Shown: positions 1 to 64,000 of the stretch, piece by piece
How the letters are laid out: every line of letters starts with the position of its first letter
Position numbering within the stretch: position 1 is the stretch's first letter
Virus record (IMG/VR): IMGVR_UViG_3300043313_001220
Coordinates: 1-64,000 of that record
Length of the DNA stretch: 64,000 bases
Origin: a virus
Strand: one strand, 5' to 3'
Program-made: the position numbers and the translations under genes
The notes under the pieces: generated by a model
The model's database searches: none
Told to the model about the DNA's origin: nothing
Seen by the model: only the letters and a program-made list of their open reading frames with translations

Positions 1-70
1 GCCAGCGGTGCCCGTCTCCGCGCCAGCGGTGCCCGTCTCCGCGCCAGCGGTGCCCGTCTCCGCGCCAGCG
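1..70 (+). repeat. 21-bp tandem repeat GCCAGCGGTGCCCGTCTCCGC, about 3.3 copies (coding)
   Basis: Exact copies start at 1, 22 and 43, partial copy at 64. Confidence 0.95.
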
Positions 71-127
71 AAGAAGGTCACGGCCAAGAAGACCCCACCC
101 AAGGCCACTACTGCGAAAGGTGAGTGA
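1..127 (+). CDS. partial CDS (3' end), Pro/Ala/Lys-rich tail with PAVPVSA repeats
   Basis: Frame 2 is open from the window edge to TGA at 125-127; ends KKVTAKKTPPKATTAKGE. Confidence 0.6.
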   Translation, partial: PAVPVSAPAVPVSAPAVPVSAPAKKVTAKKTPPKATTAKGE

Positions 128-130
128 CCC

Positions 131-835
131 GTGCCATCCATCTGCCATAGCCCGATCCAGGGCACCAGGATGCGGGTCACGCGCCTGGACAACTGCGGTG
201 CCCCCGTCGAGGGCGACTGTTCGACTGTCGTGTCGGAGGGCTTCATTTCGGTCCAGATGACCGACAACATCGAACCGCCGGACGAGATCAAGCAGAAGAA
301 CGCCGCCGGCAGGTACTGCTACCCGCCGGTCCGGACCGACCCGCTGTTGAACTGGATCGAAGTCGCGATCCAGTTCTGTGAGGTCGACCCGGAGCTGTTC
401 GAGATCGTCACCGGCTCGCCGATCGTCATTGACGACGCGAGTCCGGAGCCGAACGCGATCGGTTTCGGCACCGACACCGACACCTACGCCACAGCGCGGT
501 TCGGCCTGGAGGTGTGGACCAACCTGGCGGGCGATGTGGCCTGTTCGGAAGACGGGGAGCGGTTCGGGTACCTGCTCCTGCCGTTCATGAAGGAAGGTAC
601 CTACGGGGACCTCACCATCGAGAACGGCCCGATCAACTTCACGGTCAACGGCATCACCGCCGGGGGCTCCCAGTGGGGGGTCGGGCCGTACGACGTCGTC
701 CTGGACGCCGCCGGGCTGCCGTCGCCGCTGCTGGCCGCGATCCCGACCACCCGCCACCGGCAGTGGATGCTCACGCAGCTCCCGCCGCCAGAGGCATCCT
801 GCGGCTGCCAACCGCTGGTCATCCCGAGCGTCTAA
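131..835 (+). CDS. probable major tail (tube) protein
   Basis: 234 aa; RVTRLDNCGAP..GFISV N-terminus resembles actinophage tail-tube proteins; followed by a strong hairpin; lies in the structural module. Confidence 0.6.
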   Translation: MPSICHSPIQGTRMRVTRLDNCGAPVEGDCSTVVSEGFISVQMTDNIEPPDEIKQKNAAGRYCYPPVRTDPLLNWIEVAIQFCEVDPELFEIVTGSPIVIDDASPEPNAIGFGTDTDTYATARFGLEVWTNLAGDVACSEDGERFGYLLLPFMKEGTYGDLTIENGPINFTVNGITAGGSQWGVGPYDVVLDAAGLPSPLLAAIPTTRHRQWMLTQLPPPEASCGCQPLVIPSV

Positions 836-836
836 C

Positions 837-876
837 GCGATGCTGCGGGCCTCCTCACTGAGGCCCGCAGCATCGC
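837..876 (+). terminator. 17-bp perfect hairpin, terminator or mRNA stabiliser
   Basis: GCGATGCTGCGGGCCTC-ctcact-GAGGCCCGCAGCATCGC directly after the stop codon. Confidence 0.75.
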
Positions 877-894
877 CCGGAGGGGGAGGGGCCA

Positions 895-2007
895 GTGACG
901 GCAGTCGGCTACACGTCCGGCGATCCACGGAAGGTCAGCCGCACTGGCGACACCATGTCGGGGGACCTGGAGTTGCTCGGCGCGGCCGACCTGACGGTCG
1001 CCGATGACGTGACGGTCGGCGACGACATGGATGTTGCCGGGACATCGACCGTCGCGTTCACCGGAGCCACCCTCAACGTGGCCCAGCTGCTGGCCATCGG
1101 GCTGTCGACCGCGATCATCTCCGGCGGCGACATGACTCCGAACACCGACCCGACAAAGATCGACATCTCGGCGACGACCGGCTACATCGTCACCTACAAT
1201 TCGACGGCACCGCTGAGCCCGACAAACCCGATGCTGACCTTTGTCAGTGCCCCCGCGCAGATCGGCATTACGCCGGCAGTCGTCCCGGTCACCTTCTTCA
1301 TGTTCGACAACACCGCAACCCTGATCCAGCAGGCGACCGTGCCGACCCCGACGCAGCGCCGCACCCACCTATTTGTTGGGATCACCGCGACTGTTGCCGG
1401 CATCATCGTCGTAGACCAGTCCCTGCCGGTCATCCCGAGCCAGCTCAACAACCAGCTGGTCGACCTGATTAACGGCCTGGGTCCATACAGCACCGCCGGC
1501 AACGTTGTGTCAGCCAACGGCGTCAACCTGACTTTCAACAAGACTGCCGGGGCCATGTTCGCCCGAGCATTCTCGCAGGTCCCCACCCCGCAGGACCCCC
1601 ACAACGCCAGCCTGGCGGCTCAGACGCCAGTACAGTTTCGGGGCATCACCGCCAGCCCGGCATTCTTCGGCCCCCTGACGTCGACCCTCGATGTGGCAAA
1701 CTACGACCCGGGCGGCCTGGGGGTCATCACCCCTGTTGGCGGAGGCGCGAACACGACGACAAACTTCCGGGTGGTTGGATTCGCCAACAACACGATCCCC
1801 GAGCAGATTCTGGTCCAGTACGGGCAGAACACCTACTCGTCCCTGGCGAACGCGGTCGCAGCCCTCGGATCGGGCGCGTTCATTCCCAACCAGGCCCTGT
1901 CTGCCGGAGCCCTGCTGGGTTGGATCTCCGTCATCCGGACCGCCACCAACCTGTCCAACCCGGCACAGGCCATATTCACCAAAGCTTCGAAGTTCGCGAC
2001 CCCCTGA
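895..2007 (+). CDS. virion structural protein (beta-rich, T/A/N/G-rich)
   Basis: 370 aa, RBS upstream, fibre/decoration-like composition. Confidence 0.6.
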   Translation: MTAVGYTSGDPRKVSRTGDTMSGDLELLGAADLTVADDVTVGDDMDVAGTSTVAFTGATLNVAQLLAIGLSTAIISGGDMTPNTDPTKIDISATTGYIVTYNSTAPLSPTNPMLTFVSAPAQIGITPAVVPVTFFMFDNTATLIQQATVPTPTQRRTHLFVGITATVAGIIVVDQSLPVIPSQLNNQLVDLINGLGPYSTAGNVVSANGVNLTFNKTAGAMFARAFSQVPTPQDPHNASLAAQTPVQFRGITASPAFFGPLTSTLDVANYDPGGLGVITPVGGGANTTTNFRVVGFANNTIPEQILVQYGQNTYSSLANAVAALGSGAFIPNQALSAGALLGWISVIRTATNLSNPAQAIFTKASKFATP

Positions 2008-2015
2008 GGACGGAT

Positions 2016-2306
2016 ATGGCAAGCAATGAAGGCCACGTACATTGGTCGCGGTTGGCCGACGAGACGGTCAACTACCTCGACCAAGAGTTGCAGGCCACCA
2101 GCGATGTCAGCAACATCAAGACAGATGCTGTGAACATCGGCGACGACCCGATCGGCCTCATCCGCATCTGTGCCGTGGGGTCGATCGAGACCGGGCTCGC
2201 GCTACCGACCGAAGGATGGGAGGCCATCCCCGGCACCGACCCGATCCTTGAAGCCCGGATGGACGCCCACTACCCCTCCGACTACATCCGCGTCCGACAG
2301 CAGTGA
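2016..2306 (+). CDS. hypothetical protein
   Basis: GAGGA RBS, packs tightly between neighbours. Confidence 0.6.
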   Translation: MASNEGHVHWSRLADETVNYLDQELQATSDVSNIKTDAVNIGDDPIGLIRICAVGSIETGLALPTEGWEAIPGTDPILEARMDAHYPSDYIRVRQQ

Positions 2307-2319
2307 GGAGGCCGACACC

Positions 2320-3435
2320 ATGACCAACTATGCGCAGGGCAGCACCGCAGTCTTGAGTGCGCAATTCCGCGAATTCGCGCCGGACGGCCCGCTCACCAAC
2401 GTCGACAACCTGACGATCACCATCGTGCCGCTGCTCGGCGGTACGGCGGCGCTGGCGACCACCAGTGTCGGGATTACCAACCCGGCGACCGGCATCTACG
2501 GCTACCCGTGGTTCGTGCCGTTCAGCATCGCTACCGGGCAGTATGTCGTCATCTGGGAGGGTGACGATCCCGGCACCGGCGACCCGGTGACGGCCACCGA
2601 GCAAACCGGCGTCACACTCCCCAACGCTACCGGCGGCGGGATCGATGGCCCGTGCGGCTGGGACATCGACACCAGCTGTGTTGCGAACTGGGACGAACTC
2701 CCGGAAGCGGCACAGATGGTCGGCTATCACCTGTCCACCCTCATGCTCTGGGCGTTGACCGGCCGCCGGTTCGGCCAATGCGAGATCACTGTGCAGCCAT
2801 GCATGGAGCGCAAGCGCTGGCCGCTGTACGAGACCTTCCCGGTGCCCAGCTACGGGGGTGGCGGGGCAGGCGGGTTCGGCGGGTTCTTTCCGTACATCCT
2901 GGACGGCTCGTGGTTCAACGGCGGATGCGGGGGCGGATGCCGCTGCCGCGCCCGATGCGAGGTCGCCCTGGACGGGCCGACCGACACCGCCAGCATCTTG
3001 GAGGTCACCACCCACGGGGAGGTGATCGTACCGACCGCCTACCAGATCCAGAACGGCTACCTGCTGGTGCGCACAGACGGCCACTGCTGGCCCGGCTGCG
3101 TCAACTACAGTGACCAGGACCCTGCCGCGTTCACGGTCAATTACCTGCGCGGTGAGGAGCTGCCGCCGGGGTTGCAGATCGCCGCGGGCATCCTCGCGGG
3201 CGAGTTCGCGATGTCATGCGCGGGGGACGACAACTGTCGGCTGCCGGCACGGTTGACGTCGCTGACCCGCCAGGGTGTGAGTGTTCAGGTGGCGACGATC
3301 AACAGCTACCTCGATCTCGGAATGACCGAGATCCCCGAGGTCGACGCGATCGTGGTAGCGCTGAACCCGTACCGCCAGGTCGAGCGGTCCCGGGTGTATT
3401 CGCTGGACCGGCCGCGCCCGCGCATGGTGACCTGA
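2320..3435 (+). CDS. head-to-tail adaptor with an extra N-terminal Ig-like domain
   Basis: GAGGAGG RBS; LWALTGRRFG and CRLPARLTSLTRQGV motifs resemble actinophage adaptors. Confidence 0.6.
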   Translation: MTNYAQGSTAVLSAQFREFAPDGPLTNVDNLTITIVPLLGGTAALATTSVGITNPATGIYGYPWFVPFSIATGQYVVIWEGDDPGTGDPVTATEQTGVTLPNATGGGIDGPCGWDIDTSCVANWDELPEAAQMVGYHLSTLMLWALTGRRFGQCEITVQPCMERKRWPLYETFPVPSYGGGGAGGFGGFFPYILDGSWFNGGCGGGCRCRARCEVALDGPTDTASILEVTTHGEVIVPTAYQIQNGYLLVRTDGHCWPGCVNYSDQDPAAFTVNYLRGEELPPGLQIAAGILAGEFAMSCAGDDNCRLPARLTSLTRQGVSVQVATINSYLDLGMTEIPEVDAIVVALNPYRQVERSRVYSLDRPRPRMVT

Positions 3436-3980
3436 TGTCGGTTTCCGACAAGGTGATCAAACCGGTGGCGCACCGACTGCTGGCCTGCCTGGACGAGCAG
3501 CGGTTGAAGATCGACGCCGACGTGCGCCCCGCGTTGATCGGCCTGCGACCCGGCAACGTGATGGATCTATTGCTGTCGATGAACGACAGCGAATGCTGCA
3601 AGGGCATCGCCTGGGTGCGGGTCGATGGGGTGTTCCCGTCCGCCGACAACTTTCCGAACCCCGACCTATTGCCGATGCAGCGATGCGGCATCCGCCAATG
3701 GGCGATCCGGTTCGAGATCGGCATCGCCCGGTGTGCCCCGACGCCGGGAGCACGAAAGATGACCACCACCGACGTGTGGAACACCGCCGCGGACCAGATC
3801 TACGACGACTTCGCGGCCCTGGACAAGACCATCTGCTGCTTCGCGGACGGCTACCGTTGGGCGTGGGTGGCCGGGCAGTGGACGCCTCTGCCGACCGGCG
3901 GTGCCTGTATGGGCGGCTCGATCACGCTGACGGTGGCGGCCCCGGCCTGCAACTGCGGGCCCGACGACTCGCCGTCTTGA
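3435..3980 (+). CDS. putative tail terminator/neck protein
   Basis: TGATG coupling; Cys-rich; synteny after the adaptor. Confidence 0.5.
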   Translation: MSVSDKVIKPVAHRLLACLDEQRLKIDADVRPALIGLRPGNVMDLLLSMNDSECCKGIAWVRVDGVFPSADNFPNPDLLPMQRCGIRQWAIRFEIGIARCAPTPGARKMTTTDVWNTAADQIYDDFAALDKTICCFADGYRWAWVAGQWTPLPTGGACMGGSITLTVAAPACNCGPDDSPS

Positions 3981-4003
3981 CAGTCAACTGATATACTCGG
4001 GTG

Positions 4004-4558
4004 ATGAACCCCCCCGGACCCGACCCATACCAACAGCGATATCTCGACCACCAGAGTCGGAAACGCGACGTGCTGGCGCAGCTGTTGGCCGAACGCCACA
4101 GCGACCGGATGTTCACCGACGACCAGCTGTCGACCAGCGACTTCGGCGTGCTGGCCGATGCGATCTTGACCGCGCCATCCTCGTGCGACCGCCGGGCGGT
4201 CTACTCGGTACCGGTAACCGACCGCGACACCAAGGCCCTGCTCGGCGGCCTGCTGGTCGGCGGAGTCGGCTGGGTCCACCGCGCGCCGCTGGTCTTCCTC
4301 CTGCTGGCCGACCGGGATGCCTACAAGGCGGGCGACGAGGTCACCCATATGCCCTACCTGGACGCGGGGGCGATCATCGGCCAGCTCGGGCTGGCCGCCG
4401 CCGCGCTCGGGCTGGTGGGCAGTTGCATCAACCCGAACATCCGCGAAGCCCACCTGCCGCTGTTCGAAGCGCGGTTCGGCCCGGATCTGTTCTGCGGGGC
4501 GTACGCGGTCGGCCACCCCCGGGGACAGACGCCCCCGTGGGTCCTGGAGACCAGCTGA
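4004..4558 (+). CDS. nitroreductase-family flavoprotein
   Basis: RHSDRMF, APSSCDR and DAG..IGQLGLAAAALGLVGSCI motifs. Confidence 0.75.
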   Translation: MNPPGPDPYQQRYLDHQSRKRDVLAQLLAERHSDRMFTDDQLSTSDFGVLADAILTAPSSCDRRAVYSVPVTDRDTKALLGGLLVGGVGWVHRAPLVFLLLADRDAYKAGDEVTHMPYLDAGAIIGQLGLAAAALGLVGSCINPNIREAHLPLFEARFGPDLFCGAYAVGHPRGQTPPWVLETS

Positions 4559-5253
4559 TGCCCCGGCTGGTCGCGGTCTACGCACGCCGCCACGAACCGC
4601 AGTGGCTGGTCGATGAGCTGCACGCCAACCTGTCACCGTGGGTCGACGCCCTGGTCGAGGTCGACGATCGGATGCGCCCGGCCACCGAACCGTGGGGCCA
4701 CGAGGGGGCGCTGCGTGCCCGGCAGTGGCAGGCCGCGATGCAGGCCGGTGCCGACTGGGTGTTGATGGTCGACCCGGACGAAAGGCTCGAGGATCGAGCT
4801 GGCGATGCAATCCGCCCGCTGATGGACGGCCGGGATGCACTCTACCGGGTGACGCTGCGGGAGCTGTTCCAGCCGACCGCCTACCGGATCGACAGCAAGT
4901 GGGGGGTGCTGCGCCGCACGCGGCTGTTCCCGCTGCGACCGGGTCAGCAGATGTCGGCGAAGGCGATCCACGCTCCCGCGGTGCCGGTGTTGACCAACCT
5001 GCCCCGGCTGGAGGTCGATGTCAACCTGTACCATCTGAAGATGATCGAACCGGCCAATCGGCAACGGCGGGCGGCGGCCTACAACCGGGCGGAGGCGCAG
5101 CACGGGGTGCGCCGCCGGCAGTGGGGTGCCATGTCGCAGACCAGCGGGATGCGGCTGGAGCAGATCCCCGGTGGCCGGCAGTTCACCCCCGGCTACAGCC
5201 GCCCCTACATCATCCCACCGTCAACATCCCCCGGAAGGCTCGTACGTCGATGA
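4558..5253 (+). CDS. GT-A (family 2-like) glycosyltransferase
   Basis: ADWVLMVDPDER DxD motif and downstream RLFP/IH motifs; TGATG coupling. Confidence 0.7.
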   Translation: MPRLVAVYARRHEPQWLVDELHANLSPWVDALVEVDDRMRPATEPWGHEGALRARQWQAAMQAGADWVLMVDPDERLEDRAGDAIRPLMDGRDALYRVTLRELFQPTAYRIDSKWGVLRRTRLFPLRPGQQMSAKAIHAPAVPVLTNLPRLEVDVNLYHLKMIEPANRQRRAAAYNRAEAQHGVRRRQWGAMSQTSGMRLEQIPGGRQFTPGYSRPYIIPPSTSPGRLVRR

Positions 5254-5495
5254 AGCTCATCCACCACGCCAAAGACCCGTGCCGGTGTCACGATAAACTC
5301 GAAGAGTACGAGAAAGGTCTCGCCGAGGGTGTCGTGCTCGGGGTGGGTTCCATCGTGGAGTGCGACTGCGGCGAGCGCTACAAGCTGATTGACGACCAGC
5401 GCGAGGGGCCGTTCTGGAAGCGCATCATCCCCCCACTATTGGCCGGTTTTGGTCGCGCCCCCTCCGAGATCCTCTACCACCGGGAGTCGCCGTGA
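5250..5495 (+). CDS. hypothetical small Cys/His protein
   Basis: ATGA overlap; CRC and CDCG motifs. Confidence 0.55.
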   Translation: MKLIHHAKDPCRCHDKLEEYEKGLAEGVVLGVGSIVECDCGERYKLIDDQREGPFWKRIIPPLLAGFGRAPSEILYHRESP

Positions 5496-6271
5496 CTCCG
5501 CTGGACGTCGTCTACATCGTCAAAGCGGGCGAGAGCAACGAGGAGCTGCGCCACAGCCTGCGCAGCCTCGCCAACATGCCGGTCCGGCAGGTGTGGATGG
5601 TCGGCTATCGCCCGAAGTGGGTCAAAGAGACGGTCGGCTACATCCCGGTGGTCCAACGCGGCCAGAAGAACCAGAACACCTGGCACAACTGGCGGGCGAT
5701 GGCCGCCAGTGCCGAACTGCCCGACCGGTTCGTACTGATGAACGACGACTTTTTCGTGATGCGCCCGGTCACGGAGGTCCCGACCTACCACCGCGGCAAC
5801 CTGGATGTGATGATCGACTGGTATGCGCAGCAGCGGTTGAACAGCTGGCGCAGCCGGGCAGTGTCGACCCGCGCCCTGCTGCGGGCGGTCCACCCCGATG
5901 TCGAGCTGTACAGCTATGAGCTGCACCTGCCGCTGACGGTCGACAAGGCGGCGATGGCCGAAGCGTTGAACCACCTGGCGCACAGCCGCCGCGCCCCGGC
6001 CGAGCTGTACAACAAGCGGACCTGGTATGGCAACCACGCCCAGATCGGCGGGGTGAAGGTCGGCGATGTGAAGACGATGGGTGGGAAGGCGGGGATGCCG
6101 ACCACCGACCTGCCGTTCCTGTCGACGTCGCCGCACAGTTGGCCCGGCCTGGTCGGCGGGACGGTGCGCCGGATCTTCGCCGAGATGTCCCCCTACGAGC
6201 GGGTCCCGAGCAGCGGCCTGTACCGCCCATCGACGCTAACGAGCCGGAGGCTTACCCGTGTCGGACAATGA
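5492..6271 (+). CDS. Stealth-family-like sugar-phosphate transferase/glycosyltransferase
   Basis: DVVY, ELRHSLRSL and FVLMNDDFF resemble Stealth conserved regions. Confidence 0.65.
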   Translation: MTPLDVVYIVKAGESNEELRHSLRSLANMPVRQVWMVGYRPKWVKETVGYIPVVQRGQKNQNTWHNWRAMAASAELPDRFVLMNDDFFVMRPVTEVPTYHRGNLDVMIDWYAQQRLNSWRSRAVSTRALLRAVHPDVELYSYELHLPLTVDKAAMAEALNHLAHSRRAPAELYNKRTWYGNHAQIGGVKVGDVKTMGGKAGMPTTDLPFLSTSPHSWPGLVGGTVRRIFAEMSPYERVPSSGLYRPSTLTSRRLTRVGQ

Positions 6272-6572
6272 CCACCCGCTGGTCCACATCCGTGTGACCG
6301 TCAACGTCAACAGCATGCGGCGCGGGCAGGAGCTCCAGGTCCCGCTGACCGAGCACATCGAGGGCCTGTCGCTAGCCGGGTACATCCAGATCCTCGGGCA
6401 CGTCCACCCGCCGGTCCAGGCTGCTGCCGAGCCGCCGCCCGGGGTGGCCGCGTCAGCGGTGGCCGAGCTGATAGAGCCCGAGCCGGCCGAGGCCGTGCCG
6501 ACCCCGGCGAAGCCGAAGCGCGTGCGCTCGAAGGTGGTGGTCGACGATGGCGGTAGCGAGGGTTCGTCTTAA
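6258..6572 (+). CDS. hypothetical protein
   Basis: GGAGG RBS, 104 aa. Confidence 0.6.
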   Translation: MSDNDHPLVHIRVTVNVNSMRRGQELQVPLTEHIEGLSLAGYIQILGHVHPPVQAAAEPPPGVAASAVAELIEPEPAEAVPTPAKPKRVRSKVVVDDGGSEGSS

Positions 6573-6978
6573 CCTCAACCTCGGGGTGGTCAACGACATC
6601 GGGATGGACGAGGCCCGCCGGCACGTCCTGGACATGACCCGGGCGACGTTGAACCGGGCGAACGTACTCACCCCCGTACGGACCGGCAACCTGCGCGGCC
6701 ACAACGACATGCGGCTGTGGGAGACCGGCCTGGTCGCCTACGGGGAGGTCTTCAACAACGTGCAGTATGCCGCTGCCGTGCACAACGGGGCCGACCCGCG
6801 GGTGATCGAGGCGAAACCCCGGGCGGGTGGCCGGCAAGGCGCGCTGCGGTTCAAAGCCGGGAGCCGCTACATCTACCGCAAGCGGGTTAACTGGCCGGGC
6901 ACCCGCCCCCGTCCGTGGCTGACCACCGCGATGATCCAGGTAGCGCCACAGTACGGGTTCGAGATCGTCGACATCTAG
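6547..6978 (+). CDS. HK97 gp10-like tail completion protein
   Basis: TPVRTGNLR, YAAAVHNG and PGTRPRPWL motifs. Confidence 0.75.
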   Translation: MAVARVRLNLNLGVVNDIGMDEARRHVLDMTRATLNRANVLTPVRTGNLRGHNDMRLWETGLVAYGEVFNNVQYAAAVHNGADPRVIEAKPRAGGRQGALRFKAGSRYIYRKRVNWPGTRPRPWLTTAMIQVAPQYGFEIVDI

Positions 6979-6982
6979 ACAT

Positions 6983-7013
6983 GCTGCTGCCCCCGAAACT
7001 CGGGGGCAGCAGC
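6983..7013. terminator. bidirectional hairpin terminator between convergent genes
   Basis: GCTGCTGCCCCCG-aaact-CGGGGGCAGCAGC. Confidence 0.75.
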
Positions 7014-7014
7014 C

Positions 7015-7533
7015 TTAGAATGGCTCGTAACGCCATCCGTCAGCGGCCAACGCGGCCACCATCGCCTCGAACTCGGCGATCGGGAGCTGGACCACAGTGA
7101 ACGGATATAGCCCGGTCGCCTTCACGCCGAGCCCCGCCGCCTGCCCGATGGCCGACCCCAGCCGACCATTGCGCGCCTGATCCTTGCTGCGTTGGGCGTC
7201 GGCTGCGGCGATGCGCTCCCGCCGGGCCTTGCCGACCTGCGGCGCGATCTGCTCGTAGGGTCCGCGCAGCGCGTTCAACATCGCGATCTTCAGCCGGGGT
7301 TGGGGATACTCGCCGGGCCCGTCCTGGACCTCGACCAGGATGCCACGGGTGCCCATCAGGGTCGGCCTGCCGACATCACGGTACTTCCTGGTGTGGAAGT
7401 CCCACTTCCAGTGGCGCACGACCGGGTCAAGGACCTTCACCTCCGGCGTGTCGAACCTGGACCAGCCTTCCGCCCATTTGTTGGACGGGTCCCAGTACAG
7501 GATGTCGTCTTCTTTGATCTCGGTTGCCTTCAC
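7015..7533 (-). CDS. hypothetical protein
   Basis: AGGAG RBS, 172 aa. Confidence 0.65.
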   Translation of the reverse strand: MKATEIKEDDILYWDPSNKWAEGWSRFDTPEVKVLDPVVRHWKWDFHTRKYRDVGRPTLMGTRGILVEVQDGPGEYPQPRLKIAMLNALRGPYEQIAPQVGKARRERIAAADAQRSKDQARNGRLGSAIGQAAGLGVKATGLYPFTVVQLPIAEFEAMVAALAADGWRYEPF

Positions 7534-7562
7534 GGCGTCTCCTAACGGTTGACTGGCGTCGT

Positions 7563-7754
7563 CTAGCGATTGAGCAGCCGCTCGTACCAGCGCAGGGGGC
7601 GCAGGTTGACGCGACTGACGGGGTAGAGCGTGGTCTTGTGGGCGATCAGGATGGTGTCTGGGGTCGGGCCGGGGGCGACAGCGTTCACGTAGTCACCGGT
7701 CGCCCGGTGGCGCAGTCGCTGGTAGCGGTCGAAGATGCGGTGTCTATGGTCCAT
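7563..7754 (-). CDS. hypothetical protein
   Basis: GGAGG RBS before ATG. Confidence 0.45.
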   Translation of the reverse strand: MDHRHRIFDRYQRLRHRATGDYVNAVAPGPTPDTILIAHKTTLYPVSRVNLRPLRWYERLLNR

Positions 7755-7804
7755 TGCTGCCTCCACGGTCGGGCCGGGGGGCCATGCGCCCCCCGGCCTG
7801 GTGG

Positions 7805-8374
7805 TCAGTCGTTGGTGCCCAGGATGTGCGCCATGCCGTTGTCGATCAGCCACTGGCGACCGGCGGTCGTGGCCCGATAGAACGGGTTCGCGTCAGCCGC
7901 CTCGACCAGTTTCATCCGCTGCAACCGCCGAACGGTACCCCCGGTGCCCTTGTGGCCCCGGGCGTAGCCGACATCCCCGGTGGCGTACCACTTCAAATAT
8001 GCCTCCTGGGTGGGGGTCAACTTCGGGGTGTGGACCGCGCTGGTCGGGCGGGTGGCCGTCTCTTCCGCGTGGTGGGCGGCGGCAGCCTGGGTCGGGACGG
8101 CCAGCGCGGTGCGGATCTCGCCGAGCGCGACAGAGGTCCAGGCGTGCGAGTCGACGCGGATCGCGACCCTCTCGCCGAGCTTGAACCACCGGTCCTTGCC
8201 GCTCTGGTAGACCCAGCGGACGTGGGTGCCGTTGGCGGTACGAATGGTCTCGACGCGCTCCAGCGTGAAGTTCGGAGCGTACTGCTCGTCTTTGACCGGC
8301 CACAGACACACCCCCAGCGGGGCGTCCTGTGCTGCGACGGTCGTGTCGACCAGGGTGGGGGTCGGGGTGTTCAT
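7805..8374 (-). CDS. hypothetical protein, C-terminal winged-helix-like region
   Basis: GAGGAGG RBS; TVRRLQRMKLV..RATTAG pattern. Confidence 0.65.
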   Translation of the reverse strand: MNTPTPTLVDTTVAAQDAPLGVCLWPVKDEQYAPNFTLERVETIRTANGTHVRWVYQSGKDRWFKLGERVAIRVDSHAWTSVALGEIRTALAVPTQAAAAHHAEETATRPTSAVHTPKLTPTQEAYLKWYATGDVGYARGHKGTGGTVRRLQRMKLVEAADANPFYRATTAGRQWLIDNGMAHILGTND

Positions 8375-8384
8375 CGGGTCCTCC

Positions 8385-8678
8385 TCAGGCGCTCTGCGGC
8401 GGAATGGCCGCGATCAGGATGTTGATGTAGTCGATGTCGGTCGGGTCGGCTCCCGCGGCGACCCTCACCGCGTCTTCTTCATAGGCGCGGGCGATGGCCT
8501 CGTCGGCCTCGGGGAACCGGCGCTCCAGCTCGGTGATGACCCAGCTGCGAGACAGCAGGATCTCGGGGGTGGGCTTGGTGTTGGCGGCGCTGTCCAGGTG
8601 CCGCAGGGTCTCGATCAGGGTGGCGGTGGATGCACTGCCGTAGATCATGCGGAGCTGGGCGGTAACGTCGATGGCCAT
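8385..8678 (-). CDS. hypothetical protein
   Basis: GAGGAGG RBS. Confidence 0.65.
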   Translation of the reverse strand: MAIDVTAQLRMIYGSASTATLIETLRHLDSAANTKPTPEILLSRSWVITELERRFPEADEAIARAYEEDAVRVAAGADPTDIDYINILIAAIPPQSA

Positions 8679-8705
8679 CGGGTCCTCCTCGGGTTGGGGC
8701 GGGTG

Positions 8706-8918
8706 TCAGCCCGCGATGAGCTGGTCGATAGTCGGCAGGCTGTCCCGGTCGGTCTTGCGGGCGCTGCCCACGACATTGAAGGTCGCGCTCCGGGGGTTGG
8801 GGTTCTCCGCCAGCTTCTTGATGAGGATGTTCTCGGCTTCCCGGATGGTCCGCGCGTCGACAACCACCCGGATGGTCTGGTCGGTTCCGAGAAACCGGAT
8901 CTCCGCGATCTTCGCCAT
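8706..8918 (-). CDS. hypothetical protein
   Basis: GAGGAG RBS; first gene after a promoter. Confidence 0.6.
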   Translation of the reverse strand: MAKIAEIRFLGTDQTIRVVVDARTIREAENILIKKLAENPNPRSATFNVVGSARKTDRDSLPTIDQLIAG

Positions 8919-8968
8919 GGGGGTCTCCTCGGGTGGATGGGGGGCGGGCAATCTGGCCGCCAACCCCC

Positions 8969-9009
8969 ATCCTACCGTCCTGACACGCGACGTGTCAAGT
9001 GGTGTGTCA
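8969..9009 (-). promoter_or_regulatory. promoter TTGACA-N18-TAGGAT with upstream TGACAC box
   Basis: Read directly from the sequence. Confidence 0.7.
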
Positions 9010-9924
9010 CTTCGCCATCTTGCCATAACAAGTGCGGCCGAGACCCCTTTCAATCGAAGAACCCTCCGTAAGAATGATCCCGCAGCGGCAACAGGAACCG
9101 TAGAGCTTGCCCCACGCCATCGCGTCTTCGAGGCTCATCTTCCACTCGGGCCGCAGCCGCTTGATGGCCCCCGGAACGTAGACGAAGCCATGGGTGGCGG
9201 TCTTGCCCCGCACCAGCCTGGGCTCTTCGAGGGCAACGAGCTGTTTTGCGTAAAGCTGGCCCGAACCGTGGTGGGCGACCTGCACCTTCCAGATCGTGCC
9301 ATCTCCGTCTTCGTACATGCCTTCCGTGACCCCGGCCAGCGGCTCTCCGATGGCCGGCACGGGGGCGGCGGGTGCCGGACCGTCCGCCATCTCCTGGAGC
9401 CGCGCGGCGAGCTTACGCCCCTCGTCGTAGGCCATCGTCGCGAGCCGGGCCGCGAACGCCTCATCCATCGCCGGGTTGCGGCTGCCGTCTGCCTTGCCCA
9501 TCTTGCGGGTCCACAGGTCCTGGAGGTGGACCCGCAGCTCGGGGTTCAGTGGCCGGGGGGTGCTGGCGAGGATCGAGATCAGGTTGTCGATCTGGCGGCT
9601 GATCCCCTGGCGGGTGCGGGTCGGCAGCAGCTCGGTCAGCTCGGCGCAGACCGCCTTGTCGTGGCCCCACAGACGGCGCAGCAGGTCGGTCGCGTAGCCG
9701 ATCTGGCCGGGCTGCGCCATGTCGGGCTTGCGGGCCTTCTTCGGGCCGCCCGTGCGCTGCATCGGGAACCCGCCGCCCGCGATCGGGGAGGGCCCCTCCT
9801 TGCTGTATTTGTCGATCAGCCGCTGGTTGATCTCCAGCTCGGCGGTGGTGCCGCCGTTGGCCAACAGATATTGCCTGGCGTCCTGGACCATCTCCAGCTC
9901 GGTGCTGGCGACTGCGAGTGCCAT
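9007..9924 (-). CDS. hypothetical protein with C-terminal DUF6011-like zinc-binding domain
   Basis: YGSCCRCGIILT..SIERGLGRTC. Confidence 0.65.
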   Translation of the reverse strand: MALAVASTELEMVQDARQYLLANGGTTAELEINQRLIDKYSKEGPSPIAGGGFPMQRTGGPKKARKPDMAQPGQIGYATDLLRRLWGHDKAVCAELTELLPTRTRQGISRQIDNLISILASTPRPLNPELRVHLQDLWTRKMGKADGSRNPAMDEAFAARLATMAYDEGRKLAARLQEMADGPAPAAPVPAIGEPLAGVTEGMYEDGDGTIWKVQVAHHGSGQLYAKQLVALEEPRLVRGKTATHGFVYVPGAIKRLRPEWKMSLEDAMAWGKLYGSCCRCGIILTEGSSIERGLGRTCYGKMAK

Positions 9925-9968
9925 CTCTATCCTCCTGCGTGTCACGCCCGGGGGCGGGTGTAGCAATC

Positions 9969-10095
9969 AGTCTACCATGGTGGCACGGGACTTGACAAGC
10001 GATGTGGCACGTGGCGTACACCCCCCCGGTGTGGCACGTGTCACACCACGTCGAGTGGCACCCGACTTGACACATCGCGTGTCAGCTGGTAGAGT
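9969..10095. promoter_or_regulatory. divergent promoter/operator region
   Basis: Minus TTGTCA-N18-TAGACT (9998-9969); plus TTGACA-N17-TAGAGT (10067-10095); four GTGGCAC boxes plus GTGTCA boxes. Confidence 0.65.
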
Positions 10096-10145
10096 TATCT
10101 CTATCGGGGCCCGCCCCAGGGCCCCGCCCCCCGAAGGAGCCAGCC

Positions 10146-10793
10146 ATGACGAAGACCCCCGCCGCCGCCAAGGCCCTGAGCAACTGCGCCTGCTCGGAGT
10201 TCGAGATCGGGATCACCACCGAGGAGGACGGCCAGCCGGACTTCGATGGCAGTAACACCGAGTGCTCGTCCACCACACGGCGCGTGTTCTCGCCAGGCCA
10301 TGATGCTCGTCTCAAGTCGCTTCTGATCCGCGCCGGGGTCGAGGGCCTGGAGGTCCGCCACAACAGCGGCATCACCTACGGCGACCCGGTCAGCGCGGCC
10401 CGCCAGTTCGGATTCGCCGAGATGGTTGCCGCCGGCATTCAGCGGAGCATTGCCAAGGCCGCCGCGAAGGCGGAGAAGGCCAACGCCCCGAAGGCGGCCC
10501 GCAAGCCCGCCGCGAAGAAGAACAAGGAGGCCGCCGCCGAGCGGGCCGCCGCCCTGACCGCCAAGATGGCGGAGGTGGCCGGGAAGGTCACGATCGCCGA
10601 GACCCCCGCCCCGGTGGCCGAGCCGATCGTCGAGGCCGCCCCGGAGGTCACGGAGGCCCCCGCCGGCACCGTTCGGATAAAGCTTGGCCGTTGGGAGTAC
10701 AGCGCGACGATCGCCGCGAACGGCGACGCGAACTACTCGGACGCGAAGGGCAACGCCCGGGTCGCGGTCGAGGGCAACTACAAGCTCGCCTGA
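10146..10793 (+). CDS. hypothetical protein (CACS..FSPGHDARLKSLL, Ala/Lys-rich linker)
   Basis: AAGGAG RBS, strong GC3 bias, own promoter and downstream hairpin. Confidence 0.75.
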   Translation: MTKTPAAAKALSNCACSEFEIGITTEEDGQPDFDGSNTECSSTTRRVFSPGHDARLKSLLIRAGVEGLEVRHNSGITYGDPVSAARQFGFAEMVAAGIQRSIAKAAAKAEKANAPKAARKPAAKKNKEAAAERAAALTAKMAEVAGKVTIAETPAPVAEPIVEAAPEVTEAPAGTVRIKLGRWEYSATIAANGDANYSDAKGNARVAVEGNYKLA

Positions 10794-10805
10794 TGACGCC
10801 GGGCC

Positions 10806-10835
10806 GATGGCCACCCCCCACGGGGGGTGGCCATC
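10806..10835 (+). terminator. hairpin terminator
   Basis: GATGGCCACCCCCC..GGGGGGTGGCCATC. Confidence 0.6.
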
Positions 10836-10890
10836 CCCGTATGTCGGTTCACCTCGACGACAGGGTGGTCGGGGTGTTATGCTGGCCGGT

Positions 10891-11352
10891 ATGACGACGA
10901 CCAAGGCCCCCACCGCGACCCCCGAGCTGCATATTGAGCTGCCGCTGCGGGACGAAACCACCCGCCGGATGCGGGGTGTCTTCCCCGACGAGAATCAGCT
11001 GGCCGTGTGGCAGTCCTCCGGCGAGCGGTTCGCCCGGCTCGGCGAAGACTGGACCCGCCGGGAAAAGGCGCTGTCCAACCTGCCGGAAGACGACCAGCGG
11101 GTGGTGGCCTTCCGGCGGGAGCGCGGCCAACAAGCCGGGCGCACCCTCGGACGGGCACTGACCATGTTGAAGTCTGCGCTGGCCGAAGAGCGCGACCACG
11201 ACTGGCTGGAAGACCAGCTGCTGTTCGGGCAGATGGACCTGGGCGAGGCGATGCAGATCATCACCCTGTTGACCGCTGAGCTGGGCAAGGTCAAGCAGGA
11301 GCGCCAGACCGTCAAGAAGGCCGCCGCCGGCAAGGCGAAGCTGGTCGTCTGA
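10891..11352 (+). CDS. putative tail assembly chaperone
   Basis: Helical 153 aa upstream of the tape measure; TGnTATGCT extended -10 just upstream (leaderless). Confidence 0.55.
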   Translation: MTTTKAPTATPELHIELPLRDETTRRMRGVFPDENQLAVWQSSGERFARLGEDWTRREKALSNLPEDDQRVVAFRRERGQQAGRTLGRALTMLKSALAEERDHDWLEDQLLFGQMDLGEAMQIITLLTAELGKVKQERQTVKKAAAGKAKLVV

Positions 11353-11354
11353 CC

Positions 11355-11891
11355 GTGGACATCGACGCGCTCCCGTCGCTGCGGTGCTGGGCGGTCGAGG
11401 TCGACATCGGCGGGGAGGCCTACCGCATCCCACCGCTACCCGCGGCCGACTGGCTGATCGCCATCTCGGCCAGCTTCACCCGGGTGGTGCCGGGGATGCT
11501 GGAAGGCGACATCGAGGACCTGCTCGATCGGGTGTCCTACGGCGATGTGCCGTATGCCGAGGTCCGCGCCGCCAGCCGTGACGCTATCGCCCAGGTGGCC
11601 GGGATGAAGTGGTGGGCCGCCGCGCGGCTGGTGTACTATCTGGGCAGCCACTGGAGCACGATCGGCGGGGCGTTGCTGCTGCGCGGTGCCGACCCGTCGA
11701 CCCACTCGATCGGTGCTGTGCTGACCTCGACCTACCGGGTCCTGCTGGAGAACTGCAAGAACGAGCAGGAGCGGGTCAAGCTGGATTACGAGCTGGAACG
11801 GCCACCCGCCGGTATCCCGATCTCGCAGATGTATGACGCAAACAAGGCGACCGCCAGCTTCATGGCCCTCGCGAACGCGCCGGGCGGCTGA
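11355..11891 (+). CDS. putative tail assembly chaperone 2
   Basis: Position upstream of the tape measure; 178 aa. Confidence 0.5.
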   Translation: MDIDALPSLRCWAVEVDIGGEAYRIPPLPAADWLIAISASFTRVVPGMLEGDIEDLLDRVSYGDVPYAEVRAASRDAIAQVAGMKWWAAARLVYYLGSHWSTIGGALLLRGADPSTHSIGAVLTSTYRVLLENCKNEQERVKLDYELERPPAGIPISQMYDANKATASFMALANAPGG

Positions 11892-12026
11892 TGTGCACCT
11901 GCTCGTGTTGCGAGGACGCCCAGGAGCGGCTGAAGTTCGATCGCGAGCTGCGCGACGCCTGTAGCTGCGCGTGGTACCAGGAAGAAGAGCAATGCGACTG
12001 CAGTTTCTGCCTCTGGGCGGTCTCGA

Positions 12027-12509
12027 TCAACTAGAGATGGTCTTGCGGGCCGCCGCCAGCCACCGCCAGGCGGTCGGGTTCTTTGCGATCCCCCACAGGT
12101 CGGCCACCGCCTGCGCACCACCGCCGGGCCGCCGGGTGCGCATCGCCCAGTCGTGTACGGCCAGCACCCGGACGTAATGGTCGCGGTCCCAAGAGCGCGA
12201 CCCGCGCGACCGCGGCCGCGCGAGCATCCGGTAGTAGATCTCCCCGCCTTGGCCGAACATCTCCGCCGCGGCGACCTGTAGGATCTGCGCGGTCGGCAGC
12301 CTGCCGAGCCGGGCCGCTGTGATGCACATCCCCGGTTCGCGGGCTTCGACCTGCATCCGGTCGATGCAGGCCCGCCCGTCGATGTCGACCACCCACACCC
12401 GTACGATCCAGGGGGCGTGTGGGTCGTCGACGGTGATCGAGCCGTCCGGGTCCTGCGACACCTGCGCCCGGTCGACGTCCAACAGCGGCTGGACCGGCCT
12501 GCGGGTCAC
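12027..12509 (-). CDS. hypothetical protein, C-terminal HTH-like (AVADLWGIAKNPTAWRWLAAAR)
   Basis: GTGA overlap; motif. Confidence 0.55.
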   Translation of the reverse strand: MTRRPVQPLLDVDRAQVSQDPDGSITVDDPHAPWIVRVWVVDIDGRACIDRMQVEAREPGMCITAARLGRLPTAQILQVAAAEMFGQGGEIYYRMLARPRSRGSRSWDRDHYVRVLAVHDWAMRTRRPGGGAQAVADLWGIAKNPTAWRWLAAARKTISS

Positions 12510-12802
12510 CAGTACACCACCCACCATGACGCGGCCATCGCCAGCGAGACGGCCAGGGCGAACGCGACGACCATCCGGGCGCAGCCTTTCCGGCCTCCGA
12601 TCTCGCTGACGGCTCTCGCCTCAACCCGGGGATATTCCACCTCGTCGGGCAGCAACGACACTCCCCGGCTCGCCAGCCGCGCGGCACGGCGGGGACAGCG
12701 CGGGCGATGCCGGTGGTTGATGCTGCAACAGGTGCCCTGGTCGCAGCGCTCGAACGCGGTCTGCCAACGTTCGCGCTCGTCCGGGTCGATTGATTGGCTC
12801 AC
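12506..12802 (-). CDS. hypothetical membrane protein
   Basis: GTGA overlaps on both sides; C-terminal TM helix. Confidence 0.5.
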   Translation of the reverse strand: MSQSIDPDERERWQTAFERCDQGTCCSINHRHRPRCPRRAARLASRGVSLLPDEVEYPRVEARAVSEIGGRKGCARMVVAFALAVSLAMAASWWVVYW

Positions 12803-13311
12803 GATCGGGTGCCCGCCCGGTGCAGCACGGTGTCGACCCCGGCGATGATGGTGACGTTGACCCTGGGTAGCAGTGATTGCAACCGGGCGCTCATCTGGTC
12901 GACCTCCCCAGGGGGGATGTCGCGGTCGGCGGTGACGAACATCAGCTCGTCGCCGCCATGCAGGTGCACGACAGTTGCCCCCGCCCGGCCGAGCTGCGCC
13001 ATCGCAATGGCGGTCGCTGCCTGGTCGCGGTTGCGCTGGTAGAGCTCCCACAGCTCATCCGGCATCGGGACCCTCAGGTCAAACCAGCCGCTCAGGTAGA
13101 TGTGGGGGCGTCCGAGCATCCGGTTCTCCTGCTCGCGGTCCCACTTCGCCATCCGCTCGATCCGCATCTGGCCGTCGCGCAGCTCGATCGCTGGCCACAT
13201 CGGGATCTGGTCCATCTCAATGCCGTTGGACTCCAGCCACAGGCGCATCGGGTCGTTTACATCGGGGGTGTAGCCGGCACACCCGGCCAGCTCAGATTCT
13301 GTCGTTGTCAC
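12799..13311 (-). CDS. hypothetical protein
   Basis: GTG start just after a TATGAT -10 box; 170 aa. Confidence 0.55.
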   Translation of the reverse strand: MTTTESELAGCAGYTPDVNDPMRLWLESNGIEMDQIPMWPAIELRDGQMRIERMAKWDREQENRMLGRPHIYLSGWFDLRVPMPDELWELYQRNRDQAATAIAMAQLGRAGATVVHLHGGDELMFVTADRDIPPGEVDQMSARLQSLLPRVNVTIIAGVDTVLHRAGTRS

Positions 13312-13369
13312 GAAGTGATCATACCACGGAGCTCGCGTCTGACGCACACATGCCTGTACGGTTGGGGAC

Positions 13370-16012
13370 ATGACCCAGCCCGGCCGTGCGGGACGCGCCT
13401 CGATCGAGATCGTCGGCGATGTCTCCAAGCTCGGCCGGCAGCTGGAGCGCGACGCGCAACGTGCCGTCAGCGACATCGACCTGGACACCTCCAACCTGTC
13501 CAAGCAGATCGGCGATGGGTTCAAAGATGGTGTCGCCGAGGCGGTCGAGAGTCTAGAGGAGATCGACCCGGCGGCGGCCCTGGCGTCAGACAACCTCGTC
13601 GACCGGTTCAGGGGGGCCGCCGACGAGATCGCAGACGCCTTCGACCGCACGGGTGACCGCGTTCGGAACACCTTTGACAGGAACCGGAAGGACTCCGACC
13701 GGCTGTTCGACAGCATCGGCGAGAACGCCCGGGACACGGGTGAGGATGTAAAAACCAACCTGCTGCGGCCGTTGACCTCCGGTTTCAGCCGACTCGGCGA
13801 GACTATCACGTCAGCGGGGTCGGCCCTGGTCGGTTTCGCAGTGACCGGCACCAACCCGGCGGGTCTGCTCTCGCTGGCCGCCAACGCAGCGGCGGTGGCC
13901 GCCGCCACCCCGGTGATCATCGGACTCGCGGCAGCGCTGGCCGACCTGGCCGGTGTCGTAACACTGCTGCCCGGGGTGATCGGTGCCCTGTCCGCATCTC
14001 TGATCGTCGGCATCGTTGCCTTCCAGGGCTTCGGCGACGCCATCAGTGCGGTTATTGCCGGTGACCCGGAGAAGATCGCCGAGGCGATGGAACGGCTGGC
14101 CCCCGCAGCCCGCACAGTCGTCCGGGAGTTCGAACGTGTCCTACCGCTGTTCCGACAGCTCGGCGACGAGATCCAGCAGGGATTCTTCGGTCAGCTGACC
14201 GGCATCGTCCAGCGGTTCGGCGAGACCGCCCTGCCGCGGCTGCGCAGTGAGTTGCTGACGCTGTCGGCAGTGATGGGCCGTGCGTTCGGCGACCTGGGCG
14301 ACCTGATCACCGCCACCGAGAACGTGTCGATTCTCGAACGCCTGATCATCTCGACCGCCCGGGTGACCAGCGATCTGGGCGCTGCGTTCACCAACCTGGG
14401 TCAGGCGTTCTTCAACGCTATCGACGCCGGGCTGCCGTCGCTGGAGACGCTGTCCACACGGCTCGCCGATGCCATCACGAACTTCGCGAATTTCATCAAC
14501 GCCTCGATCGCCGACGGGTCCTTCCAAGCGTTCCTGGACGACGCGATCGCCACCCTCGACGAGCTGCTGGCGCTCGGCGGGGCGGTCGGCGAGCTGCTCG
14601 GGGTCCTGTTCACCGGCACTGACGACGCGGGCCGCAGTTTCATCGCCACGCTGACCGACCTCACCAAGCGGCTGACCGAGTTCTTCAAGAGCGCCGAAGG
14701 TCAAGACGCGCTCGAAGATTTCGGCGAGATCATGGCCGCGGTCGGGATCATTCTCGGGGTCGGCTTCAACATCCTGCGCGACCTGATCGACCTCTTCACC
14801 GAGCTGGATGACATCGTCAACGCGACGATCGAGACGGTGCAGGCGCTCGGCCTCGGGATGGCCGAAGCCTGGGACATCATCACGGGCGCGGTGTCTACCG
14901 GAGTCAGCGCGGTCGGACAGTTCTTCACCGACCTCGGGTCGGACATCGCCGATATCTGGGATGACACCGTGGGGGTGATCTCCGGCGCGATCGACACCGT
15001 AGTGGCGTTCGTCTCGGCACTGCCCGGACGCATCGGCGCGTTCATCGAGTCGATCCCCGGCAGGGTGAGAACCGCGCTGGATGCCATGGTCGATCTGATT
15101 ATCGATATCCTCGGCACCGCGATCGCCACCGTGATCGTATTCTTCACCGATATGCCGGGTCAGGTCATCGGGGCGCTGACCGCGTTCCTGGTCGCGGTCC
15201 GCGATGTGTTCATCGGGGCCCGCGACGAGGCGGTCGGCTCGCTGACCAGCATCGGCACCTTCATTGAATCGATTCCCGGATTGTTGGCCGGGGCCTGGGA
15301 AGCTGTCGTGCGGCAGGTGGTGTCGACATTCACCATCGTGAAGGATTTCATCACCGCCGCCTGGGAGGCGATCATCCTGTTCATCTCCAGCATCCCCGGG
15401 CGGGTCGGGGCGTTCTTCCAGCAGATGAACGACGCCGTGGTGGCCCGAGTGACCTCCCTCGTGGAGTTCGTCAAGGGCATCCCCGGTCAGGTGCTCGCGG
15501 CGGTCGGCAACCTGGGGCGGCTACTGTACAACGCCGGGGCGAACGTTATCCAGGGTCTGATCGACGGGATCAGCTCCCGGATTGGCCAACTGCGCGACAA
15601 GATCTCCAGCGCGGTCCAGGAGATCCGTGACCATTTGCCGTTCTCACCCGCGAAGAAAGGCCCGTTGTCGGGCAGCGGCAGCCCCCAACGTGCGGGTGCG
15701 GCCATCGGGTCGATGATCGCCTCCGGTCTGGACAGCCAGCTGGCGTCGATCGCCGGGGCCGCTGGCCGTGCCGCCGACGCGGCGGGGATCTCGTTGTCGC
15801 CGCTGGGCGACGCGGGCGTGACACCCCTGGCGTCGCCGCTACCGGGCCAACGCGGGACGGTGTTGTCCCCGGTGTCGGAGCGTACTGACGAGCAGCTGGT
15901 CGTCCTGGTCACCATCGGCGGGGAGGAGGTCTTCGCGATCATCGACAAGAGGGTCGAGGCGGCGGTCAGCACTGAGGTCCGCCGTCTGGTGGCCGGAACC
16001 CGGGGGATCTGA
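13370..16012 (+). CDS. tape measure protein
   Basis: 880 aa Ala/Leu-rich amphipathic repeats; C-terminal G.NVIQGLIDGI..LPFSPAKKGPL motif. Confidence 0.9.
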   Translation: MTQPGRAGRASIEIVGDVSKLGRQLERDAQRAVSDIDLDTSNLSKQIGDGFKDGVAEAVESLEEIDPAAALASDNLVDRFRGAADEIADAFDRTGDRVRNTFDRNRKDSDRLFDSIGENARDTGEDVKTNLLRPLTSGFSRLGETITSAGSALVGFAVTGTNPAGLLSLAANAAAVAAATPVIIGLAAALADLAGVVTLLPGVIGALSASLIVGIVAFQGFGDAISAVIAGDPEKIAEAMERLAPAARTVVREFERVLPLFRQLGDEIQQGFFGQLTGIVQRFGETALPRLRSELLTLSAVMGRAFGDLGDLITATENVSILERLIISTARVTSDLGAAFTNLGQAFFNAIDAGLPSLETLSTRLADAITNFANFINASIADGSFQAFLDDAIATLDELLALGGAVGELLGVLFTGTDDAGRSFIATLTDLTKRLTEFFKSAEGQDALEDFGEIMAAVGIILGVGFNILRDLIDLFTELDDIVNATIETVQALGLGMAEAWDIITGAVSTGVSAVGQFFTDLGSDIADIWDDTVGVISGAIDTVVAFVSALPGRIGAFIESIPGRVRTALDAMVDLIIDILGTAIATVIVFFTDMPGQVIGALTAFLVAVRDVFIGARDEAVGSLTSIGTFIESIPGLLAGAWEAVVRQVVSTFTIVKDFITAAWEAIILFISSIPGRVGAFFQQMNDAVVARVTSLVEFVKGIPGQVLAAVGNLGRLLYNAGANVIQGLIDGISSRIGQLRDKISSAVQEIRDHLPFSPAKKGPLSGSGSPQRAGAAIGSMIASGLDSQLASIAGAAGRAADAAGISLSPLGDAGVTPLASPLPGQRGTVLSPVSERTDEQLVVLVTIGGEEVFAIIDKRVEAAVSTEVRRLVAGTRGI

Positions 16013-17649
16013 TGCCGATCATCGCCGCCTACACCGACCACCCGACACGGCCGTACGTGCGGGTGGAGATCAACTGGGCGGACGTACCCGCGGCCAACTA
16101 TGCCGGGGTCTCGCGGGTCGACGTCGAGACCGGCGAGTGCACCGAGCTGCGCCCCTACGTCTGCTACCTGGGCAACGAGCTGCTGCTGTCGTGCGGTCAT
16201 GGGACCTTCTGGGACACCGAGGCCCCGTTCGACCGGCCGTTCTATTACGTCACCACCAGCAGCGAGGCCCCGTGCATCCCGGCCCCGCTGTCGCAGACGT
16301 CGGTGGTCTACGACCCGTTCACCCGAACCTTGGCCGATCAGTGGGGGGTCGCGGACACCTTGCAGCCCTACACCGAGCTGGCCGGTGTCGATACCCAATA
16401 TGACGTCAACGGCAGTCGCGGCCTGATCACCCCCGACGCCCTGGCCGGCAACCGCTACGCCCTGCTGAACACGGGGCTCACCGACTACACCGCGCGGATC
16501 AACCTGACGTCCCAGACCATCCCGGTCGGTGGCGACATCGGAGCCTATGGCCTCAACGCACGCTGGGTGAACGACAACAACTACATCCGGGTCGGCCTCA
16601 ACTGCACCAGCGCCGATGCTGTCGGGATCTTCGTGACGCAGGTCGTTGCCGGGGTGGCCACCGCCACCTCCACCAGTATCGGGTTGTCGTTCGCTGACGT
16701 CAACACGGTGGAGATCCAGTTGGAGGGGGCCCAGATCCGGGTGCGGGCGTGGCGCACCGTCCTGACACCACCCACCACATGGGCCATCGACATCCCGATC
16801 ATCGACGCGGTCCTGCTCACCAGCACGATGCTCGGGGCCCACGCCCGCCGCGATGCCGGCAACACCGCCCCGACGATCCTCAGCTTCGACGAGTTCATCG
16901 TCAATGAAGGATGTGCGGACTGCACCCCCGTGAGCGTCAACACCAGCTTGAGCCCGATCACCCTCGTCAATGACGGGCGGTTCTGGCTGAAAGACCCGGT
17001 GCGGCCATGCAGCGACCAACCGGTGCCGCTGTGCGCCTCGGGGGCACCAGTGCTGCCCGGTTGTGCCGGGGAGGACGGTGACATCACGTTCGTGGAGATC
17101 GGCGCGGAGATCTACGCCGACAACAGTCTGCGGCTGCGCCCGATGAACCGCCGCCGGGTCCAGGCGATCACCCGGCCACGGTCGGACGTGACCACCTCGC
17201 TGGTGCTGGAGACGACCACCTTCACCGCCCGGGACGAGGTGCTGGAGCTGGTCGCCCCCGGCACCCCGCTACTGTTCCAGGGCCCCAGCGAGTACGGCGT
17301 GCCGGACCGCTACATGGCGATCGGCCCGGTCAACATTGAGCGGCAGGTGTCGGACCACCGGATCCAGTTCCGCAAGGTCACCATGCCATACGATTCGGTC
17401 GACAGGCCCGCCGGACCGAGCCAGGGCGTCTGCGGCACCCGCGTGGCCGACATCTGCGCGCTATACCCGACCTGGGATGACCTCGCGGCGACCGGCTTCA
17501 CCTGGGATGACCTGGTGCGCGGCGTGGCCGACCCGGCAATCGCCAACCCGGACCGGCGCACCTGGGATGACGTCGACGTCGAGTTCACCGACTGGAACGA
17601 CGTCGAAGCCGGGGGCCGCACCTGGACCGGTCTGCTGGAGGGTGACTGA
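16012..17649 (+). CDS. minor tail protein (Dit-like with inserted domain)
   Basis: Follows the tape measure with TGATG coupling; DTEAP..YYV and C-terminal TWDDL repeats. Confidence 0.75.
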   Translation: MPIIAAYTDHPTRPYVRVEINWADVPAANYAGVSRVDVETGECTELRPYVCYLGNELLLSCGHGTFWDTEAPFDRPFYYVTTSSEAPCIPAPLSQTSVVYDPFTRTLADQWGVADTLQPYTELAGVDTQYDVNGSRGLITPDALAGNRYALLNTGLTDYTARINLTSQTIPVGGDIGAYGLNARWVNDNNYIRVGLNCTSADAVGIFVTQVVAGVATATSTSIGLSFADVNTVEIQLEGAQIRVRAWRTVLTPPTTWAIDIPIIDAVLLTSTMLGAHARRDAGNTAPTILSFDEFIVNEGCADCTPVSVNTSLSPITLVNDGRFWLKDPVRPCSDQPVPLCASGAPVLPGCAGEDGDITFVEIGAEIYADNSLRLRPMNRRRVQAITRPRSDVTTSLVLETTTFTARDEVLELVAPGTPLLFQGPSEYGVPDRYMAIGPVNIERQVSDHRIQFRKVTMPYDSVDRPAGPSQGVCGTRVADICALYPTWDDLAATGFTWDDLVRGVADPAIANPDRRTWDDVDVEFTDWNDVEAGGRTWTGLLEGD

Positions 17650-18764
17650 TGCTCGCCCGTGGGCTCGACCCGATGTACCGCAAGGCTCTTGCGACCTCCC
17701 ACCAGGCGTACGTCAAGGTGGAGGTGCTCGACGGTCTCCAGAACGTCCTGGTGCCCGACCTGGTGTTCATCAGCGGCGAGGTGACGGCGACACTCACATC
17801 TCGGATCTCACGTACCTGTTTGCTCTCGGTGGCCGAAGATCTATATCCGTTCAACGTCGATGACCTGCTCGCCCCCTATGGCAACATGATCCGGGCCACC
17901 CGGGGGATCGAGTTCGCGGACGGCAGCCACTTCGCCTGGGTGGTGTTCGTCGGGCGCATCCAGGATGCGGCGCTCAACGACGACGGCACCTGTACAGTCC
18001 GGGCTGACGACTTCGCGGCCGATGTGCTGGAGAACCGGTTCGTCCACCCGGAGAACTCGCAGCCGTCCAACTCGGCCACCGACGAGACGATCCGCCTGAT
18101 CACCGAGGGATTCGCCCAGGCGCAATTCGGACAGGTGGACGTCTTCGCCGATCCGGTCCGGGCACGCACCTGGCAGCTGGACCGGGGGCAGGCACTCGAC
18201 GAGATCACCACTTCGGTCGGGGCGTTCTGGTATCCGGTTGCCAACGGCGAGTTCACCCTGCGCCGCTACCCGTGGACGGTCCCCGGGGCCCCGGTGGTGA
18301 CCTACAGCGACACCGGGGTGCTCGGCAGCGTGTCCGGCTCCCGGGCGGCCCGGTCGCGGTCGGACGTCTACAACAGCTTGACGGTCACCGGCGAGCGGCT
18401 CAACGGCGACCCGCCGGTCTACGCCCTGGCGCAGGATGCCAATCCGGCATCCACGACCTATGTCGACGGCAACTTCGGACGCCGGCACCAGATGCTGCGT
18501 CTGCAGACCCCCGGCAGCGCGGGGGCGGCCCAGGGCGCGGCCAACGAGAACCTTAAACGGCTCATCGGCCTGGTCGACGCCTGGACATGGACGATGACCC
18601 CCGATGCGGCGCTAGAGCTGGGGGATGTGGCGCAGCTCGATGTGCGGGGGCGGACGGGGATCGTCCAGGTGGTGGCCGGATTCCGAATGCCACTTGGTCT
18701 GTCCGGGGCGATGCAGGTTGTCGGTCGGGCGCAGGTCGTAGACATCCTGGAGGGGGTGGAGTAA
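17649..18764 (+). CDS. minor tail protein (baseplate hub/DUF5047-like)
   Basis: LAPYG..I...RGI and VYN.LTVTGE motifs. Confidence 0.75.
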   Translation: MLARGLDPMYRKALATSHQAYVKVEVLDGLQNVLVPDLVFISGEVTATLTSRISRTCLLSVAEDLYPFNVDDLLAPYGNMIRATRGIEFADGSHFAWVVFVGRIQDAALNDDGTCTVRADDFAADVLENRFVHPENSQPSNSATDETIRLITEGFAQAQFGQVDVFADPVRARTWQLDRGQALDEITTSVGAFWYPVANGEFTLRRYPWTVPGAPVVTYSDTGVLGSVSGSRAARSRSDVYNSLTVTGERLNGDPPVYALAQDANPASTTYVDGNFGRRHQMLRLQTPGSAGAAQGAANENLKRLIGLVDAWTWTMTPDAALELGDVAQLDVRGRTGIVQVVAGFRMPLGLSGAMQVVGRAQVVDILEGVE

Positions 18765-19429
18765 TGGTTGCGTACACGGCGGAATACTGTCTGCCGTACT
18801 TCGAGGGCAGCGACAGCCCGTGCGTCGACACAGGGGAGATCTGCGCGCCCTCAACCGTCTGGTGCGACATGGCGGCAAAGATCGACGAGGCGTTCACCGC
18901 CTTCGACGAGACGATCAGCCGGGCGGTCGACTCGTTCCCCTACGCGCAGGTCGCGGTGTCGGACGCGCCGGTCACCATCGTCGGGGGCGTCAGCAACCTG
19001 GTCACAACGCTGGTGCTCTGGGACACGGTGGTTGGCGATTCTGACGGCATGGTGGACCTGGGAGTCGACGCGAGCACAGTCAACCTACGTCGCTCGGGGA
19101 TCTGGAATCTGAACGCCATCGTCGTCTGGCGCGATGACATCAACGACACCGACCTGCGGGTCCGGCTCGTCCACCCGGGACTCCCCAAGATCAACGTGCC
19201 CATCAGCACCGTCGGAGAGACCTGGGTCGACCCGGTCCCGGACCCGGGCTCATTCCTCGGGCCGACCCTCGGCCTGTCGAACGTGATGGACATGTTCTGT
19301 CCAGTCGACGTGTCTACCGGGCCGGTGCCGCTCCAGATCGAGCTGGAGATATTCTCCAGCGTGGGCGGCCACGACACGACCGTCGAAGTGTGCCGGTTCT
19401 CCGCCCGTTGGGTGGCCGACCTCCCATGA
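18764..19429 (+). CDS. minor tail protein
   Basis: TAATG coupling; YCLPY N-terminus. Confidence 0.65.
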   Translation: MVAYTAEYCLPYFEGSDSPCVDTGEICAPSTVWCDMAAKIDEAFTAFDETISRAVDSFPYAQVAVSDAPVTIVGGVSNLVTTLVLWDTVVGDSDGMVDLGVDASTVNLRRSGIWNLNAIVVWRDDINDTDLRVRLVHPGLPKINVPISTVGETWVDPVPDPGSFLGPTLGLSNVMDMFCPVDVSTGPVPLQIELEIFSSVGGHDTTVEVCRFSARWVADLP

Positions 19430-20076
19430 CCGAGCTGATCGGAACCCACGAGATCCCCTGCCTGTCCGACACCGACTACGCCGCCTACGCGCTGTACATG
19501 AGATGCGTGGCGGAGCAGGTGGAGGCGCAGCTGGTGGCCAACCAGGAGGCCGCCAGCACGGTGCTGCACCGCCCGGTGCGGGTGTGGTTCTACAACGACT
19601 CGTTCGCGGACGGAGGCGGGGGTGCCTCCGATAGCGTGAGCGGACTGCAGTACAGCCTCAACTACCCTGCGACCTTCGGCGATACCTCCCTGTCCACCCT
19701 GAACATGCGCGGGTGGTGGCGGATCGGGATGCTGCTGCGCGCGACCAGCAGCGCCCCGATCCTGAACAACGCCCGGATCGCCAATCTGGCGATCTTCCCG
19801 CCGAACACCCCCTCCAGTCTGCGCACCCTTGACGGTGGCCCGTGGGTGCTCAACCTGCAAGACATCACATGGGAGTCGAACACCGGCAACGGCGAGACCC
19901 TGTACAGCAGCGGCGAGATCTTCAACCCAGGAGACCCCACCGCCGGTCCGAACGACTTCGGGATGCGCATGCGACAGTCGATGAGCGTCGAGAACAACGC
20001 GGGCGCGGAGACCGTGACGGTCAGCGGCATCTACTGGGCGATCTACCTCGGCGACACCCCGTCGATCGACATCTAG
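19426..20076 (+). CDS. minor tail protein
   Basis: ATGA coupling. Confidence 0.65.
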   Translation: MTELIGTHEIPCLSDTDYAAYALYMRCVAEQVEAQLVANQEAASTVLHRPVRVWFYNDSFADGGGGASDSVSGLQYSLNYPATFGDTSLSTLNMRGWWRIGMLLRATSSAPILNNARIANLAIFPPNTPSSLRTLDGGPWVLNLQDITWESNTGNGETLYSSGEIFNPGDPTAGPNDFGMRMRQSMSVENNAGAETVTVSGIYWAIYLGDTPSIDI

Positions 20077-20085
20077 GAGGCGGCC

Positions 20086-20646
20086 ATGCCAGCAACCACG
20101 CCCGTCTACGGGATCACCTACCCGTGTGGCGGGGACACGATCGACCCCGGCGTGTTGGCGACGTTCGCCAATAGCATCGACGCCGCGCTGGCACAGGGCG
20201 CGGCCGAGCTGGCCCAGGTTACCGGACGGCCCAACGCCCAGGTCATCAGGTTCCTGCCAGCCCAGGCGGTGGTCCTGAACACCGTGACGACCATGACCTA
20301 CGTCGACGAGACCTACGACAACGACGGAATGGCCGACCTCGCCGTCAACAACGACCGGCTGACCGTCCAGACCAGCGGGGCCTACTTCATTCGGGGGCGC
20401 GTCAACGCGGGCAGCGCCACGACCATGACCAGCGTGGCCGTCATCCTGACGGTGAACGGCGCGGAGCGGGGACGCTCCAAGACGCGTCCGCTCACAACCG
20501 AGGACTTCGGCGAGGTCGAGCTGTCCATGCCGATGAACCTGGTCGCCGGGGACATCATCCGGATGCAGACCCTATGGACCGGCAGCGGCGGCCCATCCGA
20601 CTACGCCGTCTCCATCCTGTCCGCCTCATTCATCGCCGCCCCCTAA
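20086..20646 (+). CDS. minor tail protein (C1q-like fold suspected)
   Basis: AGGAGG RBS; TTPVYGITYP N-terminus; LVAGDII motif. Confidence 0.65.
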   Translation: MPATTPVYGITYPCGGDTIDPGVLATFANSIDAALAQGAAELAQVTGRPNAQVIRFLPAQAVVLNTVTTMTYVDETYDNDGMADLAVNNDRLTVQTSGAYFIRGRVNAGSATTMTSVAVILTVNGAERGRSKTRPLTTEDFGEVELSMPMNLVAGDIIRMQTLWTGSGGPSDYAVSILSASFIAAP

Positions 20647-20657
20647 GGAGCTGACCC

Positions 20658-21347
20658 GTGTCCACAGTCACCACAGATCAGGGGATCGTCATCCCGGTCG
20701 GCACCGACGGGGCCGACAACCCGCAGGCGTTCGTCGACCAGATCGGGGGGGTCGAGACCAGACTTGTGCTGCGCTACGCCTCGGACGCCGACCGGCTCGC
20801 GCGCCATACAGCACCACTGTTCGGCGATTTGTCAATCGTGGCCGGCAACACGTGGTATGACCGGTGGACCGGCGCAAAGTGGATGCCGGTCACCCCCATC
20901 TCGTCATTCAAAACCGGATCCCAGCTGGTCAACAACTCAACCGCCTTGGTGGCCCTGACAAGCATGGTCGTGTCGCTGCCTGCAATCAACACGAACTATG
21001 CCATCGACGGCTACATCGTCTACAACTCCTCGACCGTCGCAGATATCAAGTTCTCGGGGACGATCCCCGCTGGGGCGGCGTCAAGCATTGCGATCACCGG
21101 GGGTGCCGTCGGTATCGCGGCGGCCAGCGGTGACGCGAATTTCGCCATCGCAGATCTTGCCGCAGCGCAGGTGATCCAGCTGGGCGGGGCCGGGGTCGGA
21201 ATCAACATGGGCGTAATGCTGTCTGGAGCGGTAAGCGTGGGCGCTACCGCAGGCAACCTCCAGCTAACCTTCGCGCAGAACACGCTGGAAGCGACGAACA
21301 CAACAGTGGGTTCTCGTTCGTGGCTAAGCGCGCGGGCGGTCAGCTGA
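20658..21347 (+). CDS. minor tail protein
   Basis: AAGGAG RBS; RYASDADR..WYDRWTGAKW. Confidence 0.65.
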   Translation: MSTVTTDQGIVIPVGTDGADNPQAFVDQIGGVETRLVLRYASDADRLARHTAPLFGDLSIVAGNTWYDRWTGAKWMPVTPISSFKTGSQLVNNSTALVALTSMVVSLPAINTNYAIDGYIVYNSSTVADIKFSGTIPAGAASSIAITGGAVGIAAASGDANFAIADLAAAQVIQLGGAGVGINMGVMLSGAVSVGATAGNLQLTFAQNTLEATNTTVGSRSWLSARAVS

Positions 21348-22018
21348 TGGGCGGGCTAGCGGAGGCGATGCAGGGTGTGGTCGGCCAACCCGCGTCGGTA
21401 CGCATCGGTACGGTCGACTCCCTCGACCCCCCGGTGGTCAGCGCCCAGGGTGTGCCGTTCAACGATGTCGGTTTCCTGCGCGACTATAACCCGCAGGTCG
21501 GCGATTCGGTGGCGCTGCTCGGCCAGTCGTCGAACGCGGGCTCCGACCCCGCCTCCTGGCTAGCTCTGGGCGCGGTGGCCGGCACGACTGCCGCAATCAT
21601 CGCGCAGTTGCGCCAGACGGTGGCCCAGTCGATCCCCAACGCCGGTGCGCCCACCCCGGTCGTCTTCGGCGTGGCCGACGTGGACACCGCGGGGGGGTGG
21701 AGTACCAGCATCCTGAGCCGCTGGGTCGCCCCGGTATCCGGCCGCTACCAGGTCTCCGGTGGCGTGTCGTTCGCCGCTGCGGCCGGTGGTGTGCGCACCG
21801 TCCAGTTCCTGATCAACGGTGTCGAGGTGCCGGGCAGCGGAACGCTGGATGTCGGCAGCGCTGCGGGTGGCGGCAACCGACTCGGTTCGCGCACCATGAC
21901 CGTGTTCCTCAATGTGGGAGACTACATTGAACTCGGTGCGTTCCAGAACTTCGGCGCGCCCCTCCTTACTGCGGTGGCCGGGGTTGAGCAGGCGACCCTG
22001 AGTGTTTGGTTGATCTAG
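21347..22018 (+). CDS. minor tail protein (spike/C1q-like)
   Basis: YNPQVGDSV, APVSGRY and LNVGDYIE motifs. Confidence 0.65.
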   Translation: MGGLAEAMQGVVGQPASVRIGTVDSLDPPVVSAQGVPFNDVGFLRDYNPQVGDSVALLGQSSNAGSDPASWLALGAVAGTTAAIIAQLRQTVAQSIPNAGAPTPVVFGVADVDTAGGWSTSILSRWVAPVSGRYQVSGGVSFAAAAGGVRTVQFLINGVEVPGSGTLDVGSAAGGGNRLGSRTMTVFLNVGDYIELGAFQNFGAPLLTAVAGVEQATLSVWLI

Positions 22019-22046
22019 CAGTAACGACGTAGGAGGATTGCGGCCC

Positions 22047-23201
22047 ATGTTGATCGTCCGGGAGTCATCCGGGCTCTATTACGCCGTCCAATATGACGGC
22101 ACCAATGGGCAGGAGATCGTCGACGCCCTGCGGGCCACCAACTACGCCAGCGCCGCCGGGGTGATCAGCTTCCGGGCGTTCATCATGCGGGCAGGCGGCC
22201 TGCTCACCTCCGGCCACCGCTTCAGTGTCCCACTGGGGTACTGGATCGTCTGGGCCGACGAGGGCAACCCCTATGTGATCGCACCGCCCCTGACCACCGC
22301 AGTCTTCCAACAGCAGTACCAGGTGGCCGCCACCGCCGCCGAGGTGGCCGCCCTGTCCGCCACGGTGACGGCTCTCGGGGTGACGGTGACCGCCCTGAAT
22401 GCTTCTCTGATCGTCACGAACACCAACGTCACCAACCTGGCCGCAGCGGTGGTCACCCTGGACACCAATGTCCACAACATCGACGCAGTGTGGATCACCA
22501 GCGGCATCCTGCCCTACCAGAGGCTTGCCGGGACCATCCCGGAGAACGCCACGATCATGCTGTTCAACCGTCCCACGCTGGTCACCCCCGGGACCGCGCT
22601 GGACTCCTGGCGGTGGCTGTACAACGGCAACAGGACCATCTACGGCAACGAGTTCAACCTGCTGCGGGTGCGCGGTGTGCCGGAGGACCAGGTCCCGGCC
22701 CGGTTCATGTCGAACGCGGCCCGGGACGGTCTGTCCACCGCCATCTTGCAGGCGTCGTTGTCCGACGCCTCCTCCCACCTGTTCCAGGTGCTGGGCAACG
22801 GCGACATCCTGGCAGCGGGCGGCTTGTCGATGCTGCCGACCGCCCCGGTGGCCGTGGCCTTCAACGGCGCTGCCGGCACTGCCAACGCGGCCACGATCAG
22901 CGACGGGTCCAGTTCTGGAACGCCCTACCCGGTCGCCACCACGTGGACTCCAGCAGACAATCGGGTACACCTTGACGGCGCGGTGGCCAACCCGACCGGG
23001 CTGCCGATCACCGGGGGGACAACGCTGTTCACGATCGACGCGGCACACCGTCCGGTATCGTGGGTGCAGTTCCCGGGGCGCACCTCCACTCTCCTGGCAG
23101 CCCGGATCACGGTCCGTTCGACCGGCGCGGTGGTGATCGATCAGGCGTTGGCCGCCGGGGCGACGCTGAGCTTCGACGGCCACAGCTGGCGCAAGGCATA
23201 G
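22047..23201 (+). CDS. tail fibre/receptor-binding protein
   Basis: Heptad coiled-coil segment followed by a beta-rich C-terminus (HRP..W); last gene before the lysin. Confidence 0.6.
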   Translation: MLIVRESSGLYYAVQYDGTNGQEIVDALRATNYASAAGVISFRAFIMRAGGLLTSGHRFSVPLGYWIVWADEGNPYVIAPPLTTAVFQQQYQVAATAAEVAALSATVTALGVTVTALNASLIVTNTNVTNLAAAVVTLDTNVHNIDAVWITSGILPYQRLAGTIPENATIMLFNRPTLVTPGTALDSWRWLYNGNRTIYGNEFNLLRVRGVPEDQVPARFMSNAARDGLSTAILQASLSDASSHLFQVLGNGDILAAGGLSMLPTAPVAVAFNGAAGTANAATISDGSSSGTPYPVATTWTPADNRVHLDGAVANPTGLPITGGTTLFTIDAAHRPVSWVQFPGRTSTLLAARITVRSTGAVVIDQALAAGATLSFDGHSWRKA

Positions 23202-23280
23202 CCTGGTCACACGGGCTTGGTTCGACATGGTTAACCGTGGTATCGTGTGATGAAACGGTCAACATGCGAGGGGGCACCAG

Positions 23281-24147
23281 ATGCGGGTCCCGTTCATCCC
23301 CTATATGCAAGGGCTCAACGACTACACCGACGGCGACAAGATCAAGTATGGATTGGCGTTCCACAACACCAGCAACGACGCCAGCGACACCGCGGAGGCG
23401 GACTGGGCCACCCGCCGCCCAGACGGCACCTCAGCACATGTCTACGTCGACGGAGACTCGGCCACCCAGTCGGTCGACACCGACGACAAGACCGGCCATG
23501 CGGGGTCGGCGCAGGGCAACGAGAACGCGATCAGCTTCGAGCTGACCGGCGCGAACGGCTGGACCCGGCAGCAGTGGCTGGCCAACATCGAATGGAACCT
23601 GCTCGGTCGGGTGGCCGCCGCGATCATCCGCCACCACTGGCCGGACGGCAGCTTCCAGGTCCGCCGTGTCTCGGTGGCCGAGATGAAGGCCAACCCGAAG
23701 ATCAAGGCGATATACGGCCACGACGACATGCGGTTGGCCTGGGGGGGCACCACCCACACCGATCCGGGGCCCGGGTTCCCCTGGGACCACCTCGTCGCCG
23801 TGATCAAGGCGGCACTCAACCAGACAGGAGAAAACGGCATGGCCTGGGAGCCGAAAGCACACGAGATTGTCAACCTGGTCCTCAACGGCAGCAGCGACAA
23901 GGGGTATGTCACTGGTGACGAGGCGCGTGACGCGGAGGCCGGATCGACCACGATCGCCCACACGGTCAACCTGCGCACAGTGATGCACAAGCTTGACCTG
24001 TTGCTCGCGCGACCGACTGCCAGTGTGGACGTCGAAGCGCTCGCGACTTCGCTGGCCGCGAAGCTGCCGCAGGGCCAGATCCCGCCGACCGCCCAGCAGA
24101 TCGCCGAGGCCGTCGCGGACGAAGAGCGCGACCGGATGCAGGACTGA
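23281..24147 (+). CDS. endolysin, N-acetylmuramoyl-L-alanine amidase (Amidase_2)
   Basis: FHNT, SAHVYVD, GHAG..GNENAISFEL, GHDD and HTDPG..FPW. Confidence 0.9.
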   Translation: MRVPFIPYMQGLNDYTDGDKIKYGLAFHNTSNDASDTAEADWATRRPDGTSAHVYVDGDSATQSVDTDDKTGHAGSAQGNENAISFELTGANGWTRQQWLANIEWNLLGRVAAAIIRHHWPDGSFQVRRVSVAEMKANPKIKAIYGHDDMRLAWGGTTHTDPGPGFPWDHLVAVIKAALNQTGENGMAWEPKAHEIVNLVLNGSSDKGYVTGDEARDAEAGSTTIAHTVNLRTVMHKLDLLLARPTASVDVEALATSLAAKLPQGQIPPTAQQIAEAVADEERDRMQD

Positions 24148-24151
24148 GCCG

Positions 24152-24481
24152 GTGACCGCCGCGAGCTTCCAGACCCCACCGCAACCCAACGGATATGTGT
24201 CCAACGAGATAATCGCCCTACAGCTGCGCCACCTGAGCGACTCGATGCATATGCTGCGGGATCAGGTGGTGGGCGAGTTGCACATGCTGCGGGCGGAGTC
24301 GGTCCGGGCCGATGTCTACACCGCCGAACGCAAGGCGGACCAGGCCGAGTTGAAAGCGATGAAGGACCAGATCGATCGGGCCGACAACCGCAAGTGGGTG
24401 TTGTGGGTGGCGGTCGCAACCGCAGTGATCGCCCTGGGGCGCGATCTGATCGGATCTCTACTCCAGGCGGGGTTGACGTGA
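24152..24481 (+). CDS. membrane protein of the lysis cassette
   Basis: Coiled coil plus C-terminal TM helix. Confidence 0.65.
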   Translation: MTAASFQTPPQPNGYVSNEIIALQLRHLSDSMHMLRDQVVGELHMLRAESVRADVYTAERKADQAELKAMKDQIDRADNRKWVLWVAVATAVIALGRDLIGSLLQAGLT

Positions 24482-24735
24482 GCCAGTCGACGCAGGTGCG
24501 GTATCCGTGGCGTTCAACCATCCGGACGACGTTCCAGCTGGTGGTCGCGCTGGCCACCCTGCTGCCATATGTGTTCATCGGGGTTGACGTGCCGGTCGGG
24601 GGTGCGCTGGCGCAGGTGCTGGCGGCAGCAGCCGCGATCACCCGCGTGATGGCGATGCCCGAGGTGTCAACATTCCTGGAGCGGTTCGTACCTTGGCTCG
24701 CGCCTACCCCCGGTGCCAAAACCCCCACCGAATAG
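24478..24735 (+). CDS. holin
   Basis: PWRSTIRTTFQ..2 TM..AITRVMA.P.V..FL. Confidence 0.75.
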   Translation: MSQSTQVRYPWRSTIRTTFQLVVALATLLPYVFIGVDVPVGGALAQVLAAAAAITRVMAMPEVSTFLERFVPWLAPTPGAKTPTE

Positions 24736-24773
24736 CAGGAGACCGCCCCCGACAAAACGGAGGCGGTCTCCTG
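24736..24773. terminator. bidirectional terminator ending the late operon
   Basis: CAGGAGACCGCC..GGCGGTCTCCTG between convergent genes. Confidence 0.75.
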
Positions 24774-24791
24774 TGGTGCTGGGGCGGCGGG

Positions 24792-25661
24792 CTACTCCGC
24801 GCTGGTCAGGCCGTTCATCCGGCGGCGGTTCCAGACGGCCAGACCGCCGAGGACCAGGACGCCGAAGCCCAGCAGCAGCAGGGACGTCCACAGGATCGTG
24901 CCGGTCTTGGCACCGGTCAACGGCAGGGTGGCCGCAGCCGGGCTGGTGGACACCGCAGGTGCCGGGCTAGTGGACGCGCTCGGGCTGGCAGCGGGCGACG
25001 GGCATGCGACGCCACGGATGTCACCCGAGTTGCCGGTCAACGCGTTGACCCACTTCTCAGCGCCATCGGTACCGGCGCACCGGTTGTAGGCCCACGCCCA
25101 TTTGATCAGGTCCACATCGGCATACTTGCCGAACAGCTTGCCGAGGAACTGGCTGGTCGACCCGGTCAGCTCGCCGGAGACCGTGCCGCCGTTGTAGTCG
25201 TCGCCGGCCCAGGAACACCAGTGCGCGGGAGCGGTGATCTTGGCGGTCGCACCCCCGATGAACGTGCCGACAGCGTCCTTGATCAGCGATACGCCCGCGC
25301 CGGGCGACCCGACCGCGCTGTTGTTGGCGGTCTTGAACTGGCCGGAGTCGGTGACGACCGCGACGTACTCCCAGACGAGGTGGTCCTTCTTAACCACGTC
25401 GCACAGCACCTCCGGAGCGGTCTTGGCCACGCTGTCGTGCTCGTACTTCGCCTCGGTGGTCACCTCGATCTTGCGGGTGAACGTGTCCTTCGCCCAGACG
25501 GTCGGCGAGCCGGTGCCGCTGTCCGCCCGGTCGGTGATGGTCAGTTCGATGGCCGCCGAGGTGTCCATAGCGTTGGGGGCCGCCGATGCCGGCGCAGCTG
25601 CGGCAGCGGCGAGTGCCACCCCGAGCAGGGCCGCGATGACCCCCGTTACGATCTTCTTCAC
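24792..25661 (-). CDS. secreted LPXTG (sortase) anchored surface protein
   Basis: Signal peptide MKKIVTGVIAALLGVALAAAAAAPASA; S/P/A linker; LPLTG + TM + RRR tail. Confidence 0.85.
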   Translation of the reverse strand: MKKIVTGVIAALLGVALAAAAAAPASAAPNAMDTSAAIELTITDRADSGTGSPTVWAKDTFTRKIEVTTEAKYEHDSVAKTAPEVLCDVVKKDHLVWEYVAVVTDSGQFKTANNSAVGSPGAGVSLIKDAVGTFIGGATAKITAPAHWCSWAGDDYNGGTVSGELTGSTSQFLGKLFGKYADVDLIKWAWAYNRCAGTDGAEKWVNALTGNSGDIRGVACPSPAASPSASTSPAPAVSTSPAAATLPLTGAKTGTILWTSLLLLGFGVLVLGGLAVWNRRRMNGLTSAE

Positions 25662-25719
25662 AGTTACTCCGTCTTGTCGTCGGTTCGTTCAGGTGGCCCG
25701 GCACGGTGCCGGGCCACCC

Positions 25720-25759
25720 AGCCTAACACCACACGTTCAGTGTGGCAAGCGGTGTGTCA
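25720..25759 (-). promoter_or_regulatory. promoter TTGCCA-N17-TAGGCT with TGACAC box
   Basis: TGACACACCGC-TTGCCA. Confidence 0.7.
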
Positions 25760-25915
25760 GACGCGGGCCAGAAACTCGGACACGCCGTAGTATGCCAGGT
25801 AGCCGAGGCCCCCCAATACCGTGCCCACCAGCGCGACGATCGAGAGCGCCTGCGTGAGGCAGCTGCCCTCACCGCCATCGTCCAGGATCTCGCCCTTCTT
25901 GAACGGGTTCCTCAT
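25757..25915 (-). CDS. small membrane protein
   Basis: GGAGG RBS; one TM helix. Confidence 0.55.
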   Translation of the reverse strand: MRNPFKKGEILDDGGEGSCLTQALSIVALVGTVLGGLGYLAYYGVSEFLARV

Positions 25916-26014
25916 GCGATCGCCTCCGTGATCGTGGCCAGGAGTCCCACCGCGACGAGCGCGGCACCGACCACCCCGATCAGCATGGCCAGACGGAAAC
26001 ACCCCGGCTGGGTC

Positions 26015-26308
26015 TCACCTGCTCTTGTCTTCACTGTTCTCCTTCAGTTGTGTCGGCCACAGGGCGCGCCTGTGGACGTCATCTGGGTGGACGATGAGGC
26101 GCATCGCCGTCTCCAGCGACTCGCCGAACATCGCCCACAGCTTGAGCCAGGTGGTCGGCACCGACTGGCCGTAGAAGCACCAGACCTCGCCGCCGTCACC
26201 GGCTTTCCACCCGGCGACGCGGCTGGACTCGTCATCGCGCCAGATGGCGTAGATATCGGTCCAGTGTTCGAACTCCAGCCGGGTGCCGTCCGGCGGCTCA
26301 AGCATCAC
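26015..26308 (-). CDS. hypothetical protein
   Basis: AAGGAGG RBS. Confidence 0.55.
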   Translation of the reverse strand: MMLEPPDGTRLEFEHWTDIYAIWRDDESSRVAGWKAGDGGEVWCFYGQSVPTTWLKLWAMFGESLETAMRLIVHPDDVHRRALWPTQLKENSEDKSR

Positions 26309-26470
26309 GGGCCGCCTCCTTCCGTGCGATGTGCTCCTGTCGTAGCCGCTCACATGTGGTCAGCTTGGTGATCGGCACCAGCTCGACGTTGGCCGGGCCC
26401 ATGGCGGGTATGTCGTAGATGGCGACGATGTCACCGGCGGCACCCCAGGGGCTGGTCTCAGGCTTCTCAC

Positions 26471-26887
26471 TCATTCGAAATCCTCCGGGTCGTCGACCTG
26501 CAGACCATGCAGAGTGTTGGTATATAGACCACCACCGGTGTGGGCCCAGCCCCGGGGTCGCTCAGGCATGTGCGCCGTCACCCTGTAGTCGTCGGGGATG
26601 TGATCACGGGCGGAGACCCAATCGCGCAAGTCGCCCATCGTCCAGGGCTTCTCGATCGTGGGTAGGTTGTCCCAGCGGTCCGGGATGCGACCGCCAACCG
26701 TGAGGCGGTTGTCCCGATTCACGGAGCAGGCATAGCGACCCGGCGGCTCCGGGTGGCTGGTAAGCGACCGGGTGCTGCCCGCCACACGGGCATAAGGGCA
26801 GTCGTCGCTGCCGCAGTCTGCGGCATGCACGATCCTCCAAGGCGGGTTCGACTCGGTGAACTCGATCAGATGCTCGCGGTAGGTCAC
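26471..26887 (-). CDS. hypothetical protein
   Basis: GTGA overlap with the Nudix gene. Confidence 0.55.
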   Translation of the reverse strand: MTYREHLIEFTESNPPWRIVHAADCGSDDCPYARVAGSTRSLTSHPEPPGRYACSVNRDNRLTVGGRIPDRWDNLPTIEKPWTMGDLRDWVSARDHIPDDYRVTAHMPERPRGWAHTGGGLYTNTLHGLQVDDPEDFE

Positions 26888-27399
26888 AGCCGGTATCCGT
26901 CCTCTAGATAGCGGGTGTCGCCGTGCCGGATGGCAAGGAACGCCGCAGCGATCCGCCGGTGCAGCAGGGGGGCGTGGGCGAGCCGGACATCGGCATCGGG
27001 GGGGCTGGTCCATGCCCATGACCGCAGCTCGTCCATCTGTAGGACGATCCGGGCTGTGTCGGCATCGGTGAGCATGCCACCGGCGAAGACGAACATCAGC
27101 GCCTCGGTTGCCGATGGGCGGGGCGGGAACCAGTCGACGACCAGCAGTCTGCCGACAGTGACGTCAAGGCCGAGCTCCTCCTTCACCTCGCGGGCCGCGG
27201 CAGCCTGGGGGGACTCGTCGCGGTTGACGACCCCGCCGGGCAGGTCCCAGTACGGCTTGTATGCCGGCTCGACGAGCAGAATCCGGCCACGGCCGTCGGT
27301 GAACAGCACCCCCGCCGCAGCCCGCTTGCCGGGCAGGGACGCCGTGAACGTCTTGGTATCGGCCGGACGGTGCCGCGCTCTCACCTTCGGGGGGGTCAC
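26884..27399 (-). CDS. Nudix hydrolase
   Basis: Nudix box GGVVNRDESPQAAAAREVKEELG. Confidence 0.92.
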   Translation of the reverse strand: MTPPKVRARHRPADTKTFTASLPGKRAAAGVLFTDGRGRILLVEPAYKPYWDLPGGVVNRDESPQAAAAREVKEELGLDVTVGRLLVVDWFPPRPSATEALMFVFAGGMLTDADTARIVLQMDELRSWAWTSPPDADVRLAHAPLLHRRIAAAFLAIRHGDTRYLEDGYRL

Positions 27400-27869
27400 G
27401 GGCTCTCCTCGGTCTGCGCGCGGTGAGCCGCCCAAGCCAGGGCCTGGGCTTTGATCGGGCCGATCCCGTGGTGGATCTCGACCATCCAGCCATAAGACCG
27501 CATCCTGCCGGACTGATGCCGGTTGACGTCGATCTCGACCCGCCAAAGATCGGGGTCCTCAGGGCCGCGGGTCAGCCAGATGGCGGCGTTGTGGTCGAAG
27601 CTCACGCGCTCCCAGATCTCGTGGGGCACGCGGGTCCCGGCAGACTTGCAGTGCTTCCAACTGCGCAGCCAGTCGAGCTGCGGTCGCGCGTCGAGGATCT
27701 GCCGGGCGATCTGCCGCGCCTGGTCCAGCGACTGGCGGCTGTGGGTGACCCGGCGGAGGGTGTCGTAGACGGTGTAGCGGCCCGGGTCGCGGTGCACGCT
27801 GATGGTGCGGTCATAAGACCAGCGGGTGCCGTAGTCGTCCGGTGCGGACAGGATCGTCGTGGTCTTCAT
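27396..27869 (-). CDS. hypothetical protein
   Basis: GAGGAGG RBS. Confidence 0.65.
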   Translation of the reverse strand: MKTTTILSAPDDYGTRWSYDRTISVHRDPGRYTVYDTLRRVTHSRQSLDQARQIARQILDARPQLDWLRSWKHCKSAGTRVPHEIWERVSFDHNAAIWLTRGPEDPDLWRVEIDVNRHQSGRMRSYGWMVEIHHGIGPIKAQALAWAAHRAQTEESP

Positions 27870-27909
27870 GTGCGGTACCTCCTCGGGGGGATCGGGGCTG
27901 CTTTATCCC

Positions 27910-27949
27910 AGTACAACACCCACAGCGCGGTGTGTCAAGCCGCGTGTCA
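27910..27949 (-). promoter_or_regulatory. promoter TTGACA-N17-TGTACT with TGACAC box
   Basis: TGACACGCGGC-TTGACA; weaker -10. Confidence 0.55.
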
Positions 27950-28129
27950 CAAGAACGTGTTCAGGGCGACCGTCATCCGCCTCAACGTGGACAGTTTCGG
28001 GTCGACAGCCCCCGTCTCGATCCGCGACAGGTGGCCGTGTCCCACCCCGATCAACTGCGCCAGTGCGCGCTGCGACAGTTCCAATGCCTCACGCCGTTCA
28101 CGCAACCTGACCACCAGCGGGTCAACCAT
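27947..28129 (-). CDS. XRE/Cro-family HTH protein
   Basis: LRERREALELSQRALAQLIGV..HLSRIETG..DPKLSTL. Confidence 0.88.
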   Translation of the reverse strand: MVDPLVVRLRERREALELSQRALAQLIGVGHGHLSRIETGAVDPKLSTLRRMTVALNTFL

Positions 28130-28179
28130 GCGCACCTCCCCCGAGACGCAGGCCGACCGGATGCCGCCTGCATAGACAA

Positions 28180-29124
28180 TCACAACACGGTGGGGGCCTG
28201 TGGCGCACCATCATGCCGGGTGTGGGGCCGATCCTTGCGGCCGTAGAGCAGATATTCGATCGCACTCGCCCCACCGGAACCACCCGGGCCGCCCTTACCG
28301 AGCAGCTCCGCGATCCGGATGTACGACCACCCCAGGCGGATGCTGGCCTGCCGGGCGATCTCCCGCTGCACCGGCCGCGGGTAGTCCGCCGCTTTCCCCG
28401 GCCTGGGGTCGCGCAGTGCCCCATCGACCAGCTGGGACACCTCCACCCAATCGTCGGTGTCCGGCGGCGGCGGCAACGGCTGTACATCCGGGTCGTCGAT
28501 GTCCTCATCTGCCCAGCGTTCCGGACCCAACCACCCCCGGGCCAACGACTGCCGGGCGGTGGCATCGGACGGCCCCCGGGGGTCGGCCAACGATTGGATC
28601 TTGTCGTACAGCAGCCGGTACTTCTCATGCAGGGCGAAGACCAGCAGGGAACACCCGACAGCGAGGCGATGCCGCCGGATCATGCTGACGTTGACGCCGG
28701 TGAGGGCCGCGATCTCCTCGGTGCTCCAGCCATCGACCGCAAGAGCACGCAACCGCCGACTCGTACCGACCAGCGGGACCCAACTGGTCGGGCTGGCAGG
28801 CAGTGCCAGACAAGCCGCGGCGGTCACACCGAGCAGAGCCCCAGCCACCGGGCGGCTCAATCGGCGACCCGCGAGGAGCCTGCTGATCGAATGGCGACCC
28901 ACCCCCGCCACCGTGTTGATCCGGTCCCCGGTGACTCCGGGGACCTCCAACAACCCCCGGACGTGTCGGAGCACCGGCCCCAGCTCGTCATCCCCGAGCA
29001 CCGCACTATCCCAGACGCCCGCGGCTACCGCCGCCCGCCGGGTCTGCTGATGCCGGCGCGAACGGTCCCGGCACTCCGGGCAGCCCGCGGTGTAGTCCGT
29101 ATGGCCGTAGCAGTAGGCGCGCAT
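28180..29124 (-). CDS. multi-HTH DNA-binding protein
   Basis: GCPEC, GTSRRLRALAVDGWS and W.DEDIDDP motifs seen in actinophage HTH proteins. Confidence 0.65.
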   Translation of the reverse strand: MRAYCYGHTDYTAGCPECRDRSRRHQQTRRAAVAAGVWDSAVLGDDELGPVLRHVRGLLEVPGVTGDRINTVAGVGRHSISRLLAGRRLSRPVAGALLGVTAAACLALPASPTSWVPLVGTSRRLRALAVDGWSTEEIAALTGVNVSMIRRHRLAVGCSLLVFALHEKYRLLYDKIQSLADPRGPSDATARQSLARGWLGPERWADEDIDDPDVQPLPPPPDTDDWVEVSQLVDGALRDPRPGKAADYPRPVQREIARQASIRLGWSYIRIAELLGKGGPGGSGGASAIEYLLYGRKDRPHTRHDGAPQAPTVL

Positions 29125-29735
29125 CAGGCCACCCACCGCAGATCGGTCGGCCACTGGACCGACGAGCGGTTCAGCCACGCCAACGCCTGCTTGTCGGGCA
29201 CCCGCCGCTGGCCGGTGAGCAGGTCCAATCCCATGGCCGCCAGCACGATGGCGTCGGATTCATCATCGTTGACCTTGCCATATTCGGGCCACAGCTCGGC
29301 AACCGCCGCCATGACCCGCGCCTTCTTCTTGTCGATCCCGCCGTTTCCCGTCGCATACCCCTTGAGGACGGGCGAGGGGACGATCGCGAACGGTATGCGC
29401 ACCTGTGCCAGACGGCTGACCACGTCGTGGTACAGCTGAATGCGTTCGACCAGGCCGCCGTAGCCACGGCTGACGTCGGGCGCTTCGATCACCACCAGAT
29501 CGGGCCGACGATATGGGGCACCCGTGGCGCGCATCTCATCCGTGGTCAGCAGCGACGTCTCGGCGATCTGGTGGCCGAGCCACATGATCTCGTCGACCCG
29601 ATCGGCCAACGGCAGCTTGGTGATGCCAGGTTTGCCGATCTTCGCAGTGCGCTTGACGAGCCCTGCGGTTGCGATGCCGGCACAGGTCAGACCGAGGTCT
29701 TCACCGACGATGTGGGGTTGTCGCTCAAGGTGCAT
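29124..29735 (-). CDS. RuvC-like Holliday junction resolvase
   Basis: IVGEDLGLT, VVIEAP, PVLKGYATGNG and DDESDA. Confidence 0.85.
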   Translation of the reverse strand: MHLERQPHIVGEDLGLTCAGIATAGLVKRTAKIGKPGITKLPLADRVDEIMWLGHQIAETSLLTTDEMRATGAPYRRPDLVVIEAPDVSRGYGGLVERIQLYHDVVSRLAQVRIPFAIVPSPVLKGYATGNGGIDKKKARVMAAVAELWPEYGKVNDDESDAIVLAAMGLDLLTGQRRVPDKQALAWLNRSSVQWPTDLRWVA

Positions 29736-29754
29736 CGCGTGGGTGTCTCCTGCC

Positions 29755-30133
29755 GGATCGGGGTGGGGTGGGTAGGCATGTCGTGTGGAGTCGACGAGGA
29801 CTTGGGTAGGGGTGGGCGGCGCTGTCGTGGGTTTAGGCTCGGGGCTGCTTGGCTTGTCGCCATGTGGGTGGGCCTGGGTTGTCGGGGAATGGGCACGGGT
29901 AGGGAAGGCTTGGCATGTCGAGCCGGATGGAGGGGTCAGGACCGGAAAGTCGTTGAGTGGGGCAGGCATGGGCTGACCTGGCTTGGCAAGTCGGACGGTT
30001 GGGGATCGGATTGTCGCAGGGGGGGGAAGGGACGTGGACTGTCGTCGGGTCAGGCCCGGTCGGTGCGGGGTCGGTGTGTCGTACGGGGGGCAGGTCAGAA
30101 CTGTCGCGCGATGTGGCCGGGATTGGTTTGTCA
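29755..30133 (-). repeat. pentamer-periodic array 1, 12 units (C/T)GAC-(NNNNC)n
   Basis: Anchors 23-44 nt apart; 54 of 61 in-register pentamers end in C (hand count); directly downstream of the RAMP gene. Confidence 0.9.
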
Positions 30134-30135
30134 GA

Positions 30136-30166
30136 CGGGGGCGGGTCGCCGCAGCGCCCGCCCCCG
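30136..30166 (-). other. 10-bp GC hairpin between the RAMP stop codon and array 1
   Basis: CGGGGGCGGG-N11-CCCGCCCCCG. Confidence 0.75.
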
Positions 30167-30175
30167 GTTGGTCGA

Positions 30176-30922
30176 TCAGGCCGCCGCGACAGCCTTCTCC
30201 TTCTTACCCTCGCCGATCTGGTCCCACTGGGTGACGGTATACCGCCCGTAGCCCTGGCTGCGGCTGGCACCGATCCCCTGCTGGCCGCCGGTCACCCAAA
30301 TGGTCGCCCATTCTTTCTGGGTGAAGTCGTAATCGCTGATCACCGTGAACCCGACGACAGCGTCATCGACATACTCGGTGTACTGGATGCCGGTCTGGCG
30401 GGTGATCGGGTTGCGCGGGAACGACTGGAGGATGCCGGACGGCTCCAGGACCGCCTCGATCTTCTTCGTGTCCGCGCTGCGCTGGCCGACAAACAGCTTG
30501 TCCTCCAGCACGACGATGTGCTCGGCGATGAACGACAGCGTCCCCTTCTTGGTCGCGCCGTAACGCGCCGGGAGGTTGTCGACGGCGCGGGCGACCGACG
30601 CGGCCTCCTTCAGAGCGGCCTTCAGATGACGGCCTTCGATGTACAGGCCGTCCTGCGGGTCGCGCTTGAAGCCGTTCAGGTGGCGACGCTTGTCGACCTC
30701 CTTCAGCGCCTCATCCTCAGTGACACCGCGGGCGGCCATGACCTCGGCGACCGCCTGGGCGATGATGTCCTCCTTGTCGAGGCCCATCTTGCTCTTCAGC
30801 CAGCCCTCGGCGACCTTCGGGTCGGACGGGGTGCCGCCCATCAGTCGCTCGATCTGGATCTCTCCGGCGAACCGGAACGGGTAGACCCGGTTGATGTCAG
30901 CGGCGAACACATTCTTGGCCAT
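30176..30922 (-). CDS. solitary RAMP-superfamily (Cas7/Csm3-like) protein, 248 aa
   Basis: beta1+Gly IERLMGG; LYIEGRHLKAALKEA (cf. IPGSSLKGxLR); TEYVD..FTV; C-terminal G-rich loop GIGASRSQGYGRY; RBS AGAGAGGG. Confidence 0.8.
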   Translation of the reverse strand: MAKNVFAADINRVYPFRFAGEIQIERLMGGTPSDPKVAEGWLKSKMGLDKEDIIAQAVAEVMAARGVTEDEALKEVDKRRHLNGFKRDPQDGLYIEGRHLKAALKEAASVARAVDNLPARYGATKKGTLSFIAEHIVVLEDKLFVGQRSADTKKIEAVLEPSGILQSFPRNPITRQTGIQYTEYVDDAVVGFTVISDYDFTQKEWATIWVTGGQQGIGASRSQGYGRYTVTQWDQIGEGKKEKAVAAA

Positions 30923-30965
30923 CTGTGGCCCTCTCTGTGGTGTGGGTGGTGCGGTGTGCCCCAGA

Positions 30966-30994
30966 AGCATATCCCGTGGCACATGGGGTGTCAA
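30966..30994 (-). promoter_or_regulatory. near-consensus promoter TTGACA-N17-TATGCT driving RAMP plus array 1
   Basis: Read directly from the sequence. Confidence 0.8.
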
Positions 30995-31854
30995 GCAGTG
31001 TGTTGGTGGAGCCCAGCTCGGGCTAGCTGGCGCGGGTCGCCAACCCGCCAACGTGCGATCCGGCAGTAGTCGGCGGACAGGTCGACCGAGATGCCGACAC
31101 GTCCGAGGGCTTTCGCAGCCAGAGCTGTTGTGCCGCCCCCCCCCATCGGGTCCAGCACTACGCCGCCGGGCGGGCACCAGCCCTCAATGATGGCGAGCGG
31201 CCACTCCAACGGAAACGCTGAATGGTGCCGCACCCCGAGATACTCCGGCACGCGCAACGCCGCCGACTTGACCGCATGTACCGACCGCATTCCGGGAATG
31301 GATCGATCGGCCTTGCGGCTGGCATAATAATCGATTCGCTGGCTAAAGTGATACCAGGTCTCATGCGTGCGTGCCGCCCGGTCCCTGGCCGGATCGGGAA
31401 CCGCGTTCGGCTTATCCCAGATCACCTCCGCCCGCAAGGTTAATCTGAGATCATCCACACATGCGATGGCGTAGCGCTGGGGCAGCTGGAGCAGGCTTTT
31501 AGGACTGCCGGTCGGTACGCACCGGTTGTTGTGGCCGATGCCCTGCTTGCTGTTTGTGCCCGAGATAGTGGTGCGCGTACCGCGGCCGTATTTGTCGCCC
31601 AGATTGACCCACAATGACCCGCGCGGTTTGAGTACCCGCAGCCACTCCCGCGTGCACCGGACCAGGCTGTCAACATATTCGCCGGGGGTGGGCTCGGCCC
31701 CGACCTGGCCTTCGTAGACCTCGCCGCCATCCTCATAAGCGCGCAGCGACCAATATGGCGGGCTGGTGATGATCAAATCCACCGAGCCGGTGGTCAGGGG
31801 CAACGCACCCGCGTCACCCCTGACCACCAACGCCGATCCGGTCAACGGGCGCAC
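30991..31854 (-). CDS. DNA methyltransferase (N4-cytosine/N6-adenine, beta class; SPPY suggests m4C)
   Basis: TSPPY, VNLGD, WDKPN, H.AFP and VVLDPMGGGGTT. Confidence 0.9.
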   Translation of the reverse strand: MRPLTGSALVVRGDAGALPLTTGSVDLIITSPPYWSLRAYEDGGEVYEGQVGAEPTPGEYVDSLVRCTREWLRVLKPRGSLWVNLGDKYGRGTRTTISGTNSKQGIGHNNRCVPTGSPKSLLQLPQRYAIACVDDLRLTLRAEVIWDKPNAVPDPARDRAARTHETWYHFSQRIDYYASRKADRSIPGMRSVHAVKSAALRVPEYLGVRHHSAFPLEWPLAIIEGWCPPGGVVLDPMGGGGTTALAAKALGRVGISVDLSADYCRIARWRVGDPRQLARAGLHQHTA

Positions 31855-32090
31855 TCCACGATCTCGACGATCCGCCAGAAGGTGCCGAAGCCGTGCTCGG
31901 CACCCTCCCGCAGCCCCCCGTTGGCCAGGTCCTCGAACACGCTGGCCATCGTATGGGCGTCGACCAGGTGGTTGTGCTGGGTGTTGCCCTTCTCGGCGAA
32001 CATGAACTCGCCTTTCGTCACCCGGGTCATCTCGTAGCCGTCACACGGCACGACCTTGACCCGCAGCTTGAAACCGGCATGGTCAGCCAC
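31842..32090 (-). CDS. hypothetical protein
   Basis: AAGGAGG RBS. Confidence 0.55.
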   Translation of the reverse strand: MADHAGFKLRVKVVPCDGYEMTRVTKGEFMFAEKGNTQHNHLVDAHTMASVFEDLANGGLREGAEHGFGTFWRIVEIVECAR

Positions 32091-32475
32091 CAACGACCTC
32101 CTTCGGATGGGGCCACATGTGCGGCAGACCGCAGCCTTCGCACTGCGGCGCGCTGCTCGGGCATCCCGGCTCCAGCCGGGCCATCTCCTCGACCGTCCAG
32201 ACCCGCGGGCAGGGGTCGCACAGGTCCTCGCCCTGACAGCCCCAGTAGAACCGGGTCCGGTCGAGCGACACCAATATGGGTGCCCCGGCATGCCACAGAT
32301 CCTCCCAACACAACCAGCCGTCACGGTCGATGTTGAACCAGTTCCAGTTCATCGACGACGGGACGTTGAACCACCGCTGGTCGCCGAGCAGGACGACCGA
32401 GAACGGCGGGGGTGGCCGTGGCACGACGATCGGGCAGGGGTCCAGACCGCAGATCTTGCAGCCCCGGCCTACCAC
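32083..32475 (-). CDS. hypothetical Cys/Trp-rich protein
   Basis: CxxC pairs; operon packing. Confidence 0.5.
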   Translation of the reverse strand: MVGRGCKICGLDPCPIVVPRPPPPFSVVLLGDQRWFNVPSSMNWNWFNIDRDGWLCWEDLWHAGAPILVSLDRTRFYWGCQGEDLCDPCPRVWTVEEMARLEPGCPSSAPQCEGCGLPHMWPHPKEVVGG

Positions 32476-33275
32476 AGCGGTTCCGGCACCGGCTCGGGCT
32501 CAGGTGCTGCCGCTGGGCGCGGAATGACCGGCCACTCTGGGCGGCAATCCTCGGCCCGCGCCAAAGTCTCCTGACGCTTCTGCGGGTCGGTCTCCTTGGC
32601 CGCCTCCCCGCGCAGCCACGAAGCGAAGGACTTCTGCTGCTTCGCCCGCCAACGAACCTGCTCGTCGTGGAGGTCATCCAGTTTCATCTCGGCGATCTTT
32701 GGATACTTCTTGCAGATCGCCCAGGCGACCCGGCCGGCAGCCAAAGCGTCGACCGTCGAGTCGTGGGCGTTCTGGCCGATCTCCACTCTGTAATACTCGC
32801 ACAACGCCCCGAGGTTGCGCTTGCCTTTACGCCGGTCCAGTTCTTTATCTAAGATGAACACATCAACGACTGGCCGGACGCCATTCGGCAGGCGGTCGCC
32901 CAGCGTCTTGATCCCATGTCGCTCGCTCTCGTGGTGCAGCAGAGATAGGTCGTAGCCACCATTCATCGTGACCACCGGCACGCCCTGCCCCATGAAGGTC
33001 GCCAACATGGAGGTGAACTGTTCGATCACCTCCGGCGCGGGCTTGCCATGTTCGCGGGCGCGCTCGGTCGTAATGCCATGCACCGCCGACGCGCCAGCGG
33101 GGATCTCAATTCCCGGGTCTGCCATCCACTCGTAGACCTTCGGCAGCCGGGAGCCGCCTTCTGGTGGCCGGGGTGGGACCAGTATCACGCAGGCGGTGAC
33201 GATGCGATCGTTGAACACATCAACGCCGGTCGTCTCTGTGTCCATAAGGGCGAGATGCCCGTCATACCAGCTCAT
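32469..33275 (-). CDS. DnaQ-like (DEDDh) 3'-5' exonuclease
   Basis: DTETTG, VHGIT, N..YDL and AHDSTVD. Confidence 0.9.
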   Translation of the reverse strand: MSWYDGHLALMDTETTGVDVFNDRIVTACVILVPPRPPEGGSRLPKVYEWMADPGIEIPAGASAVHGITTERAREHGKPAPEVIEQFTSMLATFMGQGVPVVTMNGGYDLSLLHHESERHGIKTLGDRLPNGVRPVVDVFILDKELDRRKGKRNLGALCEYYRVEIGQNAHDSTVDALAAGRVAWAICKKYPKIAEMKLDDLHDEQVRWRAKQQKSFASWLRGEAAKETDPQKRQETLARAEDCRPEWPVIPRPAAAPEPEPVPEPLW

Positions 33276-33876
33276 GCTGACGCTCCCGCTTCCTTTTCGT
33301 GTGGCTTTTGATGTCGTCACGCCCACACGCTCGACAGACGCGGTGACCGCGATAGATCCTCGTGTTCGTCTCATTCCAGGGGTGCCCCCTGGCGCAGTGC
33401 CCCTTGCGACGCCTGTTGCTAACTTGCACGCTGGCCGTAGCCCAGCGGCAGTTGTTGGGGCCATATCCGAGATCGTTGTTGATCCGGTCCAGCGACAGGT
33501 GGGGTGCGGGCCGCCGCCCCATGTCCACCAGGAAGGCCGAGAACCGCCCCCACCGGAGGCACACCGATATGCCGCGCCCCCCGTAGTTGTGGTAGTTCTT
33601 GTTCGTTGGGTTGGTACAGCGGTCCAGCATGGACCACCACGCGCGGTATTCGGGTGTTCCCCACATGCCGGCACGCGAGCCACGTTCGATAGCCAGCTCG
33701 TCATGCAGACACCCGCACGATTGTGTCACCCCCCAGCTACGACACAGAAGTAGACGCTCGGCCCCACAGTCGCATCGACACGCAATGCGGGGCTCATCGT
33801 TGTAGCGCGGTTTGGTCACCACCAAGCGACCAAACCGCACTCCCACCTCGTGAGTGACCACGACCCCTCGACTCAT
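33262..33876 (-). CDS. HNH homing-endonuclease-like protein
   Basis: FGRLVV, CRCDCG, SCGC, YGGRGISVC and SLDRINND.GY.P.NCRWAT. Confidence 0.85.
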   Translation of the reverse strand: MSRGVVVTHEVGVRFGRLVVTKPRYNDEPRIACRCDCGAERLLLCRSWGVTQSCGCLHDELAIERGSRAGMWGTPEYRAWWSMLDRCTNPTNKNYHNYGGRGISVCLRWGRFSAFLVDMGRRPAPHLSLDRINNDLGYGPNNCRWATASVQVSNRRRKGHCARGHPWNETNTRIYRGHRVCRACGRDDIKSHTKRKRERQHELV

Positions 33877-35219
33877 CGCAGTTTGGCCGCCAATGCCTGC
33901 ATCTGTGCGACGGTGGCCAGCTGCCGGTCGACCCTGAACTCTTCGTGCAGCATCCGGTCGATGTCGGCGGTTTTAAGCTTTTTCATCCCCGCCGCCCCAA
34001 GCAGCTGCATCATCGCATCCTTGCGCGCCTGTGGGTCGTCGGTGGCCGCGATCTGCTCCTCCGGCTCACCGTCCTCCCACGGCGCGCTGACCGCCGGCAG
34101 GGTCGTCGACGCCTCTGGAGTGGCCTCCGGGTCAGCGGGAGGGTCGAGCAGGGCCTCGGATTCCCCCGGGTCCTCCTGCCAAGCTTCCTGGACATCCAGG
34201 CGGGCGTCACGGGCCTTCTTCGTATCGATCCGGGCCTGCGCCCGCTGGGCCTCCGACTCCTGCGTGCGCTGGGCGGTCAGCACCTGCTGGCGGGCCTGCC
34301 AGGCGTCGATCAGCTGCTGGTGGTCGCCGGTCTCCTTGATCCTCTTGCGGATCCCAGCCATCTCCGCGTTGGTCGTGGCCTTCGCGATCGCCTCCAGCGC
34401 CTTCGGGATGTTGGGGGCGGGAGGCACGGGGGGCACGGGGGGCACGGGAGGCACGGGAGGCACGGTGGCCGGAGCCGCCTCGATTGCCGTGGCGCGGGAG
34501 GGTTCGATGGCCGCCCGCATGGCAGCAGCCTGCTGGTCGCGGCCAAGCTGCAACACGGTGCTGACCGCGTCTGAGCCGACCTGCACCGTTCGGGAGGTCA
34601 CCCCGTCTAACAACAGGATCGGCACGTTGTAATCTTTGGTGACCACTTTTCTCTCTTTGCGGTCGTATTGGCGGGACTCGCGGTTCTCCAGCAACAAGCG
34701 GGCGGGCAACGGCATGCGGATGCCCGCGATCATGTCGAACAGCTGGACCATCTCGCCGGCCGCATAATACCCATGGGTCTCAAGCCCCCACACACCCAGG
34801 CCCGGCACGTCGGCCAAAAGCAAATCGACCCGGGTGGTCGGCTTACATCTCCGAGTTTCCGGGTCGCAGTCACAAGTGTCCCCATAGATCTGGTCCTGAA
34901 CGCCGTCACAGCGGCGGCTGCACACGCCACCCGACCACAGCTCGTATGTCGGGTCAACAATCTGGGGAGGGATGAAGACTGGAATCAGCGCCGCATCGGT
35001 CACCACCTGCCACTGCTTGCCCCGGGGGGCGTCCGCCCATACCTCCATCTCTCCACCGTAGAGCGCTGCCACCTCTTCCACGAGGTGCTGGGCCGCACTT
35101 GTAAAGCGCAGAGTATCCAACCGGCTGGGCCGTTCCTTGCCCGAGCTGGTCTTGACCTTGCGGCCCAGCCGGATGCGGCCCACCCGTACTGAGCGGATCT
35201 GGAGGTCTCGAATGGCCAT
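33873..35219 (-). CDS. Gp3-like (recombination directionality factor-like) protein, putative recombinase
   Basis: VGRIRLG..RP..LDT.RFTS, RRCDG, CKPTTR and W.LETHG; (PPV)5 linker. Confidence 0.7.
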   Translation of the reverse strand: MAIRDLQIRSVRVGRIRLGRKVKTSSGKERPSRLDTLRFTSAAQHLVEEVAALYGGEMEVWADAPRGKQWQVVTDAALIPVFIPPQIVDPTYELWSGGVCSRRCDGVQDQIYGDTCDCDPETRRCKPTTRVDLLLADVPGLGVWGLETHGYYAAGEMVQLFDMIAGIRMPLPARLLLENRESRQYDRKERKVVTKDYNVPILLLDGVTSRTVQVGSDAVSTVLQLGRDQQAAAMRAAIEPSRATAIEAAPATVPPVPPVPPVPPVPPAPNIPKALEAIAKATTNAEMAGIRKRIKETGDHQQLIDAWQARQQVLTAQRTQESEAQRAQARIDTKKARDARLDVQEAWQEDPGESEALLDPPADPEATPEASTTLPAVSAPWEDGEPEEQIAATDDPQARKDAMMQLLGAAGMKKLKTADIDRMLHEEFRVDRQLATVAQMQALAAKLR

Positions 35220-35757
35220 CCCATTGCTCCTTCTTCTCGGTGTAGTCAATGAAGCGCTCCCGGTGGCGCTCAAAGCGCCCCAGGAGCCGATTGCAAGGTG
35301 TGCACAGGACGCCCCTGACGCACTTACCGCACGTGCGCTTACCCGGACAGCAGCTGTGATCGTGGTCGACCGGGAATCGCGGGGCCCCGGGTTCCCCGCT
35401 CGACATCTCGCCACAGATCGCACAGCCGCCACCCTGCGCGGCCAGCAACGCATCGTAGTCCTCGGGGGTCAGGCCATATCGCCTCAGTGTGATCCGCCGG
35501 CTGAGGGCCACCCGACGCTCTTGGTTCGTAATAGCCCACGCGCGCTGAGTGGCCGCCCTGCGCTCCGGGTTCGCGGCCCTCCATGCGCGGTTGGTGGCCG
35601 CTACGCGCTCCAGATTTGCGGTTGCCCATGCGCGGTGGGTGGCTGCGCGACATGCCCTACATTGGGACTCCAGCCCGTCCCGACCGGTCTTGCGCTTGGA
35701 AAACCCCCCGAGCCCCTTCGTCTCCCCGCACTTGCTACAGCGTTTCGTCTCTTCCAT
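34954..35757 (-). CDS. endonuclease VII-family protein
   Basis: CSKCGE, RYGLT..Y..L...QGG.CAIC, VDHDH and VRGVLC..CN. Confidence 0.85.
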   Translation of the reverse strand: MEETKRCSKCGETKGLGGFSKRKTGRDGLESQCRACRAATHRAWATANLERVAATNRAWRAANPERRAATQRAWAITNQERRVALSRRITLRRYGLTPEDYDALLAAQGGGCAICGEMSSGEPGAPRFPVDHDHSCCPGKRTCGKCVRGVLCTPCNRLLGRFERHRERFIDYTEKKEQWDGHSRPPDPLSTGGPHPAGPQGQDQLGQGTAQPVGYSALYKCGPAPRGRGGSALRWRDGGMGGRPPGQAVAGGDRCGADSSLHPSPDC

Positions 35758-35772
35758 CTTTCACCTCCTGGG

Positions 35773-36131
35773 GGGTCGTCGTGTGGAACGGGCCGGTTAG
35801 TCGTGTGGTCTGGGCCGGTGTCTGACGGCCTCGGAATGTCGGCGGGATTGGACGGTACTGGGTGGGCAAGTCGGGCGGCGTACGGGTTGGCAAGTCGATA
35901 AGAACGGATTCGCAGGGTCGTGCGGGCTGGGCGGACTTGTCCGGGGCTGGCATGTCGGCGCGGGAGGGGGGAGGGGGGGAATGTCGGGCTGTGCGGGTTC
36001 GCGGGCGGATGGCCGGGAATGTCGTACGGGCGGGCTGGGATTGCGACGGAGGGGCAAGTCGGTGCGGCGGGGTGTGGATGGGGAAGTCGGGTTGGGACGC
36101 ACCGGTGGGGTTCGGGTTGTCGGGTTGGTCA
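35773..36131 (-). repeat. pentamer-periodic array 2, about 13 units
   Basis: Same grammar; the first anchor is the TGA stop of the upstream gene; ends at the RBS of the endoVII gene. Confidence 0.9.
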
Positions 36132-36497
36132 GCGCGTCGGCGGTTTGGTGAACGAACCGGAGATGTTAATCCCGTCCGCCAGGGCATCCAACAACAGGGT
36201 GAGTTTCAAGCTCGCGGCCATTCCCGCGTACATCGTGGCCCGGCGCTCGACGATGTTGATGCCGGCATTGTACTCTTTGAGCTTCGGGTCGTCACCGGCC
36301 CAGGAATAGGCGACCGATGCGGGGTCGACGGTCAGGTAGGGGGTGGCCTCGCCCTGCTGTGCGGCCTTCAGCTCGATCTGCTCAGTGCGCCGTCTGCTCC
36401 GCTCCCGGAGCTTGACCGACTCCTGCTCGTAGTGTGTGGCCAGCCGATCATATTCGACAGCCCACATCCGGGTGTCGTCGCGATCTGCGGGGGTCAT
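36129..36497 (-). CDS. hypothetical protein
   Basis: GAGGAGG RBS; follows a promoter. Confidence 0.65.
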   Translation of the reverse strand: MTPADRDDTRMWAVEYDRLATHYEQESVKLRERSRRRTEQIELKAAQQGEATPYLTVDPASVAYSWAGDDPKLKEYNAGINIVERRATMYAGMAASLKLTLLLDALADGINISGSFTKPPTR

Positions 36498-36533
36498 CTG
36501 GTCCTCCTCGGGGGGTACGTGGTGGGTGTTCTG

Positions 36534-36573
36534 ACCATACCACGGGCCACACCACGTGGCAAGCAGCGTGTCA
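36534..36573 (-). promoter_or_regulatory. promoter TTGCCA-N17-TATGGT with TGACAC box
   Basis: TGACACGCTGC-TTGCCA. Confidence 0.7.
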
Positions 36574-37917
36574 GAACGGCGGGCTGTCGTCCTGCCGACC
36601 AGCCGGAGCGCCCAACACCGACGCTGCGAGGGTGTCCACCCGCGTGCCAGACGGCGGGCTGCTGCGCAGCTTCTTGCCGACCGGCTTGCCATGTGTCTGC
36701 GCCAGCTCCGCCAACGCCGGGGCGACCCCACGCCCGACAGCCGCCGCAGCCCGTGCGCCACGCTCGGCGGCCGTGGGGGCATCCGGGGTCGGGGTGGCCG
36801 CCTCTAGTGCCTCCGTGGCCACGGGAGCGGCCTCCGCGACCCACTCCCCCGCCGCGACAGCAGCCGCCTCCAGTTGCTTGCGCTCCTTCGCCGCCCGCCG
36901 CTGGTCCGCCTGCCGCAGCTTCGTCACCGACTCCGCGTACTTGAACGTGTTCGCCTCGATCGCCCGCTTGCCCCGTTCGAGGGCCCAGTCGTCCGCCCCG
37001 AGCAGGTTCAGGAACGACGCGAACTCCGGCTCCTCCGCCAGCACCAGGATGAACTGGGTCTTGTCCGGGCGGATCTGGATGATCGCCGTCGCGTCAACCT
37101 GGAGCATCGGCAGCTCCGTGCCGTCCTTCAACACGATCCACTGCGCGAACCGGTAACCGGCCAACTGTAGCGGCATGTCCATGAACACCGCCCGGTCGAG
37201 CTTCTCCCGGCTCTTGTAGTCCACCAGCACCAGCGCGTGCTGCACCCGCGGCTGGCCCTCCGCGGTCAACCGATCCAAGATGTCATCGGTGGCCTTCGTC
37301 CGGCCACGACGCAGGTGGACCATCGCGTCGAGCGTCCCCGCATACATGTAGTCGCGGTTGATCACCCGCGCCTCGGTCATCTCCCAGTCCTCAGGCGTCA
37401 AGCCATACTCGACCACGAACGCCTTGAACGAATGGATGTAGACCGCGATGTCGTCCTCGGGAGTCTGCCAGACACCCGTGCTCGCCCAGAAGCCGACCAC
37501 GGCGTGCACCCGGGTGCCCTCGTCCGAGCGGCGTTTCGACTCCGCGTGATGCCGGTCGCGCATGTGCCGGACCATGCACTGCTCACACTCGCGACAGCGG
37601 CAGTCCGGGCAGCGGAAATCCCAATCGTGCTCGATCGAACAGCGGGTGTGCCATGACCGGCCACACGCCGGGGTGACCAGCGCCGCGACCAGGCCGGGCA
37701 GGACCTCGAACGCCTCGCTGGCCGACAGCCCGGCGGCCCAGATCTTCAAGCCGTCCTTATCCCAACGGCTGGTCGCGGCGGTTACTGACCTGAACCGCTC
37801 CTCCCGGTCGGTGCCCGCGAACAGCAGGTAGAACCTGCCGTCGCCGTTGGCCTCGTCGCGGGCCAGGGCGTGATCGAGTTCGATCTCCTGGCGGGTCCCT
37901 GTCACTGTCGCTGTCAC
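36571..37917 (-). CDS. PD-(D/E)XK (Cas4/RecB-like) exonuclease
   Basis: SVT, GTRVH, YAGTLD, LVDYKS and LQLAGY. Confidence 0.85.
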   Translation of the reverse strand: MTATVTGTRQEIELDHALARDEANGDGRFYLLFAGTDREERFRSVTAATSRWDKDGLKIWAAGLSASEAFEVLPGLVAALVTPACGRSWHTRCSIEHDWDFRCPDCRCRECEQCMVRHMRDRHHAESKRRSDEGTRVHAVVGFWASTGVWQTPEDDIAVYIHSFKAFVVEYGLTPEDWEMTEARVINRDYMYAGTLDAMVHLRRGRTKATDDILDRLTAEGQPRVQHALVLVDYKSREKLDRAVFMDMPLQLAGYRFAQWIVLKDGTELPMLQVDATAIIQIRPDKTQFILVLAEEPEFASFLNLLGADDWALERGKRAIEANTFKYAESVTKLRQADQRRAAKERKQLEAAAVAAGEWVAEAAPVATEALEAATPTPDAPTAAERGARAAAAVGRGVAPALAELAQTHGKPVGKKLRSSPPSGTRVDTLAASVLGAPAGRQDDSPPF

Positions 37918-38213
37918 TCGGGGGTCTCCTTGTCGCGGTGGCGTCTCACTGTGTAGCGTCGCGGTGGCCGGTCCCATCCGTCCATGCTGATCTCAAACCC
38001 GATCACGCCCACGGCCGCCATCTCATAGCGCCGCTCGTAGCTGGCCTCGAACTCCTCGCAGAACGCGTCCCAACCATCAGATTTGGCGACCATCCACGAA
38101 GGCAGATGGACGTACCAGCCCCGGGGTGGTCCGATAGCGTGCTGCCGCCTCATCTCATCGGCGGCGGAACGCATGGCGTCCAAGATGCTGGGCACGGTCG
38201 GCTCGTCGCTCAT
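37914..38213 (-). CDS. hypothetical protein
   Basis: Overlapping start/stop packing. Confidence 0.5.
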   Translation of the reverse strand: MSDEPTVPSILDAMRSAADEMRRQHAIGPPRGWYVHLPSWMVAKSDGWDAFCEEFEASYERRYEMAAVGVIGFEISMDGWDRPPRRYTVRRHRDKETPE

Positions 38214-38491
38214 GGGCGTTCCGGGTCTCGATGTAGGTCGCACAGCCGTGCCGACTGGACGAGCGCGTCATCGTGCGCCCACTCGTACTGCTCCTGCGAC
38301 AGGTAGGCGACCGGACAGCCCCGGCCGTCCTCGTGCCACACGATCCCCCGGTGTGGCTCGAAGGTGAACGACAGGTGCATCACCCGGGGGGCGTTGGCAT
38401 GGTCGATCCGGTCGGCAAGCACGTGGCGAAGGAACCACCCGAGCCGGGACCGCCAAGACCGCCTGCGGTAGGCGAACCTGTCCCGCCTCAC
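38210..38491 (-). CDS. hypothetical protein
   Basis: Overlapping start/stop packing. Confidence 0.5.
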   Translation of the reverse strand: MRRDRFAYRRRSWRSRLGWFLRHVLADRIDHANAPRVMHLSFTFEPHRGIVWHEDGRGCPVAYLSQEQYEWAHDDALVQSARLCDLHRDPERP

Positions 38492-38628
38492 CGTGGCCGC
38501 CGATGCTTGACCTCGAACCGCCAGAACCGCCAATGGCCCCAGACGCGCCGATGTGTGGCACTGATCAGCGCAAAACCGATCGCTAGGCCGCCATGCGCGC
38601 CGATCAGCGCGGCCTGCCACGTGCTCAT
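38488..38628 (-). CDS. small membrane protein
   Basis: GGAGG RBS; hydrophobic segment. Confidence 0.45.
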   Translation of the reverse strand: MSTWQAALIGAHGGLAIGFALISATHRRVWGHWRFWRFEVKHRRPR

Positions 38629-38852
38629 CCTGCCTCCTCCTGTGGTATGCAGGCCCACCAGCCATCCAGCCACGCCACATCGACGCAAGCCGGACCGTGC
38701 GAGGGCCACGGACCGGGTGATCCTACCGGGAGCGGTGCCGGCTGTCCAGCCGGCGGGTCGCATGACGGGGGATGGCCAAGCAGCAGCAGAGAGGCCATGC
38801 CGCCCAGGGCGAACGTGACGAGCATCAATATCACGGTTTCAGCCTTCGACAT
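38625..38852 (-). CDS. small membrane protein
   Basis: N-terminal TM helix. Confidence 0.5.
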   Translation of the reverse strand: MSKAETVILMLVTFALGGMASLLLLGHPPSCDPPAGQPAPLPVGSPGPWPSHGPACVDVAWLDGWWACIPQEEAG

Positions 38853-38854
38853 CG

Positions 38855-46260: not shown

Positions 46261-48732
46261 ATGGCCGCCCCCGTGCCCGCACCGGCCATCGGAGGATACG
46301 GCGAGTGGGCGTGGCAGTACCGCGAGCAAGGGTGGGTCAGTGTCCTGCCGCTGCCACACCGCAAGAAGACCCCCCCGCCGAAGGACTACACCGGTCAGGT
46401 GATCCGGAAGACCGGCCTCGCCCCGCACATCCCCGACGACACCCAGATCGCCGAATGGGTGACCGAATACCGCCGCGGCAACCTCTGCCTGCGGATGCCC
46501 GGCGATGTGATCGGGATCGACGTCGACGCCTACGAATATCAGTACCACGTCAAAGGCGACGACAAACAGCTGCTGTACGACGACCAAGGCGACCCGGTGA
46601 TGGCCTGGGGGTTGAAGACCGGCGACATCACCATTGCGGAGATGGAGGACCAGCTCGGGGAGCTGCCGGCCACCTGGCGGTCATCCAGCCGCACTGAAGG
46701 CGTCTCAGGTATCCGGCTGTACCGGGTCCCGGCATCGATGTCGTGGCATGACGTCGGTGAACATGTCGAGACCATTTGGTGGGGCCACCGATACGCGGCA
46801 GTCTGGCCATCAATCAACCCGGACAGCGACGCCCGGTACCTGTGGCTGGATGAGAACGACCTCGACTCCGGATGGGGGCCGTGGATACCGAAGGTCACCG
46901 ACCTGCCGGAGCTGCCCGAGGCCTGGGTACGCCACCTGTCGCAGGAGACGGTCGTCAAATCGGCGCTGGTCGGGCCGCCCCGGCAGGAACATGCCGACCG
47001 GCCCCGGTTCCTCGGCAGCCACGACCCGTCGAAGCCACGACAGTTCACCCGCCGGCAGGCAGCCGACTTCGTGCAGCCACACCTGGACGAACTGCGGCAC
47101 GCCGGGGTCGGGACGATCAACAACCGGCTGAACGACGCCGCGAAGGTCATCAGCCACTTCGTCCCGGCGGTCTGGCCGGATGTCCAGGCGCGCATCCTGC
47201 TGATGGATGCGTTGAACGCCACCGCCTACGACGGCAAGAGCTGGAAAGCCGACCGGACGATCGAATCGGCATTCGACAGCACCCTCGGCGACTGGCGGGC
47301 GCAGCTGGTGCGGGAGCCCGCCCACACCATCCCGCGCGCGGCCTCCGTGGCCATCCCGGAGCCCCCGGACGGCGACCCGGGAGGTGGGGAGGCCACAGCG
47401 GGGTTCTGGGACGCCCACCCGGTCCTCGCGTACGTCAACGAGTACGCCATATCCTATGGGCGCAACCCGTGGGCGCTGCTCGGGGTGGTAATCGCACGGG
47501 CGATCACAGCCACCGAACCGAACATCCAACTGCCGCCGATCGGCGGAACCCCCGGCAGCCTGAACTGCTTCATCGCCCTGGTCGGCAAGTCTGGTGGAGG
47601 CAAGAGCGTCACCGCGAAGCTCGGACGGCGGTTCCTGGACGCGCGCTACGGCAACCATCCGCTGGAGACGTTTGAAGCACCACTCGGATCCGGCGAGGGC
47701 CTCGCCCACATCTACATGAAGCCCCCACCGGCACGACGCCCCAAAAGCAAGGGGGTGGACGAAGACTCAGCCGCGATCGGCCTCGGCCTGGACGGGCTCG
47801 ACCCGGACCGCCCGATCCAATACCGCACCAGGGCGTTGATCAAAGCGCTGGAGATCGACGCGCTAGACTCGATCAGTGACCGCCGTGGGTCCACGCTGTC
47901 CGCGCAGTTGCGGACCGCCTGGGACGCCGACGAGCTGGGATTCTTCTATTCCGGCCACGAGAAACGACTGCCCACCCCCGAACACGGCTACCGGATGTCG
48001 ATGCTGCTGGGTGTCCAACCCGGCCGCGCCGGCACGCTACTGGACGAGGTCGACGGAGGTCTGCCACAGCGGTTCCTGTGGGTCCCCTGTGAGAACCCCG
48101 ACCTGCCGGAATTCCAAGACGGCGACGAAGACGCCCCGCTGCCCGACCTGCCGTCGCTTCTGTGGACCCCCCCGGCCTACCAGGGGGTAGCGATGGTCGG
48201 ACAGGACCGGGTGGTCCGCCGGGACGTCCGCCGCAACGATCGGAAGCTCTCCCGGGGCGAGGGCGACGCCCTAGACGGCCACACGATGCTCAACCGACTG
48301 AAGGCGGCTGCGGGCCTGGCCTTCCTATTGGGGGGTTCTGCCCAGCAGCAGATGGAGATCACAGCGGAGATTTGGGAGCTGTCCGGGGTGCTGATGGCGG
48401 TGTCGGATCGCACCCGAGATGGGGTGTTGCGCCACCTGGCTGAAGCCGCCCGGGTTGCTAATGAGAAGAAGGGCTATGCGGCTGCCAAGCAGGCGATCGC
48501 CACCGAGGAGGTCATGGAAGACACGGGGATCAAGAAGGCGTTGCGGTGGTTGCGGGGCAAGATCGGGGACGAATGGGTGACCCAGAGCTGGCTGGTCGAG
48601 CAGGCCAAGAGCACCATCTCGAAATACGTGAAGTCAGCGCTCAATCAGATGTTGGAAAACGGAGAGATCGACGCGGAGAGTTATAAGGCGGGGGGTCATG
48701 AGACACGGAAAGTGAGGCGTCGAGAGGGGTAG
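46261..48732 (+). CDS. bifunctional DNA primase/polymerase (Prim-Pol) fused to a P-loop helicase-like domain
   Basis: GWVSVLPL..KKTPP, NLCLR, GIDVD, WPSINP..Y.W; Walker A GKSGGGKS. Confidence 0.85.
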   Translation: MAAPVPAPAIGGYGEWAWQYREQGWVSVLPLPHRKKTPPPKDYTGQVIRKTGLAPHIPDDTQIAEWVTEYRRGNLCLRMPGDVIGIDVDAYEYQYHVKGDDKQLLYDDQGDPVMAWGLKTGDITIAEMEDQLGELPATWRSSSRTEGVSGIRLYRVPASMSWHDVGEHVETIWWGHRYAAVWPSINPDSDARYLWLDENDLDSGWGPWIPKVTDLPELPEAWVRHLSQETVVKSALVGPPRQEHADRPRFLGSHDPSKPRQFTRRQAADFVQPHLDELRHAGVGTINNRLNDAAKVISHFVPAVWPDVQARILLMDALNATAYDGKSWKADRTIESAFDSTLGDWRAQLVREPAHTIPRAASVAIPEPPDGDPGGGEATAGFWDAHPVLAYVNEYAISYGRNPWALLGVVIARAITATEPNIQLPPIGGTPGSLNCFIALVGKSGGGKSVTAKLGRRFLDARYGNHPLETFEAPLGSGEGLAHIYMKPPPARRPKSKGVDEDSAAIGLGLDGLDPDRPIQYRTRALIKALEIDALDSISDRRGSTLSAQLRTAWDADELGFFYSGHEKRLPTPEHGYRMSMLLGVQPGRAGTLLDEVDGGLPQRFLWVPCENPDLPEFQDGDEDAPLPDLPSLLWTPPAYQGVAMVGQDRVVRRDVRRNDRKLSRGEGDALDGHTMLNRLKAAAGLAFLLGGSAQQQMEITAEIWELSGVLMAVSDRTRDGVLRHLAEAARVANEKKGYAAAKQAIATEEVMEDTGIKKALRWLRGKIGDEWVTQSWLVEQAKSTISKYVKSALNQMLENGEIDAESYKAGGHETRKVRRREG

Positions 48733-48737
48733 AGAGC

Positions 48738-48995
48738 ACTCCGGGACTCCGGGACTCCGGGACCACCCGGGGGGCTGTCTGAGAACGCTGGTCCCGGAGT
48801 CAGCTCACACATGGCGTGACACAATCCGTGTCACGCCATGTGTGGTATGGCCTCTTACCCCGTAAAATAGATAAAAATAAATATTTATTGCTTTTCGTCG
48901 TAACGCGACCACCCTGTGCAGAACACCCCCTGGCGGTCCCGGAGTCCCGGAGTCCCGGAGTCAGGCCATCGAGGGTCCCGGAGTGGTCCCGGAGT
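48738..48995. other. candidate replication origin (iterons, palindrome, AT-rich core)
   Basis: 3 x ACTCCGGG and 6 x its complement CCCGGAGT; 17-bp perfect inverted repeat 48806-48844; AT-rich stretch 48863-48895; directly after Prim-Pol/helicase. Confidence 0.7.
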
Positions 48996-49015
48996 CGCAA
49001 TTACGGAGAGTGACC

Positions 49016-49054
49016 GACACGCGAGTTGCCACGCTGGAAAGGCCGCTGTAGGGT
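49016..49054 (+). promoter_or_regulatory. promoter TTGCCA-N17-TAGGGT with GACAC box
   Basis: Read directly from the sequence. Confidence 0.65.
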
Positions 49055-49061
49055 GGACGGC

Positions 49062-49289
49062 GTGACGACACCGAGCAAGACCACATGGGACACCGTCGAG
49101 TTCCGTCTGAACAGAGCCGCCAAGCTGATGTCCGAAGTGGACAGCCTGTTCCAACTCGGATTCGACACCACCGAGGAGGATGCCGCCAACCAGATTGCCC
49201 TTACCCAGCTGCTGGTCGCGGCGGCTAACGCCCACCTCCGGATCGCCGAGATGGAGATGACCGGCCACGCCTTCCGCCGCCACCAATGA
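49062..49289 (+). CDS. hypothetical protein
   Basis: Leaderless GTG; ATGA overlap. Confidence 0.55.
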   Translation: MTTPSKTTWDTVEFRLNRAAKLMSEVDSLFQLGFDTTEEDAANQIALTQLLVAAANAHLRIAEMEMTGHAFRRHQ

Positions 49290-50569
49290 CCACCACCATC
49301 CCCCGGGTCAAGCTCGCCCGGACCTACGCCGAGCTGCCGGCCTACCAGCCCGGTCACTGGCTCGTGGCCGGGACTCCCGGATGGCTGCCGTACCCCTGCA
49401 CCTGCTGGTACGACAATTGCAGCTACCCGAAGTGCCCGGACCGGGGGCGGCCGGAGGGAGACGCCCTGCCACCGGGATGCTGCGGGAGACGCCCTGTCGT
49501 GGCCGGGGAGCGCGCAGAAGCCCCCGCCCGGGGTTCGAATACCCGCAAGGGCCGTTCGTCAACGTGGAAGGCCACGGAGAGCCCCAGGCGCAGCACCCGC
49601 CCGGCGGATCTGCCACAGCGAGCGGTGGGTGGTTCGTCCTCGGTGGCCGGGGATCTGTGGGCGGCCCCGTGGGATGCCGAGCCCGCCCCGTGGGATCTGG
49701 ACGAGCCGGATCCCGGCCTGGGTGGCCCCGACGACCGGTCTCCCGTGGCCACGGAGACACCGAAGCCGGCTCCCGGGCATTCGAATGGGGATGCGGCCTC
49801 TCGTCAACATTCCGAGCCAAGCGACGGACTTTACCCGCACGGCGAACGTCAACGATCGCAGGTCGAACACTGTGCCTGTGTCACACCCTGGGACCCGCCG
49901 CCGCCGGTCCTCTTGGTGGCCGACGCCAAGACGGGTCCGGTCCGGGCCGCGATCGCCCTCGACCTGCGCGGCCCGGCCGGTGACCAGCCACGGCAGGACC
50001 CCCGCGACCTCGCCGAGAAGCTCCTGGCGGAGCGCGGCTACGGCCTGAAAGGCGGCTGGAAGGACGGGCGGCACACGCTGCTGCTGCCGGAGGGCAAGCT
50101 CAAGACCCGTCCTGGTTTCCTGGCCGAAGCATTCAACACCGCCTCCGGCCTGCGAGAGAGCGCTCTCGCGGTGATCGACACACCGCCGGAGCAGGCCGGG
50201 GGGGTTCATTGTCCGGACTGCCACAAGGACTGGCAGAGCGCGGGTGCCTACGGGATGCACCGCAGGAAGGGCAACGGGATTGATTGGCCTCGATGGGCCG
50301 AGCGCTGTGTGGACCCCGCGACGATCCGGGTCGTCCCCCGAAGTGCTGGCGCTAGCGCCAGCATATCACGCCGATCAAGCCCCGGGCAATATGATGGAGC
50401 ACCACTGTTGAAGCGCGGACCGAACGGCGTCTGGCATCTGGACCCGCTCGCCCCGTGGGGTCCCGGAGGCCCGCCGTTCAGCCCCGGGAAGGCGATGGAG
50501 ATCTATGAACGGGGGCGGCGGGAGCTGAAACGTTGGCATTTCGGGAAGGGCCACAACCGCGAGCGCTGA
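49286..50569 (+). CDS. hypothetical protein with Cys/His zinc-finger-like motifs
   Basis: CTC..C...C and HCPDC..H motifs. Confidence 0.6.
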   Translation: MTTTIPRVKLARTYAELPAYQPGHWLVAGTPGWLPYPCTCWYDNCSYPKCPDRGRPEGDALPPGCCGRRPVVAGERAEAPARGSNTRKGRSSTWKATESPRRSTRPADLPQRAVGGSSSVAGDLWAAPWDAEPAPWDLDEPDPGLGGPDDRSPVATETPKPAPGHSNGDAASRQHSEPSDGLYPHGERQRSQVEHCACVTPWDPPPPVLLVADAKTGPVRAAIALDLRGPAGDQPRQDPRDLAEKLLAERGYGLKGGWKDGRHTLLLPEGKLKTRPGFLAEAFNTASGLRESALAVIDTPPEQAGGVHCPDCHKDWQSAGAYGMHRRKGNGIDWPRWAERCVDPATIRVVPRSAGASASISRRSSPGQYDGAPLLKRGPNGVWHLDPLAPWGPGGPPFSPGKAMEIYERGRRELKRWHFGKGHNRER

Positions 50570-50606
50570 CACGCCGCTTGCCACGCCCGGTGGCGTGTGG
50601 CAGGAT
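50567..50606 (+). promoter_or_regulatory. promoter TTGCCA-N17-CAGGAT with TGACAC box, directly upstream of array 3
   Basis: TGACACGCCGC-TTGCCA; first GAC unit starts 5-6 nt after the -10. Confidence 0.7.
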
Positions 50607-50610
50607 AGGG

Positions 50611-51858
50611 GGACAAACCAGGCCAGTGCGCCTCCCGACTAGCCAGTTCGTACCACACGACAAGCCTGCCCCCCTCGCATCCGCTGCACACCGACAAGTC
50701 GTGCCGCCGCAAGCCCAGCCCACCCCCCGCTCGCCGACACATCTAGCCGTACCACACGACAAGCCTGCCCAGTGCAATGCCGCCCAGCCTTGACGACACC
50801 CCAGACCGACATATGCCCGACTGTTCACATCCACCCTACCGCCGTCCGACACCGCACGCCACACCCTCGCGCTCCGTACGACCAACCTCTCCGAATCTTG
50901 CCGACGCGCACGACATGCCGCTCTCGACACCGCCCGACCCGCACCGACACAGCACGCCGGTCCGACCCAACCGACACGCCCGGCCACCGCAGGACTCACG
51001 ACAGATCTGCCCAGCGCTCACCCATGCGACTACCCGTCCCACAGCTGGTCGGCCCCTACCCCGACACCCGACATGGCCCATCTGTCCCAGCCGCCCGACA
51101 TGCCATCCCAGCCGAGTCCTCCCCGACACTCCACCCTCAGCCGCAACGCCCCGAGACGACAGATCTGTTCCGCCCACCCCATGTGACTACCCTGCCCGGC
51201 CCTGCTCCAATATCGACTACCCGACGCAACCCCAGAGCCCCCGCTGACATATCCAGCCCGCCCGCCCCAGGCGACCAGCCACCCCAGCTCCTGTGTCGAC
51301 AACCCGATCGGCGTCACGCCAGACCCAACCCGACGACAGCCCAGACCCGCACTGTCTTACCCCGTGCTCGGACCGCCCATCCCACCCGACAAGCCCACCC
51401 GGGCCGGTACAACCCCAGCCGTGCCCCACCCCCCGACTACCCTACACACCCCAGTGCGGATCCGACACGCCATCTCATCGCACCGCCGCCGACTACCCCG
51501 GCCCTTCGTGCCCTGTCTCCGACGACCCGTGCCATCCGACAAGCCCAGCCGCGCCGATGCAACCCCACTGCGACCATCCATCCCGCGTCATTGCGGGCCC
51601 GACACGCCATCCCTGGCATCCCCGACCCGGTACCGACAAGCCCAGCCGCCGCGCTTCATATCGACAAGCCGACCCACGCCACCCCGTGTCCTCTCCCGGC
51701 CCGTCCGACAGTGCGTCCCCACGCCGCCCAGTGGCTTCCCCACCCATCCCCCATGGCACGCCCGATCAAAGCGGCGTACTGACGAGCCCGTCCCCACCCG
51801 GCCCCCCGACAAGCCGAGCGAACTCCAACCCAGCCCCTACGACAACCCGCTGGACCGA
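50611..51858 (+). repeat. pentamer-periodic array 3, about 39 units (putative ncRNA array)
   Basis: Same grammar throughout; internal 23-bp duplication at 50649-50671 and 50748-50770. Confidence 0.92.
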
Positions 51859-51872
51859 TAGGGAAGAGAGAT

Positions 51873-53339
51873 ATGGACAGGCGATACGAGAGTGCCGATG
51901 TCACAGCGATCTGGAGCGACCAGGGCCGCAACCTGGTCGAACGCAGCATCTGGGTCGAGGTGATGCGAGCCCAGCGCGAAGCCGGAATCGACATCCCGGA
52001 AGACCAGATCGACGCGTACGCCGACCTGGCAGCCAGCCAGGCACTGCTGGACCCGGACCACGAGGAAGCCCTGCTCGAAACGCAGGACATCGCCGAGCTG
52101 GAGAGAGAGACCAAACATGACCTGTACGCCCGACTGCGGTGGTTCAACGAGAGTGTCGGAGGCGACCACGCCCACCGCGGGTTGACCTCGGCCGACATCA
52201 CCGAGAACACCCAGCAGATCCAGATCGTCGCCTCCGCCGAACTGCTGCTAGAACACGCTGAGCAGGTCCTGCGCCGGATGTACGAGCGTGCCGGGGTGTT
52301 CGCCACGGTGCCGATCGTCGCCCGCACCCATGGCCGACCCGCGCAGCTGACCACCATTGGCAAGCGGATCACCGACTGGATGCAGGAGCTGATGGGGGCG
52401 ATGGTCACTCTCCAGGGGGCCATCGAAGGTTACGTGCCGCGGGGGATCAAAGGCGCGGTCGGCACCAGTGCCGACATGGCGCGGACGTTGCTGTCCGGCC
52501 TGCCGGAGGGCAGCCCCGCCAGCAGGTGGGTGGCCGCCCGCCTGGCCGCCGGCACGCTGGACGACCGGGTGTCGTCCAAGCTGGCAGGCGAGACCACATC
52601 GATGCTGTCGACCGGGCAGTGTTACCCACGCTCGGCCGACCTGCCGATCATCTCCGCGACGTTGCAGCTCGCCGCCGCGTGCGGCACGGTCGCCACTGCC
52701 GTGCGGCTGATGTCCGCGCTCGGCCTGGCGGTCGAGAACCCCGACGCGCATGTCGGGTCGTCGGCCATGCCCCACAAGAGCAACCCGCGCTACAGCGAGC
52801 GGGTCTGCAGCCTCCAGGTGGTCGCACGCGGGTATGCGGGAATGTTGCAGGAGACCGCCGGCACGCAGTGGCTGGAAGGTGACGTGTCGACCTCTGCGGC
52901 CCGCCGGATCGCCCTGCCGGGGCTATTCCACACGGTGGATTCGATGCTGGCCAACACCGCCTGGGTGTTGGACCATCTGGTGTTCGACCTGGAGGCGATC
53001 AAGGACGAGCGCGACCTGTGGATGCCGGAGATGGCATCCGGCGCGCTGTTGGCCGCACTGGTCGAGAACGGGGTGCCACGTCAGAAGGCACACGAGGTAC
53101 TGCGGCACCATTATCGGCAGATCGGCGGCCCGGACTGCGAGAGCGACCGATCGGGGACGCTGATCTACCACCTGACCAGTGAAGACGCAGAGTTCCGGCT
53201 GACTGCGGAGCAGACCCAGGCCGCGTTCGACCCGGAGATGTTGGTTGGTTCTGCGGTGGCGATCGTGGAGGCTGTGGTCGGTGCGGAGCTCGGCGAGCTG
53301 CTGGATGCCGACCCGGAATGGCCTGGCGACCTGGTGTGA
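51873..53339 (+). CDS. purB: adenylosuccinate lyase
   Basis: TKHD, H.GLTS.D, ARTHGRPAQ.TT.GKR, GAVGT and the signature GSSAMPHKSNP..SE. Confidence 0.92.
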   Translation: MDRRYESADVTAIWSDQGRNLVERSIWVEVMRAQREAGIDIPEDQIDAYADLAASQALLDPDHEEALLETQDIAELERETKHDLYARLRWFNESVGGDHAHRGLTSADITENTQQIQIVASAELLLEHAEQVLRRMYERAGVFATVPIVARTHGRPAQLTTIGKRITDWMQELMGAMVTLQGAIEGYVPRGIKGAVGTSADMARTLLSGLPEGSPASRWVAARLAAGTLDDRVSSKLAGETTSMLSTGQCYPRSADLPIISATLQLAAACGTVATAVRLMSALGLAVENPDAHVGSSAMPHKSNPRYSERVCSLQVVARGYAGMLQETAGTQWLEGDVSTSAARRIALPGLFHTVDSMLANTAWVLDHLVFDLEAIKDERDLWMPEMASGALLAALVENGVPRQKAHEVLRHHYRQIGGPDCESDRSGTLIYHLTSEDAEFRLTAEQTQAAFDPEMLVGSAVAIVEAVVGAELGELLDADPEWPGDLV

Positions 53340-53547
53340 CACAGGGCTTGCCGCCCTGCTCGCCGACCAGCGCGGTTACCTCACCGAGGAGATCGCCGCC
53401 CTGGCCACCGGGACGATCGTGAATGTCACCCGCGCAGACGGGGAGTACCTGTACACCCTCACCATCAGCCGGACCCCCGGCTGCTGATCGGCGACACGGG
53501 GCGGTGGCCATCTGGTCGCCGTCCCGCGGCGTACCCGACCACACCGC

Positions 53548-53576
53548 TTGCCACCCCCGAGAAGGGGTGTTACGGT
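53548..53576 (+). promoter_or_regulatory. promoter TTGCCA-N17-TACGGT
   Basis: Read directly from the sequence. Confidence 0.6.
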
Positions 53577-53642
53577 GGCCCCAGCGCACCACCATGCATG
53601 CACCACCCAACGGCCCCCCGCCACGGAAGGAGCACAACCCCG

Positions 53643-54293
53643 ATGTACGAGTTCTTCACGACCACGTTCTTTGGCACGCAGATCCCCACTGCCGCAGCCA
53701 TGGGCGTGGGAGCTGCCGGCCTGGTCGCAGGCGCGACCTTCGCGGTCCTGACCGTCCGCGACAAGCTGAGCAAGGCCCGCAAGCTGATGGCGATCGCCAT
53801 CCGATACGAGTCCGAAGCCGACCGTACCTACGCGAAGATCCGCGCCCTGACCGACCCGACCTGCTCGGTCCCGCTCGTGGAGTTGTTCCCGCCCACCCGG
53901 GTACAGCAGGTCCGCCGTGCGGTGGCCGAAGCTTTCGAGCGCGCCACCTGGCGCAACGAGAAGGCCACGGAGTGGTCCCCGGGGTGGGCGGACGGCGAGC
54001 TGCGTCGGGCGATCGACCAGACCGCCGACGTCCCCCACGTTGCCGAGCCGGCACCGGCCCCCACCGAACCCCCGGCCCCGGTCTACCGGACCCGCCGTGA
54101 CCCCTCCGAGCGGGTCCCCGCACGGGACCGCTGGGCCCCCCGGATGACGCAGCTGCTCGGTGGGCCGATCCCGGTGCCGCCGCTGTTCGCGTCGATCCAA
54201 GTGCCGGCGCAGCGTCGGCCGTCGCCGCTGGTCCTGGCCAACCTGCCGGCCGACCCCACGCGGCAGTGGCGGACCAAGACGGTAGCCGCGTAG
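53643..54293 (+). CDS. hypothetical membrane-anchored protein
   Basis: AAGGAG RBS; N-terminal TM helix. Confidence 0.6.
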   Translation: MYEFFTTTFFGTQIPTAAAMGVGAAGLVAGATFAVLTVRDKLSKARKLMAIAIRYESEADRTYAKIRALTDPTCSVPLVELFPPTRVQQVRRAVAEAFERATWRNEKATEWSPGWADGELRRAIDQTADVPHVAEPAPAPTEPPAPVYRTRRDPSERVPARDRWAPRMTQLLGGPIPVPPLFASIQVPAQRRPSPLVLANLPADPTRQWRTKTVAA

Positions 54294-54440
54294 CCACCAT
54301 GAGCTCGATCAACCGCGCCCCCCATCACAAGCCCTGGACGCCCCCGCGCCCCCGGCTGTACCCACCCCGGCCCAGCGGCCGACCGTGCGACATGCGTCGC
54401 TGGCCGACCGTGCCCACCATGCGAGGCGAGGAGGAGTTCG

Positions 54441-54641
54441 GTGGCCGAGAGCAACCAGACGACCAGCATCGACCATGTTGAAAGTCCCAGGGTGGAGCCG
54501 CCCGGGGATGTGCGACTCCAGCTCGCGGCACTCGAAGGGTGGGCCAACAACCGGGCCATGCAACCCGAGATGCGGCTGCGTGCCGCGCTCCAGGCCCTCG
54601 CCCTGTGGCGCAAGCTCTACCCGGACCCCGAGGGGGACTGA
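54441..54641 (+). CDS. hypothetical protein
   Basis: GAGGAG RBS. Confidence 0.5.
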   Translation: MAESNQTTSIDHVESPRVEPPGDVRLQLAALEGWANNRAMQPEMRLRAALQALALWRKLYPDPEGD

Positions 54642-54642
54642 C

Positions 54643-54888
54643 ATGGCACAGCGCTGGGCGGTACTTCGCCCGAATGAGGACGGCCAGCACTTCCGGATGA
54701 TCCGCGACGCCTCCATGTACCACATATTGGGCCACCCGGAGGAGTACGGCATTGGGAGATTTGCGGCGTTGGATGAGCTGGACCCAGACCCGGCGGTCTG
54801 GGAGCCTGGCACCGCTGTCCTGCTGCGGGTCGAGGTCGTGGTCCCGGAGGCCGCTGGCGGCTACAAGCTCCCGGAGGACGCCGAATGA
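54643..54888 (+). CDS. hypothetical protein
   Basis: RBS and packing. Confidence 0.55.
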   Translation: MAQRWAVLRPNEDGQHFRMIRDASMYHILGHPEEYGIGRFAALDELDPDPAVWEPGTAVLLRVEVVVPEAAGGYKLPEDAE

Positions 54889-55256
54889 ACCCGCGCCACA
54901 CCCCCGAGTCGCTGCGCGCCCACAGCGCGGCCACCCTCAAGCTGGCCGAGTCTCACCTGAACGCGTCGAGCGAGGCATACCGCAAACGCTCCAGCATCCG
55001 CGGCGTGACGTTGGGCCCGGCCACCCACGACGCGCTTGCTGAGGCGTACCAGGCGTGGCGTGAATACCGGGCCGACACCGCCCCGCCTGGGTGTCAGGAT
55101 CTCATGATCCCTGAGCGTCAACCCGACGGCAGCGCGCCGGGGCTCACCCGCGTACACGGCTACGACGTCACCATCGGCGATGTTGACGGTGGCATCGCCT
55201 GGGATATCGGCCCCGAGCCGCTGGTCCCCTTCGTATTCAGGGAGGTTGTCGAATGA
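54885..55256 (+). CDS. hypothetical protein
   Basis: ATGA overlaps. Confidence 0.55.
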   Translation: MNPRHTPESLRAHSAATLKLAESHLNASSEAYRKRSSIRGVTLGPATHDALAEAYQAWREYRADTAPPGCQDLMIPERQPDGSAPGLTRVHGYDVTIGDVDGGIAWDIGPEPLVPFVFREVVE

Positions 55257-55651
55257 GCGAGCTCGACGAGCCGCAAGACCCGCTGCTGGTCCAGCTGCAC
55301 GACGCCCGGCTGGACCAGCAGGATGCCCACACCGAGGCCGTCCGCCTGATCCGCCATCTGTACGTCGACCTCGGCCAGGACGCGGGCGGTCCGCTGCACG
55401 TGGTCCTGGACGATGGCAATGTCGGCGACTTCTGGCTGCACGCGGGGCCGCACACCGATGGCTACGACCGCTACGGCTATCTGTTCAACGGCGACTTCGC
55501 GCGTTGGTCGCAAGCCGGGGACGACGTCTCCCTAAAGCGCCGGAACGCCATCCGCGACACCTGCGAGCAGATCCTCGCCCTGCTACGCCCGATGTCCGAG
55601 CAGCATCGCCGCGACGCGATCAACGAGTTCTGGAAAGGATGGCGACCGTGA
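55253..55651 (+). CDS. hypothetical protein (GGPLHVVLDDGN motif)
   Basis: GGAGG RBS; ATGA overlap. Confidence 0.65.
   Translation: MSELDEPQDPLLVQLHDARLDQQDAHTEAVRLIRHLYVDLGQDAGGPLHVVLDDGNVGDFWLHAGPHTDGYDRYGYLFNGDFARWSQAGDDVSLKRRNAIRDTCEQILALLRPMSEQHRRDAINEFWKGWRP

Positions 55652-64000: not shown

What the first reader, a model, noticed from the sequence alone, without database searches (positions are those of the whole stretch)
29755..30994. Candidate non-CRISPR RNA-guided system: lone RAMP/Cas7-like gene plus a pentamer-coded ncRNA array
Seen: a self-contained minus-strand unit of promoter (TTGACA-N17-TATGCT), a 248-aa ORF, a 10-bp GC hairpin and 12 non-identical repeat units, ending at the ruvC RBS. 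The ORF carries LYIEGRHLKAALKEA and the G-rich loop GIGASRSQGYGRY. Units read (C/T)GAC + (NNNNC)n + a short tail, e.g. CGAC ttgcC aagcC aggtC agccC atgcC tgccC cactC; 54 of 61 in-register pentamers end in C, often CC. No cas1, cas2, cas6, cas10 or CRISPR repeat occurs in the window. Established: these motifs typify RAMP (Cas7/Csm3/Cmr) RNA-binding backbone subunits, which polymerise along guide RNA with a fixed per-subunit footprint. Inference: the protein filaments on ~22-45-nt units, one subunit per pentamer. The fixed C would be the protein anchor, the variable bases would encode a possibly gapped target, and CGAC would mark processing sites. From memory and unverified, this resembles recently reported viral RAMP plus GGY/NN pentamer-RNA (VIPR-type) systems. 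Here the sense strand is C-rich and the units are delimited by CGAC, which would make it a distinct variant.
Basis: partly seen in the sequence, partly recalled or inferred. Interest (0 to 1): 0.96.

Follow-up and report, generated by a model that had tools for sequence, protein, structure and literature searches.

The report
Phage VIPR system with C-anchored arrays
A complete 94-kb actinobacterial-type phage carries a lone Cas7-like protein and four arrays of five-base repeats, which together form a member of the recently described VIPR RNA-guided silencing systems, probably a branch whose guide RNAs are anchored by C instead of G.

Summary
A 248-aa gene (30176-30922, minus strand) lies behind a TTGACA-N17-TATGCT site. 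After it come a strong hairpin and an array of 9-11 units of the form GAC + (N-N-s-Y-C)n; 89-93% of its pentamers end in C, against 48% expected.

The predicted protein fold is Cas7/Csm3. More than 1,000 homologues exist. In about 55 of 76 fetched loci the same C-rich, CGAC-delimited array abuts the gene.

VIPR systems (Vipr RAMP plus GGY/NN guide RNAs, read with one skipped base) were published in 2026, so the kind is known. The window holds three further arrays (35.8, 40.2 and 50.6-51.9 kb).

The one-base-skip code holds in this family. Two guides from relatives match rival copies of this gene exactly, in codon phase, and one matches this window's gene at 30795-30818. Skips of 0, 2 or 3 gave no exact match.

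The unusual point is that the C-rich strand is always the local coding strand, whereas canonical Vipr genes carry G-rich arrays on theirs. I read this as a C-anchored sense-strand guide (about 0.65), but the transcribed strand is not shown. No targets were found for this phage's own guides. This scan had already reached the same reading for the 50.6-kb array of this genome.

The parts
30966..30994 (-). Promoter-like site TTGACA-N17-TATGCT upstream of the RAMP gene
   Evidence: 10 of 12 consensus positions. It is the only sigma-70-like match on either strand in 29300-31200. This is a consensus match only; function was not tested.
30176..30922 (-). vipr-like gene: a 248-aa Cas7-type RAMP (here called Vipr-B family), with G-loop GIGASRSQGYGRY
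   Evidence: AF2 model pLDDT 77. Csm3/Cas7 are the top structural matches. More than 1,100 homologues, all unnamed.
30795..30818 (+). Predicted target site inside this phage's own vipr gene for a guide carried by a rival phage (locus L020)
   Evidence: The site matches TTnAGnCAnCCnTCnGCnACnTT at 16 of 16 specified bases. It lies on the antisense strand of codons K-V-A-E-G-W-L-K, and every skipped base falls on a wobble position.
30132..30170 (-). GC-rich hairpin between the vipr stop codon and array A, with no U-tract on either strand
   Evidence: MFE -32.5 kcal/mol, z = -4.1. Similar hairpins bracket downstream arrays in relatives.
29736..30131 (-). Array A (the finding): GAC-delimited units of N-N-s-Y-C pentamers, ending at the ribosome-binding site of the RuvC-like gene
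   Evidence: 89-93% of pentamers end in C; period-5 autocorrelation is reached by 0 of 5000 shuffles.
35775..36128 (-). Array C: same grammar, lying between a stop codon (TGA-C) and the ribosome-binding site of an endonuclease VII gene
   Evidence: (58 pentamers, 95% end in C).
40142..40263 (-). Array D: a small array of about 4 units that starts at a stop codon (TGA-C) and is followed by a hairpin
50630..51860 (+). Array B: the largest array (about 35 units, 185 pentamers). It is C-rich on the plus strand and lies between two plus-strand genes; it is preceded by a hairpin and followed by an adenylosuccinate-lyase gene.

Best explanation
This is a VIPR-type RNA-guided DNA-binding system of a complete 94-kb phage. 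It consists of one Cas7-like RAMP gene (a divergent 'Vipr-B' family) and four guide arrays (A, the finding, plus B, C and D; about 61 units in all).

Proposed mechanism:
1. The arrays are transcribed together with the operons they sit in, giving C-rich RNA (inferred).
2. This RNA is cut at or near the GAC delimiters into units of 5'-GAC-(N-N-s-Y-C)x4-10 (inferred).
3. One protein subunit binds each pentamer, burying the s-Y-C triplet and exposing the NN pair (by analogy with the SUSP1 Vipr cryo-EM structures).
4. The exposed dinucleotides pair with double-stranded DNA, skipping one base after each pair. A guide therefore reads codon positions 1-2 and ignores the wobble base (shown by sequence for guides of two relatives).
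5. Binding blocks transcription of genes of competing phages (by analogy). In relatives the targets include the conserved AEGWLK and G-loop segments of rival vipr-B genes, among them the gene in this window.

The branch differs from published VIPR in two ways. The fixed letters on the gene's sense strand are C rather than GGY. The units are short and headed by GAC instead of being followed by a long structured 3' tail.
For: - RAMP fold.
- Family size: more than 1,100 homologues and 732 representative clusters.
- Arrays in relatives: about 55 of 76 loci have an adjacent array. Pooling 570 CGAC-anchored sites from 22 arrays, C5 is about 83% C, C4 is 62-75% C, and CGAC spacing is mostly 5n+3.
- Code: 247 guides of at least 7 pentamers were searched all-against-all. 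Exact matches outside arrays occur only with a skip of 1: two guides, 31 sites, all inside vipr-B genes and in codon phase. Skips of 0, 2 and 3 gave none (details).
- Virus context: the record is complete, with terminal repeats; no Cas1, Cas2 or canonical Vipr is present.
- Sense strand, arrays in relatives: arrays fill the gap between co-directional genes from stop codon to ribosome-binding site. Clean units lie 359 on the vipr sense strand against 10 on the other, and 7 of those 10 form an L038 array that is co-directional with local minus-strand genes.
- Sense strand, this genome: all four arrays are C-rich on the local coding strand, although one lies in an oppositely oriented gene block.
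- Sense strand, signals: the only promoter-like site near array A is on the sense strand. L047 has array-then-T6 terminator in the sense direction.
- Canonical comparison: canonical Vipr genes (SUSP1, L058-A, G410-A) carry G-rich GGY/NN arrays on their own sense strand. The sense-strand letter therefore tracks the protein type.
- Published VIPR mechanism: bioRxiv 10.64898/2026.04.26.720920 and 10.64898/2026.04.26.720927.
Against: - There are no RNA data, so the transcribed strand, the processing and the protein-RNA binding are all inferred.
- Read on the other strand, the arrays are GG(G/C)NN. That fits the 'NNNGG' and 'staggered array' variants already mentioned in the VIPR paper.
- Terminator-like signals are equivocal: 2 sense-type against 2 antisense-type among 54 arrays. 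In arrays A and B the hairpin lies where an antisense transcript would end.
- A C-rich, untranslated sense RNA should attract Rho.
- Sequence homology to SUSP1 Vipr is not significant (hhalign E = 0.015, probability 3%).
- No target was found for any guide of this phage.
- Array A is less regular than arrays in relatives.
Confidence: 0.6

Rival explanations
1. It is the same VIPR-type system, but the functional guides are G-rich RNAs transcribed antisense to vipr and to the flanking genes: 5'-(GG-s-NN)n-GTC. On this reading it is an ordinary member of a published VIPR type (NNNGG repeats, 'staggered' arrays), and the 'C-anchored' reading merely looks at the wrong strand.
For: - All published VIPR RNAs are G-anchored, and the paper lists NNNGG, YNNNG and NNNNG variants and staggered arrays with shared ends.
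- In the low-GC relative L058 the antisense reading gives mostly GGY.
- In arrays A and B the hairpin sits at the antisense 3' end. The L042 hairpin carries a T4 run in the antisense direction.
- SUSP1 repeat tracts end in GGGTAGTT, which resembles the antisense unit end GGxTAGTC.
Against: - It needs a separate antisense promoter inside the 5' end of a different downstream gene at every array. There is no room between the array and the ribosome-binding site, and no promoter-like site was found.
- It does not explain why arrays are always antisense to their neighbours near Vipr-B and in four separate places of this genome, while arrays of canonical Vipr genes are always sense.
- On the antisense strand, position 3 is G/C rather than Y in the high-GC members.
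Confidence: 0.3
2. The arrays are not guides. They are C-rich intercistronic regulatory RNA (for example Rho-loading or translational-control tracts), and the RAMP protein coats them to set expression of the downstream genes. The variable bases would then be merely unconstrained.
For: - Arrays run exactly from a stop codon to the next ribosome-binding site.
- C-rich, G-poor untranslated RNA is the classical Rho substrate (established knowledge).
- No target was found for this phage's guides.
Against: - Two guides of relatives match rival vipr genes at 16 of 16 and 14 of 14 specified bases, at 12 and 19 sites, in codon phase and only under the one-base-skip rule.
- The unit structure with delimiters and variable NN positions parallels validated vrRNAs.
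Confidence: 0.05
3. It is a chance or compositional artefact: a proline-rich coding or low-complexity C-rich spacer next to an unrelated RRM-fold protein.
For: The genome has 67% G+C, and spurious proline-rich ORFs cover the arrays.
Against: - The period is 5, not 3, and 0 of 5000 shuffles reach it.
- The same grammar recurs next to homologues that share as little as 28-35% identity (L053, L057, L058, L076), including a Microcystis phage.
Confidence: 0.02

Closest known systems
VIPR type II system of Escherichia phage SUSP1 (Vipr + vap1 + four vrRNAs; bioRxiv 10.64898/2026.04.26.720920, 10.64898/2026.04.26.720927, 10.64898/2026.10.15.759431)
   Same: - Phage-borne, with no cas genes.
- A small Cas7-like RAMP with a G-loop ending in G-R-[FY].
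- Flanking arrays of 5-nt repeats with three constrained and two variable positions.
- The one-base-skip code aligned to codons.
- Guides aimed at rival phages' vipr genes.
   Different: - The protein is not detectably homologous by sequence (hhalign E = 0.015).
- The G-loop has A-S where SUSP1 has D177-W178.
- In SUSP1 the G-rich GGY/NN strand is the vipr sense strand; here the sense strand is C-rich.
- Units have 4-10 repeats headed by GAC, against 9-16 repeats followed by a pseudoknotted 3' tail.
- There are four dispersed arrays with about 61 units.
- No vap gene was recognised.
Other published VIPR types and non-canonical repeat clusters (NNNGG / YNNNG / NNNNG repeats and staggered arrays in 10.64898/2026.04.26.720920; GAC/NN, CAC/NN, WGT/NN and TGH/NN in 10.64898/2026.10.21.760802)
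   Same: These are divergent Vipr-like folds with 5-nt arrays whose fixed letters depart from GGY. Units abut without long tails.
   Different: None of the texts I could read names a C-C anchor or says that an array is antisense to vipr. The supplementary tables are not held, so I could not check whether this protein family is already among the 667 classified systems.
Cas7-family backbone subunits of type III and type VII CRISPR effectors (Csm3, Cmr4, type VII Cas7)
   Same: These are the best structural matches (E = 2e-6; Z = 9.7-10.2). They share the RRM core, helix 1, the thumb-like hairpin and the glycine-rich loop.
   Different: - No CRISPR array and no Cas10, Cas5, Cas6, Cas1 or Cas2.
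- A 5-nt rather than a 6-nt footprint.
- The gene stands alone.
- The target code is gapped.
Two-Vipr loci found here (L058 = IMGVR_UViG_3300033150_000513; G410 = IMGVR_UViG_3300037483_001116)
   Same: They contain a homologue of this window's protein with a C-rich, CGAC-delimited array on its sense strand.
   Different: They also contain a canonical SUSP1-like Vipr (BLASTP E = 5e-9 and 8e-10) with G-rich GGY/NN arrays on its sense strand. This window's genome has only the Vipr-B type.

Membership tests
VIPR system | Protein with the RAMP fold (RRM core, glycine-rich loop, thumb) | tested here: met
   AF2 model pLDDT 77, pTM 0.74. Foldseek against the PDB: Csm3 / type VII Cas7, E = 2e-6. VIA-align wide search: the top 23 hits are all Cas7-type RAMPs, Z = 7-10.2. 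The G-loop GIGASRSQGYGRY is invariant at G216, G218, R221, G226 and R227.
VIPR system | Sequence homology to described Vipr proteins | tested here: inconclusive
   Family profile against SUSP1 Vipr: hhalign E = 0.015, probability 3%, aligned only over the C-terminal strand, helix and G-loop. Against the L058 canonical Vipr: E = 0.031. The paper's PSI-BLAST set could not be consulted.
VIPR system | Minimal non-CRISPR locus, mostly viral or proviral | tested here: met
   Complete virus record with direct terminal repeats. No Cas1 or Cas2. No CRISPR-DR or other array family in the Rfam scan of 29-52.5 kb.
VIPR system | Flanking arrays of tandem 5-nt repeats with three constrained and two variable positions | tested here: met
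   Arrays occur next to homologues in about 55 of 76 loci.
VIPR system | GGY fixed triplet on the guide RNA, encoded on the vipr sense strand as in SUSP1 | tested here: not met
   The sense strand reads N-N-s-Y-C. The complementary strand reads GG(G/C)NN with Y at position 3 in only about 40% of pentamers. In SUSP1, L058-A and G410-A the sense strand is G-rich. Which strand is actually transcribed is not known.
VIPR system | Non-contiguous target code with one skipped base per dinucleotide | tested here: met
   Shown for the protein family, not for this window's own guides. Exact matches to vipr-B genes occur only at skip 1, and the skipped base is the wobble base. No significant target was found for this window's guides.
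VIPR system | Repeat tract followed by a conserved, structured 3' tail | tested here: not met
   Units abut and are separated only by GAC (plus 0-4 nt in array A). No Rfam family or ribozyme was found. Hairpins bracket whole arrays, not single units.
VIPR system | vrRNAs expressed and co-purifying with the protein; programmable repression | not testable with these tools
   This needs RNA sequencing, pull-down and reporter assays.
CRISPR-Cas class 1 effector | Cas7 together with Cas5, a large subunit and a CRISPR array | tested here: not met
   There is a single RAMP gene in 94 kb. No Cas1 or Cas2. No interspaced long repeats were seen.

The most novel reading that the evidence does not exclude
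Vipr-B proteins read a second, orthogonal VIPR alphabet. Their guides are C-anchored sense-strand RNAs, 5'-GAC-(NN-s-Y-C)n, the mirror image of GGY/NN. They use the same one-base-skip DNA code, and they coexist with canonical G-anchored VIPR in some phage genomes (L058, G410) without cross-talk. Because each array ends at the ribosome-binding site of the next gene, the protein may also tune translation of that gene, which in relatives is vipr itself.
Probability: 0.6. Interest if true: 0.75.

Novelty: new variant of a known kind. Interest (0 to 1): 0.6.

Why it matters
VIPR was described only in 2026 and has been tested in a few proteobacterial systems. This locus adds four things.

1. The gapped, codon-phased code also operates in a large clade (more than 1,000 proteins) that is undetectable by sequence and lies mostly in phages and prophages of actinobacteria.
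2. That clade's guides also target rival copies of the effector gene.
3. The RNA alphabet may have flipped from G to C. If so, it would provide a second, orthogonal programmable DNA-binding scaffold and would bear on how RAMPs evolved base-specific pockets.
4. A single phage can carry about 2 kb of guides spread over four operons.

If the guides turn out to be antisense G-rich RNAs instead, the locus is an ordinary new member with an unusual, obligately antisense gene layout.

Tried and rejected
**No result**
- Megablast of the locus against phage records found nothing.
- Pfam gave only a sub-threshold ANTAR match at residues 48-74, and PHROGs gave nothing.
- The PDB sequence search gave only noise.

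**Targets of this window's own guides**
- The local all-against-all search stayed at chance level.
- Exact IMG/VR scans with two 8-pentamer guides of array B gave 12 and 14 hits, nearly all in low-GC unrelated contigs. The one high-GC hit (L083) was not backed by any other guide.
- The 7-pentamer guide of array A gave no hit in 5 host-type genomes or in 401 genomes of the same class.

**Strand tests that did not decide**
- Counts of canonical terminators came out 2 against 2.
- Hairpin positions fit either strand.
- The loss of SUSP1's G-contacting D177 and W178 looked telling, but the canonical L058 Vipr also lacks D177.

**Ideas dropped**
- GTCG also delimits the canonical G410 array: its 3-4 copies are what chance predicts (the estimate is my own).
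- The mini-array in L110 sits among tRNA genes: ARAGORN finds none.

**Accessory gene**
- The gene upstream of the array in relatives is a conserved unknown family (A2, 34-45% identity), but it is absent from this genome. I do not count it as part of the system here.
Full report
**1. The observation**

- A TTGACA-N17-TATGCT site lies at 30994..30966. It is the only sigma-70-like match on either strand in 29300-31200.
- A 248-aa ORF runs 30922..30176.
- A hairpin lies at 30170..30132 (MFE -32.5 kcal/mol, z = -4.1).
- A C-rich tract then runs to the ribosome-binding site of a RuvC-like resolvase gene (phrog_159, E = 3.9e-20).
- The gene upstream of the promoter is an N6/N4 DNA methylase (PF01555, E = 1.8e-30).

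Parsed from (C/T)GAC, the tract has 9-11 units of at least three pentamers. Of its 45-56 pentamers, 89-93% end in C and 64-69% have C at position 4; C makes up 48% of the region. C autocorrelation peaks at lags 5, 10, 15 and 20, and none of 5000 shuffles reaches the observed value.

**2. The protein**

Pfam, PHROGs and the PDB sequence search give nothing useful. The family is nevertheless large: more than 1,100 homologues by word-seeded search and 732 representative clusters by profile search, all unnamed.

An AlphaFold2 model built on a 30-sequence alignment has pLDDT 77. Foldseek against the PDB returns Csm3 and type VII Cas7 subunits at E = 2e-6. An independent all-against-all structural search puts Cas7-type RAMPs in its top 23 places, Z = 7-10.2. 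In the viral structure library the best hits are unnamed or 'RAMP superfamily' phage and archaeal-virus proteins.

The protein is therefore a stand-alone Cas7-like RAMP. The genome is a complete 94,374-bp virus record with terminal repeats. It has no Cas1, no Cas2, no second RAMP and no canonical Vipr.

**3. What is known**

VIPR systems were published in 2026.
- A phage-borne Vipr RAMP polymerises on vrRNAs made of GGY/NN pentamers, one protomer per repeat.
- The NN pairs read double-stranded DNA with one skipped base per pair, which silences transcription of competing phages, satellites and rival VIPR loci.
- Seven types are described, along with variant repeats (NNNGG, YNNNG, NNNNG) and 'staggered' arrays. 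A later survey adds GAC/NN, CAC/NN, WGT/NN and TGH/NN.

**4. Relatives**

I fetched 76 loci around homologues: 59 IMG/VR contigs, 12 genomes (mostly actinobacterial: Streptomyces, Streptacidiphilus, Nocardiopsis, Actinomadura, Streptosporangium and others) and 5 metagenome contigs.
- About 55 loci have a period-5 array touching the gene. It usually lies upstream, sometimes downstream, and reaches up to 1.8 kb.
- I pooled 570 CGAC-anchored sites from 22 arrays. The sense-strand unit is GAC followed by N-N-s-C-C pentamers: C5 about 83%, C4 62-75%, position 3 about 47% C. CGAC spacing is mostly 5n+3, that is 28, 33, 38, 43 or 48.
- The same grammar follows a 31%-identical homologue in Microcystis phage Mae-JY09.

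**5. The window holds more arrays**

Three further arrays of the same grammar lie in the window.
- Array C, 35775-36128, minus strand: runs from a stop codon to the ribosome-binding site of an endonuclease VII gene.
- Array D, about 40142-40263, minus strand.
- Array B, about 50630-51860, plus strand: 185 pentamers, lying between two plus-strand genes, the second an adenylosuccinate lyase.

Together the four arrays hold about 61 units and 321 pentamers.

**6. The code**

I took 247 distinct guides of at least 7 pentamers from all loci. I searched every non-array sequence in hand (about 1 Mb, both strands) for the NN dinucleotides spaced by 0, 1, 2 or 3 bases. Exact matches occur only with a skip of 1.
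- One 8-pentamer guide (L020) matches 12 sites at 16 of 16 specified bases.
- One 7-pentamer guide (L047) matches 19 sites at 14 of 14.

All of these sites lie inside vipr-B genes of other loci, at the two most conserved motifs (AEGWLK and the G-loop QG[FY]GRY). In each case the skipped base falls on the wobble position.

About 0.04 chance hits are expected for the 16-base guide over the whole guide set, and about 0.7 for the 14-base guide (my own estimates). The L047 match therefore counts only through its position and codon phase.

The L020 guide matches this window's own gene at 30795-30818. Its own phage's gene differs only at the first dinucleotide (14 of 16). That leaves open either partial self-immunity or autoregulation.

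This reproduces the published VIPR code and the published theme of guides aimed at rivals' vipr genes, in a clade that sequence searches do not connect to SUSP1 Vipr (hhalign E = 0.015).

**7. Which strand is the guide?**

This decides whether the locus is ordinary or a variant.

In the validated SUSP1 locus, which I read directly from KT454805, the GGY/NN tracts lie on the same strand as vipr. The same holds for two canonical Vipr genes found here.
- L058 carries a 191-aa Vipr (BLASTP E = 5e-9 to SUSP1).
- G410 carries a 210-aa Vipr (BLASTP E = 8e-10 to SUSP1).

Both of these genomes also carry a Vipr-B gene, and its arrays are C-rich on its own sense strand.

Across the Vipr-B loci, clean units lie 359 to 10 on the gene's sense strand. 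Seven of the ten exceptions form one L038 array that is co-directional with local minus-strand genes. In this genome all four arrays are C-rich on the local coding strand, even though array B lies in the oppositely oriented gene block.

Arrays typically start at or within a few bases of the upstream stop codon and end at the next ribosome-binding site. That leaves no room for an antisense promoter. Sense transcription is needed anyway to express the downstream genes.

The simplest rule covering every case is that arrays are transcribed with their neighbours and that the letter on that strand follows the protein type: G for canonical Vipr, C for Vipr-B.

Against this reading:
- Every published vrRNA is G-anchored.
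- The complementary strand reads GG(G/C)NN, which fits the published NNNGG variant.
- Hairpins and terminator-like signals do not decide.
- C-rich untranslated RNA should attract Rho.

I put the sense, C-anchored reading at about 0.65 and the antisense, ordinary reading at about 0.3.

**8. What was not found**

No target was found for this phage's own guides. The local search, two exact IMG/VR scans and a scan of 406 actinobacterial genomes for the longest guide of array A gave only chance-level results or nothing.

No accessory (vap) gene is evident. The conserved gene that precedes the array in relatives is absent from this genome.

**9. Verdict**

The system belongs to the VIPR kind, so it is not categorically new.

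It is probably a distinct variant: C-anchored sense guides, GAC-headed short units without 3' tails, and four dispersed arrays. I could not check whether the published seven-type classification already contains this clade read from the other strand.

An earlier follow-up in this scan reached the same 'C-anchored VIPR' reading for array B of this same genome. I repeated the grammar and orientation tests independently, but that note is not independent evidence.

Noticed in passing
window 42009-43241, 44660-45925, 51873-53339: An adenylosuccinate-synthetase homologue (PF00709, E = 8e-34), a protein combining dUTPase and dCTP-deaminase-like regions with a weak nucleoside deoxyribosyltransferase match, and an adenylosuccinate lyase. 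This set is typical of phages that replace adenine with 2-aminoadenine (Z genome). The lyase gene starts right after array B. I did not check the PurZ-specific residues.
   Followed up: partly
window 41177-41283 (and 41255-41339): Rfam tRNA match (46 bits, E = 4.5e-7) spanning 107 nt, which is long for a tRNA, with a weak overlapping Y-RNA-like match. It lies at the switch between the leftward and rightward gene blocks.
   Followed up: partly
L058 (IMGVR_UViG_3300033150_000513) 2125-3860: One operon holds two RAMP genes. A canonical Vipr is followed by two G-rich GGY/NN vrRNAs with a shared tail (GGCAAGnCAAGGnAAGGA). A Vipr-B homologue is then followed by a C-rich CGAC array and a third G-rich vrRNA. 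All lie on one strand.
   Followed up: yes
L111 (IMGVR_UViG_3300037483_001116, 150939-153967) 343-1590: The 158-kb contig that carries Vipr-B locus L033 also has a canonical 210-aa Vipr. It is preceded by a canonical GGY/NN array of about 590 nt on its sense strand.
   Followed up: yes
L020 2932-2979 and L020 vipr about 3096-3120: The guide that matches 12 rival vipr genes perfectly also matches its own phage's vipr at 14 of 16 bases, with only the GAC-proximal dinucleotide differing. This could be self-avoidance through an end mismatch or autoregulation.
   Followed up: partly
L011 1703-2461, L017 1910-2494, L024 2038-2679, L026 1984-2685, L020 1862-2434, L066 2024-2809: In relatives the gene just upstream of the array is a conserved family with no Pfam or PHROG match (34-45% identity; motif LLAGWLD ... 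RRRLADMTKPDLLF). It may be an accessory gene of this VIPR clade. It is absent from this window's genome.
   Followed up: partly
window 30132-30170, 50585-50610, about 40100-40145; relatives L036, L042, L047, L053, L076, L078: Arrays that lie downstream of a gene are often bracketed by strong GC hairpins: gene stop, hairpin, array, hairpin or terminator. These could stabilise the ends of a precursor RNA.
   Followed up: partly
window 1-70 and 34418-34465: A perfect 21-nt tandem repeat (3.3 copies) lies at the very start of the record, next to the terminal repeat. A 9-nt repeat encodes a PPV repeat inside a 526-aa ORF.
   Followed up: no

What the first reader, a model, noticed from the sequence alone, without database searches (positions are those of the whole stretch)
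35773..36131. Satellite array 2 exactly fills a stop-codon-to-RBS gap
Seen: about 13 units (main anchor spacings 22-38 nt), C-rich on the coding (minus) strand. The first anchor TGAC is the stop codon of the upstream gene, and the array ends at the AGGAGG of endoVII. Inference: guide units are embedded in polycistronic early mRNA and would be excised from it, or protein binding could regulate the downstream nuclease gene.
Basis: partly seen in the sequence, partly recalled or inferred. Interest (0 to 1): 0.72.

Follow-up and report, generated by a model that had tools for sequence, protein, structure and literature searches.

The report
Phage guide-RNA array between two genes
The 359-base gap between two phage genes is a real non-coding array of about 12 short units written in five-base steps, most likely guide RNAs for the phage's own CRISPR-like (VIPR-type) protein; the kind was published in 2026, and this branch is built on C instead of G.

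Summary
Window 35770-36131 (minus strand) is 50% C. It starts in the TGA stop codon of a 122-aa gene and ends one base before the AGGAGG of an endonuclease VII gene. It holds 13 CGAC/TGAC anchors, 22-38 nt apart. After each anchor the sequence runs in five-base steps: C is at step position 5 in 50 of 53 pentamers (shuffles 27.1 +/- 3.3, 0 of 5000 reach it). The same grammar fills three other gene gaps in this complete 94-kb actinophage. One of these abuts a lone 248-aa gene whose model folds like Cas7/Csm3 (Z 11.4). In about 47-51 of 55 viral contigs with a homologue, a CGAC+(NNNNC)n array abuts that gene on the same strand and often runs to its ribosome-binding site, so the C-rich strand is transcribed. 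My best reading (about 0.65) is a dispersed guide-RNA array of a VIPR-type system (bioRxiv 2026), co-transcribed with the recombination-gene operon. It departs from the published type: a C scaffold instead of GGY, a 5' CGAC anchor instead of a 3' tail, and 3-7 pentamers per unit. No target was found, and processing and protein binding are untested. This scan has noted C-type VIPR arrays before, in this genome and in other actinophages. Verdict: a new variant of a known kind.

The parts
35770..36131 (-). Array 2. It has 13-14 anchors ([C/T]GAC) and 11 full units of 22-38 nt. Each unit is CGAC, then a semi-conserved first pentamer (WWKCC), then 2-6 further NNNNC pentamers, then a 0-, 3- or 4-nt tail.
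   Evidence: C at pentamer position 5 in 50 of 53 (z 6.9).
36132..36497 (-). Upstream 122-aa hypothetical gene. RBS GAGGAGG at 36509-36503. Its TGA stop (36131-36129) is inside the first anchor.
   Evidence: Homologue in L056. No Pfam or PHROG family (searched from residue 5).
36534..36562 (-). Candidate sigma-70-like promoter, TTGCCA-17-TATGGT with a TG extension. It lies in the gap after the exonuclease gene and could drive the 122-aa gene, array 2 and endonuclease VII.
   Evidence: A consensus match only.
35764..35769 (-). AGGAGG ribosome-binding site of the endonuclease VII gene, one base after the last C of the array.
34957..35757 (-). Endonuclease VII gene directly downstream of the array.
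   Evidence: Pfam PF02945, E 8e-20.
30179..30922 (-). The genome's only Cas7-like RAMP gene (Vipr-like, 248 aa), about 4.85 kb downstream of array 2 on the same strand. Its own promoter, TTGACA-N17-TATGCT, is at 30994-30966.
   Evidence: AF2 model pLDDT 80.7. Foldseek top hits are Csm3/Cas7, E 7e-7. VIA Z 11.4 to Csm3 9g9a_D. Single copy in the genome.
29745..30175 (-). Array 1, with the same grammar. It fills the gap from the RAMP gene's stop to the RBS of a RuvC-like gene.
   Evidence: (C5 in 51 of 58, z 6.6). RuvC-like is phrog_159.
50611..51858 (+). Array 3, the largest (about 37-50 units), with the same grammar on the + strand. It fills the gap before an adenylosuccinate-lyase-like gene.
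   Evidence: (C5 in 149 of 180, z 10.2).
40150..40266 (-). Array 4, a mini-array of 4-5 units. It also begins with a TGAC whose TGA appears to be the stop codon of the ORF that runs into it.
   Evidence: The stop-codon reading was made by eye and the upstream ORF was not checked.

Best explanation
Array 2 is a dispersed guide-RNA array of a VIPR-type system (a lone Cas7-like 'Vipr' protein plus pentamer-coded RNAs). Shown: the tract is non-coding and C-rich. It is written as CGAC + (NNNNC)n units. It has the same grammar as the arrays that abut the RAMP gene in this genome and across the protein's family. It fills a stop-to-RBS gap on the sense strand. Inferred: it is transcribed with the 122-aa gene and endonuclease VII, from the candidate promoter at 36562 or by read-through. 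The RAMP made from 30922-30179 then polymerises on the RNA, one protomer per pentamer, holding the constant C (often CC) and exposing the three variable letters. The register is set from each 5' CGAC anchor. The RNA is cut at or near the anchors. GA|C fits the RR|CNU preference of actinobacterial RNase E, and a cut at the last anchor would leave endonuclease VII with a short leader. The resulting 3-7-pentamer ribonucleoproteins would bind foreign DNA (rival phages, satellites or host genes) by gapped pairing and silence it, as shown for the G-based SUSP1 system.
For: (1) Anchored five-base register: C5 in 50 of 53 pentamers, z 6.9. The phase is set downstream of CGAC (C at +8, +13, +18 in 98%, 87%, 83% of units) and is weaker upstream. 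Tail lengths are biased to 0, 3 and 4 (47 of 56, p 0.002). (2) Strict units cluster at only four intergenic sites of the complete 94,374-bp genome. (3) The genome has one RAMP gene with a Cas7/Csm3 fold and no Cas1. (4) The RAMP family has over 1100 members. In 55 IMG/VR loci, 51 have a C-phased array within 1.5 kb on the gene's strand; about 47 have one of at least 250 nt within 700 nt. Only 6 have a G-phased array. CGAC is the commonest 4-mer in front of phased runs in 28 of 31 loci (tied or second in three), and C5 is 55-94% (29 of 31 at 71% or more), even where overall C is only 35-40%. (5) In at least 8 relatives the last anchor lies within about 10-15 nt of the RAMP gene's RBS, and in several more within about 25 nt, so the C strand is the transcribed one. 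SUSP1 vrRNAs are likewise on the vipr strand. (6) The sense RNA folds worse than its shuffles (-66.4 against -76.3 +/- 4.7 kcal/mol, z +2.1), as expected for a protein-coated single strand. (7) The syntenic contig L056 keeps the array in the same place. End units are about 95% identical and the middle units are replaced. In the conserved units I saw substitutions only at positions 1-3. (8) Published VIPR biology provides the mechanism. (9) All 8 RR|CNU motifs in array 2 are anchors (PMC10641625).
Against: There are no RNA or protein-binding data. No target was found under 13 pairing rules in the phage's own genome, 5 rules in 0.9 Mb of related loci or 3 exact IMG/VR scans. Units are short: 3-7 pentamers, or 2-6 if the first belongs to the handle, so each carries only about 6-21 informative letters. 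That is much less than the 9-16 pentamers of published vrRNAs. There is no structured 3' tail. The scaffold letter is C, not GGY. The protein shows no significant sequence match to SUSP1 Vipr (hhalign E 0.023, probability 2%; profile against PDB sequences). The RNase E fit holds for array 2 but is weak in arrays 1 and 3 (5 of 9 and 5 of 13). A long C-rich untranslated tract should also load Rho, which the model does not explain.
Confidence: 0.65

Rival explanations
1. The array is a cis-acting RAMP-binding leader, not a trans guide. The RAMP coats the C-phased intercistronic RNA. This controls translation, stability or read-through of endonuclease VII (and, in relatives, of the RAMP gene itself), for example by hiding the RBS or by shielding the tract from Rho or RNases.
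For: The array ends one base before AGGAGG. In most relatives the array is the 5' leader of the RAMP gene, an autoregulatory layout. Units are very short for specific DNA targeting. No targets were found. The C-rich, unstructured RNA looks like a Rho loading site.
Against: Pure binding sites would not need three freely varying letters per pentamer, hundreds of non-identical units, or unit-by-unit turnover between relatives. Arrays of 0.3-2 kb are large for a regulatory leader. Four arrays sit in front of unrelated genes. The published relatives act in trans.
Confidence: 0.15
2. The guides are made from the opposite (G-rich) strand. They would then be NNNNG/NNNGG-type vrRNAs, as listed in the 2026 paper, each followed by a short 3' GTCG tail and transcribed antisense to the operon.
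For: The reverse complement reads (GNNNN)n + GTCG, which gives the published order of repeat tract then 3' tail and a published G-based motif.
Against: No promoter-like site was found on the + strand around array 2. All four arrays are C-rich on the sense strand of their operons. In relatives arrays run to the RAMP gene's RBS, which leaves no room for a separate or divergent promoter. C-phased arrays lie on the gene strand whether they are upstream or downstream of the gene. SUSP1 vrRNAs are co-oriented with vipr.
Confidence: 0.08
3. The tract is a Rho-utilisation (rut)-like C-rich spacer, or a compositional spacer, with no role for the RAMP.
For: C 50%, G 19%, about 360 nt untranslated and less folded than shuffles. 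These are the classical features of Rho loading sites (established knowledge).
Against: This does not explain the strict anchored five-base register (z 6.9), the conserved CGAC anchor across a protein family with 27-59% identity to the window's protein, or the near-universal linkage to a Cas7-like gene.
Confidence: 0.05
4. It is a DNA-level element: iterons of a replication origin, partition sites, or another double-strand-binding-protein array among the replication and recombination genes.
For: The short motif CCGACWTKCC is repeated 7-8 times near exonuclease, endonuclease VII and RuvC-like genes.
Against: A 5-nt register with a single invariant C is not a duplex-binding periodicity. Spacings of 22-38 nt are irregular. 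No AT-rich unwinding region or inverted repeats were seen. The strand asymmetry always follows transcription direction at all four sites. The same grammar is tied to an RNA-binding RAMP.
Confidence: 0.03
5. The tract is translated, as a proline-rich ORF such as 35735-36187 (150 aa) or 35797-36102 (101 aa).
For: Open frames cross the tract. This is expected in C-rich DNA, which has few stop codons.
Against: The periodicity is 5, not 3: C autocorrelation at lags 3 and 6 is negative. The ORFs overlap both flanking genes. The L056 orthologue differs by non-triplet indels and whole-unit replacements.
Confidence: 0.01

Closest known systems
VIPR systems (Vipr RAMP + vrRNA), best studied as type II of Escherichia phage SUSP1. 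Sources: bioRxiv 10.64898/2026.04.26.720920, 10.64898/2026.04.26.720927 and 10.64898/2026.10.15.759431.
   Same: Phage-borne. A lone small Cas7-like RAMP with a glycine-rich loop and no Cas1 or other cas genes. Non-CRISPR arrays of tandem pentamers with constant scaffold letters and variable letters. Arrays lie on the same strand as the RAMP gene (checked in SUSP1 itself). Guides can lie away from vipr (the published 'solo' vrRNAs). The published 'staggered' arrays have abutting or 1-nt-overlapping units; here the anchor's C often doubles as the last pentamer's C.
   Different: The constant letter is C (NNNNC, often NNNCC) on the transcribed strand, not GGY. There are three variable letters per pentamer instead of two. 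A 5' CGAC + WWKCC anchor replaces a structured 3' tail. Units have 3-7 pentamers instead of 9-16. Four arrays totalling about 70-80 units are dispersed as intercistronic spacers of unrelated operons. The protein is 248 aa against 195 aa. In a weak G-loop alignment the guanine-contacting D177 and W178 of SUSP1 Vipr correspond to Ala and Ser. No vap partner gene was identified, and no target is known. The published 'NNNNG' variant could be this clade read from the other strand; I could not check the paper's tables.
CRISPR class 1 crRNA-Cas7 backbones (Csm3, Cmr4, Cas7 of types I, III, IV and VII)
   Same: The RAMP's predicted fold is closest to Csm3/Cas7 (Z 11.4; Foldseek E 7e-7). A 5' handle sets the register of a protein filament along the RNA.
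   Different: There are no identical 24-48-nt direct repeats, no spacers and no Cas1, Cas2, Cas5, Cas6 or Cas10. The periodicity is 5 nt and is written into the RNA itself, rather than a 6-nt step imposed on any spacer.
Rho-utilisation (rut) sites
   Same: Long, C-rich, G-poor, unstructured, untranslated RNA.
   Different: rut sites have no anchored five-base register, no conserved CGAC punctuation and no linkage to a RAMP gene.

Membership tests
VIPR system | A lone small RAMP (RRM core, G-loop, thumb) without other cas genes | tested here: met
   AF2 model pLDDT 80.7. The top 31 VIA hits are all CRISPR RAMPs, best Csm3 at Z 11.4. Foldseek E 7e-7. Conserved loop GIGASRSQGYGRY. One copy in the genome. 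No Cas1. Neighbouring genes are a RuvC-like gene (phrog_159) and an ORF read by eye as a methyltransferase (not searched), not cas genes.
VIPR system | The protein belongs to the Vipr clade by sequence or phylogeny | tested here: inconclusive
   hhalign of the family profile against SUSP1 Vipr aligns only the G-loop region (E 0.023, probability 2%). BLASTP found nothing. The profile against PDB sequences, which include 36pp (SUSP1 Vipr), gave no hit. The paper's tree and tables are not held. RAMPs are known to share little sequence.
VIPR system | Tandem pentanucleotide repeats with constant scaffold positions and hypervariable positions | tested here: met
   C at position 5 in 94% and at position 4 in 74% of pentamers; positions 1-3 are variable. 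The same holds family-wide.
VIPR system | Scaffold letters GGY (or the published NNNGG, YNNNG or NNNNG) on the transcribed strand | tested here: not met
   The sense strand is C-based. Evidence that the sense strand is the RNA. The feature would be met only if the antisense strand were the RNA (rival 2).
VIPR system | vrRNA of 9-16 repeats followed by an invariable structured 3' tail | tested here: not met
   Units have 3-7 pentamers and abut each other. The only constant element is a 5' CGAC(WWKCC). The sense RNA is less structured than shuffles. No Rfam family or ribozyme was found.
VIPR system | Arrays flank the vipr gene | tested here: met
   Array 1 abuts the RAMP gene. About 47-51 of 55 related loci show the same. 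Array 2 itself lies 4.85 kb away with identical grammar, so it is a dispersed array.
VIPR system | An accessory vap gene next to vipr | tested here: inconclusive
   No conserved partner was seen. The RuvC-like neighbour recurs in only one related locus, 6 kb from the gene. This was not examined systematically.
VIPR system | The RNA is expressed, co-purifies with the protein and guides gapped DNA recognition | not testable with these tools
   No RNA-seq or biochemistry is available. Target searches were negative.
CRISPR array | Near-identical direct repeats of about 24-48 nt separated by unique spacers, usually with cas1 and cas2 | tested here: not met
   TRF finds only a 22-nt 1.9-copy repeat and small simple repeats in the tract. 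The constant element is 4-9 nt. No Cas1.
Rho-utilisation site | A C-rich, G-poor, unstructured untranslated RNA of at least about 80 nt that loads Rho | tested here: inconclusive
   The composition and low structure are met. Rho loading cannot be tested. The register and anchors are not explained by this class.
Replication-origin iterons | Repeated duplex-binding sites of about 17-22 bp, in helical phase, next to an AT-rich unwinding element | tested here: not met
   The shared core is only about 9-10 nt, spacings of 22-38 nt are irregular, GC is 0.64-0.72 throughout and there is strong strand asymmetry.

The most novel reading that the evidence does not exclude
The array is a dual-purpose intercistronic module of a C-coded VIPR branch. 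Its guides are only 3-7 pentamers long and carry three informative letters per pentamer, which would need a pairing rule different from the published two-letter, one-skip code. The host RNase E would cut them out of operon mRNA at GA|C. The same cuts and the RAMP coat would mature the downstream mRNA's 5' end and shield the C-rich tract from Rho. Guide production and operon expression would thus be coupled.
Probability: 0.22. Interest if true: 0.8.

Novelty: new variant of a known kind. Interest (0 to 1): 0.55.

Why it matters
VIPR systems were described only in 2026 and all characterised examples use a GGY scaffold. If this array is confirmed, it would show three things. First, the protein-RNA grip of this guide class can be rewritten in nature, here to C with a 5' anchor. 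Second, guides can be much shorter than the characterised ones. Third, guides can be stored as spacers between ordinary genes of a phage operon rather than in a dedicated locus. That would widen where such guides should be sought: any C-phased stop-to-RBS gap in actinophages. It would raise a testable question about the pairing rule with three variable letters. It would also offer an orthogonal scaffold for programmable DNA binding. For annotation, such gaps should not be called proline-rich ORFs or 'satellite DNA'.

Tried and rejected
1. Close relatives in the phage collection: blastn of the region found only a 67-nt endonuclease VII match. tblastn of the RAMP found one cyanophage.
2. Single-sequence structure prediction failed (pLDDT 33.6). 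It was redone with an alignment.
Exact junction scans in IMG/VR and GTDB genomes found nothing, as did an endonuclease VII locus search in IMG/VR. Only one syntenic orthologue (L056) was obtained.
4. A strict consensus-promoter scan around 30 related arrays found nothing on either strand. It is uninformative.
5. Target prediction failed. Thirteen position/skip rules against the phage's own genome and five against 0.9 Mb of related loci gave best-match identities equal to shuffled guides. Three exact-pattern IMG/VR scans gave 0 hits: 21 letters under the rules NNN with skip 0 and with skip 1, and a 20-letter NN skip-1 pattern from array 3. The pairing rule is unknown and exact matching is strict, so this is weak negative evidence.
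6. Rfam at a permissive threshold found no family in any array.
7. Sequence links to SUSP1 Vipr were not significant.
8. The idea that first pentamers ATG/TTG/ATT mark start codons of targets was considered and dropped. Arrays 1 and 3 do not show it.
9. A G-quadruplex or i-motif reading was considered and dropped. Only position 5 is invariant family-wide, and position 4 varies from 16% to 84% C.

Full report
OBSERVATION. On the minus strand the tract runs from 36131 to 35770. Its first four letters, TGAC, contain the TGA stop (36131-36129) of a 122-aa ORF. That ORF has its ATG at 36497 and the RBS GAGGAGG. Its last letters are CGACGACCCCCC, followed at once by AGGAGG (35769-35764) and, after 6 nt, by the ATG (35757) of a gene that matches Pfam Endonuclease_7 at E 8e-20. 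The tract is 50.5% C and 18.6% G. GC skew on the + strand reaches +0.51. CGAC occurs 13 times, plus one TGAC, with spacings of 33, 28, 37, 38, 29, 37, 23, 24, 32, 38 and 22 nt. The anchor count alone is only modestly unusual: 13 against 7.9 +/- 2.0 in dinucleotide-preserving shuffles, with 53 of 5000 reaching it.

GRAMMAR. The strong signal lies behind the anchors. When each unit is cut into pentamers starting after CGAC, position 5 is C in 50 of 53 pentamers and position 4 is C in 74%. Positions 1-3 vary. Shuffling within units gives 27.1 +/- 3.3 (z 6.9, 0 of 5000). The phase is set downstream of the anchor: C at +8, +13 and +18 in 98%, 87% and 83% of 60 units. It is weaker upstream. The first pentamer is semi-conserved (WWKCC), which gives the core CGAC[AT]T[GT]CC seen 7 times here. 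The leftover between the last full pentamer and the next anchor is 0, 3 or 4 nt in 47 of 56 units (p 0.002). With 4 nt left over, the anchor's C completes a pentamer. There is no period-3 signal.

GENOME CONTEXT. The window is part of a complete 94,374-bp virus record with terminal repeats. Strict units, defined as [CT]GAC(NNNNC) with three or more pentamers, are twice as common as in block shuffles. They cluster at four intergenic sites only: 50611-51858 (+), 29745-30175 (-), array 2, and a mini-array at 40150-40266 (-). All four are C-rich on the sense strand of the flanking genes. Arrays 1-3 fill the gap from a stop codon to the next RBS. Array 4 starts at what appears to be a stop codon; its downstream end was not examined. 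The flanking genes of array 2 belong to a recombination and replication operon. It comprises an exonuclease (phrog_298), the 122-aa gene, the array, endonuclease VII, a Gp3-like gene and an HNH endonuclease. The primase/polymerase has relatives only in phages of Gordonia, Mycobacterium, Corynebacterium and Rhodococcus, so this is an actinophage.

THE PROTEIN. Array 1 starts right after a 248-aa gene (30922-30179) that has its own TTGACA-N17-TATGCT promoter. The gene has no Pfam or PHROG family. A model built with 56 homologues reaches pLDDT 80.7. Its best structural matches are all CRISPR Cas7-type RAMPs: Csm3 9g9a_D at Z 11.4, rmsd 3.7 over 161 residues, then type VII Cas7, Cmr4 and Csf2. Foldseek gives E 7e-7. 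It is the only copy in the genome, and there is no Cas1.

FAMILY-WIDE LINK AND STRAND. The protein has more than 1100 database relatives. In 55 IMG/VR loci that encode one (27-59% identity), 51 carry a C-phased pentamer array within 1.5 kb on the gene's own strand. By a stricter reading, about 47 have an array of at least 250 nt within 700 nt. G-phased arrays occur in only 6 loci. In 28 of 31 arrays examined, CGAC is the commonest 4-mer in front of phased runs; it is tied or second in the other three. C at position 5 is 55-94% (29 of 31 at 71% or more), even where overall C is 35-40%. Position 4 varies from 16% to 84%. So the invariant code is CGAC + (NNNNC)n. In at least 8 relatives the last anchor sits within about 10-15 nt of the RAMP gene's RBS, and in several more within about 25 nt. 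That leaves no room for a promoter, so the gene must be transcribed through the array, and the C-rich strand is RNA. Array 2 has the same layout in front of endonuclease VII. Around array 2 the only promoter-like sites are on the minus strand (36562-36534 and 36295-36267), and no terminator was found.

COMPARISON WITH THE LITERATURE. VIPR systems pair a small ancestral RAMP (Vipr) with vrRNAs made of 9-16 YNNGG pentamers and a structured 3' tail. One protomer binds each pentamer, the GGY letters are held by the protein, and the NN letters pair with DNA, skipping every third target base. The result is transcriptional silencing of rival phages and satellites. Variant motifs (NNNGG, YNNNG, NNNNG), staggered arrays and solo vrRNAs are mentioned. 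I located the SUSP1 locus myself. The gene vipr is at 28474-29061 (-), its residue numbering agrees with the paper, and GGYNN runs lie on the same strand. PDB entry 36pp is that protein. The family here shows no significant sequence similarity to it. A weak alignment of the G-loop places Ala-Ser where SUSP1 has the guanine-contacting D177 and W178. This is suggestive only.

ORTHOLOGOUS LOCUS. One metagenomic contig (L056) keeps the synteny: exonuclease end, 122-aa gene homologue, array, endonuclease VII, Gp3-like gene. It also carries an extra endonuclease VII paralogue. Its array has about 10 units. The first two and last three or four units are about 95% identical to the window's. The middle units are different, and the window has about 110 nt more. 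Within the conserved units I saw base changes only at pentamer positions 1-3. The last 13 codons of the upstream gene travel with the array even though the upstream gene differs. Among relatives whose RAMP genes are 85-92% identical, the arrays are only about 65-70% identical. The flanks are mosaic too, however.

RNA PROPERTIES. The sense RNA folds less well than its shuffles (z +2.1). The antisense RNA is not unusual (z -1.0). No Rfam family matches any array. The anchor GA|C[AT]T fits the RR|CNU preference of mycobacterial RNase E for single-stranded, C-rich RNA (PMC10641625). All 8 such motifs in array 2 are anchors, but only 5 of 9 in array 1 and 5 of 13 in array 3 are. This is a hypothesis for processing, not a result.

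TARGETS. No matches above shuffled-guide controls were found in the phage's own genome (13 rules) or in the related loci (5 rules), and three exact IMG/VR scans found nothing. The absence of self-targets agrees with published VIPR behaviour. The failure to find foreign targets leaves guide function unproven.

VERDICT. The tract is a real, non-coding, pentamer-coded array. It has the same grammar as the arrays tied to the phage's lone Cas7-like gene. The best reading is a dispersed VIPR-type guide array transcribed within the operon (about 0.65). The main rival is a cis-regulatory RAMP-binding leader (about 0.15). An antisense G-type reading is unlikely (about 0.08). It is not a new kind of system, and this scan has already reported C-phased VIPR arrays in this genome and in other actinophages. 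Relative to the published systems it is a distinct variant in four respects: a C scaffold, a 5' anchor, very short units, and storage in stop-to-RBS gaps of unrelated genes.

Noticed in passing
window 40150-40266 (-): A fourth mini-array of 4-5 CGAC/TGAC + (NNNNC)n units. Like array 2, it begins with a TGAC whose TGA appears to be the stop codon of the upstream ORF.
   Followed up: partly
window 36132-36170 (-) and L056:1217-1256: The last 13 codons of the gene upstream of array 2 (...ISGSFTKPPTR*) are conserved with the array in L056, where the upstream gene is a different protein (an extra endonuclease VII paralogue). The exchanged module therefore seems to start inside the coding region.
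   Followed up: partly
window 34954-35222 (-) and L056:2059-2339: The endonuclease VII ORF (267 aa) overlaps the start of the Gp3-like gene by about 270 nt in another frame. The same long overlap is present in L056. This may be a real overlapping pair or a frameshift product.
   Followed up: no
window 35535-35643: A 45-nt repeat (2.4 copies, 75% match) inside the N-terminal part of the endonuclease VII gene encodes a repeated 15-residue motif of the type W-A-x-x-N-x-E-R-x-A-A-T-x-R-A.
   Followed up: no
window 30120-30175 (-): A 9-10-bp GC-only hairpin (GGGGGCGGG...CCCGCCCCC) with no T run lies between the RAMP gene's stop and the first good units of array 1. It may be an attenuator or a processing signal.
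   Followed up: no
window arrays 1-4: Each array is a long, C-rich, G-poor, untranslated and unstructured RNA, which are ideal Rho loading features, yet each sits in front of genes that must be expressed. How read-through is secured is unexplained; a RAMP coat is one possibility.
   Followed up: no
window 34418-34465: A 9-nt repeat (5.3 copies) encodes (PPV)n inside the Gp3-like gene.
   Followed up: no
L039:9491-9933 and L046:2052-3013: In two related viral contigs the pentamer array next to the RAMP gene is G-phased on the gene's strand, meaning it is inverted relative to the gene. These are exceptions to the co-orientation rule.
   Followed up: no

What the first reader, a model, noticed from the sequence alone, without database searches (positions are those of the whole stretch)
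50567..51858. 1.25-kb promoter-driven array of about 39 CGAC-(NNNNC)n units, 20 kb from the RAMP gene
Seen: the largest non-coding region in the window parses end to end in the same grammar, e.g. CGAC aagtC gtgcC gccgC aagcC cagcC caccC cccgC and CGAC aagcC caccC gggcC ggtaC aaccC cagcC gtgcC ccacC. A promoter (TTGCCA-N17-CAGGAT) places the expected start site at the first GAC (GGAC aaacC aggcC agtgC gcctC). Inference: the primary transcript 5' end matches the unit boundary, so the C-rich strand is the RNA and mature units begin at GAC. This would be the main guide library, acting in trans.
Basis: partly seen in the sequence, partly recalled or inferred. Interest (0 to 1): 0.9.

Follow-up and report, generated by a model that had tools for sequence, protein, structure and literature searches.

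The report
Large phage VIPR guide-RNA array
The 1.3-kb cytosine-rich tract is a real, strictly phased array of five-base repeats that belongs to a VIPR system, a phage-borne relative of CRISPR first described in 2026. It is a large member of a clade that writes the five-base code differently from the studied examples.

Summary
Window 50570-51872 is non-coding, C 48% and G 21%, and is cut by 46 CGAC (50 YGAC) marks. Counted from each mark, every fifth base is C in 78% of cases, against 48% in shuffles (z 9.2).

Smaller arrays with the same grammar lie on the minus strand at 29735-30176, 35757-36129 and 40167-40263.

The 248-aa gene at 30176-30922(-) folds as a Cas7/Csm3-type RAMP. In 38 of 42 loci that encode a homologue, an array of the same kind lies on the same strand, usually running up to its ribosome-binding site.

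This matches VIPR systems (bioRxiv 10.64898/2026.04.26.720920): Vipr protein plus pentamer-repeat guide RNAs whose two variable bases read DNA while skipping every third base. I tested that rule in this clade and it holds. One relative's guide matches this phage's terminase Walker A motif 18/18, and another matches its vipr gene.

A close relative (flanks 87-92% identical) has an array at the same site with unrelated content.

Not shown:
- which strand is the RNA;
- any promoter at array A;
- any target of this array's own guides.

The kind is known, and earlier notes of this scan filed sister actinophage loci as VIPR. This clade's motif (NN-C-Y-C on the vipr strand), its GAC punctuation and its short units differ from the studied systems.

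The parts
50570..51872 (+). Array A: 46 CGAC (50 YGAC) marks followed by phased pentamers. It runs from the stop codon of the upstream gene to the ribosome-binding site of purB.
30176..30922 (-). vipr-like gene: a 248-aa single-RRM RAMP with G-loop GIGASRSQGYG.
   Evidence: AlphaFold pLDDT 78, pTM 0.70. Foldseek top hits are type VII Cas7 and Csm3, E 5e-7. VIA-align gives Csm3 Z 9.5. 1111 homologues, none with a Pfam or PHROG family.
29736..30175 (-). Array B: 17 CGAC units between vipr and the ruvC-like gene.
   Evidence: in-phase C 85%, z 6.7
35757..36128 (-). Array C: 13 CGAC units between a 217-aa gene and an endonuclease VII gene.
   Evidence: in-phase C 91%, z 6.9
40167..40263 (-). Array D: a short tract of the same grammar in the leader of the leftward operon.
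30966..30994 (-). Sigma-70-like promoter (TTGACA-17-TATGCT, 10 of 12) reading into vipr and array B.
40713..40742 (-). Sigma-70-like promoter (TTGACA-18-TATCGT, 10 of 12) upstream of array D.
50588..50616 (+). It is conserved in the relative L073 but fails the consensus scan.
49286..50569 (+). Upstream flanking gene, 427 aa, with a weak match to a phage zinc-binding domain.
51873..53339 (+). Downstream flanking gene: purB-like adenylosuccinate lyase.

Best explanation
Array A is a VIPR-type guide-RNA (vrRNA) array. It is the largest of four in this phage, and it serves the Vipr protein encoded at 30176-30922(-).

Proposed mechanism:
- The array is transcribed. Most likely the C-rich strand is the RNA, running in the same direction as the flanking genes.
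- Vipr protomers assemble along the RNA, one per pentamer.
- Each protomer holds the three constrained bases (C-Y-C, the last C near-invariant) and leaves the two free bases exposed.
- The exposed dinucleotides pair with double-stranded DNA while every third target base is skipped. A unit of n pentamers therefore reads n codons at their first two positions.
- A 3-nt GAC mark breaks the lattice between units. This explains the 5n+3 spacing and probably sets the unit ends.
- Binding would silence genes of rival phages or prophages.

Shown here:
- the grammar;
- the RAMP fold;
- the gene-array linkage across the clade;
- the skip rule in the clade;
- the hypervariability of the array.

Inferred from the published type II systems: filament assembly, DNA silencing, the RNA strand and unit processing.
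For: - Phase-locked period 5 in all three large arrays: 78%, 85% and 91% in-phase C, z 6.7-9.2.
- Across 206 non-redundant units from 40 loci the pentamer is N N C(.60) Y(C .64, T .19) C(.95). Positions 1 and 2 have uniform composition.
- CGAC-to-CGAC spacing is quantised as 5n+3 in 353 of 709 units, with peaks at 33, 38, 43, 48 and 53 nt.
- The 248-aa protein is a Cas7/Csm3-like RAMP by two independent aligners.
- Arrays lie on the vipr strand in 38 of 42 loci and never on the other strand.
- In relatives the array runs up to the vipr ribosome-binding site, so vipr mRNA must include it.
- The published VIPR description matches: a small RAMP, pentamer repeats with 3 fixed and 2 variable bases, the 1-nt skip rule, and phage carriage.
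- Skip-rule test in this clade: perfect hits for skip 0/1/2/3 are 1/18/6/2.
- A 9-pentamer guide of L043 matches this phage at 70991-71016, 18 of 18, on the Walker A codons VRGPHGLGK with the skip at the wobble base.
- An L019 guide matches the VAEGWLK codons of vipr in 12 loci, including this phage.
- In relative L073 the flanks are 92% and 87% identical. The arrays are 65% identical against 62% for shuffled sequence.
- The C-rich RNA is no more structured than shuffles (z +1.48). No Rfam family matches it.

For the C-rich strand being the RNA:
- In SUSP1 the vrRNAs lie on the vipr strand.
- Promoter-like sites near arrays B, C and D are all on the sense strand.
- The SUSP1 residues that read the two guanines, D177 and W178, align with Ala and Ser here.
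Against:
- No promoter-like site on either strand at array A.
- No target was found for array A's own guides. Local searches were at shuffle level. Two 16-nt guides gave chance-level hits in IMG/VR, 12 and 14, mostly in low-GC contigs. They were also at chance level in 401 actinobacterial genomes, 1 hit against 1 control and 0 hits.
- Units here are short: 21 of 50 have 5 or more pentamers and the longest clean run is 8. Studied vrRNAs have 9-16 repeats. Lattice fidelity is 78%, against 95% in relatives.
- There is no structured 3' tail and no vap gene of the kind seen in relatives.
- Sequence similarity to SUSP1 Vipr is marginal: E 0.008, 52 columns.
- Read on the other strand, the motif (G-R-G/NN) is closer to the canonical GGY/NN.
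Confidence: 0.78

Rival explanations
1. It is the same VIPR system, but the working guide is the G-rich antisense RNA. That RNA reads (G-R-G/S-N-N)n followed by GTC and is transcribed against the flanking genes.
For: - On the complement the near-invariant base is G and the next is mostly G, close to the canonical GGY/NN.
- The discovery preprint lists variant repeats NNNGG and NNNNG.
- In this phage the third position is almost free, so the complement reads GGNNN.
- A long untranslated C-rich sense RNA would be a good Rho substrate (my own knowledge, not tested).
Against: - Arrays are co-oriented with vipr in all 38 loci, as in SUSP1, where the vrRNAs are sense.
- In relatives the arrays abut the vipr ribosome-binding site, which leaves no room for a divergent promoter.
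- No antisense promoter-like site was found.
- The guanine-reading residues of SUSP1 Vipr are not kept.
- The third position is mostly G in the clade, whereas SUSP1's pocket excludes purines.
Confidence: 0.2
2. Array A is not a working guide library. It is a Vipr-binding leader or sponge, or a decaying array. It might set Vipr availability or purB expression, or soak up rival Vipr proteins.
For: - Units are short and lattice fidelity is lower than in relatives.
- No targets were found.
- The array sits between two genes of an operon, 20 kb from vipr.
Against: - The array is kept at the same site and size in relative L073, with the grammar intact but the content replaced. That pattern suggests selection on the variable bases rather than decay.
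- Target searches were limited to exact matches of two guides and small local databases.
Confidence: 0.12
3. The tract is a C-rich untranslated leader that loads Rho or another host factor, unrelated to the RAMP gene.
For: C-rich, G-poor, unstructured RNA is what Rho-loading sites look like (my own knowledge).
Against: Composition alone does not explain a strict 5-nt phase, the 5n+3 spacing or the fixed linkage to a RAMP gene across 38 loci.
Confidence: 0.03
4. The tract is a replication origin or iteron field bound as double-stranded DNA. It lies beside the primase-polymerase gene.
For: It lies 1.8 kb downstream of the PrimPol/helicase gene and holds many short direct repeats.
Against: - Only one base in five is fixed, and on one strand only.
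- Four arrays are all co-oriented with transcription.
- In relatives the arrays travel with vipr, not with replication genes.
Confidence: 0.02
5. The tract encodes a proline-rich protein.
For: Long open frames exist, for example 50772-51782 at 336 aa.
Against: - There is no period-3 signal.
- The frames are open only because stop codons are rare in C-rich DNA.
- The sequence is not conserved in L073 while both flanks are.
Confidence: 0.01

Closest known systems
VIPR systems, best studied in type II of Escherichia phage SUSP1 and a Pseudomonas fulva prophage (bioRxiv 10.64898/2026.04.26.720920, 10.64898/2026.04.26.720927, 10.64898/2026.10.15.759431)
   Same: - A small stand-alone RAMP carried by a phage.
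- Guide tracts of 5-nt repeats with three constrained and two hypervariable bases.
- Arrays beside the gene and on its strand.
- Targets read by the xNN rule with the skip at the wobble base.
- Guides aimed at rival phages and at other vipr genes.
   Different: - The constrained triplet is C-Y-C on the vipr strand, not GGY.
- Units have 1-10 pentamers, not 9-16.
- There is no structured 3' tail. Units are separated by a 3-nt GAC mark, giving 5n+3 spacing.
- Four arrays with about 80 units are spread over 22 kb, one of them 20 kb from vipr.
- This phage has no vap gene of the kind found in relatives.
- Sequence similarity to SUSP1 Vipr is marginal.
Variant VIPR arrays noted in the preprints: NNNGG, YNNNG and NNNNG repeats, staggered arrays, and non-canonical triplets such as GAC/NN and CAC/NN (10.64898/2026.04.26.720920; 10.64898/2026.10.21.760802)
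   Same: - Period 5 with a relaxed or different fixed part.
- Contiguous units without long tails.
- (NNNNC)n is NNNNG on the other strand.
   Different: I could not see the figures that define these variants, so I cannot say whether this clade is among them. The text I read names no C-rich triplet and no actinobacterial clade.
CRISPR class 1 backbones (Csm3, Cmr4, Cas7, Csf2), including type IV-B complexes that assemble on non-CRISPR RNA
   Same: RAMP fold with a G-loop. The best structural matches are Z 8-9.5. The protein acts as a ruler along a guide RNA.
   Different: - Period 5, not 6.
- No identical repeats and no spacers.
- No other RAMP or Cas family matched among the neighbouring genes scanned.
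- Base-specific reading of the guide lattice.
Type III toxin-antitoxin repeat arrays (ToxI/ToxN)
   Same: A tandem RNA repeat array directly upstream of the protein that binds it, with units of similar length (my own knowledge).
   Different: ToxI repeats are near-identical and ToxN is not a RAMP. Here the units differ in sequence and share only the lattice.

Membership tests
VIPR system | Small single-RRM RAMP (Vipr) with a G-loop and a thumb | tested here: met
   pLDDT 78. Foldseek hits type VII Cas7 and Csm3 at E 5e-7. VIA-align gives Csm3 Z 9.5, and nearly all of the top 44 rows are CRISPR RAMPs. The motif GIGASRSQGYG fits GhGxxxxxGhG.
VIPR system | Sequence homology to an experimentally studied Vipr (SUSP1) | tested here: inconclusive
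   hhalign aligns only the last strand and the G-loop: 52 columns, 27% identity, E 0.008, probability 4.8%.
VIPR system | Tandem pentanucleotide repeats with three conserved and two hypervariable positions | tested here: met
   N N C(.60) Y C(.95), with uniform composition at positions 1-2. In-phase C is 78-91% in this phage.
VIPR system | Conserved triplet GGY on the vrRNA | tested here: not met
   On the vipr strand the triplet is C-Y-C. On the complement it is G-R-G/S. The preprints allow 'a related consensus'.
VIPR system | vrRNA of 9-16 repeats capped by a conserved structured 3' tail (type II) | tested here: not met
   Units have 1-10 pentamers, separated by GAC with no tail. No structure beyond shuffles. 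No Rfam hit. Other VIPR types have other layouts.
VIPR system | Arrays lie beside vipr | tested here: met
   38 of 42 loci with a homologue carry an array on its strand. In this phage array B abuts vipr, and array A is 20 kb away.
VIPR system | Accessory vap gene | tested here: inconclusive
   In 21 relatives a 170-215-aa gene with no known family lies just upstream of the array. No homologue is found in this phage.
VIPR system | Targets read by the NN bases with a 1-nt skip that falls on codon wobble positions | tested here: met
   Met for the clade: perfect hits are 1/18/6/2 for skip 0/1/2/3, and the L043 and L019 guides hit in frame. No target was found for array A's own guides.
VIPR system | vrRNAs are expressed and co-purify with Vipr | not testable with these tools
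CRISPR array | Near-identical direct repeats of 23-50 bp alternating with unique spacers, with cas genes nearby | tested here: not met
   No such repeat family was found. No other RAMP or Cas family matched among the neighbouring genes scanned.

The most novel reading that the evidence does not exclude
This actinophage clade uses a second, cytosine-reading version of the VIPR code: C-rich sense-strand guides, NN-CYC pentamers, GAC-punctuated short units. Its arrays are rewritten far faster than the surrounding genome by an unknown diversification or acquisition process. No acquisition process is described in the VIPR preprints read here.
Probability: 0.35. Interest if true: 0.75.

Novelty: new variant of a known kind. 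Interest (0 to 1): 0.55.

Why it matters
VIPR was described only in 2026, and its mechanism rests on two closely related Gram-negative systems. This phage offers about 80 natural units in four arrays. Its clade changes three things:
- the fixed triplet;
- probably the base that the protein reads;
- the way units are separated.

That makes it a natural test of how far the five-base code can vary.

The comparison with a close relative also matters. The flanks are 87-92% identical, while the array sits at the same place with the same grammar and essentially unrelated content. So these libraries turn over quickly, which bears on the open question of how VIPR guides are renewed without Cas1-like machinery.

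The phage is itself hit by relatives' guides at its terminase Walker A motif and at its vipr gene, which places it inside a network of mutual targeting. It also carries a PurZ-type module. If its DNA holds 2-aminoadenine, it would show whether base substitution affects RNA-guided silencing. That last point is speculation.

Tried and rejected
Searches that found nothing relevant:
- DNA similarity of the array to 50,697 phage records: no match.
- Rfam: only a tRNA elsewhere in the window.
- Tandem Repeats Finder: only two trivial 10-nt rows.
- Global Fourier power at period 5: none, because the phase resets at each anchor.

Other readings considered:
- Before I found the VIPR literature I weighed several alternatives. 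These were Rho loading sites, G-quadruplex or i-motif DNA, primase recognition sites (GTC on the complement), iterons, TRAP-like or potexvirus-like 5-nt protein footprints, and type III toxin-antitoxin arrays.
- None of them explains the phase, the 5n+3 spacing and the RAMP linkage together.

Targets of this phage's own guides:
- Local search of 0.7-1.1 Mb: no signal above NN-order shuffles.
- IMG/VR exact scans of two 16-nt guides: 12 and 14 hits, nearly all in low-GC contigs. The one high-GC hit (L050) lies in a tail-fibre-like gene with the skip at codon position 1.
- 401 actinobacterial genomes: 1 hit against 1 control hit, and 0 hits.

Accessory gene and promoters:
- Search for the relatives' accessory gene in this phage: none.
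- Clade-wide promoter scan to settle the strand: too few consensus sites to say anything.

Tools that did not run:
The full-length close relatives (contigs of P0002, P0006, P0017 and P0024) could therefore not be fetched.

Full report
**What is there**

The window is the first 64 kb of a complete 94,374-bp virus record with terminal repeats, about 67% G+C.

- Between the stop codon of a 427-aa gene (50569) and the start of a purB-like gene (51873) lie 1303 bases with no codon periodicity and no gene-like frame.
- The plus strand is 48% C and 21% G. It is the most skewed stretch of the genome.
- CGAC occurs 46 times. Its complement GTCG occurs 3 times.

**Is the five-base grammar real?**

Yes.

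- C autocorrelation peaks at lag 5 (z 6.2).
- A Fourier test over the whole tract sees nothing, because the phase restarts at every anchor.
- Counted from each CGAC, C fills every fifth position in 78% of cases. Shuffles within units give 48% (z 9.2). The signal survives removal of the first two pentamers (z 6.1).
- In the rest of the genome the same count shows only the codon period.

The same grammar occurs on the minus strand at three more sites. In every case the C-rich strand is the sense strand of the neighbouring genes:

- 29736-30175, with 85% in-phase C;
- 35757-36128, with 91% in-phase C;
- a short tract at 40167-40263.

**The partner gene**

The gene at 30176-30922(-) encodes 248 residues with no Pfam or PHROG family.

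- Its model (pLDDT 78) matches CRISPR backbone RAMPs by Foldseek: type VII Cas7 and Csm3, E 5e-7.
- An independent all-against-all aligner gives Csm3 Z 9.5. Nearly all of the top 44 rows are CRISPR RAMPs.
- It has 1111 homologues.

I fetched 42 loci that encode homologues from viral contigs and from actinobacterial genomes: Streptomyces, Nocardiopsis, Streptacidiphilus, Actinomadura, Streptosporangium and several MAGs.

- 38 of the 42 carry an array of the same grammar, always on the gene's strand.
- The array usually runs right up to the gene's ribosome-binding site.
- In 21 loci a conserved 170-215-aa gene of unknown family sits just upstream of the array. This phage has no homologue of it.

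**The grammar, refined on 206 non-redundant units**

- The pentamer is N N C(.60) Y(C .64, T .19) C(.95). The first two positions have uniform composition.
- Anchor-to-anchor spacing is 5n+3 in half of all units, with sharp peaks at 33, 38, 43, 48 and 53 nt.
- The simplest parse is a lattice of pentamers interrupted by a 3-nt GAC mark. The C before GAC closes the previous pentamer.

**What it is**

Earlier notes of this scan on other genomes pointed to VIPR systems. I read the papers myself.

- VIPR consists of a small phage-borne RAMP (Vipr), often an accessory gene (vap), and vrRNAs made of 5-nt repeats.
- In each repeat three bases (GGY) are held by the protein, one protomer per repeat. Two variable bases pair with DNA while every third target base is skipped.
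- The skipped base usually falls on the codon wobble position.
- Natural guides aim at rival phages, satellites and other VIPR loci.
- The preprints mention seven types, variant repeats (NNNGG, YNNNG, NNNNG; GAC/NN, CAC/NN) and staggered arrays without long tails.

**Testing the rule here**

I took guides of six or more pentamers from all loci and searched 0.75 Mb of local sequence with the arrays masked. Perfect hits numbered 1, 18, 6 and 2 for skips of 0, 1, 2 and 3 bases.

- A nine-pentamer guide from a Jatrophihabitantaceae MAG prophage (L043) matches this phage at 70991-71016, 18 of 18. The match lies on the codons for VRGPHGLGK, the Walker A motif of an intein-bearing terminase-like gene. 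Every skipped base is a wobble base.
- A guide of L019 matches the VAEGWLK codons of vipr in 12 loci, this phage included.

The published code therefore operates in this clade.

**Turnover**

A metagenome contig (L073) carries a purB that is 87% identical in DNA and an upstream flank that is 92% identical.

- Between them is an array of 58 units with the same grammar.
- The two arrays align at 65% identity, against 62% for shuffled sequence.
- Only 2 of 32 long units have a counterpart at 80% identity or more.

**Which strand is the RNA?**

This is not settled. I favour the C-rich sense strand, at about two to one.

For the sense strand:
- In SUSP1 the vrRNAs lie on the vipr strand.
- Here all arrays are co-oriented with vipr, and in relatives they form its leader.
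- The promoter-like sites near arrays B, C and D are all on the sense strand.
- The SUSP1 residues that read the two guanines align with Ala and Ser in this family.

Against the sense strand:
- The complement reads G-R-G/NN, which is nearer the canonical motif.
- Array A has no promoter-like site on either strand.
- No RNA data could be obtained.

**Limits**

- I found no target for array A's own guides.
- Its units are short and its lattice is looser than in relatives. A role as a sponge or leader, or partial decay, cannot be excluded.
- I could not view the preprint figures that define the array variants. This clade may already be typed there.

Noticed in passing
G000:C1:70733-73471 (outside the window; locus L145): A 912-aa terminase-like ORF with an intein-like insert after its Walker A motif. 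The Walker A codons are matched 18 of 18 by a VIPR guide of a prophage in a Jatrophihabitantaceae MAG (L043:5689).
   Followed up: partly
window 30795-30814: This phage's own vipr gene (VAEGWLK codons) is matched perfectly by a guide of another VIPR locus (L019:9933). The same guide hits the vipr genes of 11 other loci.
   Followed up: partly
window 42018-45925 and 51873-53339: An adenylosuccinate-synthetase-like gene (a PurZ candidate), a dUTPase fusion and a purB-like lyase together suggest a 2-aminoadenine (Z) genome. Array A sits inside this module.
   Followed up: partly
window 41177-41283: Rfam calls a tRNA of 107 nt (46 bits), but ARAGORN finds none. It may be a tRNA-like RNA with an insert.
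   Followed up: no
L003-L034, directly upstream of the arrays (e.g. L012:8733-9248): A conserved 170-215-aa gene is present in 21 loci. It has no Pfam family and no sequence match to a solved structure. It is the candidate accessory (vap) gene of this clade and is absent from this phage.
   Followed up: partly
L031:7604-9432 and L029:9172-12916: L031 has a 1.8-kb array of 83 units. L029 has three arrays, one upstream and two downstream of vipr. Large and multiple arrays are therefore not unique to this phage.
   Followed up: no
L018 and L025 (51-54% G+C relatives): Both encode a homologue, but my detector found no array of this grammar. Lower-GC members may write the code differently.
   Followed up: no
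PP395641.1:37719-38456 (Microcystis phage Mae-JY09): This is the only isolated phage in the collection with a tblastn match to this Vipr: 31% identity over 95% of the protein.
   Followed up: no
window 30140-30170 (minus strand): A G+C-rich hairpin lies between the vipr stop codon and array B. It may set the ratio of vipr mRNA to array RNA, as terminators do in other repeat-RNA systems.
   Followed up: no
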